A stretch of DNA of 64,000 nt from Gemmatimonadales bacterium (GCA_041613315.1 JBFJHJ010000001.1:74152-138151), one strand, 5' to 3'. Shown: positions 1-64,000, counted from the first letter of the stretch. The notes: generated from the sequence alone by a model not told the origin. Translations and numbers: made by a program.

Positions 1-324
1 CGGGGCCGCCTCGTCGTGATCGGCAACCAGACGTTCCTTACCGACCAGTTCGTGCGGAACGCCCCCGGCGGACTGGCGCTCGTGCTCAACGCCGTGGACT
101 GGTTGGCGCAGGACGAGGCGCTGATGACGATCCGGGCGAAGGACCGCAGTCCGCCGCCGCTCGTGTTCTCCAGCGAGTTCAAGCGCGACGTGGCGAAGTA
201 CGGCAACCTCGCCGGCGTCCCCCTCCTCCTCATCGCCTTCGCCGGTCTCCGGCTCTGGCTCCGCCGCCGGCGCACCCTCGAGCGATACCATTCCCCCGGG
301 ATGCCGGCCGGCCTGGCGGCATGA
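1..324 (+). CDS. GldG-like ABC-type uncharacterized transport auxiliary protein, C-terminal part (5' truncated by window)
   Basis: Frame is open from base 1 (RGRLVVIGNQTFLTDQF...LNAVDWLAQDEALMTIRAK) and ends in a TM helix plus RRRR, typical of GldG-family C-termini; followed by a DUF4340-like gene as is usual. Confidence 0.7.
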   Translation, partial: RGRLVVIGNQTFLTDQFVRNAPGGLALVLNAVDWLAQDEALMTIRAKDRSPPPLVFSSEFKRDVAKYGNLAGVPLLLIAFAGLRLWLRRRRTLERYHSPGMPAGLAA

Positions 325-1235
325 CCGCGACGCAGCTCACACGGATCGCGATCGCCCTCGGCGTGGTGCTGCTGCTCTGGGGCGCCGCCGAGATCCTGGG
401 AGGAGGGATCGGACGCGGCGGTGGCGCCGTGCCGATCCGCTCGACCACGATGGACGAAGCCGACACCGTCGAGCTTCGCCGCAGCGACGACACGCTCGTC
501 CTCGTCAAGGACGGCGGCCGGTGGACGGTGGACGGCTTCGCGTCGGACGTCTCGCTGCTGCGGGACCTCTTCGCCGACTTCGGAGACTCGTTGCGCGCCG
601 AGCTGGTGGCCCGGAGCCCGTCGTCACATACCCGCATGGGCGTGGACAGCGCCGGCGGAAAGCGGCTGCGCATTGTGGCGGGCGATCGCACGCTCATCGA
701 TCTGTGGGTCGGCAATCGCGGCACCGTGTGGGAGGGCATCTTCGTTCGGCCGGAGGGCGACGACCGCGTGTACGAATTGCGGGGACGGCTCGCGGGGGCC
801 GCCGACCGTCCGCTCAACGACTGGCGGGACAAGCGCATCGTCGAAATCGAGCCCGACAGCGTGGCCCAGGTGGCCCTGGAGCGGGGTCGTCGCCGGTACG
901 TGCTGGAGCGGGTGACGGATGGGTGGCGCTTCGCGGACGGCGGCGCGGCGGACGCCGCCAAGGCGACGCGGTTAGTCGGGGCCTACCGATCGCTCGTCGC
1001 TCAGGGGAGCTACTTCGCCACCGAGGCCGAAGCGGCGGCGGCGGATTTCGCGCGCCCCGACCGCCGGATCACCATGCTCGCCGCGGGCGGCGACACGCTG
1101 GCCGCTCTCGCATTCGACTCCACAGACACCGGATTCTGGGTGCGTCGCTCCTTCGGTGGTCCGGTGTTCCATCTGTTCACCTGGAAAGTGGACGATCTCG
1201 TTCCTCCGGACTCGGCCCTGCGGGTGAACCCGTAA
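321..1235 (+). CDS. DUF4340 domain-containing protein
   Basis: N-terminal TM, 'LVKDGGRWTV', 'DWRDKRI' motif; ATGA overlap with upstream GldG-like gene. Confidence 0.75.
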   Translation: MTATQLTRIAIALGVVLLLWGAAEILGGGIGRGGGAVPIRSTTMDEADTVELRRSDDTLVLVKDGGRWTVDGFASDVSLLRDLFADFGDSLRAELVARSPSSHTRMGVDSAGGKRLRIVAGDRTLIDLWVGNRGTVWEGIFVRPEGDDRVYELRGRLAGAADRPLNDWRDKRIVEIEPDSVAQVALERGRRRYVLERVTDGWRFADGGAADAAKATRLVGAYRSLVAQGSYFATEAEAAAADFARPDRRITMLAAGGDTLAALAFDSTDTGFWVRRSFGGPVFHLFTWKVDDLVPPDSALRVNP

Positions 1236-1319
1236 GCGAGCGCTCGAGCGCGGCGGGAAGCCCATGGCGGAGATCGCCTGCCGCGTCTGTTTGTTTCAGA
1301 TGCGCCGTGGGATACCGGC

Positions 1320-1613
1320 TCAATGCGTCCCGCTCACCTTCCTGATCCGGATGCCCAGCACGCGGAACCCCGCGTGTGCGAGTAGGGGAAACCCGAACAG
1401 CACCACGGCGGTGGGGATGACGACGCGGCCGGCGAACCCCATCCCCCCCAGCGCCGCCCGCAGCCCGCCCCAGACCACCACGTACAGGGCCATCGTCGCG
1501 AGAAGTCCCATGACCTGTCTCAGGGCCGAGCCGCCCACCACGTCCACGGGCCAGCCGCCGAGATAGACCATGGCCAGGGCAAAGAACAGGCAGATCGCGA
1601 TCAGCCATTCCAT
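1320..1613 (-). CDS. small hypothetical membrane protein (about 3 TM)
   Basis: MEWLIAICLFF... hydrophobic 97-aa ORF; GGAG upstream of the ATG at 1613. Confidence 0.65.
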   Translation of the reverse strand: MEWLIAICLFFALAMVYLGGWPVDVVGGSALRQVMGLLATMALYVVVWGGLRAALGGMGFAGRVVIPTAVVLFGFPLLAHAGFRVLGIRIRKVSGTH

Positions 1614-1683
1614 TGCGGGTCTCCCAGTGAAGTGAGTGCTGCGGATTGCCAACGGCGACCACGTTGGTGCGTGCGGTCGTTCC

Positions 1684-2331
1684 TTATCTTGCTCGGCCGG
1701 TCGCTACTGCCCGCGCCGAGAGCGCCAACGCCAGCGCCAGCAGCGCGATGCCCACGGCACTGCCCGCCACGGCGAGCACGCCGCGAGCCGACATTCGCGT
1801 CGGACCCACGACCAGCACCCTGGGGGCGGGACGCGGGCGCCCCGGGGCGCCCGCCCATTCTAGCATTTCGCCTGTCGCCCGCGCGAGGGTGACGGGAAAG
1901 ACGAGCTGCCGTTCACGAGCGTCCCCGGCCACGCGGCCGAGGAAGGCGAATTCTCGGAACTCGCCGCGGCTGAGCGTGCCGCCCGACCACGTGATGGTCT
2001 GAGGCGTCGTGTCGGAGGGGGCGCGCGCCGCGAACGTCCACCCCGGCACGGGCTCCACTCCCAGGACCGTCACGATCTCGGGGACCGCGACGTGGACGCC
2101 CGTGACGGCGGTATCGCCGGCATTGACCACGCGCACGGCGAACCGCTCCCACGATGCGGGCGATGTCGTGCCCGGCGCGATCGCGACCTGGGCGGGAACA
2201 GAGGTGGGAAGGGCGGAGATGACCCAAAGGACGGTTAAGACGATCGGGGCCGTCGCATGGGCCGCAGGCCTGCGCCCGTCGTAGCGGTCCCCGTCGGGGT
2301 GCCCGGCGCCCGCCAATCGCTGATCGATCAT
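1684..2331 (-). CDS. DUF1775 (YcnI-like) exported protein with C-terminal membrane anchor
   Basis: 'FAVRVVN...VEPVPGWTF...ITWSGG...FREFAF...LVFPV...EW' pattern; AGGAGG upstream of the ATG. Confidence 0.65.
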   Translation of the reverse strand: MIDQRLAGAGHPDGDRYDGRRPAAHATAPIVLTVLWVISALPTSVPAQVAIAPGTTSPASWERFAVRVVNAGDTAVTGVHVAVPEIVTVLGVEPVPGWTFAARAPSDTTPQTITWSGGTLSRGEFREFAFLGRVAGDARERQLVFPVTLARATGEMLEWAGAPGRPRPAPRVLVVGPTRMSARGVLAVAGSAVGIALLALALALSARAVATGRAR

Positions 2332-2362
2332 TGACCCTCCTGAGATGCGCCGCGTCACGGTC

Positions 2363-3094
2363 CTACCGGCTAACCGCCTCGCCGTCCTGACCGCCTGACT
2401 CTCCCGACCCCAACAGCCGTCGCGCGGTCCGAAACACCGCGTGCCACATCGCGCGCGTGAGCCGTCCCGTGTTCGTATTCTGCCGGCTCGGGTGGTAGGA
2501 ACTCATGAGCCGCATCCCGTCGGGCAGCGTCGCCATTGCGCCGTGGGCGAACCGCGGCCGCTCCCCCGGCTTCAGGCGCGCCCACCAGCCGGCGGCTTCG
2601 AGCCACTGGCGGTGGGCGACGTGCCCCAGCACGAGCGTGAGCGTGACGCGATCGAGGAGCGCGAGCTCGCCCGCCAGATACGGCCGGCAGGCGTCGAGCT
2701 CGTGCCGGGTCGGCCGGTTTCCGGGCGGCGCGCATCGGGCGGCGGCGGTGATGTAACAGTCCCGCAGCTCGAGGCCGTCGTCCGATGCTGTTGCCTCGGC
2801 CTGACTGGCGAAGCCGAACCGGTGCAGCGCGCCGTAGAGCCAGTTGCCGCTCGAGTCGCCGGTGAACATCCGGCCCGTTCGGTTGGCGCCGTGGGCCGCC
2901 GGCGCAAGCCCGACGATCAACAGCCGGGCCGCCGGATCGCCGAAGCCCGGAACCGGTTTGCCCCAGTAGTCCCAGTCGACGTACAGCGGCCTGCGCCGCT
3001 CTGCGACGGCGCGGCAGTGTCGCACGAGCCGGGGACACGCCGTACACCGGACCACCGCGGCCCGAAGCGTGTCGAGGGAGCGGTATCGCGTCAT
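2363..3094 (-). CDS. udgB: uracil-DNA glycosylase, family 5 (UdgB-like, Fe-S)
   Basis: CxxCPRL, GLAPAAHGANRTGRMFTGD, RCAPPGNRP, YHPSRQNTNTG motifs. Confidence 0.88.
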   Translation of the reverse strand: MTRYRSLDTLRAAVVRCTACPRLVRHCRAVAERRRPLYVDWDYWGKPVPGFGDPAARLLIVGLAPAAHGANRTGRMFTGDSSGNWLYGALHRFGFASQAEATASDDGLELRDCYITAAARCAPPGNRPTRHELDACRPYLAGELALLDRVTLTLVLGHVAHRQWLEAAGWWARLKPGERPRFAHGAMATLPDGMRLMSSYHPSRQNTNTGRLTRAMWHAVFRTARRLLGSGESGGQDGEAVSR

Positions 3095-3148
3095 CGGTGG
3101 ACTCGACGGCCGTAACGTGACGCGACGGCACCGCTTCCGTGGCCGCCG

Positions 3149-4837
3149 CTACCGCCCGGCCTTGGCGACCTCCGCGGCGCGCAGCTCGCGTCGCAGGACC
3201 TTGAGCACCGAGCTCTTGGGAAGCGCGTCCATGAACTCGATGGTCCGCGGCACCTTGTACGCCGCCAGCTCCTCGCGGCAGTGCGTGAGCAGCTCGTCGG
3301 CCGTCGCTCGCTGCCCCGGCTTCAGGACGACGAACGATTTCACCGTCTCGCCCCGCTTGGCGTCCGGCACCCCGATGGTCCCGGCCTCGAGGACCGCGGG
3401 GTGGCTCATCAGCACGCGATCGATCTCGTCCGGATACACATTGTAGCCCGAGCAGAGGATCATGTCCTTCTTGCGTCCCTCAATGAAGAAGAAGCCGTCC
3501 TCGTCCATCCGGGCGAGGTCGCCGGTGTAGAGCCAGCCGGCGCGGATCATCTCCGCCGTGGCCTCGGGCCGCTTCCAATACCCCTTCATCACCTGCGGGC
3601 CGTTGACGGCCAGTTCACCCACCTCGTTGGGGGGGAGGATCCGTGTCCCGTCTTCGATGTCGACGATGCGGGCGTCGGTGGAGGAGATCGGGACGCCGAT
3701 GCTCCCCGGTTTGCGCGTGCCGAGGACGGGGTTCGAGTGGGTGACGGGGGCCGTCTCGGTCAGGCCGAAGCCCTCGGTGATCTTCCCGCCCGTAATCGCC
3801 TCGAAGCGTTGCATCACCTCGACCGGCAGCGGCGCGGAGCCCGAATTGCAGACTTTGACGCTCGAGAGATCGGCTTTCGCCGCGTCGGGGTGCTGGTTGA
3901 TGGCGTTGTAGGTGGCGGGCACGGCCGGCGCCAGCGTCACGCGATGCTTCGCGATCGCGGACACGATGGCGGGAATGTCCCGCGGATTGGGTAACAGCAC
4001 CAGGGCCGCTCCCATCGCGATCCCGTTGTTCATCGCCACCGTGAGGCCGTACGAGTGGAACAGCGGCAGCATGGTCAACATGACCTCGCGGCCCGGTACG
4101 AGGCCGGGCAACCAGGCGGCGAGCTGCTGCACGTTCACCGACAAGTTGCGGTGGGTGAGCATCGCACCCTTGGAGACGCCGGTTGTTCCGCCGGTGTACA
4201 GCAGCGTTGCCACGTCGTCCAACTCGAGCGTCACGGCCGGCGGCTGCGGGGGCGTCTTCCGGACGAGCGTCCGGAAGTCGTGCACGTTGGCGTCGCGGGG
4301 GACGTTCGCGACGAGCGGCGGGGCCTGGCGCCGGAGCTTGAACGGCGCGAGCTGTTTGAGCGGGAATCGCATGTAGTCGGGAATCGTCGTCACGACGTAG
4401 TGCTTGACCGGCAGGCGGTCGCGGATCGCGCGGATCTTCTGCACGTAGAGGTAGTCAGTGATCACGGCCACCTCGCAGCCGCCGTCGTTCCACTGATGCT
4501 CGATTTCCCGTGGCGTGTACAGCGGATTGGTCGGCGAGGCGATCGCGTTGAGCGACAGCGCGGCGTAGTAGGCGATCGCAAACTGCGGAAGGTTTGGGGT
4601 CTGAATGGCGACCCGCGTCCCTCGTGCCACTCCGAGCGTCGTGAGAGCGGTCGCGAACCGATCGACTTCGTCGCCGAATTGCCGATAGGTGAGCCGGCCG
4701 TTGAAGAAGATCAATGCCGGTCGATCCGGGTACGTTCGCACGGCGCGTCGGAGGAAATCCACCACCGTCGCAGGCTCGAGGTCGAGCTCTGCGGGAACGC
4801 CGTCATCGTAGTGCCGATGCCAGGGCCTCTGCTCCAT
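3149..4837 (-). CDS. fadD: long-chain fatty acid--CoA ligase
   Basis: AMP-binding YTGGTTGVSKG, EGFGLTE, TGDLA, GRKKDMI; start MEQRPW preceded by GGAGG. Confidence 0.9.
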   Translation of the reverse strand: MEQRPWHRHYDDGVPAELDLEPATVVDFLRRAVRTYPDRPALIFFNGRLTYRQFGDEVDRFATALTTLGVARGTRVAIQTPNLPQFAIAYYAALSLNAIASPTNPLYTPREIEHQWNDGGCEVAVITDYLYVQKIRAIRDRLPVKHYVVTTIPDYMRFPLKQLAPFKLRRQAPPLVANVPRDANVHDFRTLVRKTPPQPPAVTLELDDVATLLYTGGTTGVSKGAMLTHRNLSVNVQQLAAWLPGLVPGREVMLTMLPLFHSYGLTVAMNNGIAMGAALVLLPNPRDIPAIVSAIAKHRVTLAPAVPATYNAINQHPDAAKADLSSVKVCNSGSAPLPVEVMQRFEAITGGKITEGFGLTETAPVTHSNPVLGTRKPGSIGVPISSTDARIVDIEDGTRILPPNEVGELAVNGPQVMKGYWKRPEATAEMIRAGWLYTGDLARMDEDGFFFIEGRKKDMILCSGYNVYPDEIDRVLMSHPAVLEAGTIGVPDAKRGETVKSFVVLKPGQRATADELLTHCREELAAYKVPRTIEFMDALPKSSVLKVLRRELRAAEVAKAGR

Positions 4838-4864
4838 GATGCCTCCCGAATCCCGTGCCGGGCA

Positions 4865-4894
4865 ATCATGCGCGACCGGGTTGCGGTGTGTCAA
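4865..4894 (-). promoter_or_regulatory. possible sigma70-type promoter for fadD
   Basis: TTGACA-N18-CATGAT on the minus strand, about 28 nt upstream of the ATG. Confidence 0.4.
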
Positions 4895-5045
4895 TCCACC
4901 GGATAGCGATACCTGACGAGCGCTCAGGCCGCTCGGACGGTACCGATTGAACTCCGCCCCCTGGACACTAATCTTCAAGGGCCGAGGCTCACACCGTCCG
5001 GCTCAACACATACACCACAAACTCACTCAGCACGAGGTCTTCGTG

Positions 5046-6374
5046 ATGCGCCACGTTTCGTGTCGACTCCTCGCATGGGTGACCGTCGCGACCGCCACCG
5101 CGGCCGGTCCCGCCGCCGCCCAGCAGCGGCTTTCCTCCGTGGAGCGCCAGATCGTCGCCTCCGTCGATGCCCAGACGCCGGCGGCGGTCGCGTTCCTCGA
5201 GGAAGTGGTGAACATCAACTCGGGGACCATGAACTTCGACGGGGTCCGGGCGGTCGGTCGAGCGTTTCAGGCGAAGCTCGACGCGCTGGGGTTCGCCACG
5301 CGGTGGATCCCGATGGATGAGGCGGGGCGCGCCGGCCATCTGTTCGCCGAGCGGCAGGATCGCGCGAGCGGCGGGAAGCGCCTGCTCCTGATTGGGCACT
5401 TGGACACCGTGTTCGAGCACGACAGTCCCTTCCAGCGGTTCGAGCGGCGGGACGGCCAAGCTCTGGGGCCGGGCACGGAGGACATGAAGGGCGGGAACGT
5501 CGTGATGCTGTTGGCGCTCCAGGCGCTCCACGCGGCGGGAGCGCTGGATGGGACCACGATGATCGTGGCGCTCACGGGCGACGAGGAAGACACCGGCGAC
5601 CCGCTCAGCGTGTCGCGGCGCGACCTCCTTGAGGCGGGACGCCGAAGCGATATCGCCTTGGGGTTCGAGGGTGGCATCGGCACGGGCACGGCAACGGTCG
5701 CGCGGCGCGGGTTCACCGGCTGGATCGTGCGGGTCGGTGGCACGCCTGCCCACTCCTCACAGGTGTTCCGTGAGGACGTGGGGAGCGGCGCCATCTACGA
5801 GGCGGCCCGTATCCTCCATGACTTCCACGAGGAGTTGCGGGGCGAGCGCTACTTGACCCTCAACCCGGGGACCATCCTGGGCGGGACGTCCGTGACGTTC
5901 GATGCCGTGCAGAGCAGGGGCACGACATTCGGCAAGACCAACGTCATCGCCGAGCACACGGTGGTGGCCGGCGACTTGCGGTTCATCTCGGAGGCACAGC
6001 GCGAGCGCGCCAAGGAGCGGATGCGAGCGATCGTCGCGCGACACCTCCCGCAGACGACGGCAACGATCACCTTCGAGGACTCCTACCCGGCGATGGCGCC
6101 GACGCCCGCCAACTACACCTTGCTCGAGCGGCTCGACCGCGTGAGCCGCGATCTCGGCTTCGGGGCCGTCGAGGCGGTGGATCCGGGCCGACGCGGCGCC
6201 GCCGACGTGTCCTTTGTAGCGCCGATCGTCGAAGCCTCGCTGGACGGTCTCGGGATCGTCGGAGACGGCGGCCACACCGTGGCAGAGCGCGCAGACCTCG
6301 CGACCCTCACTCTCATGGCGAAGCGGGCGGCCCTGCTGATCTATCGGCTGACGCGGGAGCGGCCGGGGACCTAG
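5046..6374 (+). CDS. exported M20/M25/M40 metallopeptidase (carboxypeptidase G2-like)
   Basis: Signal peptide (AAA|QQ); GHLDTV, GTEDMKGG, GDEE and C-terminal GGHT metal ligands. Confidence 0.85.
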   Translation: MRHVSCRLLAWVTVATATAAGPAAAQQRLSSVERQIVASVDAQTPAAVAFLEEVVNINSGTMNFDGVRAVGRAFQAKLDALGFATRWIPMDEAGRAGHLFAERQDRASGGKRLLLIGHLDTVFEHDSPFQRFERRDGQALGPGTEDMKGGNVVMLLALQALHAAGALDGTTMIVALTGDEEDTGDPLSVSRRDLLEAGRRSDIALGFEGGIGTGTATVARRGFTGWIVRVGGTPAHSSQVFREDVGSGAIYEAARILHDFHEELRGERYLTLNPGTILGGTSVTFDAVQSRGTTFGKTNVIAEHTVVAGDLRFISEAQRERAKERMRAIVARHLPQTTATITFEDSYPAMAPTPANYTLLERLDRVSRDLGFGAVEAVDPGRRGAADVSFVAPIVEASLDGLGIVGDGGHTVAERADLATLTLMAKRAALLIYRLTRERPGT

Positions 6375-6501
6375 GGCAGCGCGGCGACCGCGCGGTGGGG
6401 ACATGGAATGACGACGGACGGCGGGACGGACATACGGTCAGGCGGTCAACCCTCCGTGGGTCAGGGGCGGACCGGTCGCAGCGTCCGCCCGCCCGCCTCT
6501 C

Positions 6502-8541
<2,040 letters not shown>

Positions 8542-8765
8542 CTAAATCACTGTCGCGCAAGGCCTTATCGCAAGCCGAGCGGGCGGGGCCCGGCGCCGCG
8601 CCCCGGGTCGGTTTCCGGGCGCTCTCGCGGCCTCCGGGACCGGCCCGCCGGACGAAGCAATGAGGGTGCCGTTCATCCCATCTTCACATTTGGTTGCGCT
8701 ACCGGGCCAGAGATTCGAGCACTTGTGAAGCACTCTCACCGTCGACTCGTCGGGGGCCCACGGCC

Positions 8766-9797
8766 ATGACTCAGACCGAGTCTGCGGCTCGGAAACGGCG
8801 TTCCCCGCGAGGGGCCCGCTGGCTCCTCCAGGGACTCGTGGGCGTCGGACTCGTTCTGGCGTCCGCCTGCCTGGACGAGCCGGCGGCACCCGTGAAGCCA
8901 GGCGACGACGGGAACCCCGGTGTGCCAGGGGACATTGAGCCCGAGCCCTCCGTGGAGCCGGATCTCTCCCACGTGATCGGGGGAAAGCTGATCTTGCCGA
9001 TTCGGCTCACCCCCACGCCGGCAGGCCGCCTGGTCGTCTCGGATTTCTACGCGCGGCGCGTCTTCCTCGTCGACCCGCCGACGCTTCGGGTCCTGGGCGG
9101 CCTCGTCGTCCAGGGCGGTCCGCTCGCCGTGGGCCTGTGGGGGCGACGCATCTTTGTGGGGAACGCCGCCACCCGGACGGTCGACGTCTACGATCACCGT
9201 GGGGCCTATCTGTACTCCTTCGGAGGTGGCCCCGGGGCCGTCGGCGATCCGACTGATCTCGCCATCGATGCCGCGCGGGGCCTCGTATTCGTGGTGGACG
9301 GCCGGAGCCGCGTGGTGAAGGTGTTCACCGTCTATGGCGATCCCGTGTTCCAGATCTCGGGGCCGGGCCAGGGCGCCGCCCGGCTGCAGCGGCCGACCGG
9401 CATCGCGCTGCACGCGGATCAGGTGTTCGTCAGCGACTACGGTGACCTTCGGACGGGCGATCCGGCGCGTATCAAGGTCTTCGAGTACGACGGCAAGCTC
9501 GTGACCAGCCTCTCCGGCGGGAACGACGGCTCAAAGGCCCGGTTTGCCCGGCCTCAGGGGCTCACGGTGGACGCCCAGCGGCGCGTCTTCGTGACGGAAG
9601 CAATGTCCGGCGAGGTAATCGTGCTCGATCCCGCGACGGGCGCCGTGATCAAGACGATCGGCACCTGGGGCTCCGACCCCGGCCAGTTGCGCCTGCCGCT
9701 GGACGTCACGCTGAGTCCCCGTTCTGACGCCATCTTCGTGACCAACTCCCGCAACGGTCGGGTGGAGCTGTTCGCCGGCGGGGGCGCGGTGCCATGA
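8766..9797 (+). CDS. NHL-repeat beta-propeller lipoprotein
   Basis: Lipobox LASA|C; repeated NHL-type units (PTDLAID, PTGIAL, PQGLTVD, PLDVTL). Confidence 0.8.
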   Translation: MTQTESAARKRRSPRGARWLLQGLVGVGLVLASACLDEPAAPVKPGDDGNPGVPGDIEPEPSVEPDLSHVIGGKLILPIRLTPTPAGRLVVSDFYARRVFLVDPPTLRVLGGLVVQGGPLAVGLWGRRIFVGNAATRTVDVYDHRGAYLYSFGGGPGAVGDPTDLAIDAARGLVFVVDGRSRVVKVFTVYGDPVFQISGPGQGAARLQRPTGIALHADQVFVSDYGDLRTGDPARIKVFEYDGKLVTSLSGGNDGSKARFARPQGLTVDAQRRVFVTEAMSGEVIVLDPATGAVIKTIGTWGSDPGQLRLPLDVTLSPRSDAIFVTNSRNGRVELFAGGGAVP

Positions 9798-12058
9798 GGC
9801 GTCTTGCGCCGCTGAGCGCCGTCGTATTCAGCCTCGTGCTCGTACTCGCCGCGGTCGTGTCACGCCCGCGGGGCGCGGAAGGGTCCGCCGCGGTGCTTCT
9901 GCTCGCGGCGCACGACCCGTGCGGCAACTGCCACAGCATGCACACGGCGCCAGGCCAGACGCTGACGAACGATGCCGTCGTCGAAGATCTCTGCCTCACG
10001 TGTCACGGGCCGGCTGGGCCGTCCCCCAAGAAGGCCGAGGTGCATCAGCACAAGACGGGCAGCACCTACGACTTTGCGATGACGTGCACGGCCTGCCATA
10101 ATCCGCACAACCATCCCACGAATTGGCTCGGCGGAACCAATCTCCGCTTGGTCGGCGACGAGCGCAGCGCCAAGATCACAACGCCCAATAGCGGCGTCCG
10201 GGACGTGGTCTTCGAGAGCCGCGGCGCCGACTCCGGCGGGGCGGCCCTCCATTCCTACGCGGACGCCGATCAGGACGCGAACGGGGTGTACGATGGCGTC
10301 TGCGAGGTGTGCCACACGTTGACCGGCGTCCATCAGAACAGCTCCGCCGGCTATCATCGGCACCAGCGGGGCAACAGCTGTCTCACCTGCCATCCGCACG
10401 TGGGGCAGGGGGGGAACGTCGGGGCGTTCCTCGTGGATCCCACGCTCGAGTGCGCCGACTGTCACAACCGGCCGCTCGATCCTCGCCGGGCGGTGATCAG
10501 CGAGTTTGCACGGCGGAGCCACCACGTGCAGGGACCGGTCGCGAGCGCCGACTGCCGGGCGTGCCACATCCAGACGCGGCATTCGAAGGGGACGGTTCGG
10601 TTGGCGAATGCGGATGACCCGACCAACGAGACGCTGGTGGTGGAGCTCACGGGCGATCCGGTCGCCGCTCCGGCCGACGCCGCGAAGCTGACGCCCTTCT
10701 GTCTGGCCTGCCACGACGCCAACGCGGCGAACGGTGCGCCACCGTTCAGCGACGGGGTGACACCGCCCAACATCGACGCCGGCTGGGCGGAGGCCTCCCA
10801 CAAGACCGTCGGCTACTCGTGCTTCGGCGACGGCGCGTCCGGCTGCCATGCCACCGCCCACGGATCGGACAAGCAGAACCTCCTCGCGCCCCACGGCGTT
10901 TCGCCGACGCCGCCGGCCAACGCGGAGGAGGAAGAGGGGTTCTGCTACACCTGTCACGACGGCGCTCCCGCCAGCACCAATATCCAGGGAGAATTTCAGA
11001 AAGGGGCCAATACCGCGGTCCGGACCTTCCACCACCAGGTCAGGGACACGGAACAGTCCGGGGGTCGCGTCGTCGAGTGCACGAGTTGCCATAACCCGCA
11101 CCAGGCGACGAACGCCAACAAGGTGAGAGGCGTCCGCGGGACGGACCTGCGCGGCAATCCGGTCGGGCCTGGGACGGGCAACCCGCGTGACGCTTTAGAG
11201 TACGAGGTGTGCCTCAACTGCCACGGCGACACCTACCTGGCGAATCGGGACATCAACGCGGATGGCTTCAACGACACGTCGAACAAGCGGCGCGACTTCA
11301 ACGACAGCGCCAGCGCGTATCACGCGGTGCAGCAGGCCGGCCGCAACCGTTCGGGCGCGATCCAGGCCGCCCTGGTCGGCGGGCTGGACACGCTCTCGGT
11401 CATCAAGTGCAGCGACTGCCACAACAACGAGCAGACCAGGAACGCCCTGGGCCGGGCGTCCAACTCGGCCGCCAGCCCCAAAGGGCCGCACGGCTCGATC
11501 CTCTACCCGATCCTGCGCGACACGTCCGACCTCCGGGCCATCCAACCGGCCGGGCAGGCGCGGAGCGGCCAGTTCCGGCTCTGCTTCCTGTGCCACGACA
11601 AGGACAAGCTCAAGGGGGAGAAGGACGGCAACGTGGGGCGCGACTTCGCCGCCGGCGCCCGTACGAACTTCTACGGCGGCTCGAAGGACAACCTCCACTG
11701 GTTCCACCTGAGCGACTTCGCTGGCGCCACGTGCCGTTCGTGCCACTACAACACCCACGGCAATCAGTCGGCGAGCAACACGATCTATCGGATCATCGAC
11801 GGCGGCCCGCCGACGGACTATGCGACCGGTCCGCCAATCGGCTACAAGACGCGCATGGTGAACTTCTCGCCCTCGGTGCAAGCGCGGACGGGATTCACCA
11901 AGCCGGTGTTCCGAATCGACGTGGGGACGCGCAACCGAGGGTGTCTGCTGGTGTGCCACGGCACGGACCATGACGGCACGGGGGACTTCACCTACAACCC
12001 GCAGGCGCGGCACGGCCAGCCGGGGATGGACAACGATCCGCTGAAATACACTCCGTGA
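9794..12058 (+). CDS. large exported multiheme cytochrome c (14 CXXCH plus CX7CH and CX3CH)
   Basis: N-terminal signal/TM; motifs CGNCH, CLTCH, CTACH, CEVCH, CLTCH, CADCH, CRACH, CLACH, CYTCH, CTSCH, CLNCH, CSDCH, CFLCH, CRSCH; atypical CFGDGASGCH and CLLVCH; ATGA overlap with the NHL gene. Confidence 0.92.
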   Translation: MRRLAPLSAVVFSLVLVLAAVVSRPRGAEGSAAVLLLAAHDPCGNCHSMHTAPGQTLTNDAVVEDLCLTCHGPAGPSPKKAEVHQHKTGSTYDFAMTCTACHNPHNHPTNWLGGTNLRLVGDERSAKITTPNSGVRDVVFESRGADSGGAALHSYADADQDANGVYDGVCEVCHTLTGVHQNSSAGYHRHQRGNSCLTCHPHVGQGGNVGAFLVDPTLECADCHNRPLDPRRAVISEFARRSHHVQGPVASADCRACHIQTRHSKGTVRLANADDPTNETLVVELTGDPVAAPADAAKLTPFCLACHDANAANGAPPFSDGVTPPNIDAGWAEASHKTVGYSCFGDGASGCHATAHGSDKQNLLAPHGVSPTPPANAEEEEGFCYTCHDGAPASTNIQGEFQKGANTAVRTFHHQVRDTEQSGGRVVECTSCHNPHQATNANKVRGVRGTDLRGNPVGPGTGNPRDALEYEVCLNCHGDTYLANRDINADGFNDTSNKRRDFNDSASAYHAVQQAGRNRSGAIQAALVGGLDTLSVIKCSDCHNNEQTRNALGRASNSAASPKGPHGSILYPILRDTSDLRAIQPAGQARSGQFRLCFLCHDKDKLKGEKDGNVGRDFAAGARTNFYGGSKDNLHWFHLSDFAGATCRSCHYNTHGNQSASNTIYRIIDGGPPTDYATGPPIGYKTRMVNFSPSVQARTGFTKPVFRIDVGTRNRGCLLVCHGTDHDGTGDFTYNPQARHGQPGMDNDPLKYTP

Positions 12059-12081
12059 GCGAGGCCGACGCCCCGGACGGC

Positions 12082-12381
12082 TCACCCCACCCGCCACAGA
12101 ATCCGCTGAATCTTCTTCCCCTTCTGCCCGAGCTTGCGGAGGATCTCGCCCGACATCAGCTGCAGCTCGGTCGCCCACGCCGCCGACTTGACCCGCACCA
12201 CGAGCACGCCCCCCTCCAGCACGACCTCCGGCGTCGTGACCTCCGCGATCGCCGGCCCTACCAGCTCGGCCCACTCGGGAATCACGCTCGCCTGATCGAG
12301 CCGCCGCGCCAGCCCCGTCCGTTTGACGTACGCCTCGAGCGCCTCGCTCAGCGGCGTCGCGGCCGGCTTACGCTTCCGCAA
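12082..12381 (-). CDS. dciA: DUF721/DciA family protein
   Basis: 'W.ELVGPAIAEVT.P...GVLVVRVKSAAWATEL' pattern; immediately downstream of recF. Confidence 0.85.
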   Translation of the reverse strand: MRKRKPAATPLSEALEAYVKRTGLARRLDQASVIPEWAELVGPAIAEVTTPEVVLEGGVLVVRVKSAAWATELQLMSGEILRKLGQKGKKIQRILWRVG

Positions 12382-13468
12382 GCGCGCCGTCCCGCATCTG
12401 CCACCGCGGCCGGTCGAGGAGCGCGGCGGGGACCTCGGCGTCGCGCGGTGCCGCGATGACCGCCTGGCCGGGAAGCGTTTCGCGAATCAAGTCCAGCAAG
12501 CGCTCCTGCCGCCCCCGATCCAGCTCGGCAAAGACATCGTCGTAGAGCGCCATCGGCGCTTCCCCCCGCGCGCGGGTCAGGGTCTCGGCCTCGAGGAGCC
12601 GGAGCGCGATCGCCGCGGTCCGTTGCTGGCCGGCCGAGCCGAACGTTCGCAGATCGCGGCCGCCGAGCGTCAGCTCGAGGTCGTCGCGGTGCGGCCCCAC
12701 GGTGGTCATGCCGCGGCGCAGGTCTCGGTCCATCGCGCCGTCCAGCGCGCTCCGCAGGTCGGCCGCCGACTCTCCCGGATGGTGATGCTTGGGCCGATAC
12801 GCGACGGCGGGGTCCGCCGCCTCTCCGAGCGTGCGACACAGCGCCGCGTAGCGGGCGTGCCAGCAGGCCGTCCAGCGGTCCCGGATGCGCGCCACGTCGG
12901 TCGCCGCCGCCGTGAACGGCTGGTCGAAGGCCCGGGCGTCCGGCGCGCGTCCGCGGCGGAGGGCCGCGTTCCGTTGGCGCAACGCGTTCCGCATCGCCGT
13001 GAGGCTCGCGAGGTAGCCCGGCTCGCTCAGGGACAGCAGCACGTCCAAGTACCGCCGACGTCCGGCGGGGCCGCCACCGACGATCGCCCGATCGGCGGGC
13101 GAGAACACCACTGCCGTCACGGCGCCGACGGCCTCGGCCAGCTTCTTCGCCTCGCTGCCGTCCACGCTCACCTTCTTGCGTCGCCCCTGGATCTCGTATC
13201 CCGCCATCACGCGCCGCCCGTTGCCGCCCCTCACGAAGAATCCCGCCTCACCGAACCGCACCAGTTCCCGGTCCTTCGCGCCGCGGAAGGAGCGGAACAG
13301 CACGAGGTAGTAGATCGCTTCGAGGAAGTTCGTCTTTCCGTGACCGTTCTCGCCCACGATCACGACGCCCTCGGGCGGGAGTTCCACGTCGAGCGAGGCG
13401 AGGTTGCGGAAGTTGCGAATCCTGAGCGAGGAGAGATGCACCGCGAATCGTTGTCCGGGGTCCGTCAT
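12368..13468 (-). CDS. recF: DNA replication/repair protein RecF (start may be GTG 13441)
   Basis: RNFRN, Walker A GENGHGKTN, SFR, GPHRDDL, GSAGQQR, DDVFAELD. Confidence 0.95.
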   Translation of the reverse strand: MTDPGQRFAVHLSSLRIRNFRNLASLDVELPPEGVVIVGENGHGKTNFLEAIYYLVLFRSFRGAKDRELVRFGEAGFFVRGGNGRRVMAGYEIQGRRKKVSVDGSEAKKLAEAVGAVTAVVFSPADRAIVGGGPAGRRRYLDVLLSLSEPGYLASLTAMRNALRQRNAALRRGRAPDARAFDQPFTAAATDVARIRDRWTACWHARYAALCRTLGEAADPAVAYRPKHHHPGESAADLRSALDGAMDRDLRRGMTTVGPHRDDLELTLGGRDLRTFGSAGQQRTAAIALRLLEAETLTRARGEAPMALYDDVFAELDRGRQERLLDLIRETLPGQAVIAAPRDAEVPAALLDRPRWQMRDGALAEA

Positions 13469-13484
13469 CCGTCAGGCCCGACCG

Positions 13485-13958
13485 TTACACGGGAACGACG
13501 GGGCGCGCACGAGTCTCCAGGTTGAGAAGTTCCCGCTTCATGGCCAGGCCCCCGCCATAGCCCCCGAGCTTGCCGCCCGCCGCGACCACGCGGTGGCACG
13601 GCACGACGAGGGGAATCGGGTTGCGGTGGTTGGCCATGCCGACGGCGCGAGCGGCGCCGGGGCGTCCGATCTTGCGCGCGATCTCACCGTAGGTGGCGGT
13701 TTCGCCGTACGGGATCGCGAGAAGCGCACTCCACACGCGCATGTCGAACGGTGTGCCGTGGAGGGTGATCGGGAACGTGAAATCGCACCTCCGCCCTCGC
13801 ACGTACTCGCCGAGCTCGCGTGCCACGCGGCGCTCGAGCGTGGATGCGGGGTCGCGCGCGCCCTCGCACTTGAGCGCGATGCGGCTGACGGCGTCTCCGG
13901 CCGTGGTCACGGCCAGCGGGCCCAGGGGGGTGCGGACGGTGAATGCGTGGTCGCTCAT
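13485..13958 (-). CDS. ogt: methylated-DNA--protein-cysteine methyltransferase
   Basis: GTPF..VW..L..IPYGET.TYG, RAVG.AN..NP, active-site PCHRV. Confidence 0.92.
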   Translation of the reverse strand: MSDHAFTVRTPLGPLAVTTAGDAVSRIALKCEGARDPASTLERRVARELGEYVRGRRCDFTFPITLHGTPFDMRVWSALLAIPYGETATYGEIARKIGRPGAARAVGMANHRNPIPLVVPCHRVVAAGGKLGGYGGGLAMKRELLNLETRARPVVPV

Positions 13959-14132
13959 GGTGAAACGTCCTCGTGACGCGCGTCGTGCGGTGATGCGACG
14001 TTCCTCCCGGCCTCTTGCCCGACGACCCAATCTATCGCCCCGGAGCCGTCTCGGCTTGTCCGTCCGGGCTGGCCGCGCGGGTGGGCGGCGTGCACGTTGC
14101 ATACCGACCTCCCGGACGAGGCGAGGCTGCCC

Positions 14133-15182
14133 GTGACCCAGCCGTCCCCATCACCCCAGACGATCTTCGAGACGCTCACCGCCTATCAGAAGAGCGCGGC
14201 ACTCGCCGGCGCGATCACCCTCGATCTGTTTACCGCGATCGCCGCCGGCGCCACCAGCATCGAGGCCCTGGCGAAGCGCTGTGGAGTGAGCGACCGGGGT
14301 ATCCGGAGCCTGTGCGATTACCTCGTGGCGACTGGGTTCCTCGAAAAGCGTGGCCGCCTGTACGGGCTGACGGCGGGCGCCGCAGCATACCTGGACCGCG
14401 CGTCCGACGGCTATGTCGGTGACGCCGTGGAGTTCCTCCACTCCAGCGAACTGCAGGGCGCGTTCGCCGACGTCCCGGGCGCCGTTCGCCGGGGCGGGAC
14501 GGTCCTCGAGCAAGATGCGTTCACCGGACCGGACCACCCGGCGTGGGCCGCGTTCGCCAGGGCGATGGCCCCGATGGCGACGGTCCTGGCCCAGCAGCTG
14601 GTGGCGTTCATCGTGGGCGAGGGGTGGACGCCCGGACGCGTGCTCGACGTCTCGGCCGGTCACGGCCGCTACGGCATCGCCCTCGCCACGCACTGGCCGG
14701 AGACGTCGGTCGCCTTTCAGGACTGGCCGACGGTGCTGGCGGTGGCGGCGGAACAGGCACGGGCCGCCGGCCTGGAAGGTCGCTACACCCTGCTGCCCGG
14801 CAGTGCTTTCGAGGTGGACTTGGGAGGGCCCTACGATACGGTGCTACTCCCCAACTTCCTGCACCACTTCGACCGGGCGGCGTGCACCGCGCTGCTCCGG
14901 CGGCTGCGTGCGGTGCTGGCGCCCGGAGGCCGGATCGTCGCGATCGAGGCCGTGGTGGATGCCGACCGGGTCTCGCCCGCTCCGGCTGCGGCGTTCGGCC
15001 TCGTGATGCTCGTGACCACGCCCGGCGGCGACGTATACACTCGGACCGAGCTCGAAGCGATGTTCCACGACGCGGGGTTCGACCGGACGGTTTTCCGGCC
15101 GTTCGGAGAGGCGCACCAACAGGTGATCGTGTCAACTCTGAGCAACGCCCATCGGTCGGCGATAGAGCCGGATCTTCGATAG
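14133..15182 (+). CDS. class I SAM-dependent O-methyltransferase with dimerisation domain
   Basis: N-terminal winged-helix region, LDVSAGHG, QDWP, GSAF, NFLHHF; GTG start (alternative 14097). Confidence 0.82.
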   Translation: MTQPSPSPQTIFETLTAYQKSAALAGAITLDLFTAIAAGATSIEALAKRCGVSDRGIRSLCDYLVATGFLEKRGRLYGLTAGAAAYLDRASDGYVGDAVEFLHSSELQGAFADVPGAVRRGGTVLEQDAFTGPDHPAWAAFARAMAPMATVLAQQLVAFIVGEGWTPGRVLDVSAGHGRYGIALATHWPETSVAFQDWPTVLAVAAEQARAAGLEGRYTLLPGSAFEVDLGGPYDTVLLPNFLHHFDRAACTALLRRLRAVLAPGGRIVAIEAVVDADRVSPAPAAAFGLVMLVTTPGGDVYTRTELEAMFHDAGFDRTVFRPFGEAHQQVIVSTLSNAHRSAIEPDLR

Positions 15183-15456
15183 CGAGAGAGCGGGCAACCC
15201 GATACCGCCGTCCTACGTGTCCCCTCAATTCGGATGCGCCCGCCGGTGCCTCCGCGCCGCGCGCTAGCCGTCGGCGGCCGAGACCGGAAGGGGTAGCCAC
15301 CCCCCCTCTAGCGCGCGAGTCTGCCGCCCCACAGCTTCGTGCCCGTCCCCCCAGCAGGAGCCGCAGCTACGCGGTCGGGTTCCCCTGGTTGCCGCAATCG
15401 CGCGTGGCCCTGCCCCGCACGTCTCTCAGCGCCCCCCACAGAGAAAGAGGTGGCCT

Positions 15457-16164
15457 ATGCCTCGACGCCTGTCGCCTACGCTGACCATTGTAGGCGTCGC
15501 AATGCTCGTGGTCTCGTGCGCGCCAGGTCCAGACGAGCGCGCGGCAGATCGCCGGGAATGGCCGTCGCTACCCGAACCCGTCGTCACGCATCCCCCATCG
15601 GAGGCCGGAGCCGCGCAGCGCGTCGAGCATGGTGAGCGAATCGCCGATGTCGACGAGGCGAGGCGGCGGTTGCACGCGCAGCACCACCCGCACGGTGTGC
15701 TGGAGACCCGCAGGCTCCCCGGCGTGTTTCAGCGGCCCTCTATGACGAAGGTCAAGGACTTCGCCCTCTCCAAGTCCGACCTCGTGGTCATCAATCCCGG
15801 GCCCGGCGAATACGTGCACGTGATGGAGGGCCAGCGGCATGGCTACCAGAATCTGACCATTGGGATCACGTACACGGCTCCCGGCGGGGCGCCACCGATG
15901 CATACGCACCGGGGCGAGGAGGCCCACGTCCTGTTGGAGGGGACCATCCTCTACGCGCTCGGCGACTCGATCTTCACCATGGAAGCGCCCTATGTCGTCA
16001 ATATTCCCCCGATGATGCCCCACTCGTTCAAGAACCTGGGCGACCACGTGGCGGAGCTCGTCGTGGTCTTCCCTACGAACGTGTGGGAGTATGACGTGCT
16101 GGATTACTTCCCGTTTGCGAAGCTGGACAGTGCCAAGGCTCCGAGACGAGAGCGCGGCAGGTGA
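15457..16164 (+). CDS. cupin domain protein, putative lipoprotein
   Basis: PPMHTHRGEE and IPPMMPHSF cupin motifs; N-terminal hydrophobic stretch ending LVVS|C; GAGGTG SD. Confidence 0.75.
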   Translation: MPRRLSPTLTIVGVAMLVVSCAPGPDERAADRREWPSLPEPVVTHPPSEAGAAQRVEHGERIADVDEARRRLHAQHHPHGVLETRRLPGVFQRPSMTKVKDFALSKSDLVVINPGPGEYVHVMEGQRHGYQNLTIGITYTAPGGAPPMHTHRGEEAHVLLEGTILYALGDSIFTMEAPYVVNIPPMMPHSFKNLGDHVAELVVVFPTNVWEYDVLDYFPFAKLDSAKAPRRERGR

Positions 16165-16360
16165 CGGATGGCTGCTCGGCGGCCGGTTCCGGGCGGGGAC
16201 CACCGCTTGTGCGATCGCTGATCTACGTAAGCGCTTGTTGCGCAATGCGTTACGTGATCGTTCACCACCGATGTCGGACGCGTCACAGCGGTACCCCCGA
16301 CTGGGGGTACCTTAAACCTTGGGGAGGCATGCCCTTTCCCCCGGAGCGGAGCGGGGCGAC

Positions 16361-17992
16361 GTGTCCGACATCTCGACCCTCAAAGAGCACGCGCGGACCC
16401 TGGAGCGCCAAGGCGACGTCGAGAAGGCGCTGGTGATCTACCGACGTCTCCTCGACGATCTCGAGGGGACGCCCGCGTTTGAGAGTGAGCTTCCCCTGCT
16501 GGTGAAAGTCGGCGATCTCCAGCTCAAGCGTGGAGAATCCCAGACCGCTATCGCGATGTACGAGCGCGCCGCCGAGCACTACGCGGGACAGGGGTCGCAG
16601 CAGGCGGTGCTCTCCCTCGGCGCCAAGATCCTGCGGATCGCGCCGGAGCGGGTGTCGGCCTATCTCCCACCGTGCAAGCGCCTCCTCGAAGAGGGCCACG
16701 TCCAGGCGGCCCGCGCGGTGCTCGAGAGCTACGCCGAGAACGCCGGGCTCCGCGAGATCGCCGACATGCTGCACGGCCTTGAGGGCCGTCCCGACGACGC
16801 CGTGAGCGCCGCCCTGGGGGATATCATTGCCGCGCGTCTGCGGGCACGAGCGAACGCCCCGGCGGCGGCCACCGAACCTGAGCGACCGAAGGCCCCCGAG
16901 GCCGCCCCGGCCTACGACCGGTTTCCGGGGGCGGGCGACGACGACTTCGAGCCCGTGATCATCGAACACACGACGCCGCCCCCATCGGCGAAGGACCCGC
17001 CGCCGCCACCGAAGCCGCGGCCCGCCCCACCGGCGCGTGAACCCGTGGCGCCCGCGGCCCCCATCACGGACGCATCCGACGGGCCATTCACCCAGCACAT
17101 GATCTCGCTCGACGAACCGGCGCCCGCTCCGGCTCCCCCGCCCGCCCCGGTTCCGGAGGCCGAACCGATCGACGTCGTGACCCCGATGGACGTGGTCGTC
17201 CCCGACAAGTCCGCCGTCCCGCCGGCGTTCGCGGCCCCGACCGAGTCGCGCCCGCGCTCGCCCGTCCCGGCGCCGCCGTCGCCACCCCCAAGGCCTCCGC
17301 GCGCGTCGGTCGTACCGACCGGGCATGAGGCGCCGGCTCCGGCGCCCCGTCCCACGCGGGTACGGCGGTCGCGCGTGAAGCTCCGACGGGTGTTCGAACA
17401 CAAGAGGGGTCCGGCGTTCGTGAAGTGGGCGGCGGCGGCGGCGTTGACGATCGTGGTCGTCGGGGGCGTGGGGCTGATGATTGCGGGCGTGATCATCTCC
17501 GATGCCGAAACCCCCGAGCCCGCCGCTCCGGCCCCGGTTCGCCGCGCCCCGGCCCGCGCGGTGCCCCAACTCCCGCCTCCAGCTGAGGTGCTGATCCCGC
17601 AGGTCCTTCCCGATCTCCGGTCGACGGTCACGCCGCCGCTGCCGCCACTCGATGTCGCCCCGTCGGCCGCCGATTCGGCGCCGCCCGACAATATGCGCGG
17701 CGTCGTGCTCGTGCAGGGACTTCCCGTCGCGAGCGTCGCCATGTTTTCGATCGGCGGTCGGCCAGCGTATCGCATCATGCAGCTCCTGCGCTCCGGCGAC
17801 AGCCTCACGCTCACGTTGACGCCGATGTCGTCCGACTCGGTGGGCCCCGACAATCCCCGCGTCACGACGCTGAGCGGGGGCTTCGTCGTGGGCACGGTGG
17901 GGGTGGGCGACTATCTCGTGACGGCCCAAGCGCGCGTGGCGGCCGACGTCATGACGCAGCTCCTCGGGCGGCTGGGGCCCCCGTCCCGCTAA
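16361..17992 (+). CDS. hypothetical bitopic membrane protein: TPR-like N-terminus, Pro-rich linker, TM, small C-terminal domain
   Basis: Helical repeats (ARTLERQGDVEKALVIYRRL; VGDLQLKRGESQTAIAMYERAA), long P/A-rich region, TM WAAAAALTIVVVGGVGLMIAGVII. Confidence 0.65.
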   Translation: MSDISTLKEHARTLERQGDVEKALVIYRRLLDDLEGTPAFESELPLLVKVGDLQLKRGESQTAIAMYERAAEHYAGQGSQQAVLSLGAKILRIAPERVSAYLPPCKRLLEEGHVQAARAVLESYAENAGLREIADMLHGLEGRPDDAVSAALGDIIAARLRARANAPAAATEPERPKAPEAAPAYDRFPGAGDDDFEPVIIEHTTPPPSAKDPPPPPKPRPAPPAREPVAPAAPITDASDGPFTQHMISLDEPAPAPAPPPAPVPEAEPIDVVTPMDVVVPDKSAVPPAFAAPTESRPRSPVPAPPSPPPRPPRASVVPTGHEAPAPAPRPTRVRRSRVKLRRVFEHKRGPAFVKWAAAAALTIVVVGGVGLMIAGVIISDAETPEPAAPAPVRRAPARAVPQLPPPAEVLIPQVLPDLRSTVTPPLPPLDVAPSAADSAPPDNMRGVVLVQGLPVASVAMFSIGGRPAYRIMQLLRSGDSLTLTLTPMSSDSVGPDNPRVTTLSGGFVVGTVGVGDYLVTAQARVAADVMTQLLGRLGPPSR

Positions 17993-18072
17993 CCGCGCCA
18001 CCTTGCGGGCGCGTCGCGCGCCCGTGCATCATCGGCAGGTCCGCGATCACTTGCGAAACGGTCCTCCGTCCC

Positions 18073-18438
18073 ATGCCGATACTCATCGAAGCGCCCACCC
18101 GGGTCCGAGCCGCCGGCGAGCCGCCCAAGCACATCGATGAATACGTGGGCCGAGCGAAATCCGGCCACGACAGTGTGAGCGTCGCGCACATGCGGGCCCC
18201 CGCCGGCTGGGCGGAGCCCGGTCAACGGCCGGAGTTCGAGGAGATCACCGTGGTCCTCCGTGGGACCGTCCGGGTCGAGCACCAGGGCGGCACGCTGGAC
18301 GTCCGAACGGGGCAGGCGGTGGTGGCGCGGCCGGGCGAGTGGGTACGCTACTCGACGCCGGGCCCGGAAGGAGCGGAGTACGTCGCCGTGTGTGTTCCGG
18401 CCTTCTCACTCGAGACCGCGCACCGCGATCCGGAGTAG
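18073..18438 (+). CDS. cupin domain protein (EutQ-like)
   Basis: PKHIDEYVGR, GWAEPGQRPEFEE, GEWVRYSTP, CVPAFS. Confidence 0.8.
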   Translation: MPILIEAPTRVRAAGEPPKHIDEYVGRAKSGHDSVSVAHMRAPAGWAEPGQRPEFEEITVVLRGTVRVEHQGGTLDVRTGQAVVARPGEWVRYSTPGPEGAEYVAVCVPAFSLETAHRDPE

Positions 18439-18512
18439 CCGCCTCGCCATCGGCTGTCCCATCCCGTCAGCACGGGTCCGAACGGCATGAGGCGGCCGAC
18501 TTCACCCGACCC

Positions 18513-19649
18513 CTACCGCCGGAACAGCGCGGGGTTGACCCGAACGATCCGGTCGTCACCCTGCGTGGCGGGGCCGCGCGCGTCACGGTTGCTCGTTGTG
18601 AAGTAGAGCATCCCGTCAGGCCCGACGGTGACGGCACGGATCCGCCCGAAGTCGCCGTAGAAGTGCGCGATGAGCGCCGCCACCTCGTCGTCCTCCAGCC
18701 GCGCTTCGTACAGCGCCGCGCCCCTCAGGCCGCCGAAGAAGAGGCTGCCGTCGCGGTACGCGACACCGGCCGGCGCCCACGTGTAGTCGGGGCCCGAATG
18801 CATGAGGGGCGCCGCCATCCCATCGCGTGTCCGGTCGCCCTGCATCACCGGCCAGCCGTAGTTCCGGCCCGGTTCGATCCGGTTGATTTCGTCCAAGCCG
18901 CTTTCGAGCCCCGACCGACCGTGCTCCGTGCTCCACAGCCGGCCCCCGTCGTCCCAGGCCAGGCCCTGGGCGTTGCGGTGACCCCAGGAATAGACGTGCG
19001 TGCCGAACGGGTTATCGAGCGGGATCTCGCCGCCCGCGGTGACGCGGAGGATCTTGCCGGCGAGCGACGTGCGGTCTTGCGCGAGGGCACCGTCGGTCGC
19101 GTCGCCGGTGGTGATGTAGAGCAGCCCATCGGGGCCGAAGGCGAGGCCGCAGCCGTCGTGGAACTGGGCAGCGGGAATGCGGTCAAGGATCACGGCACGC
19201 TCGGTGATGCCCGCGCCCGTCCAGCGATACCGCTCCACCCTGTTCTCGAGCCCGGACGCGCCGTCGGCGGTGAGGCAGAGATACAACCGCTGGTTCGCGG
19301 CGAAGTCGGGGTCGAGCGCCATCCCCATGAGCCCTCCCTCGCCGACGTGTCGCACGCCGGGGACCTCGAGCGTCCGCCGCACGCTGCCCAGGTGAACCAG
19401 TCGGCCGCGACGCTCCGTCACGAGGAGGCTCCCGTCCGGAAGCACTGCGAGCTGCCACGGGATCTCGAGATTCTCGGCGATGATTCGCACGTCCCCCGGC
19501 GCCGTGTCTGCGAGCGACAGCCCGGTCAGTGGCACGGGCGGCGTCTGCTGCCCAAAGATGAACACGCGAAACAGCCGATCGCGCAGCACATAGGCCACGA
19601 GCACGACGACGGCGACGGCGAGCACGATGCGAAGCGGGCGAATCTTCAT
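18513..19649 (-). CDS. PQQ-dependent sugar (glucose/sorbosone) dehydrogenase family
   Basis: LEIPW, LVTER.G, GEGGLMG, FGPDG.LY, GKILR, GHRNAQGLAW, GRIRAV; N-terminal TM; real start MKIRP inside the long ORF. Confidence 0.88.
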   Translation of the reverse strand: MKIRPLRIVLAVAVVVLVAYVLRDRLFRVFIFGQQTPPVPLTGLSLADTAPGDVRIIAENLEIPWQLAVLPDGSLLVTERRGRLVHLGSVRRTLEVPGVRHVGEGGLMGMALDPDFAANQRLYLCLTADGASGLENRVERYRWTGAGITERAVILDRIPAAQFHDGCGLAFGPDGLLYITTGDATDGALAQDRTSLAGKILRVTAGGEIPLDNPFGTHVYSWGHRNAQGLAWDDGGRLWSTEHGRSGLESGLDEINRIEPGRNYGWPVMQGDRTRDGMAAPLMHSGPDYTWAPAGVAYRDGSLFFGGLRGAALYEARLEDDEVAALIAHFYGDFGRIRAVTVGPDGMLYFTTSNRDARGPATQGDDRIVRVNPALFRR

Positions 19650-19874
19650 GGGCGTTCCTCGTGGGCACGATGCGGACGACGCGTGAGAGGGTAAGGTCGG
19701 TCGGCGAACGGCCTCGTGCCAGTTCGCGCGGCCGGGGTAGCCATGGCGCAGCCGCGGGCGCAGCTTAGATCCTCGACGGTGGCCGCCCCACGCGGTCCGG
19801 CGTCGCCGGCAAACCGTACCAGCGAATCGGCATCCATGTCCGCCAACGGCGTCGACCCACTCCAGAGAGGACGC

Positions 19875-21341
19875 ATGACGACCACACGTCATGTCTTGAT
19901 GGTCGTGTTTCTGGTCGCCGCCACGGCATGCGAGACCGCGGCCCCGTATGACGTCGTCCTTCTGGGTGGGCGTGTCATGGATCCCGAGTCGAGCCTCGAC
20001 GCGGTGCGGAATGTCGGCGTGCGGGATGGTCGCGTGGCCGAGATCACCGAGGGGACCGTCGTCGGCCGCGACACGGTCGTTGCGGCGGGGCTCGTCGTCG
20101 CCCCGGGGTTCATCGATCTCCACGCCCACGGCCAGGATTCCGTGGGCAGCCGGCTCCAGGCATTGGACGGCGTTACGATGGCGCTCGAGCTCGAGATCGG
20201 CGTCTACCCGGTGGCCGCCTGGTACCGTTCGAAGGAAGGGCGCGCCGTCATCCACTACGGTGCGACGGTGAGCCACCTCGGGGCCCGCGTCGCGCTGATG
20301 CACGGGCGCGACGTGGGCCACTGGCCCACGAACCCGGAGGCCGCGCCACGCCTGGGCCCGAACCCCCGCGGGCTCTACGGCAAGGCCACCCCGCCCGAGG
20401 TGGACGGGCTCGCCGAGCTGATCGCCCGCGGTCTCGGTGAAGGGGCGCTTGGGGTGGGCTTCGGGATCAACTACACCCCGGGCGCCGCGCCCGATGAGAT
20501 CGAGCGGCTGTTCCAGGTGGCGCAGGAGCGGGGCCGCCCGGTCTTCGTGCACACGCGAACGTTCGGTCTCGACGCGATACGGGAAGCGATTGCGGCCGCG
20601 GAGAAGACCGGCGCCGCGTTGCACATCGTGCACATCGGGAGCAGCGCGAACCGCAGCGTGCCCGCGGCGCTCGAGCTGATCCGCGCAGCCCGCGCGCGCG
20701 GCGTGGACGTCACGACGGAGGTGTATCCCTACACTGCGGCGTCCACCCGCATCGAATCGGCGATCTTCGACGCGGGTTGGCGACAGACCCTGAACATCGA
20801 CTACGGGCATCTCGAGTGGCCGGCGACGGGCGAACGCCTGACCGCAACGAGCTTCGCTCGCCATCGCCGCGACGGCGGGTGGGTCATCATCCACATGATG
20901 GCGCCGGAGATGGTCGCCCTGGCGGTCGCGGCGCCGGACGTTCTCATCTCGAGCGACGGCGTCCCGTTCGTGAATGGGACCGGTCACCCCCGAGGTGCGG
21001 GTACCTTTGCCCGCGTGCTGGGACGCTACGTGCGGGAGCAGGGCGCCCTCTCGCTGATGGAGGCGCTTCGCAAGATCACGTTGCTCCCCGCGTTGCGGCT
21101 CGAAGCGGCGGTGCCCGCGATGCGGAACAAGGGCCGCCTGCGGGTGGACGCCGACGCCGACATCACGCTGTTCGATCCCCAGCGCGTGATCGACCGCGCG
21201 ACGTTCCGGGCGCCCACGCAACCCTCGGCCGGAATCGCGCACGTACTCGTCGGCGGTGTCTTCGTGGTCCGCGACTCAGCGCTCGTGGACGGCGTGACGC
21301 CGGGTCGAGGGGTCCGCGCGGGGGTGGGGGGAGCGCCGTGA
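19875..21341 (+). CDS. amidohydrolase family protein (D-aminoacylase-like), putative lipoprotein
   Basis: PGFIDLHAH, EVYPYTA, SSDG...HPRGAGTF, KGRL...DAD; signal ending ATA|C. Confidence 0.85.
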   Translation: MTTTRHVLMVVFLVAATACETAAPYDVVLLGGRVMDPESSLDAVRNVGVRDGRVAEITEGTVVGRDTVVAAGLVVAPGFIDLHAHGQDSVGSRLQALDGVTMALELEIGVYPVAAWYRSKEGRAVIHYGATVSHLGARVALMHGRDVGHWPTNPEAAPRLGPNPRGLYGKATPPEVDGLAELIARGLGEGALGVGFGINYTPGAAPDEIERLFQVAQERGRPVFVHTRTFGLDAIREAIAAAEKTGAALHIVHIGSSANRSVPAALELIRAARARGVDVTTEVYPYTAASTRIESAIFDAGWRQTLNIDYGHLEWPATGERLTATSFARHRRDGGWVIIHMMAPEMVALAVAAPDVLISSDGVPFVNGTGHPRGAGTFARVLGRYVREQGALSLMEALRKITLLPALRLEAAVPAMRNKGRLRVDADADITLFDPQRVIDRATFRAPTQPSAGIAHVLVGGVFVVRDSALVDGVTPGRGVRAGVGGAP

Positions 21342-21442
21342 CGGCGATGGGGCGGGCATGGCCGAGCGGTATCCTGCGCGGTTGGGGCGCGTTCTGACGT
21401 GGGGGTCGTGTTGCAGACGATGCCCGCCCGCCTTCCCGGCTC

Positions 21443-22438
21443 GTGAGTGCACCCGAGCCAGGTGACGAACGTGCGCGCCTCGCGGCGCTGCGGCGCTACG
21501 AGGTGCTCGACACGTTGCCCGAACAGGCGTACGACGACATCACGTACGTTGCCTCGCTGATCGCGGGTACGCCCATCGCGCTCGTCAGCCTGATCGACCG
21601 TGACCGGCAGTGGTTCAAATCGAGGGTCGGCCTCGCGGTGCCCGAGACGTCTCGGGATCTCGCATTCTGCGCGCACGCGATCATGGAGCCGGACGATCTG
21701 TTCGTCGTCCCTGACGCCCGGCGCGACGAGCGTTTCGCCAACAACCCCTGGTGACGGCGGACCCCCAGATCCGCTTCTACGCGGGTGCGCCACTGGTAAC
21801 GTCCGACGGGGCGGCCTTGGGGACGCTGTGCGTCATCGACCGCGTGCCGCGCGAGCTGACCGCCGATCAACAAGAAGCGCTGCGCGCACTCTCTCGGCAG
21901 GTGATGGCGCAGCTGGAACTGCGGCGCACGCTGGCCGAGCTCAGGCGTCAGAGCACGACCGACAGTTTGACCGGGACGATGAACCGGCGGGCGTTCGAGA
22001 CGCGGCTGGACGAGGAGTACGATCGCGCGGTCCGGTACCGGTCTCCGCTCTCGCTGGCGCTGCTGGATGTCGACGACTTCAAGGCGTACAACGACAGCTT
22101 CGGGCATCCCGAGGGCGACGAGGTGCTTCGGACGCTGGCTCGGGTCATGACGGAGCAGTGCCGGTCGAGCGACCTGATCGCACGCTACGGCGGTGAGGAG
22201 TTCGTCGTGATCCTCCCCAACACGGCTCGTGATGACGCGCTCGTGCTGGCGGAACGCTATCGCCGGGCCATCGAGCAGCACGGTTGGGAACGGCGCGCCA
22301 TCACGATCAGCCTTGGCGTCTCGACGTTCCCCGACACCGCGCGCGTGCGCCGAGCTCATCGCTCAGGCGGACGCGGCGCTGTACGGCTCCAAGCAAGGCG
22401 GGCGCAATCGCGTGATGCACGCGAAGGACCTGGCCTAA
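21443..22438 (+). pseudogene. GAF-GGDEF diguanylate cyclase broken by two frameshifts (or sequencing errors)
   Basis: Segment 1 GAF ([25 protein letters not shown]); segment 2 IRFYAGAPL, DSLTG..NRR, RYGGEEF; segment 3 ADAALYGSKQGGRNRV; shifts at about 21745-21750 and 22338-22350. Confidence 0.85.
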
Positions 22439-22458
22439 GGTGAACAAGAGGTCGTGCC

Positions 22459-23106
22459 GTGCGGCATGAGCCTCCCGCCGCGGTCGGGCGTGGACGATTG
22501 CCGCTCGGACTGCTGGTGCTCGGGGCCGGTGCCCTGACGGTCTCCGCGATCGGGCCCTACGATCGCACGACGTGGTGGCTCGAGGTCTTTCCGATTGTGA
22601 TCGGCGTACCGGTGCTCGTCGCCACGTATCGCCGGTTTCCGCTCACGTCCCTCGTGTACGTCCTGCTCTTCCTCCACGCGCTCATCCTCATGCTCGGGGC
22701 GCACTACACGTACGCGAACGTACCGCTCGGGTTCTGGGTGCAGGAACTTTTCGACCTGGGTCGTAATCACTACGACCGGCTGGGGCACGTCGCCCAGGGA
22801 TTCGTGCCGGCGATCCTGGTGCGGGAGATCCTTCTCCGGCGCTCGCCGCTGGTGTCAGGACGCTGGCTGTTCTTCCTTGTCACGGCGACGTGTCTCGCGT
22901 TCAGCGCCTGCTACGAGTTCATCGAATGGTGGGCCGCCCTGTTGGGTGGGGCGTCCGCGGAGGCGTTCCTGGGCACGCAGGGCGACGTGTGGGACACGCA
23001 GTGGGACATGTTCCTGGCGATGTGCGGCGCGATCGCCGCACAGCTCCTGCTCGCGCGCCGGCACGACCGGCAGCTCGCCCGGCTGGCGGCCGCGGGCGCC
23101 GCCTGA
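22459..23106 (+). CDS. DUF2238 (YjdF-like) inner membrane protein
   Basis: TWWLE, GAHYTYA.VP.G, RNHYDRLGH, YEFIEW, FLGTQGDVWDTQWDM. Confidence 0.88.
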   Translation: MRHEPPAAVGRGRLPLGLLVLGAGALTVSAIGPYDRTTWWLEVFPIVIGVPVLVATYRRFPLTSLVYVLLFLHALILMLGAHYTYANVPLGFWVQELFDLGRNHYDRLGHVAQGFVPAILVREILLRRSPLVSGRWLFFLVTATCLAFSACYEFIEWWAALLGGASAEAFLGTQGDVWDTQWDMFLAMCGAIAAQLLLARRHDRQLARLAAAGAA

Positions 23107-23123
23107 GCCGTCCGAGGGTCGGC

Positions 23124-23621
23124 ATGGCGCACCTCGTGATCCGCTTCACGAAGCATCCCGACGGCTCCAACGTTCTCCACTGCGCCCGGCCCGACGGCAC
23201 GGCGGTCTGGCAGCGCCAGGTCGGTGGGTACTTTCCACTCCACGATCTCACGCACTACGTGGTGGAGACGACGCTCGAGCTGGGAGACGCGTTCTTCGGC
23301 CTGCTCGCGCGGGGCTGGACGTTCGCCGACTTCGGCAAGCCGTGGCCGCGTGGGCCGCTGCCGCCGGAGGCGGCCTTCGCGGAATACGTCGTCGGGCTCC
23401 TCCAGGCCGAACGGGCGAGCGGCACCGAGCAGGACGCGGCGGACTTCAACGCGTGGCTGGCCAAGGCACCTGCCGGCGGGGCGCTGCCGACCCCAGTGCT
23501 CACCGACGCGGAACTGGGGCGGATCCGAACGGCCGTGCGCGAGCTGTTCGTCCGCTGGCGCGCTGTGCCGGTCGGGGAGATGCTCGAGCTCACGTTCCCC
23601 GTCGGGGCGCCCCGCCGGTGA
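23124..23621 (+). CDS. hypothetical protein
   Basis: Operon-like spacing; GAGG upstream; 'HDLTHYVVE..L....FFGLLA.GW' looks like a conserved motif. Confidence 0.65.
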   Translation: MAHLVIRFTKHPDGSNVLHCARPDGTAVWQRQVGGYFPLHDLTHYVVETTLELGDAFFGLLARGWTFADFGKPWPRGPLPPEAAFAEYVVGLLQAERASGTEQDAADFNAWLAKAPAGGALPTPVLTDAELGRIRTAVRELFVRWRAVPVGEMLELTFPVGAPRR

Positions 23622-23689
23622 GCGCCATCGCGCAAATCCAGCTGGACCGCCGGTTGGATCGAGCACGGCGGCGCGCTAGACTTGTCGCC

Positions 23690-24238
23690 ATGAGATCCAG
23701 TGATCGCAGGCTCCGCCCGATCCCCGCGGCGCTCGTCCCGCTCGCTCTCACCCTCGCGGCTGCGGCGCCGGTGCAGGCACAGTCGGCGGCCGCCGAGCGC
23801 CTTCCCGAGTGGATCACCGCCGCGGGCGACACCGTGCTGCTCGACCTCACCGTGACGGCGCCGCCCGAGGCGCCCTCGGCCGTGATCAACGGCTACCGTG
23901 ACGGCGCGGCGCAAGTGCGGGTGCCGCTGCATGCCATCGTGCGGTGGACGTGGCGCTCGGTGGACTCGAGCGCGGTGCACAGCCTTGTGGCGATGGTCGA
24001 GCGGGAAAAGCTTCCGGATCGCGCTGGCCGCCCCGCGTTCCGAAATGCTCAGACGCGGTCCGCCAGTCGGGGTCTTCCAGCCGGTCGGGTGGACCACACC
24101 ACGTTCGTGGCGGATCAGCAGGGGTGGTTCTGGCTGCTCTGTGGAGTCCCCGAGCACGCGCTCCGTGGCGAGTGGCTGGGGCTGCGGGTGGATCCTGACG
24201 CGCGCGCGCCCGGCGTCACCTATCGCGCGCCGCGTTAG
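23690..24238 (+). CDS. sulfocyanin/rusticyanin-like cupredoxin, exported
   Basis: Signal peptide (AQA|Q-type); 'NG...G...V.VP', HSL, and C-terminal WLLCGVPEHALRGEW copper loop. Confidence 0.65.
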   Translation: MRSSDRRLRPIPAALVPLALTLAAAAPVQAQSAAAERLPEWITAAGDTVLLDLTVTAPPEAPSAVINGYRDGAAQVRVPLHAIVRWTWRSVDSSAVHSLVAMVEREKLPDRAGRPAFRNAQTRSASRGLPAGRVDHTTFVADQQGWFWLLCGVPEHALRGEWLGLRVDPDARAPGVTYRAPR

Positions 24239-25224
24239 GGGGCGCGGCCCGGCGGCTCGTCGGGTTCGGCCGGGTGCTTGGCGCCGGCCGACCGATCGTC
24301 ACGTGGCGGCTCGTGGGGCGGGGCCAGTGAAGCGCCGCCGGCCGCGCCCGCGGCGCCCACCACCCCCAACAGACTCGGAACGTTGAGCGAGTCGGCGAGC
24401 CCCGACGGGACGACCATCAACGAGCCCCGCTTCACGATGCTCTCGTAGAGCATGTTCATCGCCCGCAGGTTCAGCGCCACGGGGCTCTTGCGGTAACTCT
24501 CCGCCGCCTCGACGAACTTCGAGGCGATCTGGGTCTCCGCGGTGCCCAAGATGATCCGCGCCTGACGCTCGCGCTCCGCCTGCGCCTGCCGCGACATCGC
24601 CTCTTCGAGCGCCTTGGGAATGATCACGTCGCGGATCTCGACCGACTGCACCTGAATCCCCCAGTCATGCATCTTCGTGTCGAGGATCTCCTGCAATCCC
24701 CGGCCCAGCTCCTTGCGCGACTGGATCAGTTCCGCCAAGTCGTGTTTCCCGATCGCGTCCCGCAGCGCGGTCTGCGCCGCGAGGATCACCGCCTGCTCGT
24801 AATTCTGCACTTCCAGCGCTGCCCGCTCGGCGTCGTACACGATCCAGAACGCGATGGCGTCCACGTTGACCGGCACCGTGTCCTTGGTGAGGCACGACTC
24901 GGCGCCGAAGTCGGTGGTGCGGATCCGCTGGTCGATGTGGTACGGCACGCGGTCGAGCACGGGAATGACAACAAAGAACCCGGGACCGCGGAGCCCGCGG
25001 TAGCGCCCGAGCCGCAGCACCACCGCCTTCTCCCACTGGTCGGCGTACTTGATGGCCGCGCCCACGATCAGCCCACCGATGGCCCCGAGGACCGGTGCCA
25101 CCCACGCGAACGCGCCGGGGATGGGCAGCAACAGGAGGAGGCCGGCCAGGCCGAGGCCCGACAGAGCGCCCGACAGGATCGCCGGGAACGGATAGCGCGT
25201 GTCGTTGGGGGAGCTGGTGGTCAC
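24235..25224 (-). CDS. SPFH/stomatin (slipin) family protein
   Basis: QWEKAVVLRLG, LTKDTVPVNVDA, AQTALRD.IG, RQAQAERE; AGGAGG before GTG 25224 (alternative ATG 25290). Confidence 0.9.
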   Translation of the reverse strand: MTTSSPNDTRYPFPAILSGALSGLGLAGLLLLLPIPGAFAWVAPVLGAIGGLIVGAAIKYADQWEKAVVLRLGRYRGLRGPGFFVVIPVLDRVPYHIDQRIRTTDFGAESCLTKDTVPVNVDAIAFWIVYDAERAALEVQNYEQAVILAAQTALRDAIGKHDLAELIQSRKELGRGLQEILDTKMHDWGIQVQSVEIRDVIIPKALEEAMSRQAQAERERQARIILGTAETQIASKFVEAAESYRKSPVALNLRAMNMLYESIVKRGSLMVVPSGLADSLNVPSLLGVVGAAGAAGGASLAPPHEPPRDDRSAGAKHPAEPDEPPGRAP

Positions 25225-25286
25225 ACGGACCTCCTGCGTGGGGCTCGGCCGGGTGCTATGTGTCGGCACGGGTAGATAGGTGGGGC

Positions 25287-25727
25287 TCATGGCGTTGACT
25301 CCGGGGCACCGGCATCACGCGCCGAGGCGCGCAGCGTCGCGAGGACCTCGATGAGCTGGTCGAGGGAAACACCCAGGGCTTCGGCCTGGGTGGCGGCGTC
25401 CCGCGCCAGGCGATCGAGGCGCGCCCGTCGCTCGAGCTCCGACCGATCGGGCTCGGCCAGACAGACGACGGTTCCTTCCCCGGCCCGCGTCGCGAGCACG
25501 CCCAACAACTCGAGCTCCTCATAGGCCCGACCCACCGTGTTCGGGTGGATGCCCAGGTCGATCGCGAGTTGCCGCACGGTGGGGAGGCGCGCCCCGGTGT
25601 CCAAGGTGCCCGTCATGACCTCGACCCAGACCCGATCCACGATCTGCCGGTGCAGCGGCACGCCGCTGCCCAGATCGAGGTACATCGCCAGCCGCGCCGC
25701 GATGTCGGTGCGTCGGTGGTCGAGCAT
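25287..25727 (-). CDS. GntR family (YtrA-type) transcriptional regulator
   Basis: P.HRQI, G.RLPTVRQLA.DLGIHPNTVGRAY.EL; short C-terminal domain. Confidence 0.88.
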   Translation of the reverse strand: MLDHRRTDIAARLAMYLDLGSGVPLHRQIVDRVWVEVMTGTLDTGARLPTVRQLAIDLGIHPNTVGRAYEELELLGVLATRAGEGTVVCLAEPDRSELERRARLDRLARDAATQAEALGVSLDQLIEVLATLRASARDAGAPESTP

Positions 25728-25854
25728 GAGGCCGCTCTCTCCGGGAAGCTCTCCGAAGGATACGAAGAGAGGAGCGCCGGAGCCAGGTGGCGCACCGAGC
25801 CTGTTGGCGGCCTGGCCGGAGGGACGCCACTATTGGGGATCCGATTCGTTCGCG

Positions 25855-26184
25855 ATGGAGGCCACCGTGTCCGGCTCAGGCTATACCTACATCTGGGAGT
25901 ACCGGATCGAGCCGCAGATGGAGGCGGCGTTTTTGGAGTGCTATCGGCCGGCCGGCCGCTGGGCGGAGCTGTTCAGCGGTGCCGAGGGCTATCAGCGGAC
26001 CGATCTACTGCAGGACCTCGACGACCCCACGCGGTACGTCACGGTGGACTACTGGGACTCGGAAGAGGCGTTCCAGGCGTTCAACGAGCGCTTCGGCGCC
26101 GAGTTTCACGAGCTGGACGGACTCTGCGCGCTGCTCACAGTGAGCGAGTCGCCGATGGGACGGTTCCGGACGTTTGCGCCGTAA
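25855..26184 (+). CDS. antibiotic biosynthesis monooxygenase (ABM)-like protein
   Basis: YIWEY.I...F...Y...G.W..LF....GY..T.L, YVTVDYWDS. Confidence 0.7.
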   Translation: MEATVSGSGYTYIWEYRIEPQMEAAFLECYRPAGRWAELFSGAEGYQRTDLLQDLDDPTRYVTVDYWDSEEAFQAFNERFGAEFHELDGLCALLTVSESPMGRFRTFAP

Positions 26185-26250
26185 GGCCATCGCGCGCGGC
26201 GCGAACGGAGCGCCGATATTCGGCCCGTGTGTCAGAAAGGCCAGATCCCC

Positions 26251-26688
26251 ATGCAAACAGTCGTGCTCTCGGTGGTGGTTGGACTGCTGGGCGGCATCGC
26301 GATCGGCTTCCAGAATCCCCTGGCGAGTCTCATGGGCCAACGTCTGGGGATCGTGGAATCCGCCTTCATCATCCACGTGGGCGGCACCCTCGTCGCGGGC
26401 GTGCCGCTCGTGTTGCTCGGCGGCGGCCGAATGGCGCTGTGGCGGACGGTCCCATGGTACGCGCTCGCCGCGGGCGTCCTCGGCGTCACCCTGATCGCCG
26501 CCATCAGCTTCACGATCCCGCGCATCGGTGTCGCTGCCACCGTGGCGCTCGTGGTCGCCGCGCAGCTCGTGGTCGGCGCGTGGTTGGACCACTTCGGCCT
26601 GCTGGAAACCGCGGTGCGGACGCTCGACATTGGGCGGCTCGCCGGGATCGCCTTGCTCTTGGCGGGAGCATGGTTGGTGCTCCGATAG
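26251..26688 (+). CDS. DMT family transporter (YdcZ/DUF606-like)
   Basis: Five hydrophobic helices; Q...., PWY...G.LG, IPRIG, AQL....LDHFG. Confidence 0.85.
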   Translation: MQTVVLSVVVGLLGGIAIGFQNPLASLMGQRLGIVESAFIIHVGGTLVAGVPLVLLGGGRMALWRTVPWYALAAGVLGVTLIAAISFTIPRIGVAATVALVVAAQLVVGAWLDHFGLLETAVRTLDIGRLAGIALLLAGAWLVLR

Positions 26689-26879
26689 CATAGGGACGGT
26701 CGCTTCCGCACCCGGCGCGAGGCGTACGCATCTCGTCCGAGATCTCGATCGCGAGGCCCCGCCGGAAGCGGAGGAGCTGAACGGTCTGGGTGGCGAAAGA
26801 TGGGAGCTCGCCGCCGCGTGGGTTGCCGTCGCACGGACCCCGGGAGACATTCGGAGCCGAGACTGCAGGGGAGGCACCG

Positions 26880-27365
26880 ATGGCACGCGCCGTCCTGCTT
26901 TGCATCGCGCTCGCGCTGGCGGGCTGCCAGCCCCGCGACGTTGCGCTGACGCCCGCCCATTCACGGGCGATGGTCGACAGCGTGCGTGGGATGTTGCAGG
27001 ACTACACCGCGCTGGTCAACGCGCGGCAGTGGGATTCCGTCGTCGGCTACTTCGCCAACGATCCGGGCTTTCGCTGGGTGGAGGACGGGCGCGTCACGTA
27101 CCCATCGTATGATTCCGTCGTCACGACGTTCGGGGCCATCGGGGCCATGATCCGGTCGATCGAGCTCGGTTGGAGCGATGTCGCGGTGACGCCTATCGCG
27201 CCCGGCGCGGCTGCCCTCACCGCCACGTTTCAGGAGACACTCACCGACACGGCCGGCGTGCGGGTGGATCTGCGGGGGATCGTGACCATCGCGCTGCGGC
27301 ACGAGCGCGGCGGCTGGCGGTTCGTCGTCGGTCACGCCTCGAGCCCACAGCACGCGGCGCGGTAG
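26880..27365 (+). CDS. NTF2/SnoaL-like (DUF4440-type) lipoprotein
   Basis: Lipobox LAG|C; C-terminal GGWRFVVGHAS; GGAGG SD. Confidence 0.75.
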   Translation: MARAVLLCIALALAGCQPRDVALTPAHSRAMVDSVRGMLQDYTALVNARQWDSVVGYFANDPGFRWVEDGRVTYPSYDSVVTTFGAIGAMIRSIELGWSDVAVTPIAPGAAALTATFQETLTDTAGVRVDLRGIVTIALRHERGGWRFVVGHASSPQHAAR

Positions 27366-27413
27366 ACGCGTGGGATGCCCGTCTGGCGGTCGTAGCCGGA
27401 AGGAGTGTGTGTG

Positions 27414-28895
27414 ATGAGACGATTCTCGGTCGTCGGCGCCCTCGCGCTGATGCTGGCGGCGGCGCCGGCCGTCGGGCAGTCGGCGCCGGCCGATCGCCCG
27501 GCGGTCGCCTCGATCCTGCGGCTGTTCGAAATCTGGGTCGGCGAGCAGATGGCCTACCACCACCAGCCGGGGCTGTCCATCGGGATCGTGCACGATCAAG
27601 ACGTGATCTGGGCCAAGGGGTTCGGCTATGCCGACGCTGCCCGGAAGACGCCCGCGACGTCGCAAACGGTGTACCGCATCGCATCCATCACGAAGACGTT
27701 CACCGCCACCGCCGTGATGCAGCTCCGCGATGCGGGCCGGCTCCGCCTCGATGACCCCGTCGCGACCCATCTTCCCTGGTTTACCTACCGTGACACCTTC
27801 CCCGACGCCCCGCCGATCACGATTCGGCACCTGCTGACGCACACTTCGGGATTGCCGCGGGAGGCCGACTTCCCGTATTGGACCGACCGGCAGTTTCCGA
27901 CGCGCGAGCAGCTGATCGAAGCGTTCCACGGGCAGGCGAGCGTCTTCGCACCGGAGACCCGGTACAAGTACTCGAACCTGGCGCTGGCCATCGCCGGCGA
28001 GGTCGTGGCGGCCGTGTCGGGCGTTCCCTACGAGGAATACGTGCGGCGCCAGATCCTGGAGCCGCTCGGCATGACGAGCACCTGGGTGCGCTTCGAGGAG
28101 GTCGATCGCGCGCGCCTCGCGACGGGGTACGAGATCGTGAGGGCCGACGGCTCCCAGCGGGTGGCCGGTCCCACCGTTTCCAACGGCCTGACGCCCGCCG
28201 CGAACCTCTCCTCGACAGTCGAGGACCTGGCGCGATTCGTGGCGCTCCAGTTCCGCGACGGTCCGACGGGAGACCGCCAGGTCGTGAACGGGAGCACGCT
28301 CCGGGAGATGCACCGCGTGCACTGGCTCGAACCGGACTGGGACAGCGGCCGCGGGCTCGGCTTCTCGGTGTGGCGGCAAGGCGGGCGGACCCTCGTGGGC
28401 CACGGCGGCTGGGTGGCCGGCTACCGCACGCAGATCGCGTTCGATCCGCGGGCGAAGATCGGCGTCATCGTGCTGACCAACTCCGATGAGGGCGGCCCCG
28501 GGCGGTACGTGAGCCGCGCCTTCGACCTGATCGCTCCCGTGCTCGAAGAGGCCACGCCCCGGCCCGCCGTCGTGGCGCTGCCGGACCGCCCCGAGCGCTA
28601 CGCCGGTCGCTACCACGACCCCTCGGGATGGGAGACCGATGTTCTCGTGCTCGAGGGACGGTTGCGGATGTACGGTCATAGCTACCCGCCGCGAGACAAC
28701 CCGAAGAGCGGGCTCACCGAGCTCACGTGGGTGACCGAGCATGTGTTTCGGATGACCGGCGAGAATGGGAACGGCGAGCTCGTGGTGTTCGAGTTCCGGC
28801 GCGACGGCGCGGTCGCGCGGGTCAAGGTGGGTGCGAATTACGTCTATCCTGTGGGCTGTGGTCGCATCGAACGGCTGCAGTGCACGTGGCGCTGA
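27414..28895 (+). CDS. serine hydrolase, beta-lactamase/AmpC-like family, exported
   Basis: SxxK (ASITK), LLTHTSG, YSN, HGG triad motif; signal peptide. Confidence 0.88.
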   Translation: MRRFSVVGALALMLAAAPAVGQSAPADRPAVASILRLFEIWVGEQMAYHHQPGLSIGIVHDQDVIWAKGFGYADAARKTPATSQTVYRIASITKTFTATAVMQLRDAGRLRLDDPVATHLPWFTYRDTFPDAPPITIRHLLTHTSGLPREADFPYWTDRQFPTREQLIEAFHGQASVFAPETRYKYSNLALAIAGEVVAAVSGVPYEEYVRRQILEPLGMTSTWVRFEEVDRARLATGYEIVRADGSQRVAGPTVSNGLTPAANLSSTVEDLARFVALQFRDGPTGDRQVVNGSTLREMHRVHWLEPDWDSGRGLGFSVWRQGGRTLVGHGGWVAGYRTQIAFDPRAKIGVIVLTNSDEGGPGRYVSRAFDLIAPVLEEATPRPAVVALPDRPERYAGRYHDPSGWETDVLVLEGRLRMYGHSYPPRDNPKSGLTELTWVTEHVFRMTGENGNGELVVFEFRRDGAVARVKVGANYVYPVGCGRIERLQCTWR

Positions 28896-28917
28896 CCCGC
28901 AACGGAGTGAGGACGCG

Positions 28918-29367
28918 ATGTTCTGGAACGCGGTGGCCAAGTACAACGATGCCGGGCTCCTCGTCATCCGCCTCGGTGTCGGGCTGGGCTTCTTCCACTA
29001 CCATGGCTGGCAGAAGCTGATCGGCGGACCCGAGGCGTGGGCCGATCGGGGCCAGGCGATCTCGCTGCTCGGCATCCGATTCGGCTACACGTTCTTCGGC
29101 TTCATGAACGCGTTCGTCGAATCCATCGGAGGCCTGCTCTTCGCCGCGGGACTCTTCTTCCGGCCGCTGTGCGTTCTCATGTGCTTCAACATGCTCGTGG
29201 CCGCGCTGAGCCACTACGTGTCCGGCCGTGGGACGCCGGGTCATGCGGTCAAGAACGCGTTCCTCTTCGCCGGTATCTTCTTTGTCGGTCCCGGCAAGTA
29301 CAGCGTGGACGAGTGGATCGCGCGGCGTCGGCGGGTGCGGGCCGCGGCGCCGCCGCTGGCGGCGTAG
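28918..29367 (+). CDS. DoxX family membrane protein
   Basis: GLLVIRLGVG...HGWQKL, E..GG.L, GPGKYSVD. Confidence 0.85.
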   Translation: MFWNAVAKYNDAGLLVIRLGVGLGFFHYHGWQKLIGGPEAWADRGQAISLLGIRFGYTFFGFMNAFVESIGGLLFAAGLFFRPLCVLMCFNMLVAALSHYVSGRGTPGHAVKNAFLFAGIFFVGPGKYSVDEWIARRRRVRAAAPPLAA

Positions 29368-29577
29368 GCCCAAACACCGGGCGACGTCGGGCCCCAAGGC
29401 ACCCCGATCCGGCGCCTTCGGGGCCGATGGGACCCCCGAACGGCGCATGACCAACGAGCGGCCGGCCTGTGGACATGACGCGGCCGCCCTTCCTCGACGA
29501 CCTCCCAAGACCGCGACCGGCGACAATCGACGCTCTGAGCTCCGCGCGACGGACTGATCACTCCAGACAGAGGAGGC

Positions 29578-30219
29578 ATGGCCGTGCAGATCCTTCCCGA
29601 GGACCTTCTCAAACTGCTCCTGGCGATCATCATCGGCGGACTGATCGGTGGCGAGCGGGAGTTCCGGGACAAAGCCGCGGGCTTCCGCACAATCATCTTC
29701 ATCTGCGCGGGAGCGACGCTGTTCACGATCTTCTCGTGGAAGCTGGGCGGCGGTGACGATCCGGTGCGGATTGCCGCCAACATCGTGACCGGCATCGGCT
29801 TTCTCGGCGCCGGCACGATCTTGCGGGACGGCGGTCGTGTCACGGGGCTGACGACCGCGGCCACGATCTGGTTGGTCGCGTCGCTGGGGATGGGCATCGG
29901 CGGCGGCCACTACCTCTTCGTCGGGGCGGTCACCGTCGCTGTCCTGGCGGTCCTGTGGGTATTCCCGATGCTGGAGGAGCGCATTGACCGGGCGAGGGAA
30001 ACTCGCACGTACGAGGTGCAGTGCGCGCTCCGGCCGGCCAAGTTCAACCAACTCGAAGCGATGTTTCGCGACGCGGGCCTGCGGGTCAGGAGCCACAAGC
30101 AAGTCAAGTCCGGCGAGCGCATGATCTGCGTGTGGGAAGCCCAAGGATCATTGGCGCACCACGACCAGGCGATGCATCACCTGTTCTCGGACCCGGAAGT
30201 CGCGGAGTTTACGTTTTGA
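29578..30219 (+). CDS. MgtC/SapB family protein
   Basis: GGERE..K.AGFRT, RIAANIVTGIGFLGAG, GLTTAATIW; AGGAGG SD. Confidence 0.9.
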   Translation: MAVQILPEDLLKLLLAIIIGGLIGGEREFRDKAAGFRTIIFICAGATLFTIFSWKLGGGDDPVRIAANIVTGIGFLGAGTILRDGGRVTGLTTAATIWLVASLGMGIGGGHYLFVGAVTVAVLAVLWVFPMLEERIDRARETRTYEVQCALRPAKFNQLEAMFRDAGLRVRSHKQVKSGERMICVWEAQGSLAHHDQAMHHLFSDPEVAEFTF

Positions 30220-31430
30220 GCGTGCTCACGACGGGAGACCGGGCGACGCACCCCCTGTGGAGGCGGATCCTGCGTTGGACGGCGTTCGGTGCCGCCGCGT
30301 TGGCCGCGGTGGCGCTCATCGCGTTCCTGACGTGGTTCCCGCGATTCGTGGACCGACGGCTCAACGTTGCTGATCCTGCTGGTCCCTATGCGGCGTCCCC
30401 CGACGCGGAGGCGCTGCACCAGACGCTCCGCGTCGCGGACCTCCACGCCGATCTGCTGCTGTGGACCCGCGATCCGCTGGTGCGGGGCACCTCCGGCCAC
30501 ACCGACGTCCCTCGACTGTTGGCCGGCAACGTGGCGGTGGAGGTCTTCTCGGCGGTGACCAAGGTGCCCTGGGGACTGAACTACGAGCGGAACCCCTCGG
30601 ACTCGGACCTGCTCACCGCCCTGGTGATTGCCCAACGGTGGCCGCCGCGCACCTGGGCGAGCACGCGCGCTCGGGCGCTGTACGAGGCCGCAAAGCTTCA
30701 CGACGCGGCCCGCCGGTCCGACGGCCGCCTCGTCGTCGTCCGATCCTCGGCCGAGCTCGCGGCGTTCCTCGAGCGTCGGCGTGTGGCACCCGCGACGGTT
30801 GCCGGTATCCTCGCCCTCGAGGGGCTCCACGTGCTGGAGGGGGACCCCAGGCATCTCGACCCGTTGTTTGCCGCCGGGTTCCGGATCATGGGGCTCGCGC
30901 ATTTCTTCGACAACGCCGTGGCGGGGTCCGCGCACGGGGAAGCGAAGGGTGGTCTCACGACCGTCGGCCGGGACGTCGTTCGGCGTATGGAGGAACAGCG
31001 CATCCTCGTGGACTTGGCCCACGCGTCACCGGCGGCGATGCGCGACGTCCTCGCGATGACCTCCCGCCCCGTCGTCGTATCGCATACGGGCGTCCAGGCG
31101 ACGTGTCCCGGTCCCCGGAACCTGAGCGACGACCTGCTCCGTGCGGTGGCGCGAACAGGCGGGGTGATCGGGATCGGCTTTTGGGACGGTGCCGTGTGCG
31201 AGACCGACCCGGCATCCATCGCCCGCGCGATCCGCCACGCAGCGGACGTCGCGGGGGTGGACCACGTCGGGCTGGGGTCGGACTTCGATGGCGCGACGCG
31301 GCTGTCGTTCGACGCCACCGGGCTCGTCCAGGTGACGGAAGCCCTCATGGCGGTCGGGTTCACCTCCGACGAGATCCGCCTGATCATGGGGGAGAATGTG
31401 ATCCGGCTCCTCCTCGAGGCGCTCCCGTGA
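30216..31430 (+). CDS. membrane dipeptidase (peptidase M19)
   Basis: DLHAD, LEG.H, DLAHAS, SHTG, RNL.D, GLGSDFDG; N-terminal TM; TTG start overlapping the mgtC stop. Confidence 0.88.
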   Translation: MSVLTTGDRATHPLWRRILRWTAFGAAALAAVALIAFLTWFPRFVDRRLNVADPAGPYAASPDAEALHQTLRVADLHADLLLWTRDPLVRGTSGHTDVPRLLAGNVAVEVFSAVTKVPWGLNYERNPSDSDLLTALVIAQRWPPRTWASTRARALYEAAKLHDAARRSDGRLVVVRSSAELAAFLERRRVAPATVAGILALEGLHVLEGDPRHLDPLFAAGFRIMGLAHFFDNAVAGSAHGEAKGGLTTVGRDVVRRMEEQRILVDLAHASPAAMRDVLAMTSRPVVVSHTGVQATCPGPRNLSDDLLRAVARTGGVIGIGFWDGAVCETDPASIARAIRHAADVAGVDHVGLGSDFDGATRLSFDATGLVQVTEALMAVGFTSDEIRLIMGENVIRLLLEALP

Positions 31431-31577
31431 CCGTCGGCCGATCCCACACCGCGGGCCGCTCCTGTGACATCCGACACACTTTTGGGGCGCAAGACGTCGC
31501 ATATCTTGTGCCGTCCCTTGCCGACGCGTCGGACCCCGGCGCTCGCCGCCCACGGCCTTCGAGAGACCCGAGCGCGC

Positions 31578-32996
31578 GTGACCGATCAGCATTACCGCGG
31601 ACCCAACTGGTGGCCGTTGGCCCTCGTGTGGGACGGTCTTCACCGCTCGGGCGTCCGCCATGTCACGGCGGTCTGGCTGCTCCTCGGCGGTCTCGCGGTG
31701 CTCAGCGCCGTCCTCGAAGCACGGTTGGGGTGGAGCGGGATGCCGATCCGGCTCGGCTCGCTCACGATCGGGTTCAGCGTCTATCCCCCGATCTTCCCCG
31801 CGATCCTGCTCGCCATCTGGATCGGCCCCATGTGGGGGGTCGTACCTGCCTACCTTGCGACCCTGGTGAGCGGGCTGGTCGGCGGCATGTCCCTCGAAGT
31901 GGCGGCGTTGTTCGCCTTGGCCACGCCGCTCGAGGTGATGATCGTCTGGGGATCGATGGTCACGCTCAACATCCATCCGGACTTGGACCGCTCGAGCGAC
32001 TTCTGGCAGTACCTCATCGTCGTGCTGATGGCCGCCACGGCGTCCTCCCTCGCCGTGCTCATCTGGAATCAGACGCGTCAACTCGACCTCGCGCAGGGGC
32101 GTCTGGTCTGGGAGGGGTGGGTGATCGGGGACTTCCTCCAGCTCGCCGTACTCGTGCCGCCGACTCTGCATTTCCTCGGCGGGCCGGTGCGGCGGCTGGT
32201 GGATCGCAAATTCGGTGTTCCGCCCCGTCACGAGTTCAGTTACACGCGAAGCGTCGTGCTCGTGGTCATCCTCCTGGGGATGCTGGGCGCCATGGTATTC
32301 CAGGGCGTAGGGATGATCGTGGAGGCGCTGGAGGAGTCACTGCCGGTCCTGACCGCGCAGGGGGCGACGCTGTTGGAGCGGCTGGCCGAGGTCGGCCTGT
32401 TCTTGGGGCTCCTGTTCACGGTGTCGCTGCTCGCCACGTTTCTCTTCAGCTCGTCACTCGCGCGCATCAGCGAGCGCGAGCGCACCGAGGGGCTTCGGGA
32501 CACGCTCACCGGCTGCTTCAACCGCCGGGCGTTCCGCGAGCTGTTCCAGAAGGAAGCGGAGCGCAGCCGGCGGTTGGGGCAAGGCATCGCGGTCATCTTC
32601 TTCGACGTGGATCACTTCAAACAGATCAACGATGAGTTCGGGCACGAGATGGGCGACGAGGTTCTGCGTCGGCTCCCCCGCCGCGTCCGCGGCGTCATGC
32701 GCGAGCACGACCTCCTGTTCCGCTGGGGCGGGGAAGAGTTCGTGGCGTTGCTGCCGCACACGGGGGCGGCGGACGCCGAATTCCTCGCGGAGCGGATCCG
32801 GCGGGCCGTGGCAGAGACGCCGCTCGTCACGCACGGCGTCGCCCGACCCGTCGGCGTAACGCTCAGCCTGGGCACCGCCGGGACCGAGGAGTACCCGGCA
32901 TCCCCCGACCTTCTCATCGCGCGCGCGGACCGGGCATCGTACGTCGCGAAGCACGAGGGGCGAAACCGGGTGGCCACGTTCGCGGCCGCCAGCTGA
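31578..32996 (+). CDS. membrane-bound diguanylate cyclase (multi-TM sensor plus GGDEF)
   Basis: About 8 TM segments then DTLTG..NRR, FDVDHFKQIND, RxxD I-site (REHD), WGGEEF, KHEGRNRV; start uncertain. Confidence 0.85.
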   Translation: MTDQHYRGPNWWPLALVWDGLHRSGVRHVTAVWLLLGGLAVLSAVLEARLGWSGMPIRLGSLTIGFSVYPPIFPAILLAIWIGPMWGVVPAYLATLVSGLVGGMSLEVAALFALATPLEVMIVWGSMVTLNIHPDLDRSSDFWQYLIVVLMAATASSLAVLIWNQTRQLDLAQGRLVWEGWVIGDFLQLAVLVPPTLHFLGGPVRRLVDRKFGVPPRHEFSYTRSVVLVVILLGMLGAMVFQGVGMIVEALEESLPVLTAQGATLLERLAEVGLFLGLLFTVSLLATFLFSSSLARISERERTEGLRDTLTGCFNRRAFRELFQKEAERSRRLGQGIAVIFFDVDHFKQINDEFGHEMGDEVLRRLPRRVRGVMREHDLLFRWGGEEFVALLPHTGAADAEFLAERIRRAVAETPLVTHGVARPVGVTLSLGTAGTEEYPASPDLLIARADRASYVAKHEGRNRVATFAAAS

Positions 32997-33005
32997 GTCG
33001 CGCTG

Positions 33006-33749
33006 GTGGCGCGGTTCCACGATCACTTCTCGCGGCGCGCCGCGGTGTACGCCCGATACCGCCCACACTACCCACCCGAGCTGTTCCACTACCTCGCCGG
33101 GCTCCTCCTACGTCACCGCCAGGCATGGGACTGCGGCACCGGTAACGGCCAGGCCGCCGTCGGGCTCACGGCCATGTTTGAGCGCGTTGTGGCGACCGAT
33201 GCCAGTCTCCGGCAGCTTGCCCATCGCGAACGCGGCGGCGCCGTGCAGTTCGCCGTCGCCCTGGCGGAGGCGCCGCCGATTCGCGACCGGTCGGTAGACC
33301 TTGTCACGGCAGCCCAGGCGCTGCACTGGTTTGATGTGGACGGATTCTATCGGGAGGTGCAGCGGGTCGTGGTACCGGGAGGCGTGCTGGCCGTCTGGGG
33401 GTACGTCCGCTGCGACGTGGCCCCAGAGATCGACGCGATCGTGGGGCGGTTCTATACCGACACGTTGGGAGGGTATTGGCCCCCGGGTCGCCGTTACGTT
33501 GAAGAGCGCTACCGCACCATCGCCTTTCCGTTCGATGAGATCGCCGCACCCGACTTCTCGATGCGCGCCCAGTGGACGTTGGGCGAGTTCCTGGGATATC
33601 TGGGGACGTGGTCTGCGGTCCAGCGGTACGTCGCCGCCACCGGCACCGACCCGGTCGCCGCCCTCACGCCGGAGTTGACCGAGCGCTGGGGCGGAGCCTC
33701 GAGACCGGTCACGTGGCCCCTGGCGCTGCGCGTCGGCATCGTGCGTTAG
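33006..33749 (+). CDS. class I SAM-dependent methyltransferase
   Basis: FHDHFS..A..YARYRPHYP, WDCGTGNGQ, AQALHWF. Confidence 0.88.
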   Translation: MARFHDHFSRRAAVYARYRPHYPPELFHYLAGLLLRHRQAWDCGTGNGQAAVGLTAMFERVVATDASLRQLAHRERGGAVQFAVALAEAPPIRDRSVDLVTAAQALHWFDVDGFYREVQRVVVPGGVLAVWGYVRCDVAPEIDAIVGRFYTDTLGGYWPPGRRYVEERYRTIAFPFDEIAAPDFSMRAQWTLGEFLGYLGTWSAVQRYVAATGTDPVAALTPELTERWGGASRPVTWPLALRVGIVR

Positions 33750-33843
33750 GTTTCCTGGGAGGGCGGCGGCGCTCGGCGCCCGCGCCGCGGCCAGCGCTCA
33801 CCGACCGACCGTCCCCACGAGGCCTTGCGCGAGGACTGCTGAC

Positions 33844-34335
33844 GTGGCGTGGCTTGTCGCTCTGGTCATTCTCCTGGCGGTGCTGTGGCTGCTCGTCATC
33901 TGGGGTCGCCGGTCCCCGCAGCCGCCGCAGGGAGCGACCCCGCCCGTGGGGTGGTACCCGGAGACCTACGATCTCGACAACGCGGCCCATGTCGCGCTGA
34001 TGGACGCCATTCGGCAGCGATATGCCGACGCCCTGCGCGATCCGTCCGGGGAATTCGCGGAGCTGGCGTACAAACCCGCCTCGCTCCTGCCGCACCCGAA
34101 GCAGGAGATCCGCAAAGCCCTGACCGCCCTGCTGGACTACGCCCGCGACCAGCGGTCCTCGCGTTACCTCCATCCGCGCATTCGCCGCCCCGCGGTGATC
34201 GACACCCTGGAAGCGTCGCTGCTTCAGCTCGACACGTTCCTTGACATCCCGGCCGCGGACATACCCCGCGAGGCGACGGCGAACGTCGCGTTCGGGTTCC
34301 GTCACGCCCGCGGAGGCCCGAGCGCGGCGGGGTGA
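33844..34335 (+). CDS. hypothetical protein with N-terminal TM anchor
   Basis: GAGGA upstream, hydrophobic N-terminus, GC3-rich codons. Confidence 0.55.
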   Translation: MAWLVALVILLAVLWLLVIWGRRSPQPPQGATPPVGWYPETYDLDNAAHVALMDAIRQRYADALRDPSGEFAELAYKPASLLPHPKQEIRKALTALLDYARDQRSSRYLHPRIRRPAVIDTLEASLLQLDTFLDIPAADIPREATANVAFGFRHARGGPSAAG

Positions 34336-34459
34336 GGGCCTGGCGGTACGACTGGCGTCCGGCCACGACGGAGCACAATCTTGGTGGACACGTCCGCCCT
34401 TCGCCCCACATGAGCCGACGCGAGTTCGCCGCGACGATCCGGGAAGGCCAAGGAGGAGG

Positions 34460-35167
34460 GTGACCCGCCCGTTCGATTTCGACGCCGATTACGGCCGCGA
34501 CTATGACCGGATCATCCGGCGGGTCTTTCCGGCGTACGACGAGCTCTTTCCCATCGCACTGGCGATGCTCGCGGCGACCCTGCCCGAGGAGGCGCACCTG
34601 CTCATTGTCGGTGCGGGGACCGGCAAGGAGATCGGCACGTTTGCCGCACGACGCCCCGGGTGGCGGTTTACCGGCGTGGATCCCTCCGCGCAGATGATCG
34701 CGCAGGCGGCGGCGCGGGCGCGCGCCGCGGGCATCGAGCGGCGCGTGACGCTCCACGAGGGCTATGTGGCGGCCCTCCCGACCGACCGACGGTTCGATGC
34801 CGCCGCCATGGTGTGCGTGATGCACTTCATGTCGGACGACGGGGGGAAGCGCGCGCTGCTCGACGACATTGCGGCGCGCCTCACGCCCGGCGCGCCTTTC
34901 ATCGTGGTGGACGCGTGCGGCCAGGAGGGCTCACCGGAGCTGGAACGGATGATGGCCGCGTGGATGTGGTACGTCCGCGACCAGGGGCTCACGACGGAGG
35001 ATCAGCGGGCGTACGAGCAGCAGGTGCGCCGCGGGGTGCATCCGGTGTCCGAGTCCCGGATGCTGACGCTGTTCGAGGAAGCGGGCTTCACGACGCCGAC
35101 GCGGTTCTTTTCGGCCTTCGTGTTCGCTGGCTGGATGGCGCGGCGTGGCGCCGAGGGCCGGGACTAG
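34460..35167 (+). CDS. class I SAM-dependent methyltransferase (CmoA-like)
   Basis: AGGAGG SD before GTG; YD..I....P.Y, VGAGTGKE, GVDPS..M, VMHF. Confidence 0.82.
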   Translation: MTRPFDFDADYGRDYDRIIRRVFPAYDELFPIALAMLAATLPEEAHLLIVGAGTGKEIGTFAARRPGWRFTGVDPSAQMIAQAAARARAAGIERRVTLHEGYVAALPTDRRFDAAAMVCVMHFMSDDGGKRALLDDIAARLTPGAPFIVVDACGQEGSPELERMMAAWMWYVRDQGLTTEDQRAYEQQVRRGVHPVSESRMLTLFEEAGFTTPTRFFSAFVFAGWMARRGAEGRD

Positions 35168-35279
35168 CGGTTGCCGTGTCCTTCTTTCCTTATTATAGGA
35201 GTGGCCCGCGCCAATCCCCCGGGACTGACGGCGATCGTGTGGCTGCGGCCGACGCCGCTCGAGGCGCGCATCTGGTGCG

Positions 35280-35582
35280 ATGGCGGCTCGCCTTGCCCTC
35301 CCGGGGACAGAGGTCTATATCGCCTTTTCAGGGGCGGGCCCTGACCCTGTCGTGCGGAGCGCCTCCGTGCCCATGGCCGGCGAGTGGGCGATGGCGCAGC
35401 TCGTCGGGTTGGTGAGGCAGCGCGTGCGTGGGCTCCGGCACCGACCGAGCCCGCACGCGCCGGAGTTGGCAGAGGGGGAGACCCCCACCCCGCTGCACGT
35501 GTTGGCCGACCAACCCGACATCGGTATCCTGATCAAACCCGATGAAGGAACCTGGATCTCCCTCGTCCAGCGCATCAGCTGA
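35280..35582 (+). CDS. hypothetical protein
   Basis: Only plausible ORF filling the gap before rho; no recognisable motif, start uncertain. Confidence 0.35.
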   Translation: MAARLALPGTEVYIAFSGAGPDPVVRSASVPMAGEWAMAQLVGLVRQRVRGLRHRPSPHAPELAEGETPTPLHVLADQPDIGILIKPDEGTWISLVQRIS

Positions 35583-35683
35583 CCGTCCCCAATACGTGGC
35601 GGCGTGAATGACCAGAGAGGAGCGATGAGCGACATCCTGACCGCCGCCGAGCCCATTGGGCCGTCTCGCACGTGTCCGGCGCC

Positions 35684-36820
35684 ATGAGCGACTCTCTGGG
35701 CGTCCTGGAACTCACCGGCAAGGGCGCCGGCTTCGTGCGGCGTCGCCAGACGGGTTACAGCGCTGCGAGAGGCGACATTCACGTCGGCCAGAAACTGGTG
35801 AGCCGCTATGGGCTGCGGACCGGCGACGAGATCGCGGGCGCGGTCGGGAAGCCGCCCGGGCGCGGCAAGAGCCCGCCGCTCACCTCGATCACGGCCGTGA
35901 ACGGACGACCGCCGGAGGCGCTGGACCACCGCCCCGAGTTCGGCCGCCTGCGCTCGATCCATCCCGAGGAGCAGCTTATCCTCGACTGCGATCTGCGGCG
36001 ATACGGCGCTCCCGACTTCACGAATCGCATCATCGATCTGCTGTGTCCCTTCGGGAAGGGGCAGCGGGCGATGATCGTGGCGCCCGCCAAGGCGGGGAAG
36101 ACCATGGTGCTCCAGGCGGTGGCCGAAGGAATCGTCAAGAACCACCCCGACGCTCCCCTGTTCATCCTGCTGGTGGACGAACGGCCCGAGGAAGTCACGG
36201 AGATGGAGATGTGCGGCTTCGGCGAGGTCGTCGCGTCGAGCTTCGATCAACCGGCGGAGCGGCACATCGCGGTGGCGGAACTGACGCTCGAGCGGGCGCG
36301 CCGGCGCGTGGAGCTGGGAGACAATGTGGTCATCGTACTGGACTCGATCACGCGACTGGCGCGCGCGTACAACACCGTGGAGAAGGGCAGTGGACGCACG
36401 CTGTCCGGGGGCCTCGATGCCCAGACCATGGAGAAACCGAAGCGGTTCCTCGGCTCCGCCCGGACGGTGGATGCGAAGCACGGCGGGGGGTCGCTCACCA
36501 TCATCGGCACGGCGTTGGTGGATACCGGGTCTCGGATGGACCAGGTCATTTTCGAGGAGTTCAAGGGCACGGGGAACAGCGAGCTGGTGTTGAGCCGGGA
36601 GCTTGCCGAACGGCGCATCTTCCCCGCGATCGATCTCAACGCGAGTGCCACACGCCGGGAAGAGTTGCTCCTGCGGCCGGACATCCTGCAGGCCTCCCAG
36701 ACACTGCGCAACATGCTGGCCCCCATGCCGTCCGCCGATGCGATGACGTATCTGCAGGATCTGATGAAACGCGCGGCTTCCACAGAGGAGCTCATCAAGT
36801 CCATCATGGACGACCGCTAA
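35684..36820 (+). CDS. rho: transcription termination factor Rho, short form lacking the N-terminal helical bundle
   Basis: Begins at the OB-fold (GVLE...GFVR, GLRTGD); P.GKGQR..IVAPAKAGKT, DERPEEVT, DSITRLARAYN, EEFKGTGNSE, TRREELL. Confidence 0.92.
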   Translation: MSDSLGVLELTGKGAGFVRRRQTGYSAARGDIHVGQKLVSRYGLRTGDEIAGAVGKPPGRGKSPPLTSITAVNGRPPEALDHRPEFGRLRSIHPEEQLILDCDLRRYGAPDFTNRIIDLLCPFGKGQRAMIVAPAKAGKTMVLQAVAEGIVKNHPDAPLFILLVDERPEEVTEMEMCGFGEVVASSFDQPAERHIAVAELTLERARRRVELGDNVVIVLDSITRLARAYNTVEKGSGRTLSGGLDAQTMEKPKRFLGSARTVDAKHGGGSLTIIGTALVDTGSRMDQVIFEEFKGTGNSELVLSRELAERRIFPAIDLNASATRREELLLRPDILQASQTLRNMLAPMPSADAMTYLQDLMKRAASTEELIKSIMDDR

Positions 36821-36824
36821 AGAC

Positions 36825-37328
36825 ATGGCGTCCCAGGCATCGTTCGACGTCTCGACGGGGGCCGACCTCCAGGAGGTGGATAACGCGGTCAACCAAGCCA
36901 GGAAGGAGGTTGCCCAGCGCTACGACTTCAAGGGCACCACGTGCACGATCGACTTCGATCGGGACAAGGCCGACCTGACGCTTGAGGCCGACGACGACTT
37001 CCGGCTGAAGGCGCTGTTCGACGTGCTGCAGGGTAAACTGATCAAACGCGGCGTGCCGTTGAAGAACGTCACGATGGGCACCCCGGAACCCGCGGCGGGC
37101 GGCCGGATGCGCCGGGCCCTGACCCTGACCCAGGGGATTCCCGCGGACACGGTGCGGGAGATCGTGAAAGCGGTCAAGGCGCAGGGCTTCAAGAAGGTCC
37201 AGGTCGCGATCCAGGGGGACGAGCTCCGCGTCTCCAGTTCCTCGAAGGACGCTCTCCAGAACGTGATCGCCTTCCTCCGGAGCCAGGACTTCGGCGTCGA
37301 GCTCCGGTTCGGTAACTATCGCGGGTGA
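36825..37328 (+). CDS. yajQ: YajQ family nucleotide/c-di-GMP-binding protein
   Basis: SFDV....DLQEVDNAVNQA.KE...RYDFKG, QGDELRV, F.NYR. Confidence 0.92.
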   Translation: MASQASFDVSTGADLQEVDNAVNQARKEVAQRYDFKGTTCTIDFDRDKADLTLEADDDFRLKALFDVLQGKLIKRGVPLKNVTMGTPEPAAGGRMRRALTLTQGIPADTVREIVKAVKAQGFKKVQVAIQGDELRVSSSSKDALQNVIAFLRSQDFGVELRFGNYRG

Positions 37329-37334
37329 GACTCG

Positions 37335-37790
37335 ATGGAATACACGTACCAGATACACATCGCCGCGCCGATCGATACCGTGTTCGCCCTGCTGGACGAC
37401 GACGCGCAGCTCGCGCGCTGGATGGATGGACTCGAGGAGACGACGTACCCGGATGGGAAACACGACGCCAGCCGCGTGGGTACGAGGTTTCGGCAGCGCA
37501 TCCGCGAAGGCGGCCGCGTCGCGACGTATGACGGCGAAGTCACGGCGTACCGGAAGCCGCACCACCTCGGCGTCACCATCGGCAACCGGTCGTTCACGAT
37601 GCAGGTGGATTATCGGCTGACCGCGGCCGGTGGAGGAACGCAGCTGGACTACGCGGTGCGCATGATTCGCGGATCGTGGTTCTATCGGCTGATGGGGAAG
37701 CTGTTCGGGTGGCTGACGCGACGGATTCTCACGCGGCAGATGACGAAGCTCAAAGCGTGCGCCGAAGCCGACGTGCGAGCGGTGGGCTGA
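37335..37790 (+). CDS. SRPBCC/polyketide cyclase family protein
   Basis: I.IAAPIDTVF..L.D...L.RW, VGTRF, GGGTQL. Confidence 0.75.
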   Translation: MEYTYQIHIAAPIDTVFALLDDDAQLARWMDGLEETTYPDGKHDASRVGTRFRQRIREGGRVATYDGEVTAYRKPHHLGVTIGNRSFTMQVDYRLTAAGGGTQLDYAVRMIRGSWFYRLMGKLFGWLTRRILTRQMTKLKACAEADVRAVG

Positions 37791-37795
37791 GGGCC

Positions 37796-38055
37796 GTGCT
37801 CCACGTGAAAAATGGCGGTCACGCCGCGACGGCGATCCGTGCGGCCGGGCTGTCCGGGACGACCCTCGCCTGGATTGACGTTCTCCACGAAGGCCCCGCG
37901 CTTCCGGGCCTCTCCCCCCGGTGTTGGCCGGACGGCGCGACCGGATCTCGCTCAACGGCATCGATCGCTGGCTGGGCGGCGTGCATCTGAACGGCACGAC
38001 ACCCCCGTGTCGCTGGGACGGCACGACCGGGCGATTGGTGCGGGAACGAGCCTGA
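37796..38055 (+). pseudogene. internally deleted DUF1835-like gene relic
   Basis: N-terminus VLHVKNGGHAA...LAWIDVLHEGP joined out of frame at a C6 run (37914-37919) to the C-terminus VLAGRRDRISLNGIDRWLGGVHL...RWD...RLV; stop overlaps the next ATG (TGATG). Confidence 0.65.
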
Positions 38056-38579
38056 TGGGAGAAGCATCGTGGCCGCGCGCCGTGGCGGAGGACCTGCCAC
38101 CCGGCTTCCGCACGTACCTCGCGCTGGTACCCGACGGCGACGTCCTCCAGCTTTTGGACTCGCAGGCGCGCGAGACCGCCGACCTCCTCCGTGCGCTGGA
38201 CGACGCGCAGGCCCGCCGGCGGTACGCGCCCGGGAAGTGGAGCATCAAGCAGGTCGTGGGGCACGTGACGGACACGGAGCGCGTGTTCGCCTATCGGGCC
38301 CTCGCCTTCAGCCGTCACGACCCCAACCCCCTTCCGGGATTCGAGCAAGATGATTGGGTGGCGCAGGCCGGCTTCGACGTGCGCCGGGTCGATGCTCTGG
38401 CCGCAGAGTTCGAGACGGTGCGCGGCGCGACGCTGGCGCTCTTCCGGTCGTTCACCGCCGAGCAATTGACGCGTCGCGGTGAGGCGAACGGCGTGACGTT
38501 CGCGGTGCGCGGCATCCCGTACTTCTTGGCCGGCCACGAGCGCCACCACGTCAACGTGATCCGCGAGCGCTACCTCTGA
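38055..38579 (+). CDS. DinB family protein
   Basis: RYAPGKWSIKQVVGHVTDTERVF, LPGFEQD, GHERHH. Confidence 0.88.
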   Translation: MGEASWPRAVAEDLPPGFRTYLALVPDGDVLQLLDSQARETADLLRALDDAQARRRYAPGKWSIKQVVGHVTDTERVFAYRALAFSRHDPNPLPGFEQDDWVAQAGFDVRRVDALAAEFETVRGATLALFRSFTAEQLTRRGEANGVTFAVRGIPYFLAGHERHHVNVIRERYL

Positions 38580-38712
38580 CGATCGGCGGCGGCGCCGAGC
38601 CCGACGACGCGGTCTGCACCGTCAGCGCCCGGCGGTGGTAGCGCGAGTGACTCCCCGGCCGCGCCAGCCGTCCACCTTCTCCCCCTTACAGCCAGCCGGT
38701 AACTTCCGACCC

Positions 38713-39735
38713 ATGTCGTTCGAGGTGATCGCCTGGACGCGCGAGGGCGCGGTCCGGCTTCTGGACCAGACGCAACTGCCGGCGGCCGAGGTGTATCTCG
38801 AGCTCCGCAGCGTGCCGGAGATGGTGGAGGCGATCCGCCGGCTGCGGGTGCGAGGGGCGCCGCTCATCGGGATCGCGGCCGCGATGGGGCTTGCCGCCGC
38901 CGCCGAGCAGGCGGCGCGCCAGGGCGGATTCGCCGCCGGCTGGCTCGACGAGGCGGCGCGCGCGTTGGGCGAGGCGCGTCCGACCGCCGTCAACCTGCGC
39001 TGGGCCGTGGAGCAGGTGCGCCGGGTGGGGGAGCAGGCGCTCGAGGCGGGCGAGGCGCCGGCCAGGGTGGCGGCCCGGCTGCGCGACGAGGCCCAGCGCA
39101 TTTGGGACGAGGACGCGGCGATGTGTCGGGCGATCGGCGAGTACGGGGCCGCGTTGATCCCGGGCGGCGCCACGGTGCTCACCCACTGCAACGCCGGCAC
39201 GCTCGCTACCGGCGGGATCGGAACCGCTCTTGCGGCGGTCTACCGGGCGCACGCGCAAGGCAAGGCCGTGCGGGTCGTCTCGTGCGAGACCCGCCCGCTG
39301 CGGCAGGGTACGCGCCTCACGGCGTGGGAGCTCGCGCGGAACGGCGTGCCCGTCACCGCGATCACGGACAGCTCGGCCGCATCACTCATGGCCCGCGGCG
39401 AGATCGACCTGGTCCTGACGGGAGCGGACCGGATCGCCGCGAACGGCGATGTGGCGAACAAGATCGGAACGTACGCGCTCGCCGTGCTGGCGGACGCCCA
39501 TAGGATTCCGCTCTATGTCGCGGCTCCACGGAGCACGTTCGATCTCTCCCTCGCGCACGGTGGGCTGATCCCCATCGAGGAGCGCGCCGCTGAGGAGCTG
39601 GACGCCGCGCCTGGTGCCGAGGTCTACAATCCGGCGTTCGACGTCACGCCCGCCCCACTCGTGGCGGCGCTCGTGACCGACCGCGGGATCGCGAAGCCGC
39701 CCTACGGCGCGGCGATCCGGAGATTGTTTGGCTGA
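38713..39735 (+). CDS. mtnA: S-methyl-5-thioribose-1-phosphate isomerase
   Basis: LLDQT.LP, VRGAPLIG, RPTAVNL, THCNAG.LAT, ETRP..QG.RLT, GADRIAANGD.ANKIGT, NPAFDVTP. Confidence 0.93.
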   Translation: MSFEVIAWTREGAVRLLDQTQLPAAEVYLELRSVPEMVEAIRRLRVRGAPLIGIAAAMGLAAAAEQAARQGGFAAGWLDEAARALGEARPTAVNLRWAVEQVRRVGEQALEAGEAPARVAARLRDEAQRIWDEDAAMCRAIGEYGAALIPGGATVLTHCNAGTLATGGIGTALAAVYRAHAQGKAVRVVSCETRPLRQGTRLTAWELARNGVPVTAITDSSAASLMARGEIDLVLTGADRIAANGDVANKIGTYALAVLADAHRIPLYVAAPRSTFDLSLAHGGLIPIEERAAEELDAAPGAEVYNPAFDVTPAPLVAALVTDRGIAKPPYGAAIRRLFG

Positions 39736-39822
39736 GCGGCCGGCGGAGCCGCGATGGGGGCGGACGACGTCGGCGGGCGTTCCGGCCGCGGCTGCGCCTC
39801 GGCGGCGCGACGGGGTCCGGCG

Positions 39823-41301
39823 GTGAGCAGCGTGCTCGCCCTCGATCAGGGCACGACCGGCTCCACGGCGTTGGTGGTCGCGGATGACGGCCGCATTCTC
39901 GGCAAGGCGTACCGCGAGTTCACGCAGCACTTCCCGGCACCGGGGATGGTGGAGCACGACCCCGAGGAGATCTGGACGGTGACGCTGGCGACGGGCCGCG
40001 ACGCCGTGCGGGCCGCAGGCGAGACGCCGGCCGCCATCGGCATTACCAACCAGCGGGAGACCGTGGTCGTGTGGGACCGGGCGACGGGCCGGCCGCTCCA
40101 CCGGGCGCTCGTCTGGCAGGACCGGCGTACGGCGGCACGCTGCCGCGCGCTCCGGGCGGAGCTCGGGGACGAGTATCTGGCCGCCCGTACCGGCCTCGTG
40201 TGGGATCCCTACTTCTCCGGTACCAAGATCGAGTGGCTGCTGCGCGAGATACCTGGCCTTGCGACGGAGGCCGCGGCCGGGCGAGCGGTCTTCGGGACGA
40301 TCGACGCGTGGCTCGTGGCCCGACTCACCTCCGGCGAGGCGTTCGTCACCGATCACACCAACGCGTCCCGCACGCTCCTGTACAACCTGGAGCGGCGCGA
40401 CTGGGATCCCGAGTTGCTCGAGCTGTTCGGCGTGCCGCGCGAGAGCCTGCCGGCGATCCGCACGTCCAGCGAGGTCGTCAGCATGACCGATCCCGCCCAT
40501 CTCGGCGTGGCGATCCCGATTGCCGGGATCGCCGGCGACCAGCAGGCTGCGCTGTTCGGGCAGGGGTGTTGGGAGCCGGGACAGGCGAAGTGCACCTATG
40601 GGACGGGAGCGTTCCTGCTGATGGCGGTGGGGGCCCGTCCCCCGACCCGACGGACCGGGACCGGCGTGCTCACCACCGTCGCCTGCGACGCCGCCGGCCG
40701 GCCGGGCTACGCGCTCGAGGGGTCCATCTTCATCGCGGGGGCCGCGGTGCAATGGCTGCGGGACGGGCTCGGGATCATCGCGCAGGCGTCGGAGACCGAG
40801 CGCCTGGTGGCGAGCGTGCCAGATGCGGGTGGCGTGTACTTCGTGCCGGCGCTCGTCGGGCTGGGCGCCCCGCATTGGGAGGCGGACGCGCGCGGAACCA
40901 TCGTGGGGATCACCCGGGGGACGGGACGGGCGCACTTGGTCCGGGCGACGCTGGAGGCTATGGCGTACAGCACCCGCGATGTGGTGGAGGCCATGGCCGC
41001 CGCGTCCGGCGTCGCGCTCACCGAGTTCAAGGCCGATGGCGGCGCCGCCGCCAACGACTGGCTGATGCAGTTCCAGGCCGACACCCTCACGACCCGGGTC
41101 GCGCGGCCCGACGTGGTCGAGACCACCGCCATGGGCGCCGCGGGGCTCGCCGGGCTCGCCACCGGCGTCTGGCGAACCGGCGACGCGTTCCGCGCGAGCC
41201 GTACGTACCACTGGTTCGAGCCTCGCGCCCGCGCGGACGCCGACTACGAAGGATGGCGGCGGGCCGTCGAGGCGGCGCTGTTCTGGGCGCGGACCCGCTG
41301 A
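39823..41301 (+). CDS. glpK: glycerol kinase
   Basis: LDQGTTGS, VEHDP, GITNQRET, WQDRRT, TD.TNASRT, GDQQAALFGQ, KCTYGTG, YALEGS, GLGAPHW. Confidence 0.93.
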   Translation: MSSVLALDQGTTGSTALVVADDGRILGKAYREFTQHFPAPGMVEHDPEEIWTVTLATGRDAVRAAGETPAAIGITNQRETVVVWDRATGRPLHRALVWQDRRTAARCRALRAELGDEYLAARTGLVWDPYFSGTKIEWLLREIPGLATEAAAGRAVFGTIDAWLVARLTSGEAFVTDHTNASRTLLYNLERRDWDPELLELFGVPRESLPAIRTSSEVVSMTDPAHLGVAIPIAGIAGDQQAALFGQGCWEPGQAKCTYGTGAFLLMAVGARPPTRRTGTGVLTTVACDAAGRPGYALEGSIFIAGAAVQWLRDGLGIIAQASETERLVASVPDAGGVYFVPALVGLGAPHWEADARGTIVGITRGTGRAHLVRATLEAMAYSTRDVVEAMAAASGVALTEFKADGGAAANDWLMQFQADTLTTRVARPDVVETTAMGAAGLAGLATGVWRTGDAFRASRTYHWFEPRARADADYEGWRRAVEAALFWARTR

Positions 41302-41381
41302 CCCGCGCCGCTGCATGAAGCGAGGTTTACCCCATCATCACGGACTTTTCCCACTTGCGAGCGTAGGATATATTCACTGTC

Positions 41382-41786
41382 ATGCGAGCACGAGCGAAGT
41401 TCATCGTCGGCGCCCTTCTGATCTCGGCGTCCGTGGGGTTCCTGATGGCGTCGGGGATCAAGGAAACCGGCGTCTATTTCGTGACGCCGTCGGAGCTGGC
41501 CGCCAAGGTCGCGGCGGATCCGTCACTCCATAACGTCGGCGTGAAGATGGGTGCGCGGGTAGTCTCCGGCAGCATCCAGCGCGACGTGGCGAGCCAGACG
41601 GTGCGCTTCGAGGTGACCGACGGCCGGCAGCGCTACCCGGTCGTCTACCGGGGGCTCGCGCCCGACACCTTCACCGACGACGTGGAAGTGGTGGTGGAAG
41701 GGCGGTTGTCGCCGGAAGGCGTGTTCCGGGCCACGACGTTGCTGGCCAAGTGCGGCTCGCGGTACGAGACCGTCCCCCAAGCGTGA
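41382..41786 (+). CDS. ccmE: cytochrome c maturation heme chaperone CcmE, Cys-type (CxxxY)
   Basis: N-terminal TM, YF.TPSE, V.Y.G..PDTF, VVVEG, LLAKCGSRY; precedes ccmF. Confidence 0.85.
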   Translation: MRARAKFIVGALLISASVGFLMASGIKETGVYFVTPSELAAKVAADPSLHNVGVKMGARVVSGSIQRDVASQTVRFEVTDGRQRYPVVYRGLAPDTFTDDVEVVVEGRLSPEGVFRATTLLAKCGSRYETVPQA

Positions 41787-41790
41787 CCGC

Positions 41791-43836
41791 GTGACCGTCC
41801 TCGGACAACTGGCGCTCTGGCTGGCCCTCCTCCTCGCGACGTGGGGGACGGTCGTGGGCGTGCTGGGCGGCCGCACGCGACGGCCCGAGCTCGTCCGGAG
41901 CGCGCGGCGCGCGACCTACGCGCTGTTCGGCGTGCTGGCGGTGGCCTCCGCCGGCCTCCTCACCGCCCTGCTGCGCCACGATTTCAACGTGGCGTATGTC
42001 GCGAGCTACACCAGCCGCAACCTGCCGGTCGTCTACACGGTCGCGGCCTTCTACGGCGGGCAGGCGGGAAGCCTCCTCTTCTGGGCGTTCGTGCTGAGCC
42101 TGTTCGCGGCGCTGGCACAGTGGCTCACGCCGCGACGCTACGACGGGCTCCTGCCCTACGTCGCGTCGGTGACGTCGGCGGTGACGCTGTTCTTCGTCGT
42201 CGTCATGGTCTTCGCCGCCAACCCGTTTGAGCGCCTCCCGTTCACGCCGCTGGACGGCAGCGGGCTCAACCCCCAGCTCCAGAACGCGGGGATGGTGATC
42301 CATCCGCCGATGCTGTACCTGGGGTACATTTCCATCACGGTCCCGTTCGCATTCGGCGTGGCGGCGCTGATCTCCAAACGGCTGGATACCGGGTGGCTGC
42401 ATGCCATCCGGAAGTGGACCCTGGTGTCGTGGCTCTTCCTGTCTATCGGCATCACGCTGGGGATGTGGTGGGCGTACGTCGAGCTCGGGTGGGGCGGCTA
42501 CTGGGCGTGGGATCCCGTGGAAAACGCCAGTTTCCTCCCGTGGCTGACGATGACCGCGTTCCTCCACTCGGTGATGGTCCAGGAGAAGCGGGGGATGCTG
42601 AAGAAGTGGAACATGGTGCTCATCATGTTGAGCTTCATGCTCTCCATCTTCGGCACCTTCATCACGCGGAGCGGTATCATCTCCAGCGTGCACTCCTTTA
42701 CGCAGTCCTCGGTGGGCTTCTACTTCCTCGGGTTCCTCGTCGTCGCGGCGGTGCTCCTCGGCTGGCTGCTGTGGAGCCGCCTGCCCCTGCTGGAGCCGGA
42801 GGCGCAACTCGAGAGCATGTTGTCCCGAGAGGCGAGCTTCCTGTTCAACAACCTCCTGTTCGTGGGCATCGCGTTCTCCGTGCTCTGGGGCACCATGTTT
42901 CCGATGATCTCGGAGCTGGTGCGCGGGACGCAGGTCACCGTCGGGCCGCCGTTCTTCAATCAGGTCAACATCCCGATCGGACTGGGCCTCCTCGCGCTCA
43001 CGGGCATCGGGCCGCTCATCGCGTGGCGCCGGGCGAGCCCTGGGAATCTCAGGCGGCAGTTCGCCGTCCCGGTGGCGATCGGGGCCGCCGTCGGCGCCCT
43101 GTTGGTCGCCCTCCGGTTTAGTGACGTCTATGCCGGTATGGCGATCGGCCTCGGCGCGTTCGTCGTGGCCACGGTCGGGCAGGAGTTCGTGCGCGGCGTG
43201 GGGGCGCGCCACCGGCTGCACGGTGAGGGGCATGCGCTGGCGTTCGCCCGACTCGTCGGGCGCAACCGGCGCCGCTACGGCGGCTACATCGTGCACCTGG
43301 GAATCGTCACGTACTTCGTCGCGTTCGCCGGAATGGCGTTCAAGACGGAGATGGAGGCCTCGCTCAAGCCGGGCGAATCGGCCCAGCTCCGCTCCCCGTT
43401 CGGTCACACCTACACCTTCACGCACCTGGGGGTCTCGCAGTACGACCAGCTCAACCGCTTCGTGTCGGCCGCGAGCGTCGATGTGGCGCGGGACGGCAAG
43501 CGCCTGGGCGTGATGCAAAGCGAGAAGCGGCAGCACGTGGACTCGTTCGGTCGCCCGACGTTCGAGCCGTCCACCGAAGCCGGCATCCGAAGCCTGCTCC
43601 GCGAGGACATCTACATCGTCTACGCCGGGTCCGTGGCCGGCACCGAAGAGGCGGTCTACCGCTTCACGCTCAACCCGTTGGTGTGGTGGGTTTGGTTCGG
43701 GGGCTTCGTGCTCGTGATCGGTGGCATCGTGACGATGTGGCCGGGCACCGGGACGCCCAACGCGTCGTTGCGGCGAGCGATGAGCGGGTACACCGCGCGG
43801 TTGGTGGGGAAGGAGGGCGCTCCCGTTGCCGGGTGA
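41791..43836 (+). CDS. ccmF: cytochrome c heme lyase CcmF
   Basis: GLNPQLQ, HPPMLYLGY, WAYVELGWGGYWAWDPVENAS (WWD domain), SVHSF, GGYIVHLG. Confidence 0.95.
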   Translation: MTVLGQLALWLALLLATWGTVVGVLGGRTRRPELVRSARRATYALFGVLAVASAGLLTALLRHDFNVAYVASYTSRNLPVVYTVAAFYGGQAGSLLFWAFVLSLFAALAQWLTPRRYDGLLPYVASVTSAVTLFFVVVMVFAANPFERLPFTPLDGSGLNPQLQNAGMVIHPPMLYLGYISITVPFAFGVAALISKRLDTGWLHAIRKWTLVSWLFLSIGITLGMWWAYVELGWGGYWAWDPVENASFLPWLTMTAFLHSVMVQEKRGMLKKWNMVLIMLSFMLSIFGTFITRSGIISSVHSFTQSSVGFYFLGFLVVAAVLLGWLLWSRLPLLEPEAQLESMLSREASFLFNNLLFVGIAFSVLWGTMFPMISELVRGTQVTVGPPFFNQVNIPIGLGLLALTGIGPLIAWRRASPGNLRRQFAVPVAIGAAVGALLVALRFSDVYAGMAIGLGAFVVATVGQEFVRGVGARHRLHGEGHALAFARLVGRNRRRYGGYIVHLGIVTYFVAFAGMAFKTEMEASLKPGESAQLRSPFGHTYTFTHLGVSQYDQLNRFVSAASVDVARDGKRLGVMQSEKRQHVDSFGRPTFEPSTEAGIRSLLREDIYIVYAGSVAGTEEAVYRFTLNPLVWWVWFGGFVLVIGGIVTMWPGTGTPNASLRRAMSGYTARLVGKEGAPVAG

Positions 43837-44389
43837 TCGCCTGAGCCGTCGCCGGGCACTCGGCGTGGCGATCGCGGCGCTGCTGCCCGCCCCCCTCTTG
43901 GCCCAACAGGACACGTCGGAGGTCCTCCGGCTCATGGACCCGTTCCGCGCCGGCCGGCCGCGCGACCGGATCACAGACTACGAGAACGACCCGTTCATCG
44001 TCGGTCTGGAGGAGCAGCTGCGCTGCACGTGCGGCTGCAACCTGAGTGTGTACACGTGCCGCACGACCGATTTCACCTGTACCGTCTCGCCGGCGATGCA
44101 CCGGGACGTCGTCGCGATGGTGGAAGAGCAGAAGACGGCGCAACAGATCCTGGACAGCTTCGTCGCCCAGTATGGCGAGACCGTGCTGATGGCGCCGCGC
44201 AAGGAGGGGTTCAACCTCGCCGGCTACGTGGTGCCGGGCGTCGCGATCACGCTCACCGGCGGGGTGCTGGCCTGGGCGTTGGCGCGGCGCATACGGCTGG
44301 CCGTCCCGTCGTCCGCCGAGCCGTCGTCCGAGCTGTCGAGCGAGGACGCTGCCCGCCTCGAGGCCGAGCTCCGTCAGTTGGAGCGCTGA
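43826..44389 (+). CDS. ccmH: cytochrome c biogenesis protein CcmH-like
   Basis: LRCTCGC thiol motif, 'I...FV..YGE.VL.AP' pattern, C-terminal TM. Confidence 0.75.
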   Translation: MPGDRLSRRRALGVAIAALLPAPLLAQQDTSEVLRLMDPFRAGRPRDRITDYENDPFIVGLEEQLRCTCGCNLSVYTCRTTDFTCTVSPAMHRDVVAMVEEQKTAQQILDSFVAQYGETVLMAPRKEGFNLAGYVVPGVAITLTGGVLAWALARRIRLAVPSSAEPSSELSSEDAARLEAELRQLER

Positions 44390-44390
44390 C

Positions 44391-44915
44391 GTGTTGGAGC
44401 TCCTGGCGGGGGTGGTCGTCGCGGTCGCCGCGCTGGCCGCCGTACTCGAGCCGCTGGTCAGCGGTCCCCGCCGTGTGGCCGCGTCCGCTGACGAGCCCGA
44501 CCTGGTCGACCTCGAGGAGTCCGACTCCCCGAAGATCCGCGCGCTCCTGGCACTCAAAGAGATCGAGTTCGACCGGGCGACCGGGAAGCTCTCGGACGAA
44601 GACTACGAGACACTCAAATCGCAGTACGCCAGGGCGGCGGTCGAGGCGCTCAAGGAGGAGGAAGGGGCCGAAGCCGCGGTGGCGGGCGCGGCGGGTGCGC
44701 TCGATGCCGCTGAAGCAGCCGTGAGCCGGGTCAAAGGCGGGGCCGTCGTCTGTCCCGCGTGCGGCCCGCGGCCGGAGCCGGCGGCCCGCTTCTGCTCCTC
44801 GTGCGGGCGATCGCTCACCCGGTCGGGCGCGCGCCCGCGCTGCGGTACGTGCGGGACGGACCTGCCGGACGGCGCGAAGTACTGTGCCGGGTGCGGGGGG
44901 CAGATCGCGGCGTGA
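44391..44915 (+). CDS. CcmI-like N-terminal membrane protein with double zinc ribbon
   Basis: TM, 'ALKEIEFD..TGKLS.EDY', four CxxC pairs (CPAC, CSSC, CGTC, CAGC). Confidence 0.72.
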   Translation: MLELLAGVVVAVAALAAVLEPLVSGPRRVAASADEPDLVDLEESDSPKIRALLALKEIEFDRATGKLSDEDYETLKSQYARAAVEALKEEEGAEAAVAGAAGALDAAEAAVSRVKGGAVVCPACGPRPEPAARFCSSCGRSLTRSGARPRCGTCGTDLPDGAKYCAGCGGQIAA

Positions 44916-44922
44916 GACCCGC

Positions 44923-46605
44923 CTAGAACTCGAAACTCTCCATCTTCTTGAGTCCCACCCGCAACGGCACCACGGTCGCAGCCACACAGATCGCCACGAC
45001 GGCCGCGAACGCCCCGATCATCGTTATGTCAACACTGACCGGCTCTCCCCGGAAGCTCGCCCGCAGATAGCCGTATACGGGTACCGCCTCGATCACGATC
45101 ACCAGGGCCAGGAGCGCCACGGTCGACATCATGAACACCAGGCCACCGAAGGATGTCGGGATCTGCGCCGCATTCTCGGTCTCGAATTGCGGATAGAGCG
45201 CCCCGAACCCCAGCGCCATGGCGCTGATCGCCAGCGTCAACAGCACGATCGTACCTGCTCCGACCGCCATCATGAATGGGGTCGCGCGGAGAATCACATT
45301 CGTGAACACGGTAATCAGGAGCGCCAGGACCAGGAGGGGGACCGTACCGATCCAATACTTGGACCAGAGCAGGGCGCGGAGATCCAGCGGGCTCGACCGC
45401 AGGAGCCACATTTGTCGCCCCTCGATCGAGATGGACGGAAAGATGAACCGTGCGGCAATGGCCGAGAGGACAAAGCCGGCCAGCCCCAAGTTCAAGAACG
45501 ACACCACGGTTACCAGGAAGAACGGCACCTGCTCGCCGCGGAACAGCGGGAGCGCCCGGATGTTGAAGAGGTAGATCACCACGAGCACACCCAGGAGGAT
45601 GAGCTGGCTCCACTGCGTGGTGTCCCGAAAGAACAGCTTGAGGTCCTTGATGAGGAACTCCCGCTTGGCCACCGACAGCGGTCGGAACAGGGGATCCAGC
45701 ACCCGTTGCCACACCCATCCCTTGATGAACCGCTCAGCACCTTCCTGGGCCTTGGTGAAACCGGTCGGGTAGAGCCGGTAGTGCAGCATGGCGCCGAGCA
45801 CGACGAAGGCGGCCGCGGTGAGCCACAGCAACACCACGGGGAACAGATCGAGTGGACCAACGAGGTACCCGACGAGGCCGTCGGTGGCCCATTCGCTCGG
45901 GAGCAGCGGCGAGGTGGGCGTGCGGAGCACGGTGATGAAGTCCAGCAGGTTCCGGAATCCTTCGGGGCGCGCCAGTTGCTCGGGGCGCACCAGCCGAAAC
46001 AAGAGTACCACGCCGCCCGCGGCCCCCAGGGCGATGATTGAGAGGAGATCCCGGGTGCGCCGCGCCGGGAACACGTTCACCAGGATCAGCGTCAGGGCGC
46101 TCCCCACGACGGCTGGCAGCACGAGCAGCGGCAGAAACACCAGGATGGCGTACGGACCGAAGAGCCAGCCACCGTCGTAGATGACGCCGTACGCCGTGAA
46201 GATCGGCACCGCCATGAGCGCCACCATCCACGAGCTGTGCACCAGCGTCTCGCCGAGCTTGGCCAGATAGAGGTGCAGCCAGTCCACCGGCGAGGAAGTG
46301 AGGAGATCGAGGTCCTGGGCGAGGAAGAACGACGACAGCGCCGTGATGACGTTGGAGAGAAGCAGGATCCCCAAGAACGAGAGCAGCACCAGGCCCAGGA
46401 GCTTCCCCGCGAGCAAGGTGCCGATCTCTTCGACACCCCGGAAGTAGGCCAGCACCCGGTACAGGACGCCGAACACCGCGAGCCAGAAGACGACGCCGAC
46501 GCTGCCGATCACGAGCGCCTTCGTACCGCTCTGCGTATCCCGCTGCCGGAAACGCGTGAGCGCGGTGCGCCACTTTGGGAACACCACGAGCGCCAGCGAC
46601 CGCAT
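44923..46605 (-). CDS. putative ABC transporter permease (about 12 TM)
   Basis: DLDLL.SSP, LPSEW, KDLK.F.RD..QW, S.EG...WLL.SSP....LL.SK; follows an ABC ATPase. Confidence 0.85.
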   Translation of the reverse strand: MRSLALVVFPKWRTALTRFRQRDTQSGTKALVIGSVGVVFWLAVFGVLYRVLAYFRGVEEIGTLLAGKLLGLVLLSFLGILLLSNVITALSSFFLAQDLDLLTSSPVDWLHLYLAKLGETLVHSSWMVALMAVPIFTAYGVIYDGGWLFGPYAILVFLPLLVLPAVVGSALTLILVNVFPARRTRDLLSIIALGAAGGVVLLFRLVRPEQLARPEGFRNLLDFITVLRTPTSPLLPSEWATDGLVGYLVGPLDLFPVVLLWLTAAAFVVLGAMLHYRLYPTGFTKAQEGAERFIKGWVWQRVLDPLFRPLSVAKREFLIKDLKLFFRDTTQWSQLILLGVLVVIYLFNIRALPLFRGEQVPFFLVTVVSFLNLGLAGFVLSAIAARFIFPSISIEGRQMWLLRSSPLDLRALLWSKYWIGTVPLLVLALLITVFTNVILRATPFMMAVGAGTIVLLTLAISAMALGFGALYPQFETENAAQIPTSFGGLVFMMSTVALLALVIVIEAVPVYGYLRASFRGEPVSVDITMIGAFAAVVAICVAATVVPLRVGLKKMESFEF

Positions 46606-47363
46606 CAGTCCTCCAGGACTGCCGTCAGCTCGCGGAGCGCCGGACCGCCGGTGAGCTTGAGGAACAACTCCTCGAGCGAGACGTCGCCGGCCGCGGTCTG
46701 CCGGCGCAGTTCCTCCACCGTGCCGTTCGCCACGATCTTCCCCGACTGGATGATCGCGATCCGGTCGCACATCGCCTGCGCGACCTCCAGCGTATGGGTG
46801 CTCATCAGCACCGTCCCGCCTCGCGCGGTGAACTCCCGGAAGATGTCCTTCAAGAGCCGCGCACCCTTCGGATCGAGCCCCACCATCGGCTCGTCCACGA
46901 CGATGCACTCGGGCCGGTGGATCAGCGCGCTCGAGATGATGAGCTTCTGGCGCATTCCGTGGCTGTACGACTCGACAAGCTCGTTCTTCCACACCGACAG
47001 CTCGAACAGATCCAGCAACTCGTCGATACGCCGCTCGATCTGCCTCCCGTCCTGGTTGTACAGCCCCGCCACGAAGCGGAGGAACTCGGCACCCGTGAGC
47101 TTGTCGTACACGAACGGTCGGTCCGGGATGAAGCCGAGCCGCGCCTTCGCCGCCATCGGGTCGGTCAGCAAGTCGTCGCCCCCCAGCCAGATCCGGCCGG
47201 CGGTGGGGCGGAGGATCCCCGCGATCATCCGCAGCGTGGTGGTCTTCCCCGCGCCGTTCGGTCCCAGAAAACCGAACAGCTGCCCGCGAGGGACGTGGAG
47301 CTCGATGCGGTCCACCGCCACGAACGTGCCGTAATTCTTGGTCACCTGCTCCAACCGGATCAT
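46605..47363 (-). CDS. ABC transporter ATP-binding protein
   Basis: GPNGAGKTT, YSHGMRQK, VVDEPMVGLDP, STH. Confidence 0.92.
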   Translation of the reverse strand: MIRLEQVTKNYGTFVAVDRIELHVPRGQLFGFLGPNGAGKTTTLRMIAGILRPTAGRIWLGGDDLLTDPMAAKARLGFIPDRPFVYDKLTGAEFLRFVAGLYNQDGRQIERRIDELLDLFELSVWKNELVESYSHGMRQKLIISSALIHRPECIVVDEPMVGLDPKGARLLKDIFREFTARGGTVLMSTHTLEVAQAMCDRIAIIQSGKIVANGTVEELRRQTAAGDVSLEELFLKLTGGPALRELTAVLED

Positions 47364-48910
47364 GGTGTGTTCGTGACCTCCACGACCTCGAGTGAGAGCC
47401 GCCCGATGAGCCGTATCAGCTCGACCTGCCGAGCCAGTCCGCCGATCGTGAACCGGAGATGCGCCGCGTCCGCCGGGAACTGGTTGAACGTGGGGTCGAC
47501 CGCCACCCAGCCTTTCAGGTAGACCTCCGGCCATGCATGGTAGTAGAAGCGACCGTCCACGTACACGAGCCCCGCGGCCGTACGGGTCGGGAGCCCGACC
47601 GCCCGGGCGAGCGCGACGTACAGCACCGTGTGCTCGTTGCAGTCGCCCCGCCGGGTCTCCAGCACGTCCAGGGCGCTGGGGACACTCATCGTGATCCGCT
47701 TCTCCAGCCGGTCGTACACCCACTCCGTGAGCAGCCGCGCCACGCGTCCAGGGTGTGTCTCGCGTCCCACGATCTGGCGGGCCTGCGCCTGGATCCGGGG
47801 GTCGTCGCTCTGGATGAGCGGCTCGGCGGCGAGGAAGCGCCGCAGGTCCTCACCCCGCTCGGGGAGGCGCGGCAGCCGATACGCCGGCCGCAGGGCGTCG
47901 GCCCCCTCGCGTCGGACGACGAGCGTGTCGCCCGCCAAACTCTGCCGCCCCCCTGAGAGATCGAAGCCTGCGAGATCCACGCCGGTCAGCCGCACGCGGA
48001 GTTCGGCCAGCGCGTCGCGCGTGAGCACCGCATTCGACGCGATCGCCGTCTGGCGGATCACGTCCCCCCGCGCCAGCGCCGCGACGGAGGCGTCGTCGGT
48101 GCGGCGGAAGTTCTCGAAAGCCACCTCGTAGGCCGTCCGCCGCAGGGTGAAGCCCACCGGCGTCGTGGCCTCGACCACATGGCCCACGTCGTCGATCCAT
48201 GCCTCGAGCTCGATGCCACCGACCTGCTGTCGAAGCTGCCAGGCGTGCACGGTGTCCCAGCGCGCCGCCACCCAGGTCGCACGGGCCGGGTCGAAGCGGC
48301 CCGAGTCGGGCACCACGAAGGTGGACTCGGCGGTGACGGTCACCGCGACGTCGCGCTCCTCGAGCAGCATAGGGTCGAACATGCGCACCGCATAGCGCCG
48401 GCCGACCGCGAGCCGCCCGCCGAACGCGAGCTGGAGCGGCAGCAAGCCCGGGAGCACGACCGGGCGTTCGAGCGGTACCCGCACCGTCTGGCGGTTGTCG
48501 GGCGTCCCGATCTCCACCGTGAGCAGCGTGTCGCCCGCGACGGTGCCGCGGGCATCGAATCGCACGGATTCCCCGCGCAGCCCCGCGACGAAGCTCCGCA
48601 AGCGCAGCCCGCGGGAGAGGACGGCCTCGGTGCGCGCGTCCATCCGCTGCACAGTCCCCAGTATCGGGATGCGTAGCAACATCCAGTCCGTGATCCGGAT
48701 TTCCTCCGGGAGTGTGTCCACCTTGCTGGAGGCGAAGCCGATCTGATGGCCGTCGAGCTCGACCATGTAGTAGGTCGCCCCGGGCGTCACGTTCATCGCG
48801 GCTTCGGCCAGGAGCTCCGCCGACGGACGGAAGTACTCGCGGCGAACCAGCCACCCGAGCGCGGCGAGCCAGGTGACGAGGATGGCACTCGCCCACATGT
48901 GGCGGTTCAT
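47360..48910 (-). CDS. membrane-anchored transglutaminase-like domain protein
   Basis: Catalytic triad context GDCNEH, YHAWPE, WVAVDPT; N-terminal TM. Confidence 0.88.
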   Translation of the reverse strand: MNRHMWASAILVTWLAALGWLVRREYFRPSAELLAEAAMNVTPGATYYMVELDGHQIGFASSKVDTLPEEIRITDWMLLRIPILGTVQRMDARTEAVLSRGLRLRSFVAGLRGESVRFDARGTVAGDTLLTVEIGTPDNRQTVRVPLERPVVLPGLLPLQLAFGGRLAVGRRYAVRMFDPMLLEERDVAVTVTAESTFVVPDSGRFDPARATWVAARWDTVHAWQLRQQVGGIELEAWIDDVGHVVEATTPVGFTLRRTAYEVAFENFRRTDDASVAALARGDVIRQTAIASNAVLTRDALAELRVRLTGVDLAGFDLSGGRQSLAGDTLVVRREGADALRPAYRLPRLPERGEDLRRFLAAEPLIQSDDPRIQAQARQIVGRETHPGRVARLLTEWVYDRLEKRITMSVPSALDVLETRRGDCNEHTVLYVALARAVGLPTRTAAGLVYVDGRFYYHAWPEVYLKGWVAVDPTFNQFPADAAHLRFTIGGLARQVELIRLIGRLSLEVVEVTNTP

Positions 48911-49416
48911 GCGTTCAGTTGGCTCCGGAGACAGGTTTCGAACAGTTCGCGCTCGTCGTCGCTCTCCACCACTATACACACGTCGTGGGGGTAGGTCGCC
49001 CCCTGCCGCTGCGCCTCCGCCAGCACGTCCACCATGATGCGCGCGGCGTCCTCCACGGAGAGATTGCCCGCCCCGGTGCCCAGAGGCGGCAGCGTGAGGC
49101 TGCCGAGCTGCCAGTCCGCGGCGCGCTGCAAGACGCTCACGAGCGCCCGCCGGACCCCGCCGGCCGTCACCGGCTGGTCGGCGCTCCGAATCACGGCGTG
49201 GATCACGAACTCGGCCGCGAGGTCGCCGCCGCCGGTCACCACCGCCGCGCCGATGTCGAGATCCGACTGTACGTGGAGGTGCGCGTGGAAGGCGGGCCCG
49301 CCCACCTGCTCCAACCGGCGCAGCGCCGGTGTGGTGGGCTCCAGGCTCGCGGTGGCGGGGCGAACGACCGCGTCCGACGGGACGAACGCGAGATCGTCCA
49401 CCACAACGCGGATCAC
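48907..49416 (-). CDS. macro domain protein (degenerate)
   Basis: IRVVVDDL, G.AVVTGGGDL.A.FVIHAV, PPLGTGAG; lacks NAAN/GGG. Confidence 0.75.
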   Translation of the reverse strand: MIRVVVDDLAFVPSDAVVRPATASLEPTTPALRRLEQVGGPAFHAHLHVQSDLDIGAAVVTGGGDLAAEFVIHAVIRSADQPVTAGGVRRALVSVLQRAADWQLGSLTLPPLGTGAGNLSVEDAARIMVDVLAEAQRQGATYPHDVCIVVESDDERELFETCLRSQLNA

Positions 49417-50462
49417 CGTCCGGCGAGCTCCCGGGAGCGGCGGTACATCTGGGCGGCATCCTCGGGCCGGTTCAGCCGGTCGAGCACGATACCGAGGCCG
49501 TACAGCGCTTTGGGGTTGTTCGGGCGGAGCTCAGCCGCCCGCTGGTAAGACTGGAGCGCCCCGTCGAGGTCATCCACGTGGTTGAGGGCTTCGCCCAGGT
49601 AGAAATACGCCGCCGCCCGGTTGGAATCGAGCTCGATCGCGCGGCGCAGATAGGGGATCGCCTCGCGCCACAGCCCCTTGCGCGAGATCACGAGGCCGAG
49701 GTTGAAGTGCGCCTCCGCGTGCGCCGGGTCGAGCCGCAAGACCTTGCGCAGCTCGGCCTCGGCGTCCGGAAAGCGCCCGAGGGATCCCAGCACCGCCCCC
49801 CGGTTCACGAGCACGTCCGGATTCTCGGGCTCGTAGGTGAGGCATTCCTCGAGTTGGTCGAGCGCCGCGTCGTGCTCGCCGGCTTGGTCGAGCAGCAGGG
49901 CGAGATTGTTGCGCCCCCGCACGTGGCGCGGACTGAGCTGGAGCAGTTCGCGATAGATGCCGATCGCGCGCTGGACCTGTGCCTGCGCCGCCGCCTCGCG
50001 CGCCGCTCGGTACAGGAGATCCTCCGCCGACGGCTCGTCTCCGACCGGCCCGCCGGCGTCCAGCGGGTCATCGTCGGCTATCGGCTCGTCGGCCGGTTCG
50101 AGCGCGGCGGGCGCCGGAATGTCGACCTCGGTGTCATCCCCCTCGGCAGCGGCGTCCGCCCCCTCGACGTCCGCCAGCGCGGCCGCCGCCGGCTCGGGAA
50201 CGCCGAGCGCCGGGGGCTGGTCGTCCGGGTCGCCTGCCGGCACGGCGTCGGCGGCGACGACCGGCTGCCCCTCGGGGGTATCGAGGTCGGCGGCGGGTAG
50301 ATCGGCCAGCTCAAAGGGCAGGGCCAGGGCCGGCTGGGGATGCGGCTCCACCACGTCCTCGTCGTCCGACGGGGCATCGGTGGTCTTGAGCCGGGCAGCC
50401 CGCGCCGTTAGCTCCGCGGCCATGCGCCGACGCAGGCGGCGGCGCTGCTCCCGGCGGTTCAC
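49413..50462 (-). CDS. tetratricopeptide repeat protein with acidic low-complexity N-terminus
   Basis: About 5-6 TPRs (RNNLALLL, AHFNLGLV, AYFYLGEAL, ALYGLGIVL); GTG start overlapping the cutA stop. Confidence 0.82.
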   Translation of the reverse strand: MNRREQRRRLRRRMAAELTARAARLKTTDAPSDDEDVVEPHPQPALALPFELADLPAADLDTPEGQPVVAADAVPAGDPDDQPPALGVPEPAAAALADVEGADAAAEGDDTEVDIPAPAALEPADEPIADDDPLDAGGPVGDEPSAEDLLYRAAREAAAQAQVQRAIGIYRELLQLSPRHVRGRNNLALLLDQAGEHDAALDQLEECLTYEPENPDVLVNRGAVLGSLGRFPDAEAELRKVLRLDPAHAEAHFNLGLVISRKGLWREAIPYLRRAIELDSNRAAAYFYLGEALNHVDDLDGALQSYQRAAELRPNNPKALYGLGIVLDRLNRPEDAAQMYRRSRELAGR

Positions 50463-50812
50463 GCGGAGGCCTCCCCGGCGACCGCGGTTTCCCGCTCCAG
50501 CCACGCTAGGTATCCCGGGAGACCGACCGTGACCGGCAGGGCGATCAGCTCAGGCACGTCGTAGGGGTGGAATTGGCGGACGGCCCGCTGCAGGTCGTCC
50601 CAGCGGTCCCGGCGGGTCTTCAGCAGCACCTGCGTTTCGCCGGCCTCCTCGATCGCCCCTTTCCAGCGGTAGATCGATGTGGCGGGACCGAGGACCGTCC
50701 CGCAGGCGACGAGGCGCCCTTCCACCAGCCGCCGCACGAACGTTCGTGCCTCGTCGGCGCTGCCGAGGGTCGTGAGGACGACCAGTGTGTCCGCGCTCTG
50801 GCGTGCGCCCAT
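50459..50812 (-). CDS. cutA: divalent-cation tolerance protein CutA
   Basis: [18 protein letters not shown]...E..LLKT, HPYDVPE. Confidence 0.9.
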
Positions 50813-50911
50813 GATGAGTGGTCCCTGCATGGTGAACGGCCGGGGACGGTGAAGCTACGGCCGGTCTCCCTGGGCCGCAAGGACATACGTCACACCGCCG
50901 GGGGGGGAGAA

Positions 50912-50941
50912 TTGACCGGGACTCGGAGCGTCGCGTACTTT
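50912..50941 (+). promoter_or_regulatory. sigma70-type promoter for uvrA (possibly leaderless transcript)
   Basis: TTGACC-N18-TACTTT ending 8 nt before the ATG; no clear SD. Confidence 0.5.
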
Positions 50942-50949
50942 GCAAGGCT

Positions 50950-53790
50950 ATGGCCGACGACCGCCTCATCGTACGCGGCGCACGCGTCCACAACCTCAAG
51001 GATATCTCCGTCGAGATTCCCCGGAACCGCTTGACGGTGATCACGGGGCTCTCGGGATCCGGGAAATCGTCGCTCGCGTTCGACACGATCTACGCCGAAG
51101 GCCAGCGGCGCTATGTCGAATCGCTGTCGGCCTACGCCCGGCAGTTCCTCGGGCTCATGGAGAAGCCCGATGTCGATGCCATCGAGGGGCTCTCGCCGGC
51201 CATCTCCATCGAGCAGAAGACGGCGGGGCACAACCCGCGCTCGACCGTCGGGACCGTGACCGAGGTCTACGACTACCTCCGCCTCCTCTGGGCCCGGGTC
51301 GGGATCCCCCACTGCCCCAACGACGGCTCGCCCATCGCCCGGCAGACCGCGACCCAGATGGTCGACATCGTCCTCGGCTGGCCGGCGGGAACGAAAATCG
51401 AGGTGTTGGCCCCGCTCGTGCGGGGACGCAAGGGCCAGTTCAAGGACCTCTTCGAGAGCGCGCGCCGGCAGGGGTTCGTTCGAGTGCGGGTGGACGGCGA
51501 GATTCACGACCTGGCGAGCCCGCCTAAGCTGAGCCGACGAGTCAACCATGACATCGCGCTGGTGGTCGACCGTCTCGTCGTGCGGGAGGCCGACCGTCGC
51601 CGCGTCACGGATTCGCTGGAGACCGCGCTCCGTGCCGCGGAAGGATTGGTCGAGATCGTACGCCACGAGCCCGAGCCGACGTCCGCCGTGTTCTCCGAAC
51701 GTTTCGCCTGCCCGGCGTGCGGGTACTCGCTTCCCGAGCTCGAGCCGCGACAGTTCTCGTTCAACTCGCCGTACGGTGCGTGTCCCGACTGCGGTGGCCT
51801 GGGGGTCCGGCAGGAAGTCAGCGCCGAGTTGGTGCTGGGGGATCCGCGGATCTCGATCCCCGAAGGCGTCGTCCTCCCGTGGGGAGAGCCCAAAGGGTAC
51901 CTCCGGCACATCGTGCTACCGACGCTCGCCACCGAGCTGGGCTTCGACCCGTCACAGCCCTGGGGTACGCTGCCGGCGCGCGTGCAGCGAGCGCTGCTCC
52001 ACGGGGTGCCCGACCGCACCTTCAGCTTCCGTGCGAGCAGCGGCCGGTCGGGGCAATACGACGTGCGGTGGGAAGGGATCCTCGCCAACGTCCAGCGGCG
52101 TTACGCGGACGCGGGATCGGACGCCATCCGCACGCAGCTCGCCGAGTACATGCAGGAGGTGGCGTGCGAGACCTGCGGCGGCCATCGGTTGCGGCGCGAC
52201 AGCCTGAGCGTGCTCGTGCACGAATGCTCCATCGGCGAGGTCGTGGACCTCTCGGTGCGGGAAGCGTTGGTCTTCTTCGAGTCCGTCCCGGTGGGCTCCA
52301 ACGGGCAGCGCGGGCTGGACCCGGAGATCGCGGGACCGATTCTCAAGGAAGTGACCGACCGCCTGCGCTTTCTGTGCGATGTGGGGCTGGAGTACCTGAC
52401 GTTGGGTCGGGCCGCCGCGTCGCTGTCGGGCGGCGAGGCGCAGCGGATCCGGCTCGCGACCCAGATCGGTAGCCGCCTCGTGGGCGTCCTATACGTGCTC
52501 GACGAGCCCTCGGTCGGGCTCCACCCGCGCGACAACGCGCGACTGCTCGCCACGCTCCGCGGCCTTCGGGACCTGGGCAACACCGTGATCGTGGTGGAGC
52601 ACGACGAAGCCACGATTCGGACGGCCGATCACGTCATCGACTTGGGGCCGCGCGCCGGCCGGGACGGCGGACACGTGGTGGCCCAGGGACCGGTGCAGGC
52701 GATCGTCGGCCACGAGCACTCGCTCACCGGCCGCTACCTGCGCGGTGATCTCCGGATTCCCGTTCCGTCGGCCCGGCGCCGGGTCGACGGAGATCGCATC
52801 ATCCGCGTCGTCGGGGCGCGCCAGCATAACCTCCAGCACCTCGACGTGCGGTTTCCGCTGGGCGCGTTTGTAGCCGTCACCGGCGTCTCCGGCTCCGGCA
52901 AGTCCACGCTCGTGACCGACATTCTCTACCGCGCCCTGGCCCGGCACTTCTATCGGGCGAAACTGCTCCCGGGCGCGCACGACCGGATCGAGGGGATCGA
53001 CGAGATCGACAAGGTGCTGGACATCGATCAGAGCCCCATCGGGCGCACGCCGCGCTCCAACCCCGCCACCTATACGGGCCTGTTCACGCCCATCCGCGAG
53101 CTCTACGCGCAGCTTCCGGAGTCGAAGCTGCGCGGGTACGGCCCGGGGCGCTTCTCGTTCAACGTGAAGGGCGGGCGGTGCGAGGCGTGCCAGGGCGACG
53201 GGCTCGTCAAGATCGAGATGCACTTCCTGCCCGATGTCTACGTGCCGTGCGACGTCTGCAAGGGGCGGCGGTACAATCGCGAGACGCTCGAGGTGCGCTA
53301 CAAGGGGAAGTCCATCGCGGACGTCCTCGAGATGACCGTGGCCGACGCGCTGGAGTTCTTCGACCAGCAGCCCCGCATCCGCAACCGGCTGGAACTCCTG
53401 AATGACGTCGGGTTGGGGTACATCCATCTGGGCCAGAGCGCGACGACGCTGTCGGGCGGCGAGGCCCAGCGCGTGAAGCTCGCCACCGAACTGTCGAAAC
53501 GGGACACGGGCCGCACGCTGTACATCCTGGACGAGCCCACGACGGGCCTGCACTTCGAGGACGTGCGGCTCCTGCTCACGGTGCTCCACCGCCTCGTGGA
53601 CAAGGGCAACACCGTGATCGTGATCGAGCACAACCTCGATGTGGTAAAGACGGCCGACTGGGTCGTGGATTTGGGTCCGGAGGGTGGTGCCGCCGGGGGC
53701 CGGGTGGTCGCGGAGGGCCCACCGGAGGCCCTCGTCTCGGTCACCGCGTCGTTCACCGGACGCTACCTGCGCCCGTTGCTGAGCGACTGA
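50950..53790 (+). CDS. uvrA: excinuclease ABC subunit A
   Basis: [28 protein letters not shown], two LSGGEAQR, zinc fingers, [11 protein letters not shown]. Confidence 0.98.
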
Positions 53791-53885
53791 GCCGCCGGGC
53801 CGCGCGCCCCGCGGCTTTACAACCGGAGCACGGTGACACTTCTTGAAACAGTCCCCCGTACGGAGGTCGGGACAGGAGGGCAGGG

Positions 53886-54152
53886 ATGGATCCGCTCGAT
53901 CTTGGTCTAGGGATTGCCATGGTCGTCGGTTCGACCGGGCTGGTGGCCGTGGGCGTGATGTTTGCGCGGGCGGTCATGCGCAAGTGGGCGCGACCGGCTG
54001 CCGCGATCGGGTCGGCCGAGGTCCAGGAGTTACGCCGCGCCGTGAGCGAGCTGGCCGCGGACGTGGCGGAGCTCCACGAGCGCGTGGACTTCGCGGAGCG
54101 GATGCTCACGAGCCGGCAGGACCTCCCGCAACTCGAGGAACGCAGCTCATGA
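53886..54152 (+). CDS. array paralog 1: small TM plus coiled-coil protein (PspB-like architecture)
   Basis: 88 aa; AGGAGG SD; N-terminal TM; motif ELHERVDFAERML. Confidence 0.8.
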   Translation: MDPLDLGLGIAMVVGSTGLVAVGVMFARAVMRKWARPAAAIGSAEVQELRRAVSELAADVAELHERVDFAERMLTSRQDLPQLEERSS

Positions 54153-54418
54153 TCATGAGCCTGGGCCCTTTTCTCGTGCCCATCATGCTGTTTGTGGTGA
54201 TCGGCCTCGTGGCGGTGCTACGCGGCCCGATCGGCAAGGCCTTCGCCGACCGGATCGCGGGCCGGTCGACGTCGGGCACCGAATGGAGGGAGACCGAGGC
54301 GCTCCGCGGCGAGGTCGAGGAGCTCCGTCTGCGGATGACCGAGTTGGAAGAGCGGCTCGATTTCGCCGAGCGGATGCTGGCCCGAGCGCGCGAGCCGGAG
54401 CGGTTGCCGGAAGGCTGA
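54149..54418 (+). CDS. array paralog 2: small TM plus coiled-coil protein
   Basis: 89 aa; ATGA overlap with paralog 1; LRGPIGKAFADRI; ELEERLDFAERML. Confidence 0.8.
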   Translation: MIMSLGPFLVPIMLFVVIGLVAVLRGPIGKAFADRIAGRSTSGTEWRETEALRGEVEELRLRMTELEERLDFAERMLARAREPERLPEG

Positions 54419-54422
54419 GTCC

Positions 54423-54680
54423 ATGGAGATCCTGATCCCCATCGTGCTGTTCGTGAGCGTTGCGGCGACCGTGATTTTGCGGGGGCCCATCGGGAAGGCG
54501 ATGGGGGAACGCATCGCTGGGCGTGGTGGAGACGAGGCGGCCGGGCGCGGACAGATCGCAGCGCTCCAGGCGGCGATGGAGGACGTCCACCACCGCGTGG
54601 CGGAGCTGGAGGAGCGCGTGGACTTCACCGAGCGGGTGCTCGCGCGGGCGCGCGGGGCCGACCGGCTTCCCGAGCCCTAA
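54423..54680 (+). CDS. array paralog 3: small TM plus coiled-coil protein
   Basis: 85 aa; LRGPIGKAMGERI; ELEERVDFTERVL. Confidence 0.8.
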   Translation: MEILIPIVLFVSVAATVILRGPIGKAMGERIAGRGGDEAAGRGQIAALQAAMEDVHHRVAELEERVDFTERVLARARGADRLPEP

Positions 54681-54683
54681 ACC

Positions 54684-54983
54684 GTGCCCAGCTGGGTCTG
54701 GATCCAGAACGTGGTGCTCCCCATCCTGGGCATGGGGCTTGGCGGGCTGTTCATGTTCGGTGTGTACCGCACCGTCAACCGCTGGATCGATCGGCGACAC
54801 GAACGCGAGATGGCCGCGCGGGGCCAGTTCCCGACGCCGGCGCTGGAGCGGCTGCAGCAACGCGTCGAGGCGCTGGAGGACGTCGCGTACCGTGTGCAAG
54901 AGCTCGAGGAACGGGTAGACTTCGCCGAGCGCGTCCTGGCCCGCGGGCGCGGCGCCGAACGGCTCGAGCGTCCACCGAGCTAG
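54684..54983 (+). CDS. array paralog 4: small TM plus coiled-coil protein
   Basis: 99 aa; VVLPILGMGLGG...RTVNRWIDRR; ELEERVDFAERVL. Confidence 0.8.
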   Translation: MPSWVWIQNVVLPILGMGLGGLFMFGVYRTVNRWIDRRHEREMAARGQFPTPALERLQQRVEALEDVAYRVQELEERVDFAERVLARGRGAERLERPPS

Positions 54984-54997
54984 CGAGGGCACGGCGC

Positions 54998-55276
54998 ATG
55001 GACGCGGGCATCGTTGTGCCGATTGCTGGCATGGTCACGGGCATCATCCTGGGGCTCCCGCTGGTGCGGGTGGCGGTCCGCTACCTGGAGGAGCGCGTGT
55101 TGCGGAGTGGATCGGAGGGTGCGGCGGAGCGGCGCGGCATCGACGAGCTGCGGGCGCGCCTCGAAGTCGTGGAGACCATGCGGGACCGACTCACCGATGT
55201 CGAGGAACGGCTGGACTTCGCCGAGCGGATGCTCGCGAGAAGCCGCGACCGTACGGAACTTCCTCCGGCGAGGTAG
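54998..55276 (+). CDS. array paralog 5: small TM plus coiled-coil protein
   Basis: 92 aa; N-terminal TM; DVEERLDFAERML. Confidence 0.8.
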   Translation: MDAGIVVPIAGMVTGIILGLPLVRVAVRYLEERVLRSGSEGAAERRGIDELRARLEVVETMRDRLTDVEERLDFAERMLARSRDRTELPPAR

Positions 55277-55278
55277 CC

Positions 55279-55608
55279 GTGCAGACACCACCGCTGCCAC
55301 CCCTGCCGCCGACGCCGCCTGGTGTGCTGATCGAGGACGTCGTCCTGCCGATCCTGGGGATGGTGCTCGGGGGCTTCATCATTTGGCAGCTCTTCCGGAC
55401 GATCAACCGATGGCTGGACCGCCGCGCGGGCGGCGCGCCGGATGACGTGCGCGCGCTCCGGGCCGATGTCGAGCGGCTTCGGGCGCAGACCGACGGCGTG
55501 GAGGAGCTCCGGCACCGGGTGGGCGAGTTGGAGGAGCGCGTCGATTTCACCGAGCGAGTGCTCTCGCGGCAGCGGGAGCGCAATCCGCTGGGACCAGGAG
55601 GTGCGTAG
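55279..55608 (+). CDS. array paralog 6: small TM plus coiled-coil protein
   Basis: 109 aa; Pro-rich N-terminus; VVLPILGMVLGG...RTINRWLDRR; ELEERVDFTERVL. Confidence 0.8.
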   Translation: MQTPPLPPLPPTPPGVLIEDVVLPILGMVLGGFIIWQLFRTINRWLDRRAGGAPDDVRALRADVERLRAQTDGVEELRHRVGELEERVDFTERVLSRQRERNPLGPGGA

Positions 55609-55884
55609 GTGCCGTCGGACTGGGTGCTCGTGCTGATCATCGCGGGGACGTTCTCCGTGCTCTCCGGCGTGGCTTGGGGGGTGCTGGGAACCGTGAAGTG
55701 GTACCTCCGCGAGCGCGTGCGCCTGCAGGAGCGGCTGGCGCAGCTCGGGTCGGCGGAAGCCACCCCGCGGATTCAGGCGCTGGAGGATCGTGTGGCCGAG
55801 CTCGAGGAGCGGCTGGACTATGCGGAGCGTCTCCTCGCGCCCGCCCGGACGCACGGGCCGCTGGCACCCGGCCGAGAGGGATGA
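55609..55884 (+). CDS. array paralog 7: small TM plus coiled-coil protein
   Basis: 91 aa; AGGAGG inside the upstream gene end; ELEERLDYAERLL. Confidence 0.8.
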   Translation: MPSDWVLVLIIAGTFSVLSGVAWGVLGTVKWYLRERVRLQERLAQLGSAEATPRIQALEDRVAELEERLDYAERLLAPARTHGPLAPGREG

Positions 55885-55887
55885 GCG

Positions 55888-56172
55888 GTGGAAGGACCGG
55901 AACTCATCGTCATTCTCGCGACCATCGGCTCGGTCACCGCACTGGGGTTCGCGTTCTTCCGGGCTCTTGGGAGGTACTGGGAGCGGAAGGGCCAGACGGG
56001 CGGCTCCAGCCCGGAGGTGCGGGCGCTGGCCGGCCGGCTCGAGGGCGTCGAGCTCGAGCTGGCCGCGCTCCGGGACGCGGACACACGGCTGCAGGACCTC
56101 GAGGAGCGACTCGACTTCGCGGAGCGCGTGCTGGCCCGTCACAAGTCACCGCCGCTCCCGGGCGACGTGTAG
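55888..56172 (+). CDS. array paralog 8: small TM plus coiled-coil protein
   Basis: 94 aa; N-terminal TM; DLEERLDFAERVL. Confidence 0.8.
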   Translation: MEGPELIVILATIGSVTALGFAFFRALGRYWERKGQTGGSSPEVRALAGRLEGVELELAALRDADTRLQDLEERLDFAERVLARHKSPPLPGDV

Positions 56173-56174
56173 CG

Positions 56175-56468
56175 GTGGCAGACATTCTCGCGATCACGTT
56201 CATTTTCGGGGGAGGATCGCTGTTCCTTCTGGCGATTTCCCCGGTGGGCCGCGCCATCGCCGAGCGGATCCGGCGACGGGGCGACGGCAGCGCCCGGGAG
56301 GCCGTGGACAAGCTGCGGGAGTCGCAGGCGGCGATCGTTGAGGAGCTGGACGCGCTGCGCCAGGAGCTCACGGAGGTGCAGGAGCGGCTCGACTTCACCG
56401 AGCGGCTCTTGGTGCGACACCGCGAGATCGGCGAGCTGCCCTCGAAGGCGGGAGACTCGGCACCGTAA
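56175..56468 (+). CDS. array paralog 9: small TM plus coiled-coil protein
   Basis: 97 aa from GTG; ISPVGRAIAERI; EVQERLDFTERLL. Confidence 0.8.
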   Translation: MADILAITFIFGGGSLFLLAISPVGRAIAERIRRRGDGSAREAVDKLRESQAAIVEELDALRQELTEVQERLDFTERLLVRHREIGELPSKAGDSAP

Positions 56469-56602
56469 CGCGCGTTCCCCGGTGAAACGCTCGGCCCGCG
56501 TTCGCCGTAGGGTTGGGTGCCCCCGCCGGGCCGCCACCGGCTCGGCGGTCGAAGTGGCGCAGGTGCCGACGACCCTTCATCTTATCGTCAGGAGGGCAAG
56601 TG

Positions 56603-56881
56603 ATGGGTGGACTGTTCACGGCGCTCGCGCTCGTCATCGTGGCCTATTGGTTCCTCCGCTCACCGCTGTGCGGAGCGATCTGCGACTCCATCCGGGCGCA
56701 GGCGGGCGGCGGGGCGGATCCCCGCGCCTTGGACCGGCTCGAGGAGACGGTGGAGCGGTTGGCGGACGAGCTGAGCGGGCTGCGGGCGGACGTCGTCGAG
56801 CTGGCCGACCGGGTGGACTTCTCGGAACGGATGCTGGTCGAACTCCGGGAGCGCCACGCGCTCCCGGCGCATCGGGCGTGA
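56603..56881 (+). CDS. array paralog 10: small TM plus coiled-coil protein
   Basis: 92 aa; AGGAGG SD; LRSPLCGAICDSI; ELADRVDFSERML. Confidence 0.78.
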   Translation: MGGLFTALALVIVAYWFLRSPLCGAICDSIRAQAGGGADPRALDRLEETVERLADELSGLRADVVELADRVDFSERMLVELRERHALPAHRA

Positions 56882-56963
56882 GTGGTGGCCTTTATTTGCA
56901 TCATGGTAGCGCGCGGGCCGGTGGGAGCGGCTGGCGCGGCGTACCGGAAGGGGTAACACCGAG

Positions 56964-57731
56964 ATGGGCATCTTTCAGCGTCTCGCCACGGTGATCAAAG
57001 CACAGATCAACGCCCTGATCGGGCGGGCGGAGGACCCGGCCAAGGTCCTCGATCAGCTGCTCATCGACATGCGGGGCCAGTTGGCGAAGACCAAGCAGGA
57101 GGTCGCCTCGGCCATCGCGGACGAGAAGAAGCTCCAGGCGCAGGTCGAGAAAGAGAAGAAGTCGGCCGAGGAGTGGGAGCGCCGGGCGATGCTCGCCGTC
57201 CAGGAGAACCGGGACGACCTGGCGAAGCAGGCGCTGGTGCGACACAACGAACACCTTCAGCACGCCCAGCAGCTCCACGAGACGTGGATCCGTCACAAAG
57301 GGGACGTGGAGGCGCTCAAGAACTCGCTCCGGGAGCTGAACGATAAGATCGAAGATGCGAAGCGCAAGAAGAACCTCCTCGTCGCCCGGCAGCGGCGCGC
57401 CGAGGCCCAGAGCCGGATCCAGGAAACGATGTCCTCGATGTCGAACCAGAGCGCGTTCGAGAGCTTCCGTCGGATGGAGGAGCGGATCGAGGATATGGAG
57501 CGGCAGGCGCTGGCGGCGGCCGAGCTGGCCGGCGAGTTGGAGGGCGATACGCTCGACCGGCAGTTCGAGCAGCTGGAGTACCGGGGCAACGCCGAGCAAC
57601 AGCTCCTGGCGCTCAAGGAGAAGATGGGCATGCTCCCCGCGGGCGAGGCGCCCGAGCGCCGGCAGCTGGCGGGCGGCGACACCGAAGACGTAGCGGAAGC
57701 GGAGGTCGTGGAAGAAGAAGACAAGGACTGA
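56964..57731 (+). CDS. pspA: PspA/IM30 family protein (bacterial ESCRT-III-like)
   Basis: MGIFQRL..VIKA.IN.LI..AEDP.K.L.Q...DM amphipathic N-terminus, W..RA.LA....DDLA..AL, F.RMEE.I...E; all coiled-coil. Confidence 0.93.
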   Translation: MGIFQRLATVIKAQINALIGRAEDPAKVLDQLLIDMRGQLAKTKQEVASAIADEKKLQAQVEKEKKSAEEWERRAMLAVQENRDDLAKQALVRHNEHLQHAQQLHETWIRHKGDVEALKNSLRELNDKIEDAKRKKNLLVARQRRAEAQSRIQETMSSMSNQSAFESFRRMEERIEDMERQALAAAELAGELEGDTLDRQFEQLEYRGNAEQQLLALKEKMGMLPAGEAPERRQLAGGDTEDVAEAEVVEEEDKD

Positions 57732-57754
57732 GCCCCGCTCGGCAGCAGCGGCGG

Positions 57755-57788
57755 AAGGCCCCCCGGCACGAGCTGTGGGGGCCTTTTT
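57755..57788 (+). terminator. intrinsic terminator after pspA
   Basis: Stem AAGGCCCCC / GGGGGCCTT followed by TTT, about 24 nt after the pspA stop. Confidence 0.75.
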
Positions 57789-58017
57789 GCGTGCGGCGTC
57801 CCGGGAGCGCCGACCGTCCCACCGTCGTGGACGGATCACCTCCGGGCAGCCGCGGCCCGACGTCACCCGCGGCGTTCTGGCCGCAATATCGGGCGCCGTC
57901 CCCGCGACGAATCGGTGACGGCGTCGTGGCCCGTCGGCGCTATCGTGTGCCACGTTCCAACTGGGACGACCGTCCGATCGGCCTCCAACGCCACGCCAAG
58001 CGTGGAGGAGGACGACC

Positions 58018-58233
58018 ATGCGACGACTGATCACAACCGCACTGCTGGCGGGCGCGGTGGGGCTGCTTCCCAACCCGACGCCGGCCGACGCGACGACAAC
58101 TGCCGTGGGATGCCTCGAAGAGGCGATCGACTCATGCGACGACGACTTCGGTGGCGGCAGCTTTTACATCGTGGCCATTCGGGGGTACTGCTACATGATC
58201 CGCGCGGGATGGTGCGCCGCGTTCGATTCGTAG
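58018..58233 (+). CDS. small secreted Cys-rich peptide (twin CX7C)
   Basis: Strong SD GGAGGAGG; 25-aa signal ending ADA; mature 46 aa with C-X7-C-X17-C-X7-C. Confidence 0.7.
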   Translation: MRRLITTALLAGAVGLLPNPTPADATTTAVGCLEEAIDSCDDDFGGGSFYIVAIRGYCYMIRAGWCAAFDS

Positions 58234-58303
58234 ACGGCTCTCTCTACCATATGGCCGACCGGACGGCGGCGGGGAGCCCTGGGCTCCCCGCCGGCCCCCC
58301 CTA

Positions 58304-59035
58304 ATGGGCGCGGGCCCGCTCGCCTTTCGCGGCGAGGTCGTGCTGGGCATGCTCTTGGTGACGCGGCACCGAGCCGTCCGCCTGGCCGGGGTGCTGGCCG
58401 TGGTGGTCGTCGGGCTCGCCCTCCTGGCAGGTGACGACGGTGGCGCGGTGGCGCGGCGGCAGGCCGTGTTCGCGGCGGGCGGCTCGCTGGCGGCCGTCGC
58501 CGCCTCCCGGTTGCTCGCGCCCGGAGCGGCGCTCGCGGCGGGCCGACAGACCGGCGGTCCGTGGTGGCGGGCGCCGGTGGGCCGCCTCACGGGAGCGTGG
58601 CTCGTGGTCGCGCCGCCCGTCGCTGCGGCCGCGGTCTTATTGGTGGGGAGCGTCGCGGGTTCGTGGGCCGCCGGGCGCACCGCGGCTGTGGCCGCACTCC
58701 ACGTGGGCGCGGTGGGGGCGCTCGTGCTGGCCGTGGCACCCCTCGCCGGTGCCAGCGCCGCCGCCGCGGTCGGCTTGGCCGTCGCGTGGCTCGGGGGAGT
58801 CCCCCCGTCTGTGATGGGCGCCGCCCTCGACGCGTGGCCCTATCTGCGGCGCCCGGTCGTGTTGGCATGGAATACGCTGCCGCTCGATTGGCGCGCCGGC
58901 CGCTGGCTCAGGGCCAGTACGGTTGAAGACCTCGCCGTGCTCGCCGGCTGGATCGCGCTGGGCTGCATCGTGGCCGCGTGGGCCGCCGCCCGAGCCTACC
59001 GTCGCCCCGACCCCCCGAACGGCAGTGAGCCATGA
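58304..59035 (+). CDS. multi-TM membrane protein, possible ABC-2-type permease
   Basis: Very hydrophobic, about 6 TM; ATGA overlap with the ABC ATPase. Confidence 0.6.
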   Translation: MGAGPLAFRGEVVLGMLLVTRHRAVRLAGVLAVVVVGLALLAGDDGGAVARRQAVFAAGGSLAAVAASRLLAPGAALAAGRQTGGPWWRAPVGRLTGAWLVVAPPVAAAAVLLVGSVAGSWAAGRTAAVAALHVGAVGALVLAVAPLAGASAAAAVGLAVAWLGGVPPSVMGAALDAWPYLRRPVVLAWNTLPLDWRAGRWLRASTVEDLAVLAGWIALGCIVAAWAAARAYRRPDPPNGSEP

Positions 59036-59955
59036 GCCTGGTCGTGGCTGAAGCGATCACCAAGGTCTTCGGCGCTCGCCGGCGGCGCCGAGCCGTGGTG
59101 GACGCCTGCACGTTTCGTCTGGAGCCCGGTGAAATCATGGGGATCGTGGGGCCGAACGGGGCGGGCAAGACGACGCTGCTTCGGCTCGTGGCCGGTGAAC
59201 TGCCGCTGACGACGGGAACGCTCGCGGTGGCAGGCCACCGCGCGGGCACCCGACGCGCGCGGCGCGCCGTGGGCTACGCCGCCGATCCGCCCATTGCCCC
59301 ACCGGAACTCACGGGCACCGAGTGGCTGGCCTACCTGGCGAGCCAGCGAGCGAGGTCCTCGGGGGAGCGCGCCCGGTTGGTCCGCTCGGCGGTCGAGGTC
59401 GGCGAGACGGCGTCCTTCACGGCCCGGCGCATTGCCACGTACTCACGTGGCATGGCGCAACGCCTGGGGCTCGCCGCCGCGTGCGTGCGCAACCCCGCCG
59501 TGCTCGTGTTGGACGAGGTCCTAAGCGGCGTGGATCCGCTGGTCCATCGCCGACTGCGGCAGCAGATCGCCAGCCATGCCCGTGCCGGCGTGGGGGTGCT
59601 GATCGCGTCCCACGACCTGGCCGCGATCGAGCGATTGGCGACGCGCGTCGTGCTCCTGTGGGATGGCCGCATCGTGGCGGACGTGCGTGCGGCCGCCCTG
59701 CTCGCGGAGCGGGTGGTCGAGCTGTCCCTCGCCGGCTCGGCGCTGGCGGACGCCGAACGCTTCGTCGCCCGCTACCCCGGCGCCACGCGCACCGGGCAAG
59801 GCGTGGCCGTTCCCCTCACCGGGGGGCTCAGTGCCGAGGCGGTCCTGGCCGCGTGCCGGGACGCGCGCCTCGCGGTGGCGGCCTCCCGCGTGCGGTATCG
59901 AGCGCTCGAAGACCTGCTGCTGGCGGCAGCCCGGGAGCGCGGGGAGCCGACGTGA
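59032..59955 (+). CDS. ABC transporter ATP-binding protein (exporter type)
   Basis: GPNGAGKTT, YSRGMAQRL, VLDEVLSGVDP, ASHDL, C-terminal LEDL. Confidence 0.88.
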   Translation: MSLVVAEAITKVFGARRRRRAVVDACTFRLEPGEIMGIVGPNGAGKTTLLRLVAGELPLTTGTLAVAGHRAGTRRARRAVGYAADPPIAPPELTGTEWLAYLASQRARSSGERARLVRSAVEVGETASFTARRIATYSRGMAQRLGLAAACVRNPAVLVLDEVLSGVDPLVHRRLRQQIASHARAGVGVLIASHDLAAIERLATRVVLLWDGRIVADVRAAALLAERVVELSLAGSALADAERFVARYPGATRTGQGVAVPLTGGLSAEAVLAACRDARLAVAASRVRYRALEDLLLAAARERGEPT

Positions 59956-60692
59956 TCGGTGCGACCGCGGCGACGCTCCGGCGGCTTGGCGACGCGCTGC
60001 TCGATCCGGCTCGCGCCATGCGGGTCGCTGCGGTCGACGCCTCGCCCGCCGCGCTCGTGGCGTGCTTGATGGCGCTGCTGGCGGCGCTCGGATGCGCCAC
60101 GCTGCCGCGCCAGCTGGCGCTGGCCGACGCGCGGCTCGCCTTCGTGGGCGATCCGCTGGTCGATGCGCGGCAGTGGCTGATGCGCGGCGCCCTGGTCCGG
60201 GTGATGCTCGCCGACCGCCTCGTGCCGGCGCCGACGGTGCTCCTGGCGGCGGTGCTGCTCGCGGTCGTGGCCGACCCCGTGTTCTCGCTCGCGCGGGACC
60301 GTCGGCGCCTGGTGGCGGCGGTGGTGTGCCTCGGCCTCGCACCCCTCATCGTCCAGCGCGTCGGCGAGTTGGCGCTGACCTACCTGGTGCCGGGGAGCGC
60401 GCTGCCCACGGCGGGCGACGCCGTGAGTCTGCCGAGCCGATTCGCCACCGGGGCGAAGCTCCTGTGGCCGCGCGACGCGCCCGCACCCGTGTGGCTCGAG
60501 GTGCTCGATGCCCGTCTCAACGTGATCACGCTCTGGTGCGCCGCTCTGTGGGTCCTCGGCCTACGCGCGCTGGACGGGGGCCGGCTCGCGCCGTGGCACG
60601 TGGCCCTCCCCGTGGCCTGCCTGGCGGGCGGCGGGTTGCTCAGCTGGATCCTCGGCCCTCCCGCCCTGGCCCTCGTCGTCGGCTCGCCGTAG
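59952..60692 (+). CDS. Yip1-like multi-TM membrane protein
   Basis: GTGA overlap; 'LLDP.RAM' N-terminus then about 5 TM, ending 'LW...L..LG' helix. Confidence 0.55.
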   Translation: MIGATAATLRRLGDALLDPARAMRVAAVDASPAALVACLMALLAALGCATLPRQLALADARLAFVGDPLVDARQWLMRGALVRVMLADRLVPAPTVLLAAVLLAVVADPVFSLARDRRRLVAAVVCLGLAPLIVQRVGELALTYLVPGSALPTAGDAVSLPSRFATGAKLLWPRDAPAPVWLEVLDARLNVITLWCAALWVLGLRALDGGRLAPWHVALPVACLAGGGLLSWILGPPALALVVGSP

Positions 60693-60799
60693 CCCCGCTG
60701 CTGCTCCCCCGGCCCGGCCGTCCGTTGCGCCGACCTCCGGAGCGTTCTAGGTTACAGCGACCAAACTCATTGACAGCTAACGACTTCGGAGAAGGGCCG

Positions 60800-61753
60800 A
60801 TGGATCTTTTTCGCCTCGGATCTTTGGCGATGCTCCAGGCCGAGAGCGTCATCGAGCGGATCGCCGGGCTCCTCGGCGTCAACCTCGCCGACGCCTTACA
60901 GCAGGGGCTCAAGGCGGTCGGCATCGCGGTGCTGGGGTGGCTCGCCTACCGCCTGCTGAAAGTCCTCACCAAGCGGCTCCCGGTGCTTGTGGGAGACGAC
61001 GATCCCACCACGATGAACGAGCGCGAGCAGCGGGCCAAGACGCTGGCACAGCTGTTGAACTCCGTCGGGGGCGTCGCGATGTCGATCGCCGCCGGCCTGA
61101 TGATCCTGAACCTGTTCATCAATATCGGCCCATTGCTGGCCGGCGTCGGTGTGGCCGGCCTGGCGGTGTCGTTCGGCGCCCAGAGTCTGGTCAAGGATGT
61201 CATCAGCGGGTTCTTCATTCTGCTCGAGAATCAGTTCGGTGTGGGCGACATCATCGAGATCAACGGCAAGAGCGGCGTGGTTGAGCGGATCACCATGCGA
61301 GTCGTGGCGCTGCGGGACATCGAAGGGGTGCTGCACCTCATTCCCAACGGCAGCATCTCGATGGTCAGCAACAAGACTCGCGGCTGGGCACGGGCGGTGC
61401 TGGACATCGGCGTGGCGTACAAAGAGAACGTGGACGAAGTCATCCGGGTCATGCGGGCGGTTGGCGCGGAGCTCTGGGCCGACCGCCAGTGGCGGGAGGC
61501 GCTGGCGGAGGAGCCCGCGGTGTGGGGTGTGGAGGCCCTGGCTGACAACTCGGTCAACATCCGCCTCGTGGCCAACACGCAGCCGGGCCGACAATTCGAG
61601 GTGGGGCGGGAGATCCGCCGTCGGATCAAGAACCGCTTCGATGCCGAGGGCATCAGCATCCCGTTCCCCCAGCGTACGCTTCATCTGGGGGAGGCGAACG
61701 CGCTCTTGGAGGCGCTGCACCAGCGGGGGGCCGTGCGGGAGGAGGTCCCGTAG
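60800..61753 (+). CDS. mscS: small-conductance mechanosensitive channel family protein
   Basis: LLAGVGVAGLAVSFGAQSLVKD.ISGFFIL.ENQF.VGD, G.VE.I..R, IPNG.I..V.N, GISIPFPQ. Confidence 0.92.
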   Translation: MDLFRLGSLAMLQAESVIERIAGLLGVNLADALQQGLKAVGIAVLGWLAYRLLKVLTKRLPVLVGDDDPTTMNEREQRAKTLAQLLNSVGGVAMSIAAGLMILNLFINIGPLLAGVGVAGLAVSFGAQSLVKDVISGFFILLENQFGVGDIIEINGKSGVVERITMRVVALRDIEGVLHLIPNGSISMVSNKTRGWARAVLDIGVAYKENVDEVIRVMRAVGAELWADRQWREALAEEPAVWGVEALADNSVNIRLVANTQPGRQFEVGREIRRRIKNRFDAEGISIPFPQRTLHLGEANALLEALHQRGAVREEVP

Positions 61754-61754
61754 C

Positions 61755-63221
61755 GTGGCGCTGCGCCTGTACAACACGCTGACGCGCCGCATCGAGCCGT
61801 TCGAGCCGCTCGCCTCGCCACGGGTGACGATGTACACCTGCGGTCCCACGGTGTGGAACTATGCCCACATCGGGAACTTCCGGACGTTTCTCGCGGAAGA
61901 GCTCCTGCGCCGCTACCTGGAGTCTCTCGGGTACGACGTCTACCAAATCATGAACTTGACCGACGTCGACGACCGCACGATAGACGCGGCGCGCAAAGCG
62001 GGCGCGACGCTCGCCGAGCACACGGCGCCGTTCACGCAGGCGTTCTTCGAGGACCGCGATTACCTGCGGATCACCCCGGCTCACGTCTACCCTCGCGCCA
62101 CGGAGTACGTGGGACCGATGATCGAGCTGGTGCAGACGTTGCTCGACCGCGGACTCGCCTACCAGGGAGACGACGGCTCGGTGTATTACGCGGTGCAGAA
62201 GTTTCCCACCTACGGCCGGCTGTCGCAGGTCGAGCGACGGGAGCTCAAGGCGGGGGCGCGGGTCGCCAGCGACGAGTACAGCAAGGAAGATGTGCGGGAC
62301 TTCGCGCTCTGGAAGGCGGCGGGCGAGGCGGATGAGGCGGTCGGCGCCGCGTGGGACGCCCCCTTCGGTCGCGGGCGCCCCGGGTGGCACCTCGAGTGCT
62401 CCGCGATGGCGCTGACGGAGGTGCGTCGGCGCTTCGGCGTCGAGACGCTGGATCTGCATGCCGGCGGCGTCGACAACATCTTCCCCCACCACGAGAACGA
62501 GATCGCGCAATCGGAGGGCGCGACGGGTCACCCCTTCGCGCGCCACTGGCTCCACGGGGAGTTCCTGCTGATGCAGGGCACCAAGATGTCCAAGCGGTAT
62601 GGCAACATCCTCACCGTCCGCGACTTGCAGGAGGAGGGCGTGGATGCCGCGGCATTCCGGATGCTGGTGTGCACGACCCACTATCGGCAGCAGCTCAACT
62701 TCACGGACGAGGCGCTGCATGGGGCGAGCGAAGGGGTGCGGCGACTCGGCGAGTTCCGCGCGCGTTTGGAGGCGGTCGGACGGTCGGGCGCTCTGGCGAG
62801 CGACGGCGGGCCGCCGGCCGGCGGCCCGACCGCCTGGCCGCCCGAAGCCGAGGAGTTGGAGCGGCGTTTCCGGGAGGCGATGGACGACGACCTCAATACG
62901 CCCCAGGCGGTCGGCGCGGTCTTCACCTTTCTCCGCGCGGCCAACCGTCGGCTGGACGCGGGGGAGTGGGGCGGCCCCGAGGCGGCGGCGGCGCTGGTCC
63001 TGTTCGATCGGGTGATGGGGGTGCTGGATCTGCTTCCGACGCCCGCGGTGGTGGACAGGGCACTCGCCTCGTGGGTCGAGGCCAAGATCGCGGAGCGACA
63101 GGCGGCCAGGCGGGCGGGGGACTATGCCCGGGCCGATGCGATCCGCGGGGAGGTGGCGGCCCGGGGCATCGAACTCGACGACACGCCACAGGGGACGCGG
63201 TGGCGGCCGCGGGGCGGCTGA
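61755..63221 (+). CDS. cysS: cysteine--tRNA ligase
   Basis: YTCGPTV, HIGN, TDVDD, DFALWK, GRPGWHLECSAM, FPHHENE.AQS, KMSK, D.IR....GI.L.D. Confidence 0.97.
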   Translation: MALRLYNTLTRRIEPFEPLASPRVTMYTCGPTVWNYAHIGNFRTFLAEELLRRYLESLGYDVYQIMNLTDVDDRTIDAARKAGATLAEHTAPFTQAFFEDRDYLRITPAHVYPRATEYVGPMIELVQTLLDRGLAYQGDDGSVYYAVQKFPTYGRLSQVERRELKAGARVASDEYSKEDVRDFALWKAAGEADEAVGAAWDAPFGRGRPGWHLECSAMALTEVRRRFGVETLDLHAGGVDNIFPHHENEIAQSEGATGHPFARHWLHGEFLLMQGTKMSKRYGNILTVRDLQEEGVDAAAFRMLVCTTHYRQQLNFTDEALHGASEGVRRLGEFRARLEAVGRSGALASDGGPPAGGPTAWPPEAEELERRFREAMDDDLNTPQAVGAVFTFLRAANRRLDAGEWGGPEAAAALVLFDRVMGVLDLLPTPAVVDRALASWVEAKIAERQAARRAGDYARADAIRGEVAARGIELDDTPQGTRWRPRGG

Positions 63222-63265
63222 GCTCCCCCGGGGAAGCGGCCCCGAACGGACGGTCCCTCAAGCAG

Positions 63266-63294
63266 TTGACTGCCTGCCGAGCGTCGGTTATCCT
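63266..63294 (+). promoter_or_regulatory. sigma70-type promoter of the tRNA-tuf operon
   Basis: TTGACT-N17-TATCCT, 27 nt upstream of tRNA-Thr. Confidence 0.7.
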
Positions 63295-63321
63295 ACAGGT
63301 CTCGCAACTTTTTCGGCCCCG

Positions 63322-63394
63322 GCTGACGTAGCTCAATTGGTAGAGCAGCTGATTTGTAATCAGCAGGTTAAGGGTTCGAGTCCCTTCGTCAGCT
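63322..63394 (+). tRNA. tRNA-Thr(TGT)
   Basis: Acceptor GCTGACG/CGTCAGC, anticodon arm GCTGA-TTTGTAA-TCAGC, GTTCGAG T-loop; CCA not encoded. Confidence 0.95.
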
Positions 63395-63473
63395 CAGTAC
63401 GCGCCTCAGGGACGCTTTGGCGTCCCTGTGCTTTGCCGGCGCGTCGGCAGCGAGGGGACGGGGCCCTGGGCAT

Positions 63474-63556
63474 GGTGGGGTGCCCGAGCGGCCAAAGGGA
63501 GCAGACTGTAAATCTGCCGGCGCATGCCTACGAAGGTTCGAATCCTTCCCCCACCA
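63474..63556 (+). tRNA. tRNA-Tyr(GTA)
   Basis: Acceptor GGTGGGG/CCCCACC, anticodon arm GCAGA-CTGTAAA-TCTGC, long variable arm, GTTCGAAT. Confidence 0.95.
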
Positions 63557-63624
63557 CTCGCGGCGGCGAGGGTAGCACGCGCGGTGCCCTGGACGTCGGC
63601 GCGTGGGGTGCGCGTCGGTTCACT

Positions 63625-63697
63625 GCGGGTGTAGCTCAGTTGGTAGAGCATCAGCCTTCCAAGCTGAGGGTCGCGGGTTCGAGTCCCGTCGCCCGCT
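63625..63697 (+). tRNA. tRNA-Gly(TCC)
   Basis: Acceptor GCGGGTG/CGCCCGC, anticodon arm TCAGC-CTTCCAA-GCTGA, GTTCGAG. Confidence 0.95.
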
Positions 63698-63702
63698 TGG
63701 CC

Positions 63703-63774
<72 letters not shown>

Positions 63775-63872
63775 TGCTGGACGGTGTCCGGATGAGGCAT
63801 GGGGCGAGCGGCGGATCCCCGGCACCTGACGGCGACACGAGGAATCTTCTTCACTTCTAGGAACCGGCAATC

Positions 63873-64000
63873 ATGGCCAAGGCGAAATTTGAGCGGACGA
63901 AGCCGCATGTGAACGTGGGGACGATTGGGCATGTGGATCATGGGAAGAGCACGTTGACGGCGGCGATTACGTTGGTGCAGTCGCGCAAGGGGTTGGCGGA
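63873..64000 (+). CDS. tuf: elongation factor Tu, N-terminus (3' truncated by window)
   Basis: [33 protein letters not shown]; follows Thr-Tyr-Gly-Thr tRNAs as in the classic tufB operon. Confidence 0.95.

Follow-up and report, generated by a model that had tools for sequence, protein, structure and literature searches.

Why does a marine Gemmatimonadales bacterium encode a row of ten small membrane proteins directly ahead of pspA? PspA, IM30 and Vipp1 are bacterial ESCRT-III proteins, and their membrane targeting is understood in a few model species, where it involves PspBC, LiaI or PspM. The locus was analysed within a 64,000-nucleotide stretch of DNA (the window), in which ten intact plus-strand genes of 85-109 aa form an array 5' of pspA (Table 1). 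The first-pass annotation had listed ten such open reading frames, three of them (G2, G9 and G10) hidden inside longer mechanical ORFs; all ten were located where it had placed them, and the longer ORFs are seen in the ORF track.

Table 1. Coordinates of the array genes and neighbouring features in the window.
Feature	Position	Strand	Length (aa)	Description
uvrA	50950..53790	+		ORF; conserved upstream neighbour, context only, outside the system
G1	53886-54152	+	88	ORF and family profile, E 7.8e-22; motif ELHERVDFAERML
G2	54149-54418	+	89	'GPIGKA' juxtamembrane type; profile E 2.3e-28
G3	54423-54680	+	85	'GPIGKA' type; ORF and profile, E 2.3e-29
G4	54684-54983	+	99	'RxxNRWxDRR' juxtamembrane type; ORF and profile, E 1.6e-31
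G5	54998-55276	+	92	ORF and profile, E 9.8e-32
G6	55279-55608	+	109	'RxxNRWxDRR' type; ORF and profile, E 6.5e-33
G7	55609-55884	+	91	ORF and profile, E 1.1e-18
G8	55888-56172	+	94	ORF and profile, E 5.0e-24
G9	56175-56468	+	97	GTG start; profile E 2.3e-26
G10	56603-56881	+	92	profile E 3.1e-22; motif ELADRVDFSERML
pspA	56964-57731	+	255	PspA/IM30 (ESCRT-III-like); PF04012 match
Probable intrinsic terminator	57757-57788 (about)	+		GC-rich hairpin followed by UUUUU

The genes are tightly packed. The recomputed intergenic distances from G1 to G10 are -4, 4, 3, 14, 2, 0, 3, 2 and 134 nt, followed by 82 nt between G10 and pspA, which agrees with the spacing first reported (-4 to 14 nt for G1-G9). 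The G2 start codon overlaps the G1 stop (ATGA), and the start of G10 is preceded by its 134-nt gap and an AGGAGG site. Shine-Dalgarno-like sites had also been proposed, and AGGAGG or GAGG-like strings were found in the 20 nt upstream of 7-8 of the ten starts. The terminator said to close the unit lies after pspA and is graded as probable; its hairpin folds with -39.5 kcal/mol (z -1.8) and was missed by a simple terminator pattern scan, where the loop probably exceeds the scan's 8-nt limit. The region is therefore read as a single operon or as two nested units, G1-G9 and G10-pspA. Of 80 related loci, 32 have a UvrA, full-length or partial, 5' of the array, with identity above 70% in 28. An assembly artefact, which had been regarded as unlikely, is not indicated: the copies share only 60-78% DNA identity over the motif-coding stretch and the same arrangement recurs in dozens of other genomes, so the array is neither a chance occurrence nor an assembly error. 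The stretch is present in five metagenome runs from two studies, and four of these runs may be its source.

At the protein level, pairwise identity among the ten is 23-30%. Each protein contains one strongly hydrophobic segment of 19 aa (Kyte-Doolittle mean 1.8-2.7), with no Lys or Arg before it and two to five in the 15 residues after it. From hydrophobicity and these positive-inside counts, an N-out/C-in topology is predicted for all ten. The AlphaFold2 model of G9 (pLDDT 87) has three helices, one transmembrane (TM), one juxtamembrane and one long (residues 2-21, 23-36 and 39-86). The long C-terminal helix ends in ELxERxDFxERxL, while the parts encoded 5' of it form the membrane helix, the basic juxtamembrane helix and a variable linker. 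The ten C-terminal motifs quoted in the first-pass annotation are all correct, and their R, D, E, R and L are invariant across the paralogues. G6 carries a Pro-rich extension at its N-terminus, and G7 is the most divergent member, with DY instead of DF in the motif and a long branch in the tree (length 1.57).

The suggested combination of a variable membrane part with a constant cytoplasmic motif was supported in 307 distinct members, where F (100%), E (99-100%), R (99-100%) and D (94%) of the motif are conserved and the TM helix and linker vary. Conservation is thus strongest in the cytoplasmic helix and not in the TM segment, which argues against the proteins being holin-like or toxin-like peptides that perturb the membrane and whose damage is countered by PspA. 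Small size, a single TM helix and the position beside a membrane-repair gene are all that would suggest such peptides; PADLOC matched none of the ten members, PHROGs gave three unrelated, non-recurrent weak matches (E 0.001-0.009), and we consider this explanation extremely improbable. In the heptad register read from the conservation table, most of the conserved motif residues occupy the outward-facing positions b, c and f, which would suit a docking surface. The motif also places a small residue (A/T) at the core and conserved charges at e/g, an arrangement that would suit tight packing of paralogue helices against each other. This second feature fits a different model, in which the proteins form a self-contained scaffold, a hetero-oligomeric coiled-coil lattice beneath the inner membrane that stabilises it directly and is co-regulated with PspA in an envelope-stress regulon without binding it. 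The same C-terminal helix was also found on a TM2-domain protein that is conserved in 21 of 24 genomes of the same family; judged by sequence, the C-terminal module is portable, as it occurs on a different anchor. This fusion is not linked to pspA, which is likewise compatible with a scaffold.

The paralogues were observed to cluster by array position across genomes. This indicates old duplicates that were kept in fixed order and are not redundant, which is what subunits or distinct sensors would be expected to show. For example, G1 belongs to a first-in-array orthologue group together with the first genes of nine other arrays (SH-aLRT 96), G9 is orthologous to the last gene before pspA in many relatives, and G10 groups with the last genes of three other loci (L034, L018 and L056; SH-aLRT 95). 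G4, G5, G6 and G8 fall in one major clade, and the G4 clade has an SH-aLRT of 97. Position-specific groups of this kind would fit a scaffold complex of fixed stoichiometry, and their age and stability are not those anticipated for toxin-like peptides, the more so as the genes are present, in 4-19 copies, in each of the 74 high-quality genomes from the window organism's own family.

The family comprises at least 3423 members (sequence clusters), almost all from Gemmatimonadota; none has a Pfam domain, and the family has no Pfam or NCBIfam model. Arrays hold two to 13 genes, with up to 19 copies per genome, and an array of ten, of a kind that the first-pass annotation took to be undescribed, is not exceptional within its lineage. 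The predicted linkage to pspA in relatives was found for most arrays. In 28 of 32 genomes of the two array-bearing families the array immediately precedes the single pspA, both on one strand (22 of 24 in the same family and six of eight in family f3), and in two genomes (G004 and G015) array and pspA are split across contig ends. Of 63 arrays in named Gemmatimonadota MAGs, 54 are followed by pspA in the same orientation, and seven of the other nine end within 500 nt of the end of the locus, at contig ends. The arrangement of an array before pspA is common to the whole family of the window organism.

Linkage does not extend to every member, which would favour a pspA-independent scaffold: 17 singleton loci have no pspA nearby, and the members that the profile detected in four genomes (families f2, f6 and f7) are far from pspA. 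Expanded arrays, however, adjoin pspA with the exception of two small ones (L100 and L102), and the linkage is kept across at least two families, and also where an intervening CesT/Tir gene has been lost. This persistence points to a functional coupling closer than co-regulation, and we regard a scaffold that does not bind PspA as rather unlikely.

The pspA gene itself matches PF04012 over profile positions 1-216 of 220 (E 8.9e-47, 160 bits, cut-off 33.9) and matches TIGR02977 with E 1.1e-41, under the cut-off of that model. It is the only copy found in the genome (one match), and in most relatives the single strong PF04012 match per genome is the array-linked pspA. A CesT_Tir_1 gene (PF22550, E 9.8e-26) immediately precedes pspA in many Gemmatimonadota, as in relatives such as L071 and in ten of 12 loci of families f2, f5, f6 and f7 whose ORFs were read. 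CesT/Tir-PspA dyad operons are a known class (Ravi et al., in the portion available), and in Gemmatimonadota the array stands upstream of such a dyad. In contrast, the window and its nearest relatives lack the CesT/Tir gene and the array abuts pspA, the 82-nt interval after G10 containing no such gene; a CesT/Tir search of the genome gave no match, as did its control search. More distant lineages have one family copy, or none, before the CesT/Tir-pspA pair. The TM-coiled-coil array is not among the PspA partners listed in the available portion of Ravi et al.

Which known PspA partner do these proteins resemble? The first-pass annotation had likened them to PspB, and this held for the architecture: both are proteins of about 75-100 aa with one N-terminal TM helix and a cytoplasmic C-terminal helical domain, both are encoded in a pspA operon, and in both the most conserved motif lies in the C-terminal helix (eRIxxLExILD in PspB, ERxDFxERxL in the array family). 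Duplicates of PspB within one operon are mentioned in the available text of PMC11237479. The resemblance in sequence is weak and above controls, with every member below the curated PspB thresholds. PF06667 matched one of ten members (best 11.7 bits, cut-off 25.6) and TIGR02976 three of ten (best 14 bits, cut-off 51.7), and a six-frame PF06667 search of the whole genome did not match the array. Profile-profile alignment with hhalign gave a probability of 61% with small alignments and 86.7% (E 4.4e-6) with 130 family and 122 PspB sequences, a match that covers only 18 coiled-coil columns, in which two registers align about equally well. A reversed alignment gave 16.5% probability and 60 column shuffles reached at most 15.2 against the real score of 35.4, with reversed controls rising to a fairly high 22.4. 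The PspB HMM scored at least 10 bits for 99 of 307 members (14 of 307 reversed, none of 307 shuffled) and the family HMM did so for 51 of 122 PspBs (none of 122 reversed); these reciprocal scores exceed the controls and are at most 20 bits. Among named ESM-Atlas clusters the closest is PspB (0.78), which is treated as a lead only. The similarity to PspB appears weak but consistently above controls, and we propose that the array proteins are probably very divergent PspB homologues.

There are also clear differences from PspB. The array genes are upstream of pspA whereas E. coli pspB is downstream, and the array has two to 13 genes in position-specific subfamilies that are almost confined to Gemmatimonadota. 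Classical PspB works with PspC and PspF, whereas neither PspC nor PspF/sigma-54 control was found with the array. PspC (PF04024) was not matched in the genome (83% complete) and occurs in only six of 41 relatives, in none of them adjoining pspA. These observations bear on whether the paralogues are regulators that control psp expression by sequestering either PspA or a transcription factor at the membrane, and not anchors of the effector. Such a role would be analogous to the dual regulatory role described for PspB/PspC in the available part of PMC9239133, and the weak PspB similarity would fit it. A search for a sigma-54 -24/-12 site from 53.6 to 57 kb found none, however, no transcription factor is encoded in or beside the operon within the window, and no sigma-54 activator was found on the contig of the array (all eight matches in the genome are on other contigs). 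In addition, 10-19 copies seem excessive for a simple switch, and a purely regulatory function is considered highly unlikely.

The reading that we favour, and to which we give about an even chance, is that the paralogues act as PspB-like anchors or sensors in the membrane, forming oligomers and recruiting or regulating PspA; their oligomerisation, PspA binding and sensing are what we infer from the features above. The ten old, diverged paralogues would be small bitopic inner-membrane proteins encoded with the only PspA of the cell, each with a very short periplasmic N-terminus, one TM helix and the remainder in the cytoplasm. In the cytoplasm, a juxtamembrane helix, basic and amphipathic, would be joined by a flexible linker to a helix of some 48 residues, with the nearly invariant motif at its end. 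The differing TM and juxtamembrane parts may report the state of the bilayer. The constant C-terminal helix may bring the paralogues together in homo- or hetero-oligomers, and its fixed charged surface, on which a Phe is exposed, would draw PspA to the membrane or govern how PspA polymerises. The array would replace PspB and PspC, which seem to be missing in the lineage.

A more elaborate version, which we consider decidedly unlikely, treats the paralogues as obligate position-specific subunits assembled in gene order into one hetero-oligomeric platform, embedded in the membrane, that nucleates and spatially addresses PspA polymerisation. Each TM helix would then sample a different bilayer property, so that many inputs direct one ESCRT-III-like effector, and the platform would be a bacterial counterpart of the ESCRT-III nucleation machinery. 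Archaeal CdvA and eukaryotic ESCRT-II/Vps20 are membrane-bound nucleators of ESCRT-III polymers. They offer a possible analogy, without homology, for a membrane factor that decides where an ESCRT-III-type polymer forms.

Parallels in concept to the proposed anchors are LiaI of Bacillus subtilis and PspM/Rv2743c of M. tuberculosis, described as small membrane anchors of PspA homologues in the available text of PMC11237479. They are lineage-specific small integral membrane proteins whose genes accompany that of a PspA homologue, which they are presumed to tether to the membrane. Unlike the array proteins they have multi-TM topologies and occur as one copy per operon, and no sequence relationship to the array family was found (Pfam, NCBIfam).

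Taken with the conserved linkage, the results suggest that PspA here has an expanded set of PspB-like partners that had not been described. In a widespread lineage that is mostly uncultured, the only PspA has a large protein family as its conserved operon partner. Amplification has turned this family into ordered arrays, in which the individual members have remained distinct for a long evolutionary time. Should these proteins bind PspA, they would provide a natural series of anchors with one constant docking helix of 13 residues, a length amenable to peptide binding, mutagenesis and structural studies of how ESCRT-III-like polymers are recruited. If they are true relatives of PspB, the range of PspB would widen and the conserved core of its cytoplasmic helix would be defined. 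At the least, the family merits an entry in profile databases and a place in surveys of Psp systems.

A total of ten intact genes were found in tandem ahead of pspA, which fully confirms the arrangement described in the first-pass annotation. G1 to G9 are spaced -4 to 14 nt apart, G10 follows after the sole long gap of the array and the start of pspA lies 82 nt beyond G10. G2, G9 and G10 had been described as concealed within longer mechanical ORFs and this was borne out by the ORF track. RNA folding placed a GC-rich hairpin followed by a U-run after pspA. The long gap (56469-56602, 134 nt, 5' of G10) is a candidate site for an internal promoter of a G10-pspA unit; a consensus promoter, a terminator and an Rfam family were looked for within it and none was found. 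A pattern scan of the locus gave no sigma-70 consensus promoter, and Rfam gave zero RNA families between 53.0 and 58.5 kb. The context 3' of pspA is not conserved, with the ABC-transporter ATPase present in 3/80 relatives' loci and the Ala-rich ORF in 0/80. Among sequencing runs, DNA runs of marine metagenomes alone were found to contain the stretch, and no RNA run was found.

Features of the array locus and of related loci (window coordinates unless a contig or locus is named)
Feature	Location	Strand	Remarks
uvrA	50950-53790		upstream flank of array
G1-G10	between uvrA and pspA	+	ten intact genes, 85-109 aa
pspA (PspA/IM30)	56964-57731		PF04012, E 8.9e-47
Ala-rich 243-aa ORF and overlapping ABC-transporter ATPase	58304-59955		3' of pspA; ORF without Pfam match; ATPase PF00005, E 4.9e-23
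TM2-fusion gene	window's genome (G000), contig C5:102427-102858 (locus L023:1928-2362)		PF05154 and family C-terminal helix
Divergent single TM-coiled-coil gene ahead of cesT-pspA	L118:2332-2592		family f6; degenerate motif ENHEFLTSLLE
Divergent single TM-coiled-coil gene ahead of cesT-pspA	L119:2286-2579		family f5; degenerate motif EEQAFLTQLLS

Pairs of the ten proteins share only 23-30% identity, and all ten carry the C-terminal motif ExxERxDFxERxL, in which R, D, E, R and L are invariant in the alignment. Each protein has one strongly hydrophobic segment with zero K/R ahead of it and 2-5 K/R within the next 15 residues, a distribution from which a periplasmic N-terminus just a few residues long and a cytoplasmic remainder are predicted. 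An AF2 model of G9 built on a 41-row alignment (mean pLDDT 87) consists of a TM helix (residues 2-21), a juxtamembrane helix (23-36) and a third helix (39-86). Among 307 distinct members the motif conservation, in per cent, was E88, L78, x, E99, R99, L/V, D94, F100, A/T, E100, R100, L/M/V and L95, where selection of the members with the family HMM favours the motif. The TM topology and the constant cytoplasmic module proposed from the sequence alone are well founded. If the hydrophobic spacing is taken to set the core at positions 65, 68, 72, 75 and 79, this register would put the invariant residues (D, F, E, R) at b, c, e and f respectively, and the motif would form a mostly exposed charged face with one aromatic residue.

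None of the ten proteins gave a significant match in Pfam, NCBIfam, PADLOC or PHROGs. At least 3423 protein clusters match the ten-member profile at E <= 0.001 among the 7999 candidates scored; a Pfam domain was found in 0 of the 120 clusters listed, which are named 'hypothetical' or bear automatic labels that are evidently spurious. Scanning the prokaryotes at one genome per species confirmed 386 relatives, and 78 of the best 80 loci among them are titled Gemmatimonadota, Gemmatimonadales or Gemmatimonadetes, the other two being titled 'bacterium HR33' and 'Miltoncostaeaceae'. The latter (L046, on a 1.52-Mb contig) bears a seven-gene array with pspA and a UvrA 75.8% identical to that of the window; since it resembles Gemmatimonadales, the taxonomic label of the record may be wrong or the region may have been transferred. 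We surveyed 150 other Gemmatimonadota genomes (>= 90% complete, cut-off E 1e-5, including the unpublished genome G078), where 4-19 profile matches per genome were observed in all 74 of 74 genomes of f1, the family to which the window belongs. The counts fall to 1-2 matches in 8/16 genomes of f7, one weak match apiece in 6/31 genomes of f2 and matches in 0/15 genomes of f10-f12.

PspA usually occurs once per genome among the relatives examined, and the array was found directly 5' of pspA on the same strand in 22/24 f1 genomes; in the two exceptions, G004 and G015, array and pspA lie at contig ends. The same linkage was observed in 6/8 genomes of f3, the second array-bearing family. These counts, as well as those for PspC in relatives and for the TM2 fusion, include the unpublished genome G014, and the conclusions are independent of G014 and G078. 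We also scored, with a custom family HMM, the 80 named loci, which had been selected by similarity to G1 and taken with 4-kb flanks. Arrays of 2-13 genes (median 5) occur in 63 of these loci, 54 of them with pspA at most 1.5 kb 3' on the same strand, and uvrA lies 5' of the array in 32/80. Seven of the nine arrays lacking such a pspA stop less than 500 nt from the locus end, which leaves the small arrays L100 and L102 as the two truly without it. Linkage to pspA in relatives, the check that the first-pass annotation had itself proposed, therefore holds. The remaining 17 loci contain single members, with pspA nearby in none; Pfam searches of 30 ORFs among the 57 called beside them gave no common partner, and only GerE and DUF4199 recurred, at two loci. 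In these two (L050:2691-3938 and L041:4295-5411) the solitary member stands beside a GerE/LuxR-type regulator and a DUF4199 membrane protein.

The spacing between pspA and the last member is bimodal, with direct abutment (the case of the window) at about 10-200 nt versus about 410-530 nt where an extra gene intervenes. This gene was identified in one locus (L071, 4781-5176) as CesT_Tir_1 (PF22550, E 9.8e-26), which in many relatives separates the array from pspA. It is absent from the window and gave no match in the window's 83%-complete genome. Reading the ORFs of loci L108-L119 from twelve genomes of f2, f5, f6 and f7, we observed a CesT/Tir-like ORF directly 5' of pspA in ten. Only f5 and f6 among these have one divergent TM-coiled-coil gene ahead of the CesT/Tir-like ORF and pspA (family-HMM E 4e-6 and 7e-4), and these single genes may be near the ancestral single-copy state. 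The profile-detected members of f7 and f2 are located far from pspA.

The DNA copies are just 60-78% identical over the motif-coding part, which rules out both an assembly artefact and a recent duplication as the origin of the array. In a quick maximum-likelihood tree built by IQ-TREE for 84 members of 14 arrays (94 columns, SH-aLRT support, 28/75 inner branches unresolved) the members cluster by array position and not by genome. G1 groups with the opening genes of nine other arrays (SH-aLRT 96), G10 with the closing genes of three more (SH-aLRT 95) and G9 with genes that in other arrays come last ahead of pspA. G4, G5, G6 and G8 form one clade with an 'RWxDRR' juxtamembrane helix (SH-aLRT 97), and G2 and G3 fall with the 'GPIGKA' type. 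Clustering by position means that the duplications are old and their order has been maintained, apart from some lineage-specific extra copies. The ancestral order was likely uvrA, one small TM gene, a cesT-like gene and pspA, followed by multiplication of the TM gene in f1 and f3 and by loss of its cesT-like neighbour in the branch that contains the window.

The array family is similar to PspB in both architecture and operon context. PspB models match weakly and far below cut-off (3/10 members in NCBIfam, 1/10 in Pfam), and PspB is also the closest ESM-Atlas cluster that bears a name (0.78), a lead only by the rating of the tool. Comparing 130 family members by hhalign with 122 diverse representatives of 365 PspBs found in a 1.84-billion-protein search gave a probability of 86.7% (E 4.4e-6, score 35.4) over 18 columns only, where RVxELEERLD in the family is matched to RIxxLExILD in PspB. 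The reversed PspB alignment scored 22.4 (probability 16.5%) and 60 column shuffles reached 15.2 at most. A looser or global alignment moves the register to ERLDFAERLL against ERIxxLExIL, so that the exact correspondence between the two is unsettled. At 10 bits or more, the PspB HMM matched 99/307 members (top 20.2) versus 14/307 reversed and 0/307 shuffled sequences, while the family HMM matched 51/122 PspBs versus 0/122 reversed. Foldseek gave 0 matches for the G9 model in the PDB, no PspB structure being available for comparison, and PDB profile searches started from either the family or PspB yielded chance coiled-coil matches alone (E 0.045 or worse). The similarities to PspB make distant homology probable but unproven, and current models do not warrant classifying the family as PspB.

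Further hallmarks of the E. coli Psp system were looked for and not found. PspC, a partner there, has 0 matches in the window's genome and occurs in 6/41 relatives, always unlinked. Sigma-54 control is another such hallmark; pattern search gave no -24/-12 element here between 53.6 and 57 kb and zero activators were found on the contig. We noticed that TGGTGGCCTTTATTTGCA at 56884-56900, 64-80 nt 5' of the pspA start, resembles such an element with GG-N9-GC instead of GG-N10-GC; it was unreported by the pattern search.

Besides the ten copies, the window's genome (2.63 Mb) contains an eleventh, partial profile match, a 144-aa TM2-domain protein (PF05154, E 4.8e-18) with a C-terminal ELNERVDFVERLL helix as in the array genes. 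The fusion gene is conserved in single copy in 21/24 f1 genomes and lies away from pspA. A search for longer, fused forms gave five proteins, all of them run-together calls of adjacent array genes and none a domain fusion. The occurrence of the predicted motif face both on paralogues that otherwise diverge and on the TM2 protein argues for a single common binding partner or assembly rule, and operon linkage makes PspA the obvious candidate. Docking of the array proteins onto PspA is put forward as a hypothesis; one complex prediction of PspA with G9 residues 22-97 (41-row PspA alignment, without controls) scored 0.01 and 0.02, where the mark is 0.32, which speaks neither for nor against binding.

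PspB duplicates and a CesT/Tir-PspA dyad have been described (PMC11237479). Term searches in the main text of that comparative Psp survey and of PMC9239133 gave no mention of Gemmatimonadota; the supplements and web application of the two surveys might list such genes. By title or abstract, a full-text literature search for 'PspA' with 'Gemmatimonad' gave nothing on this topic, and a broader search gave general Gemmatimonadota papers only, without occurrence of PspA. Of the proposed expanded PspB-like adaptor set for PspA, linkage, topology and constant module stand, and kinship with PspB is suggestive. The array is a lineage-wide system that extends beyond the single window, and the evidence partly supports its proteins as small PspB-like membrane partners of PspA, which stand out for their massive, ordered amplification and for a 13-residue motif of very high conservation.
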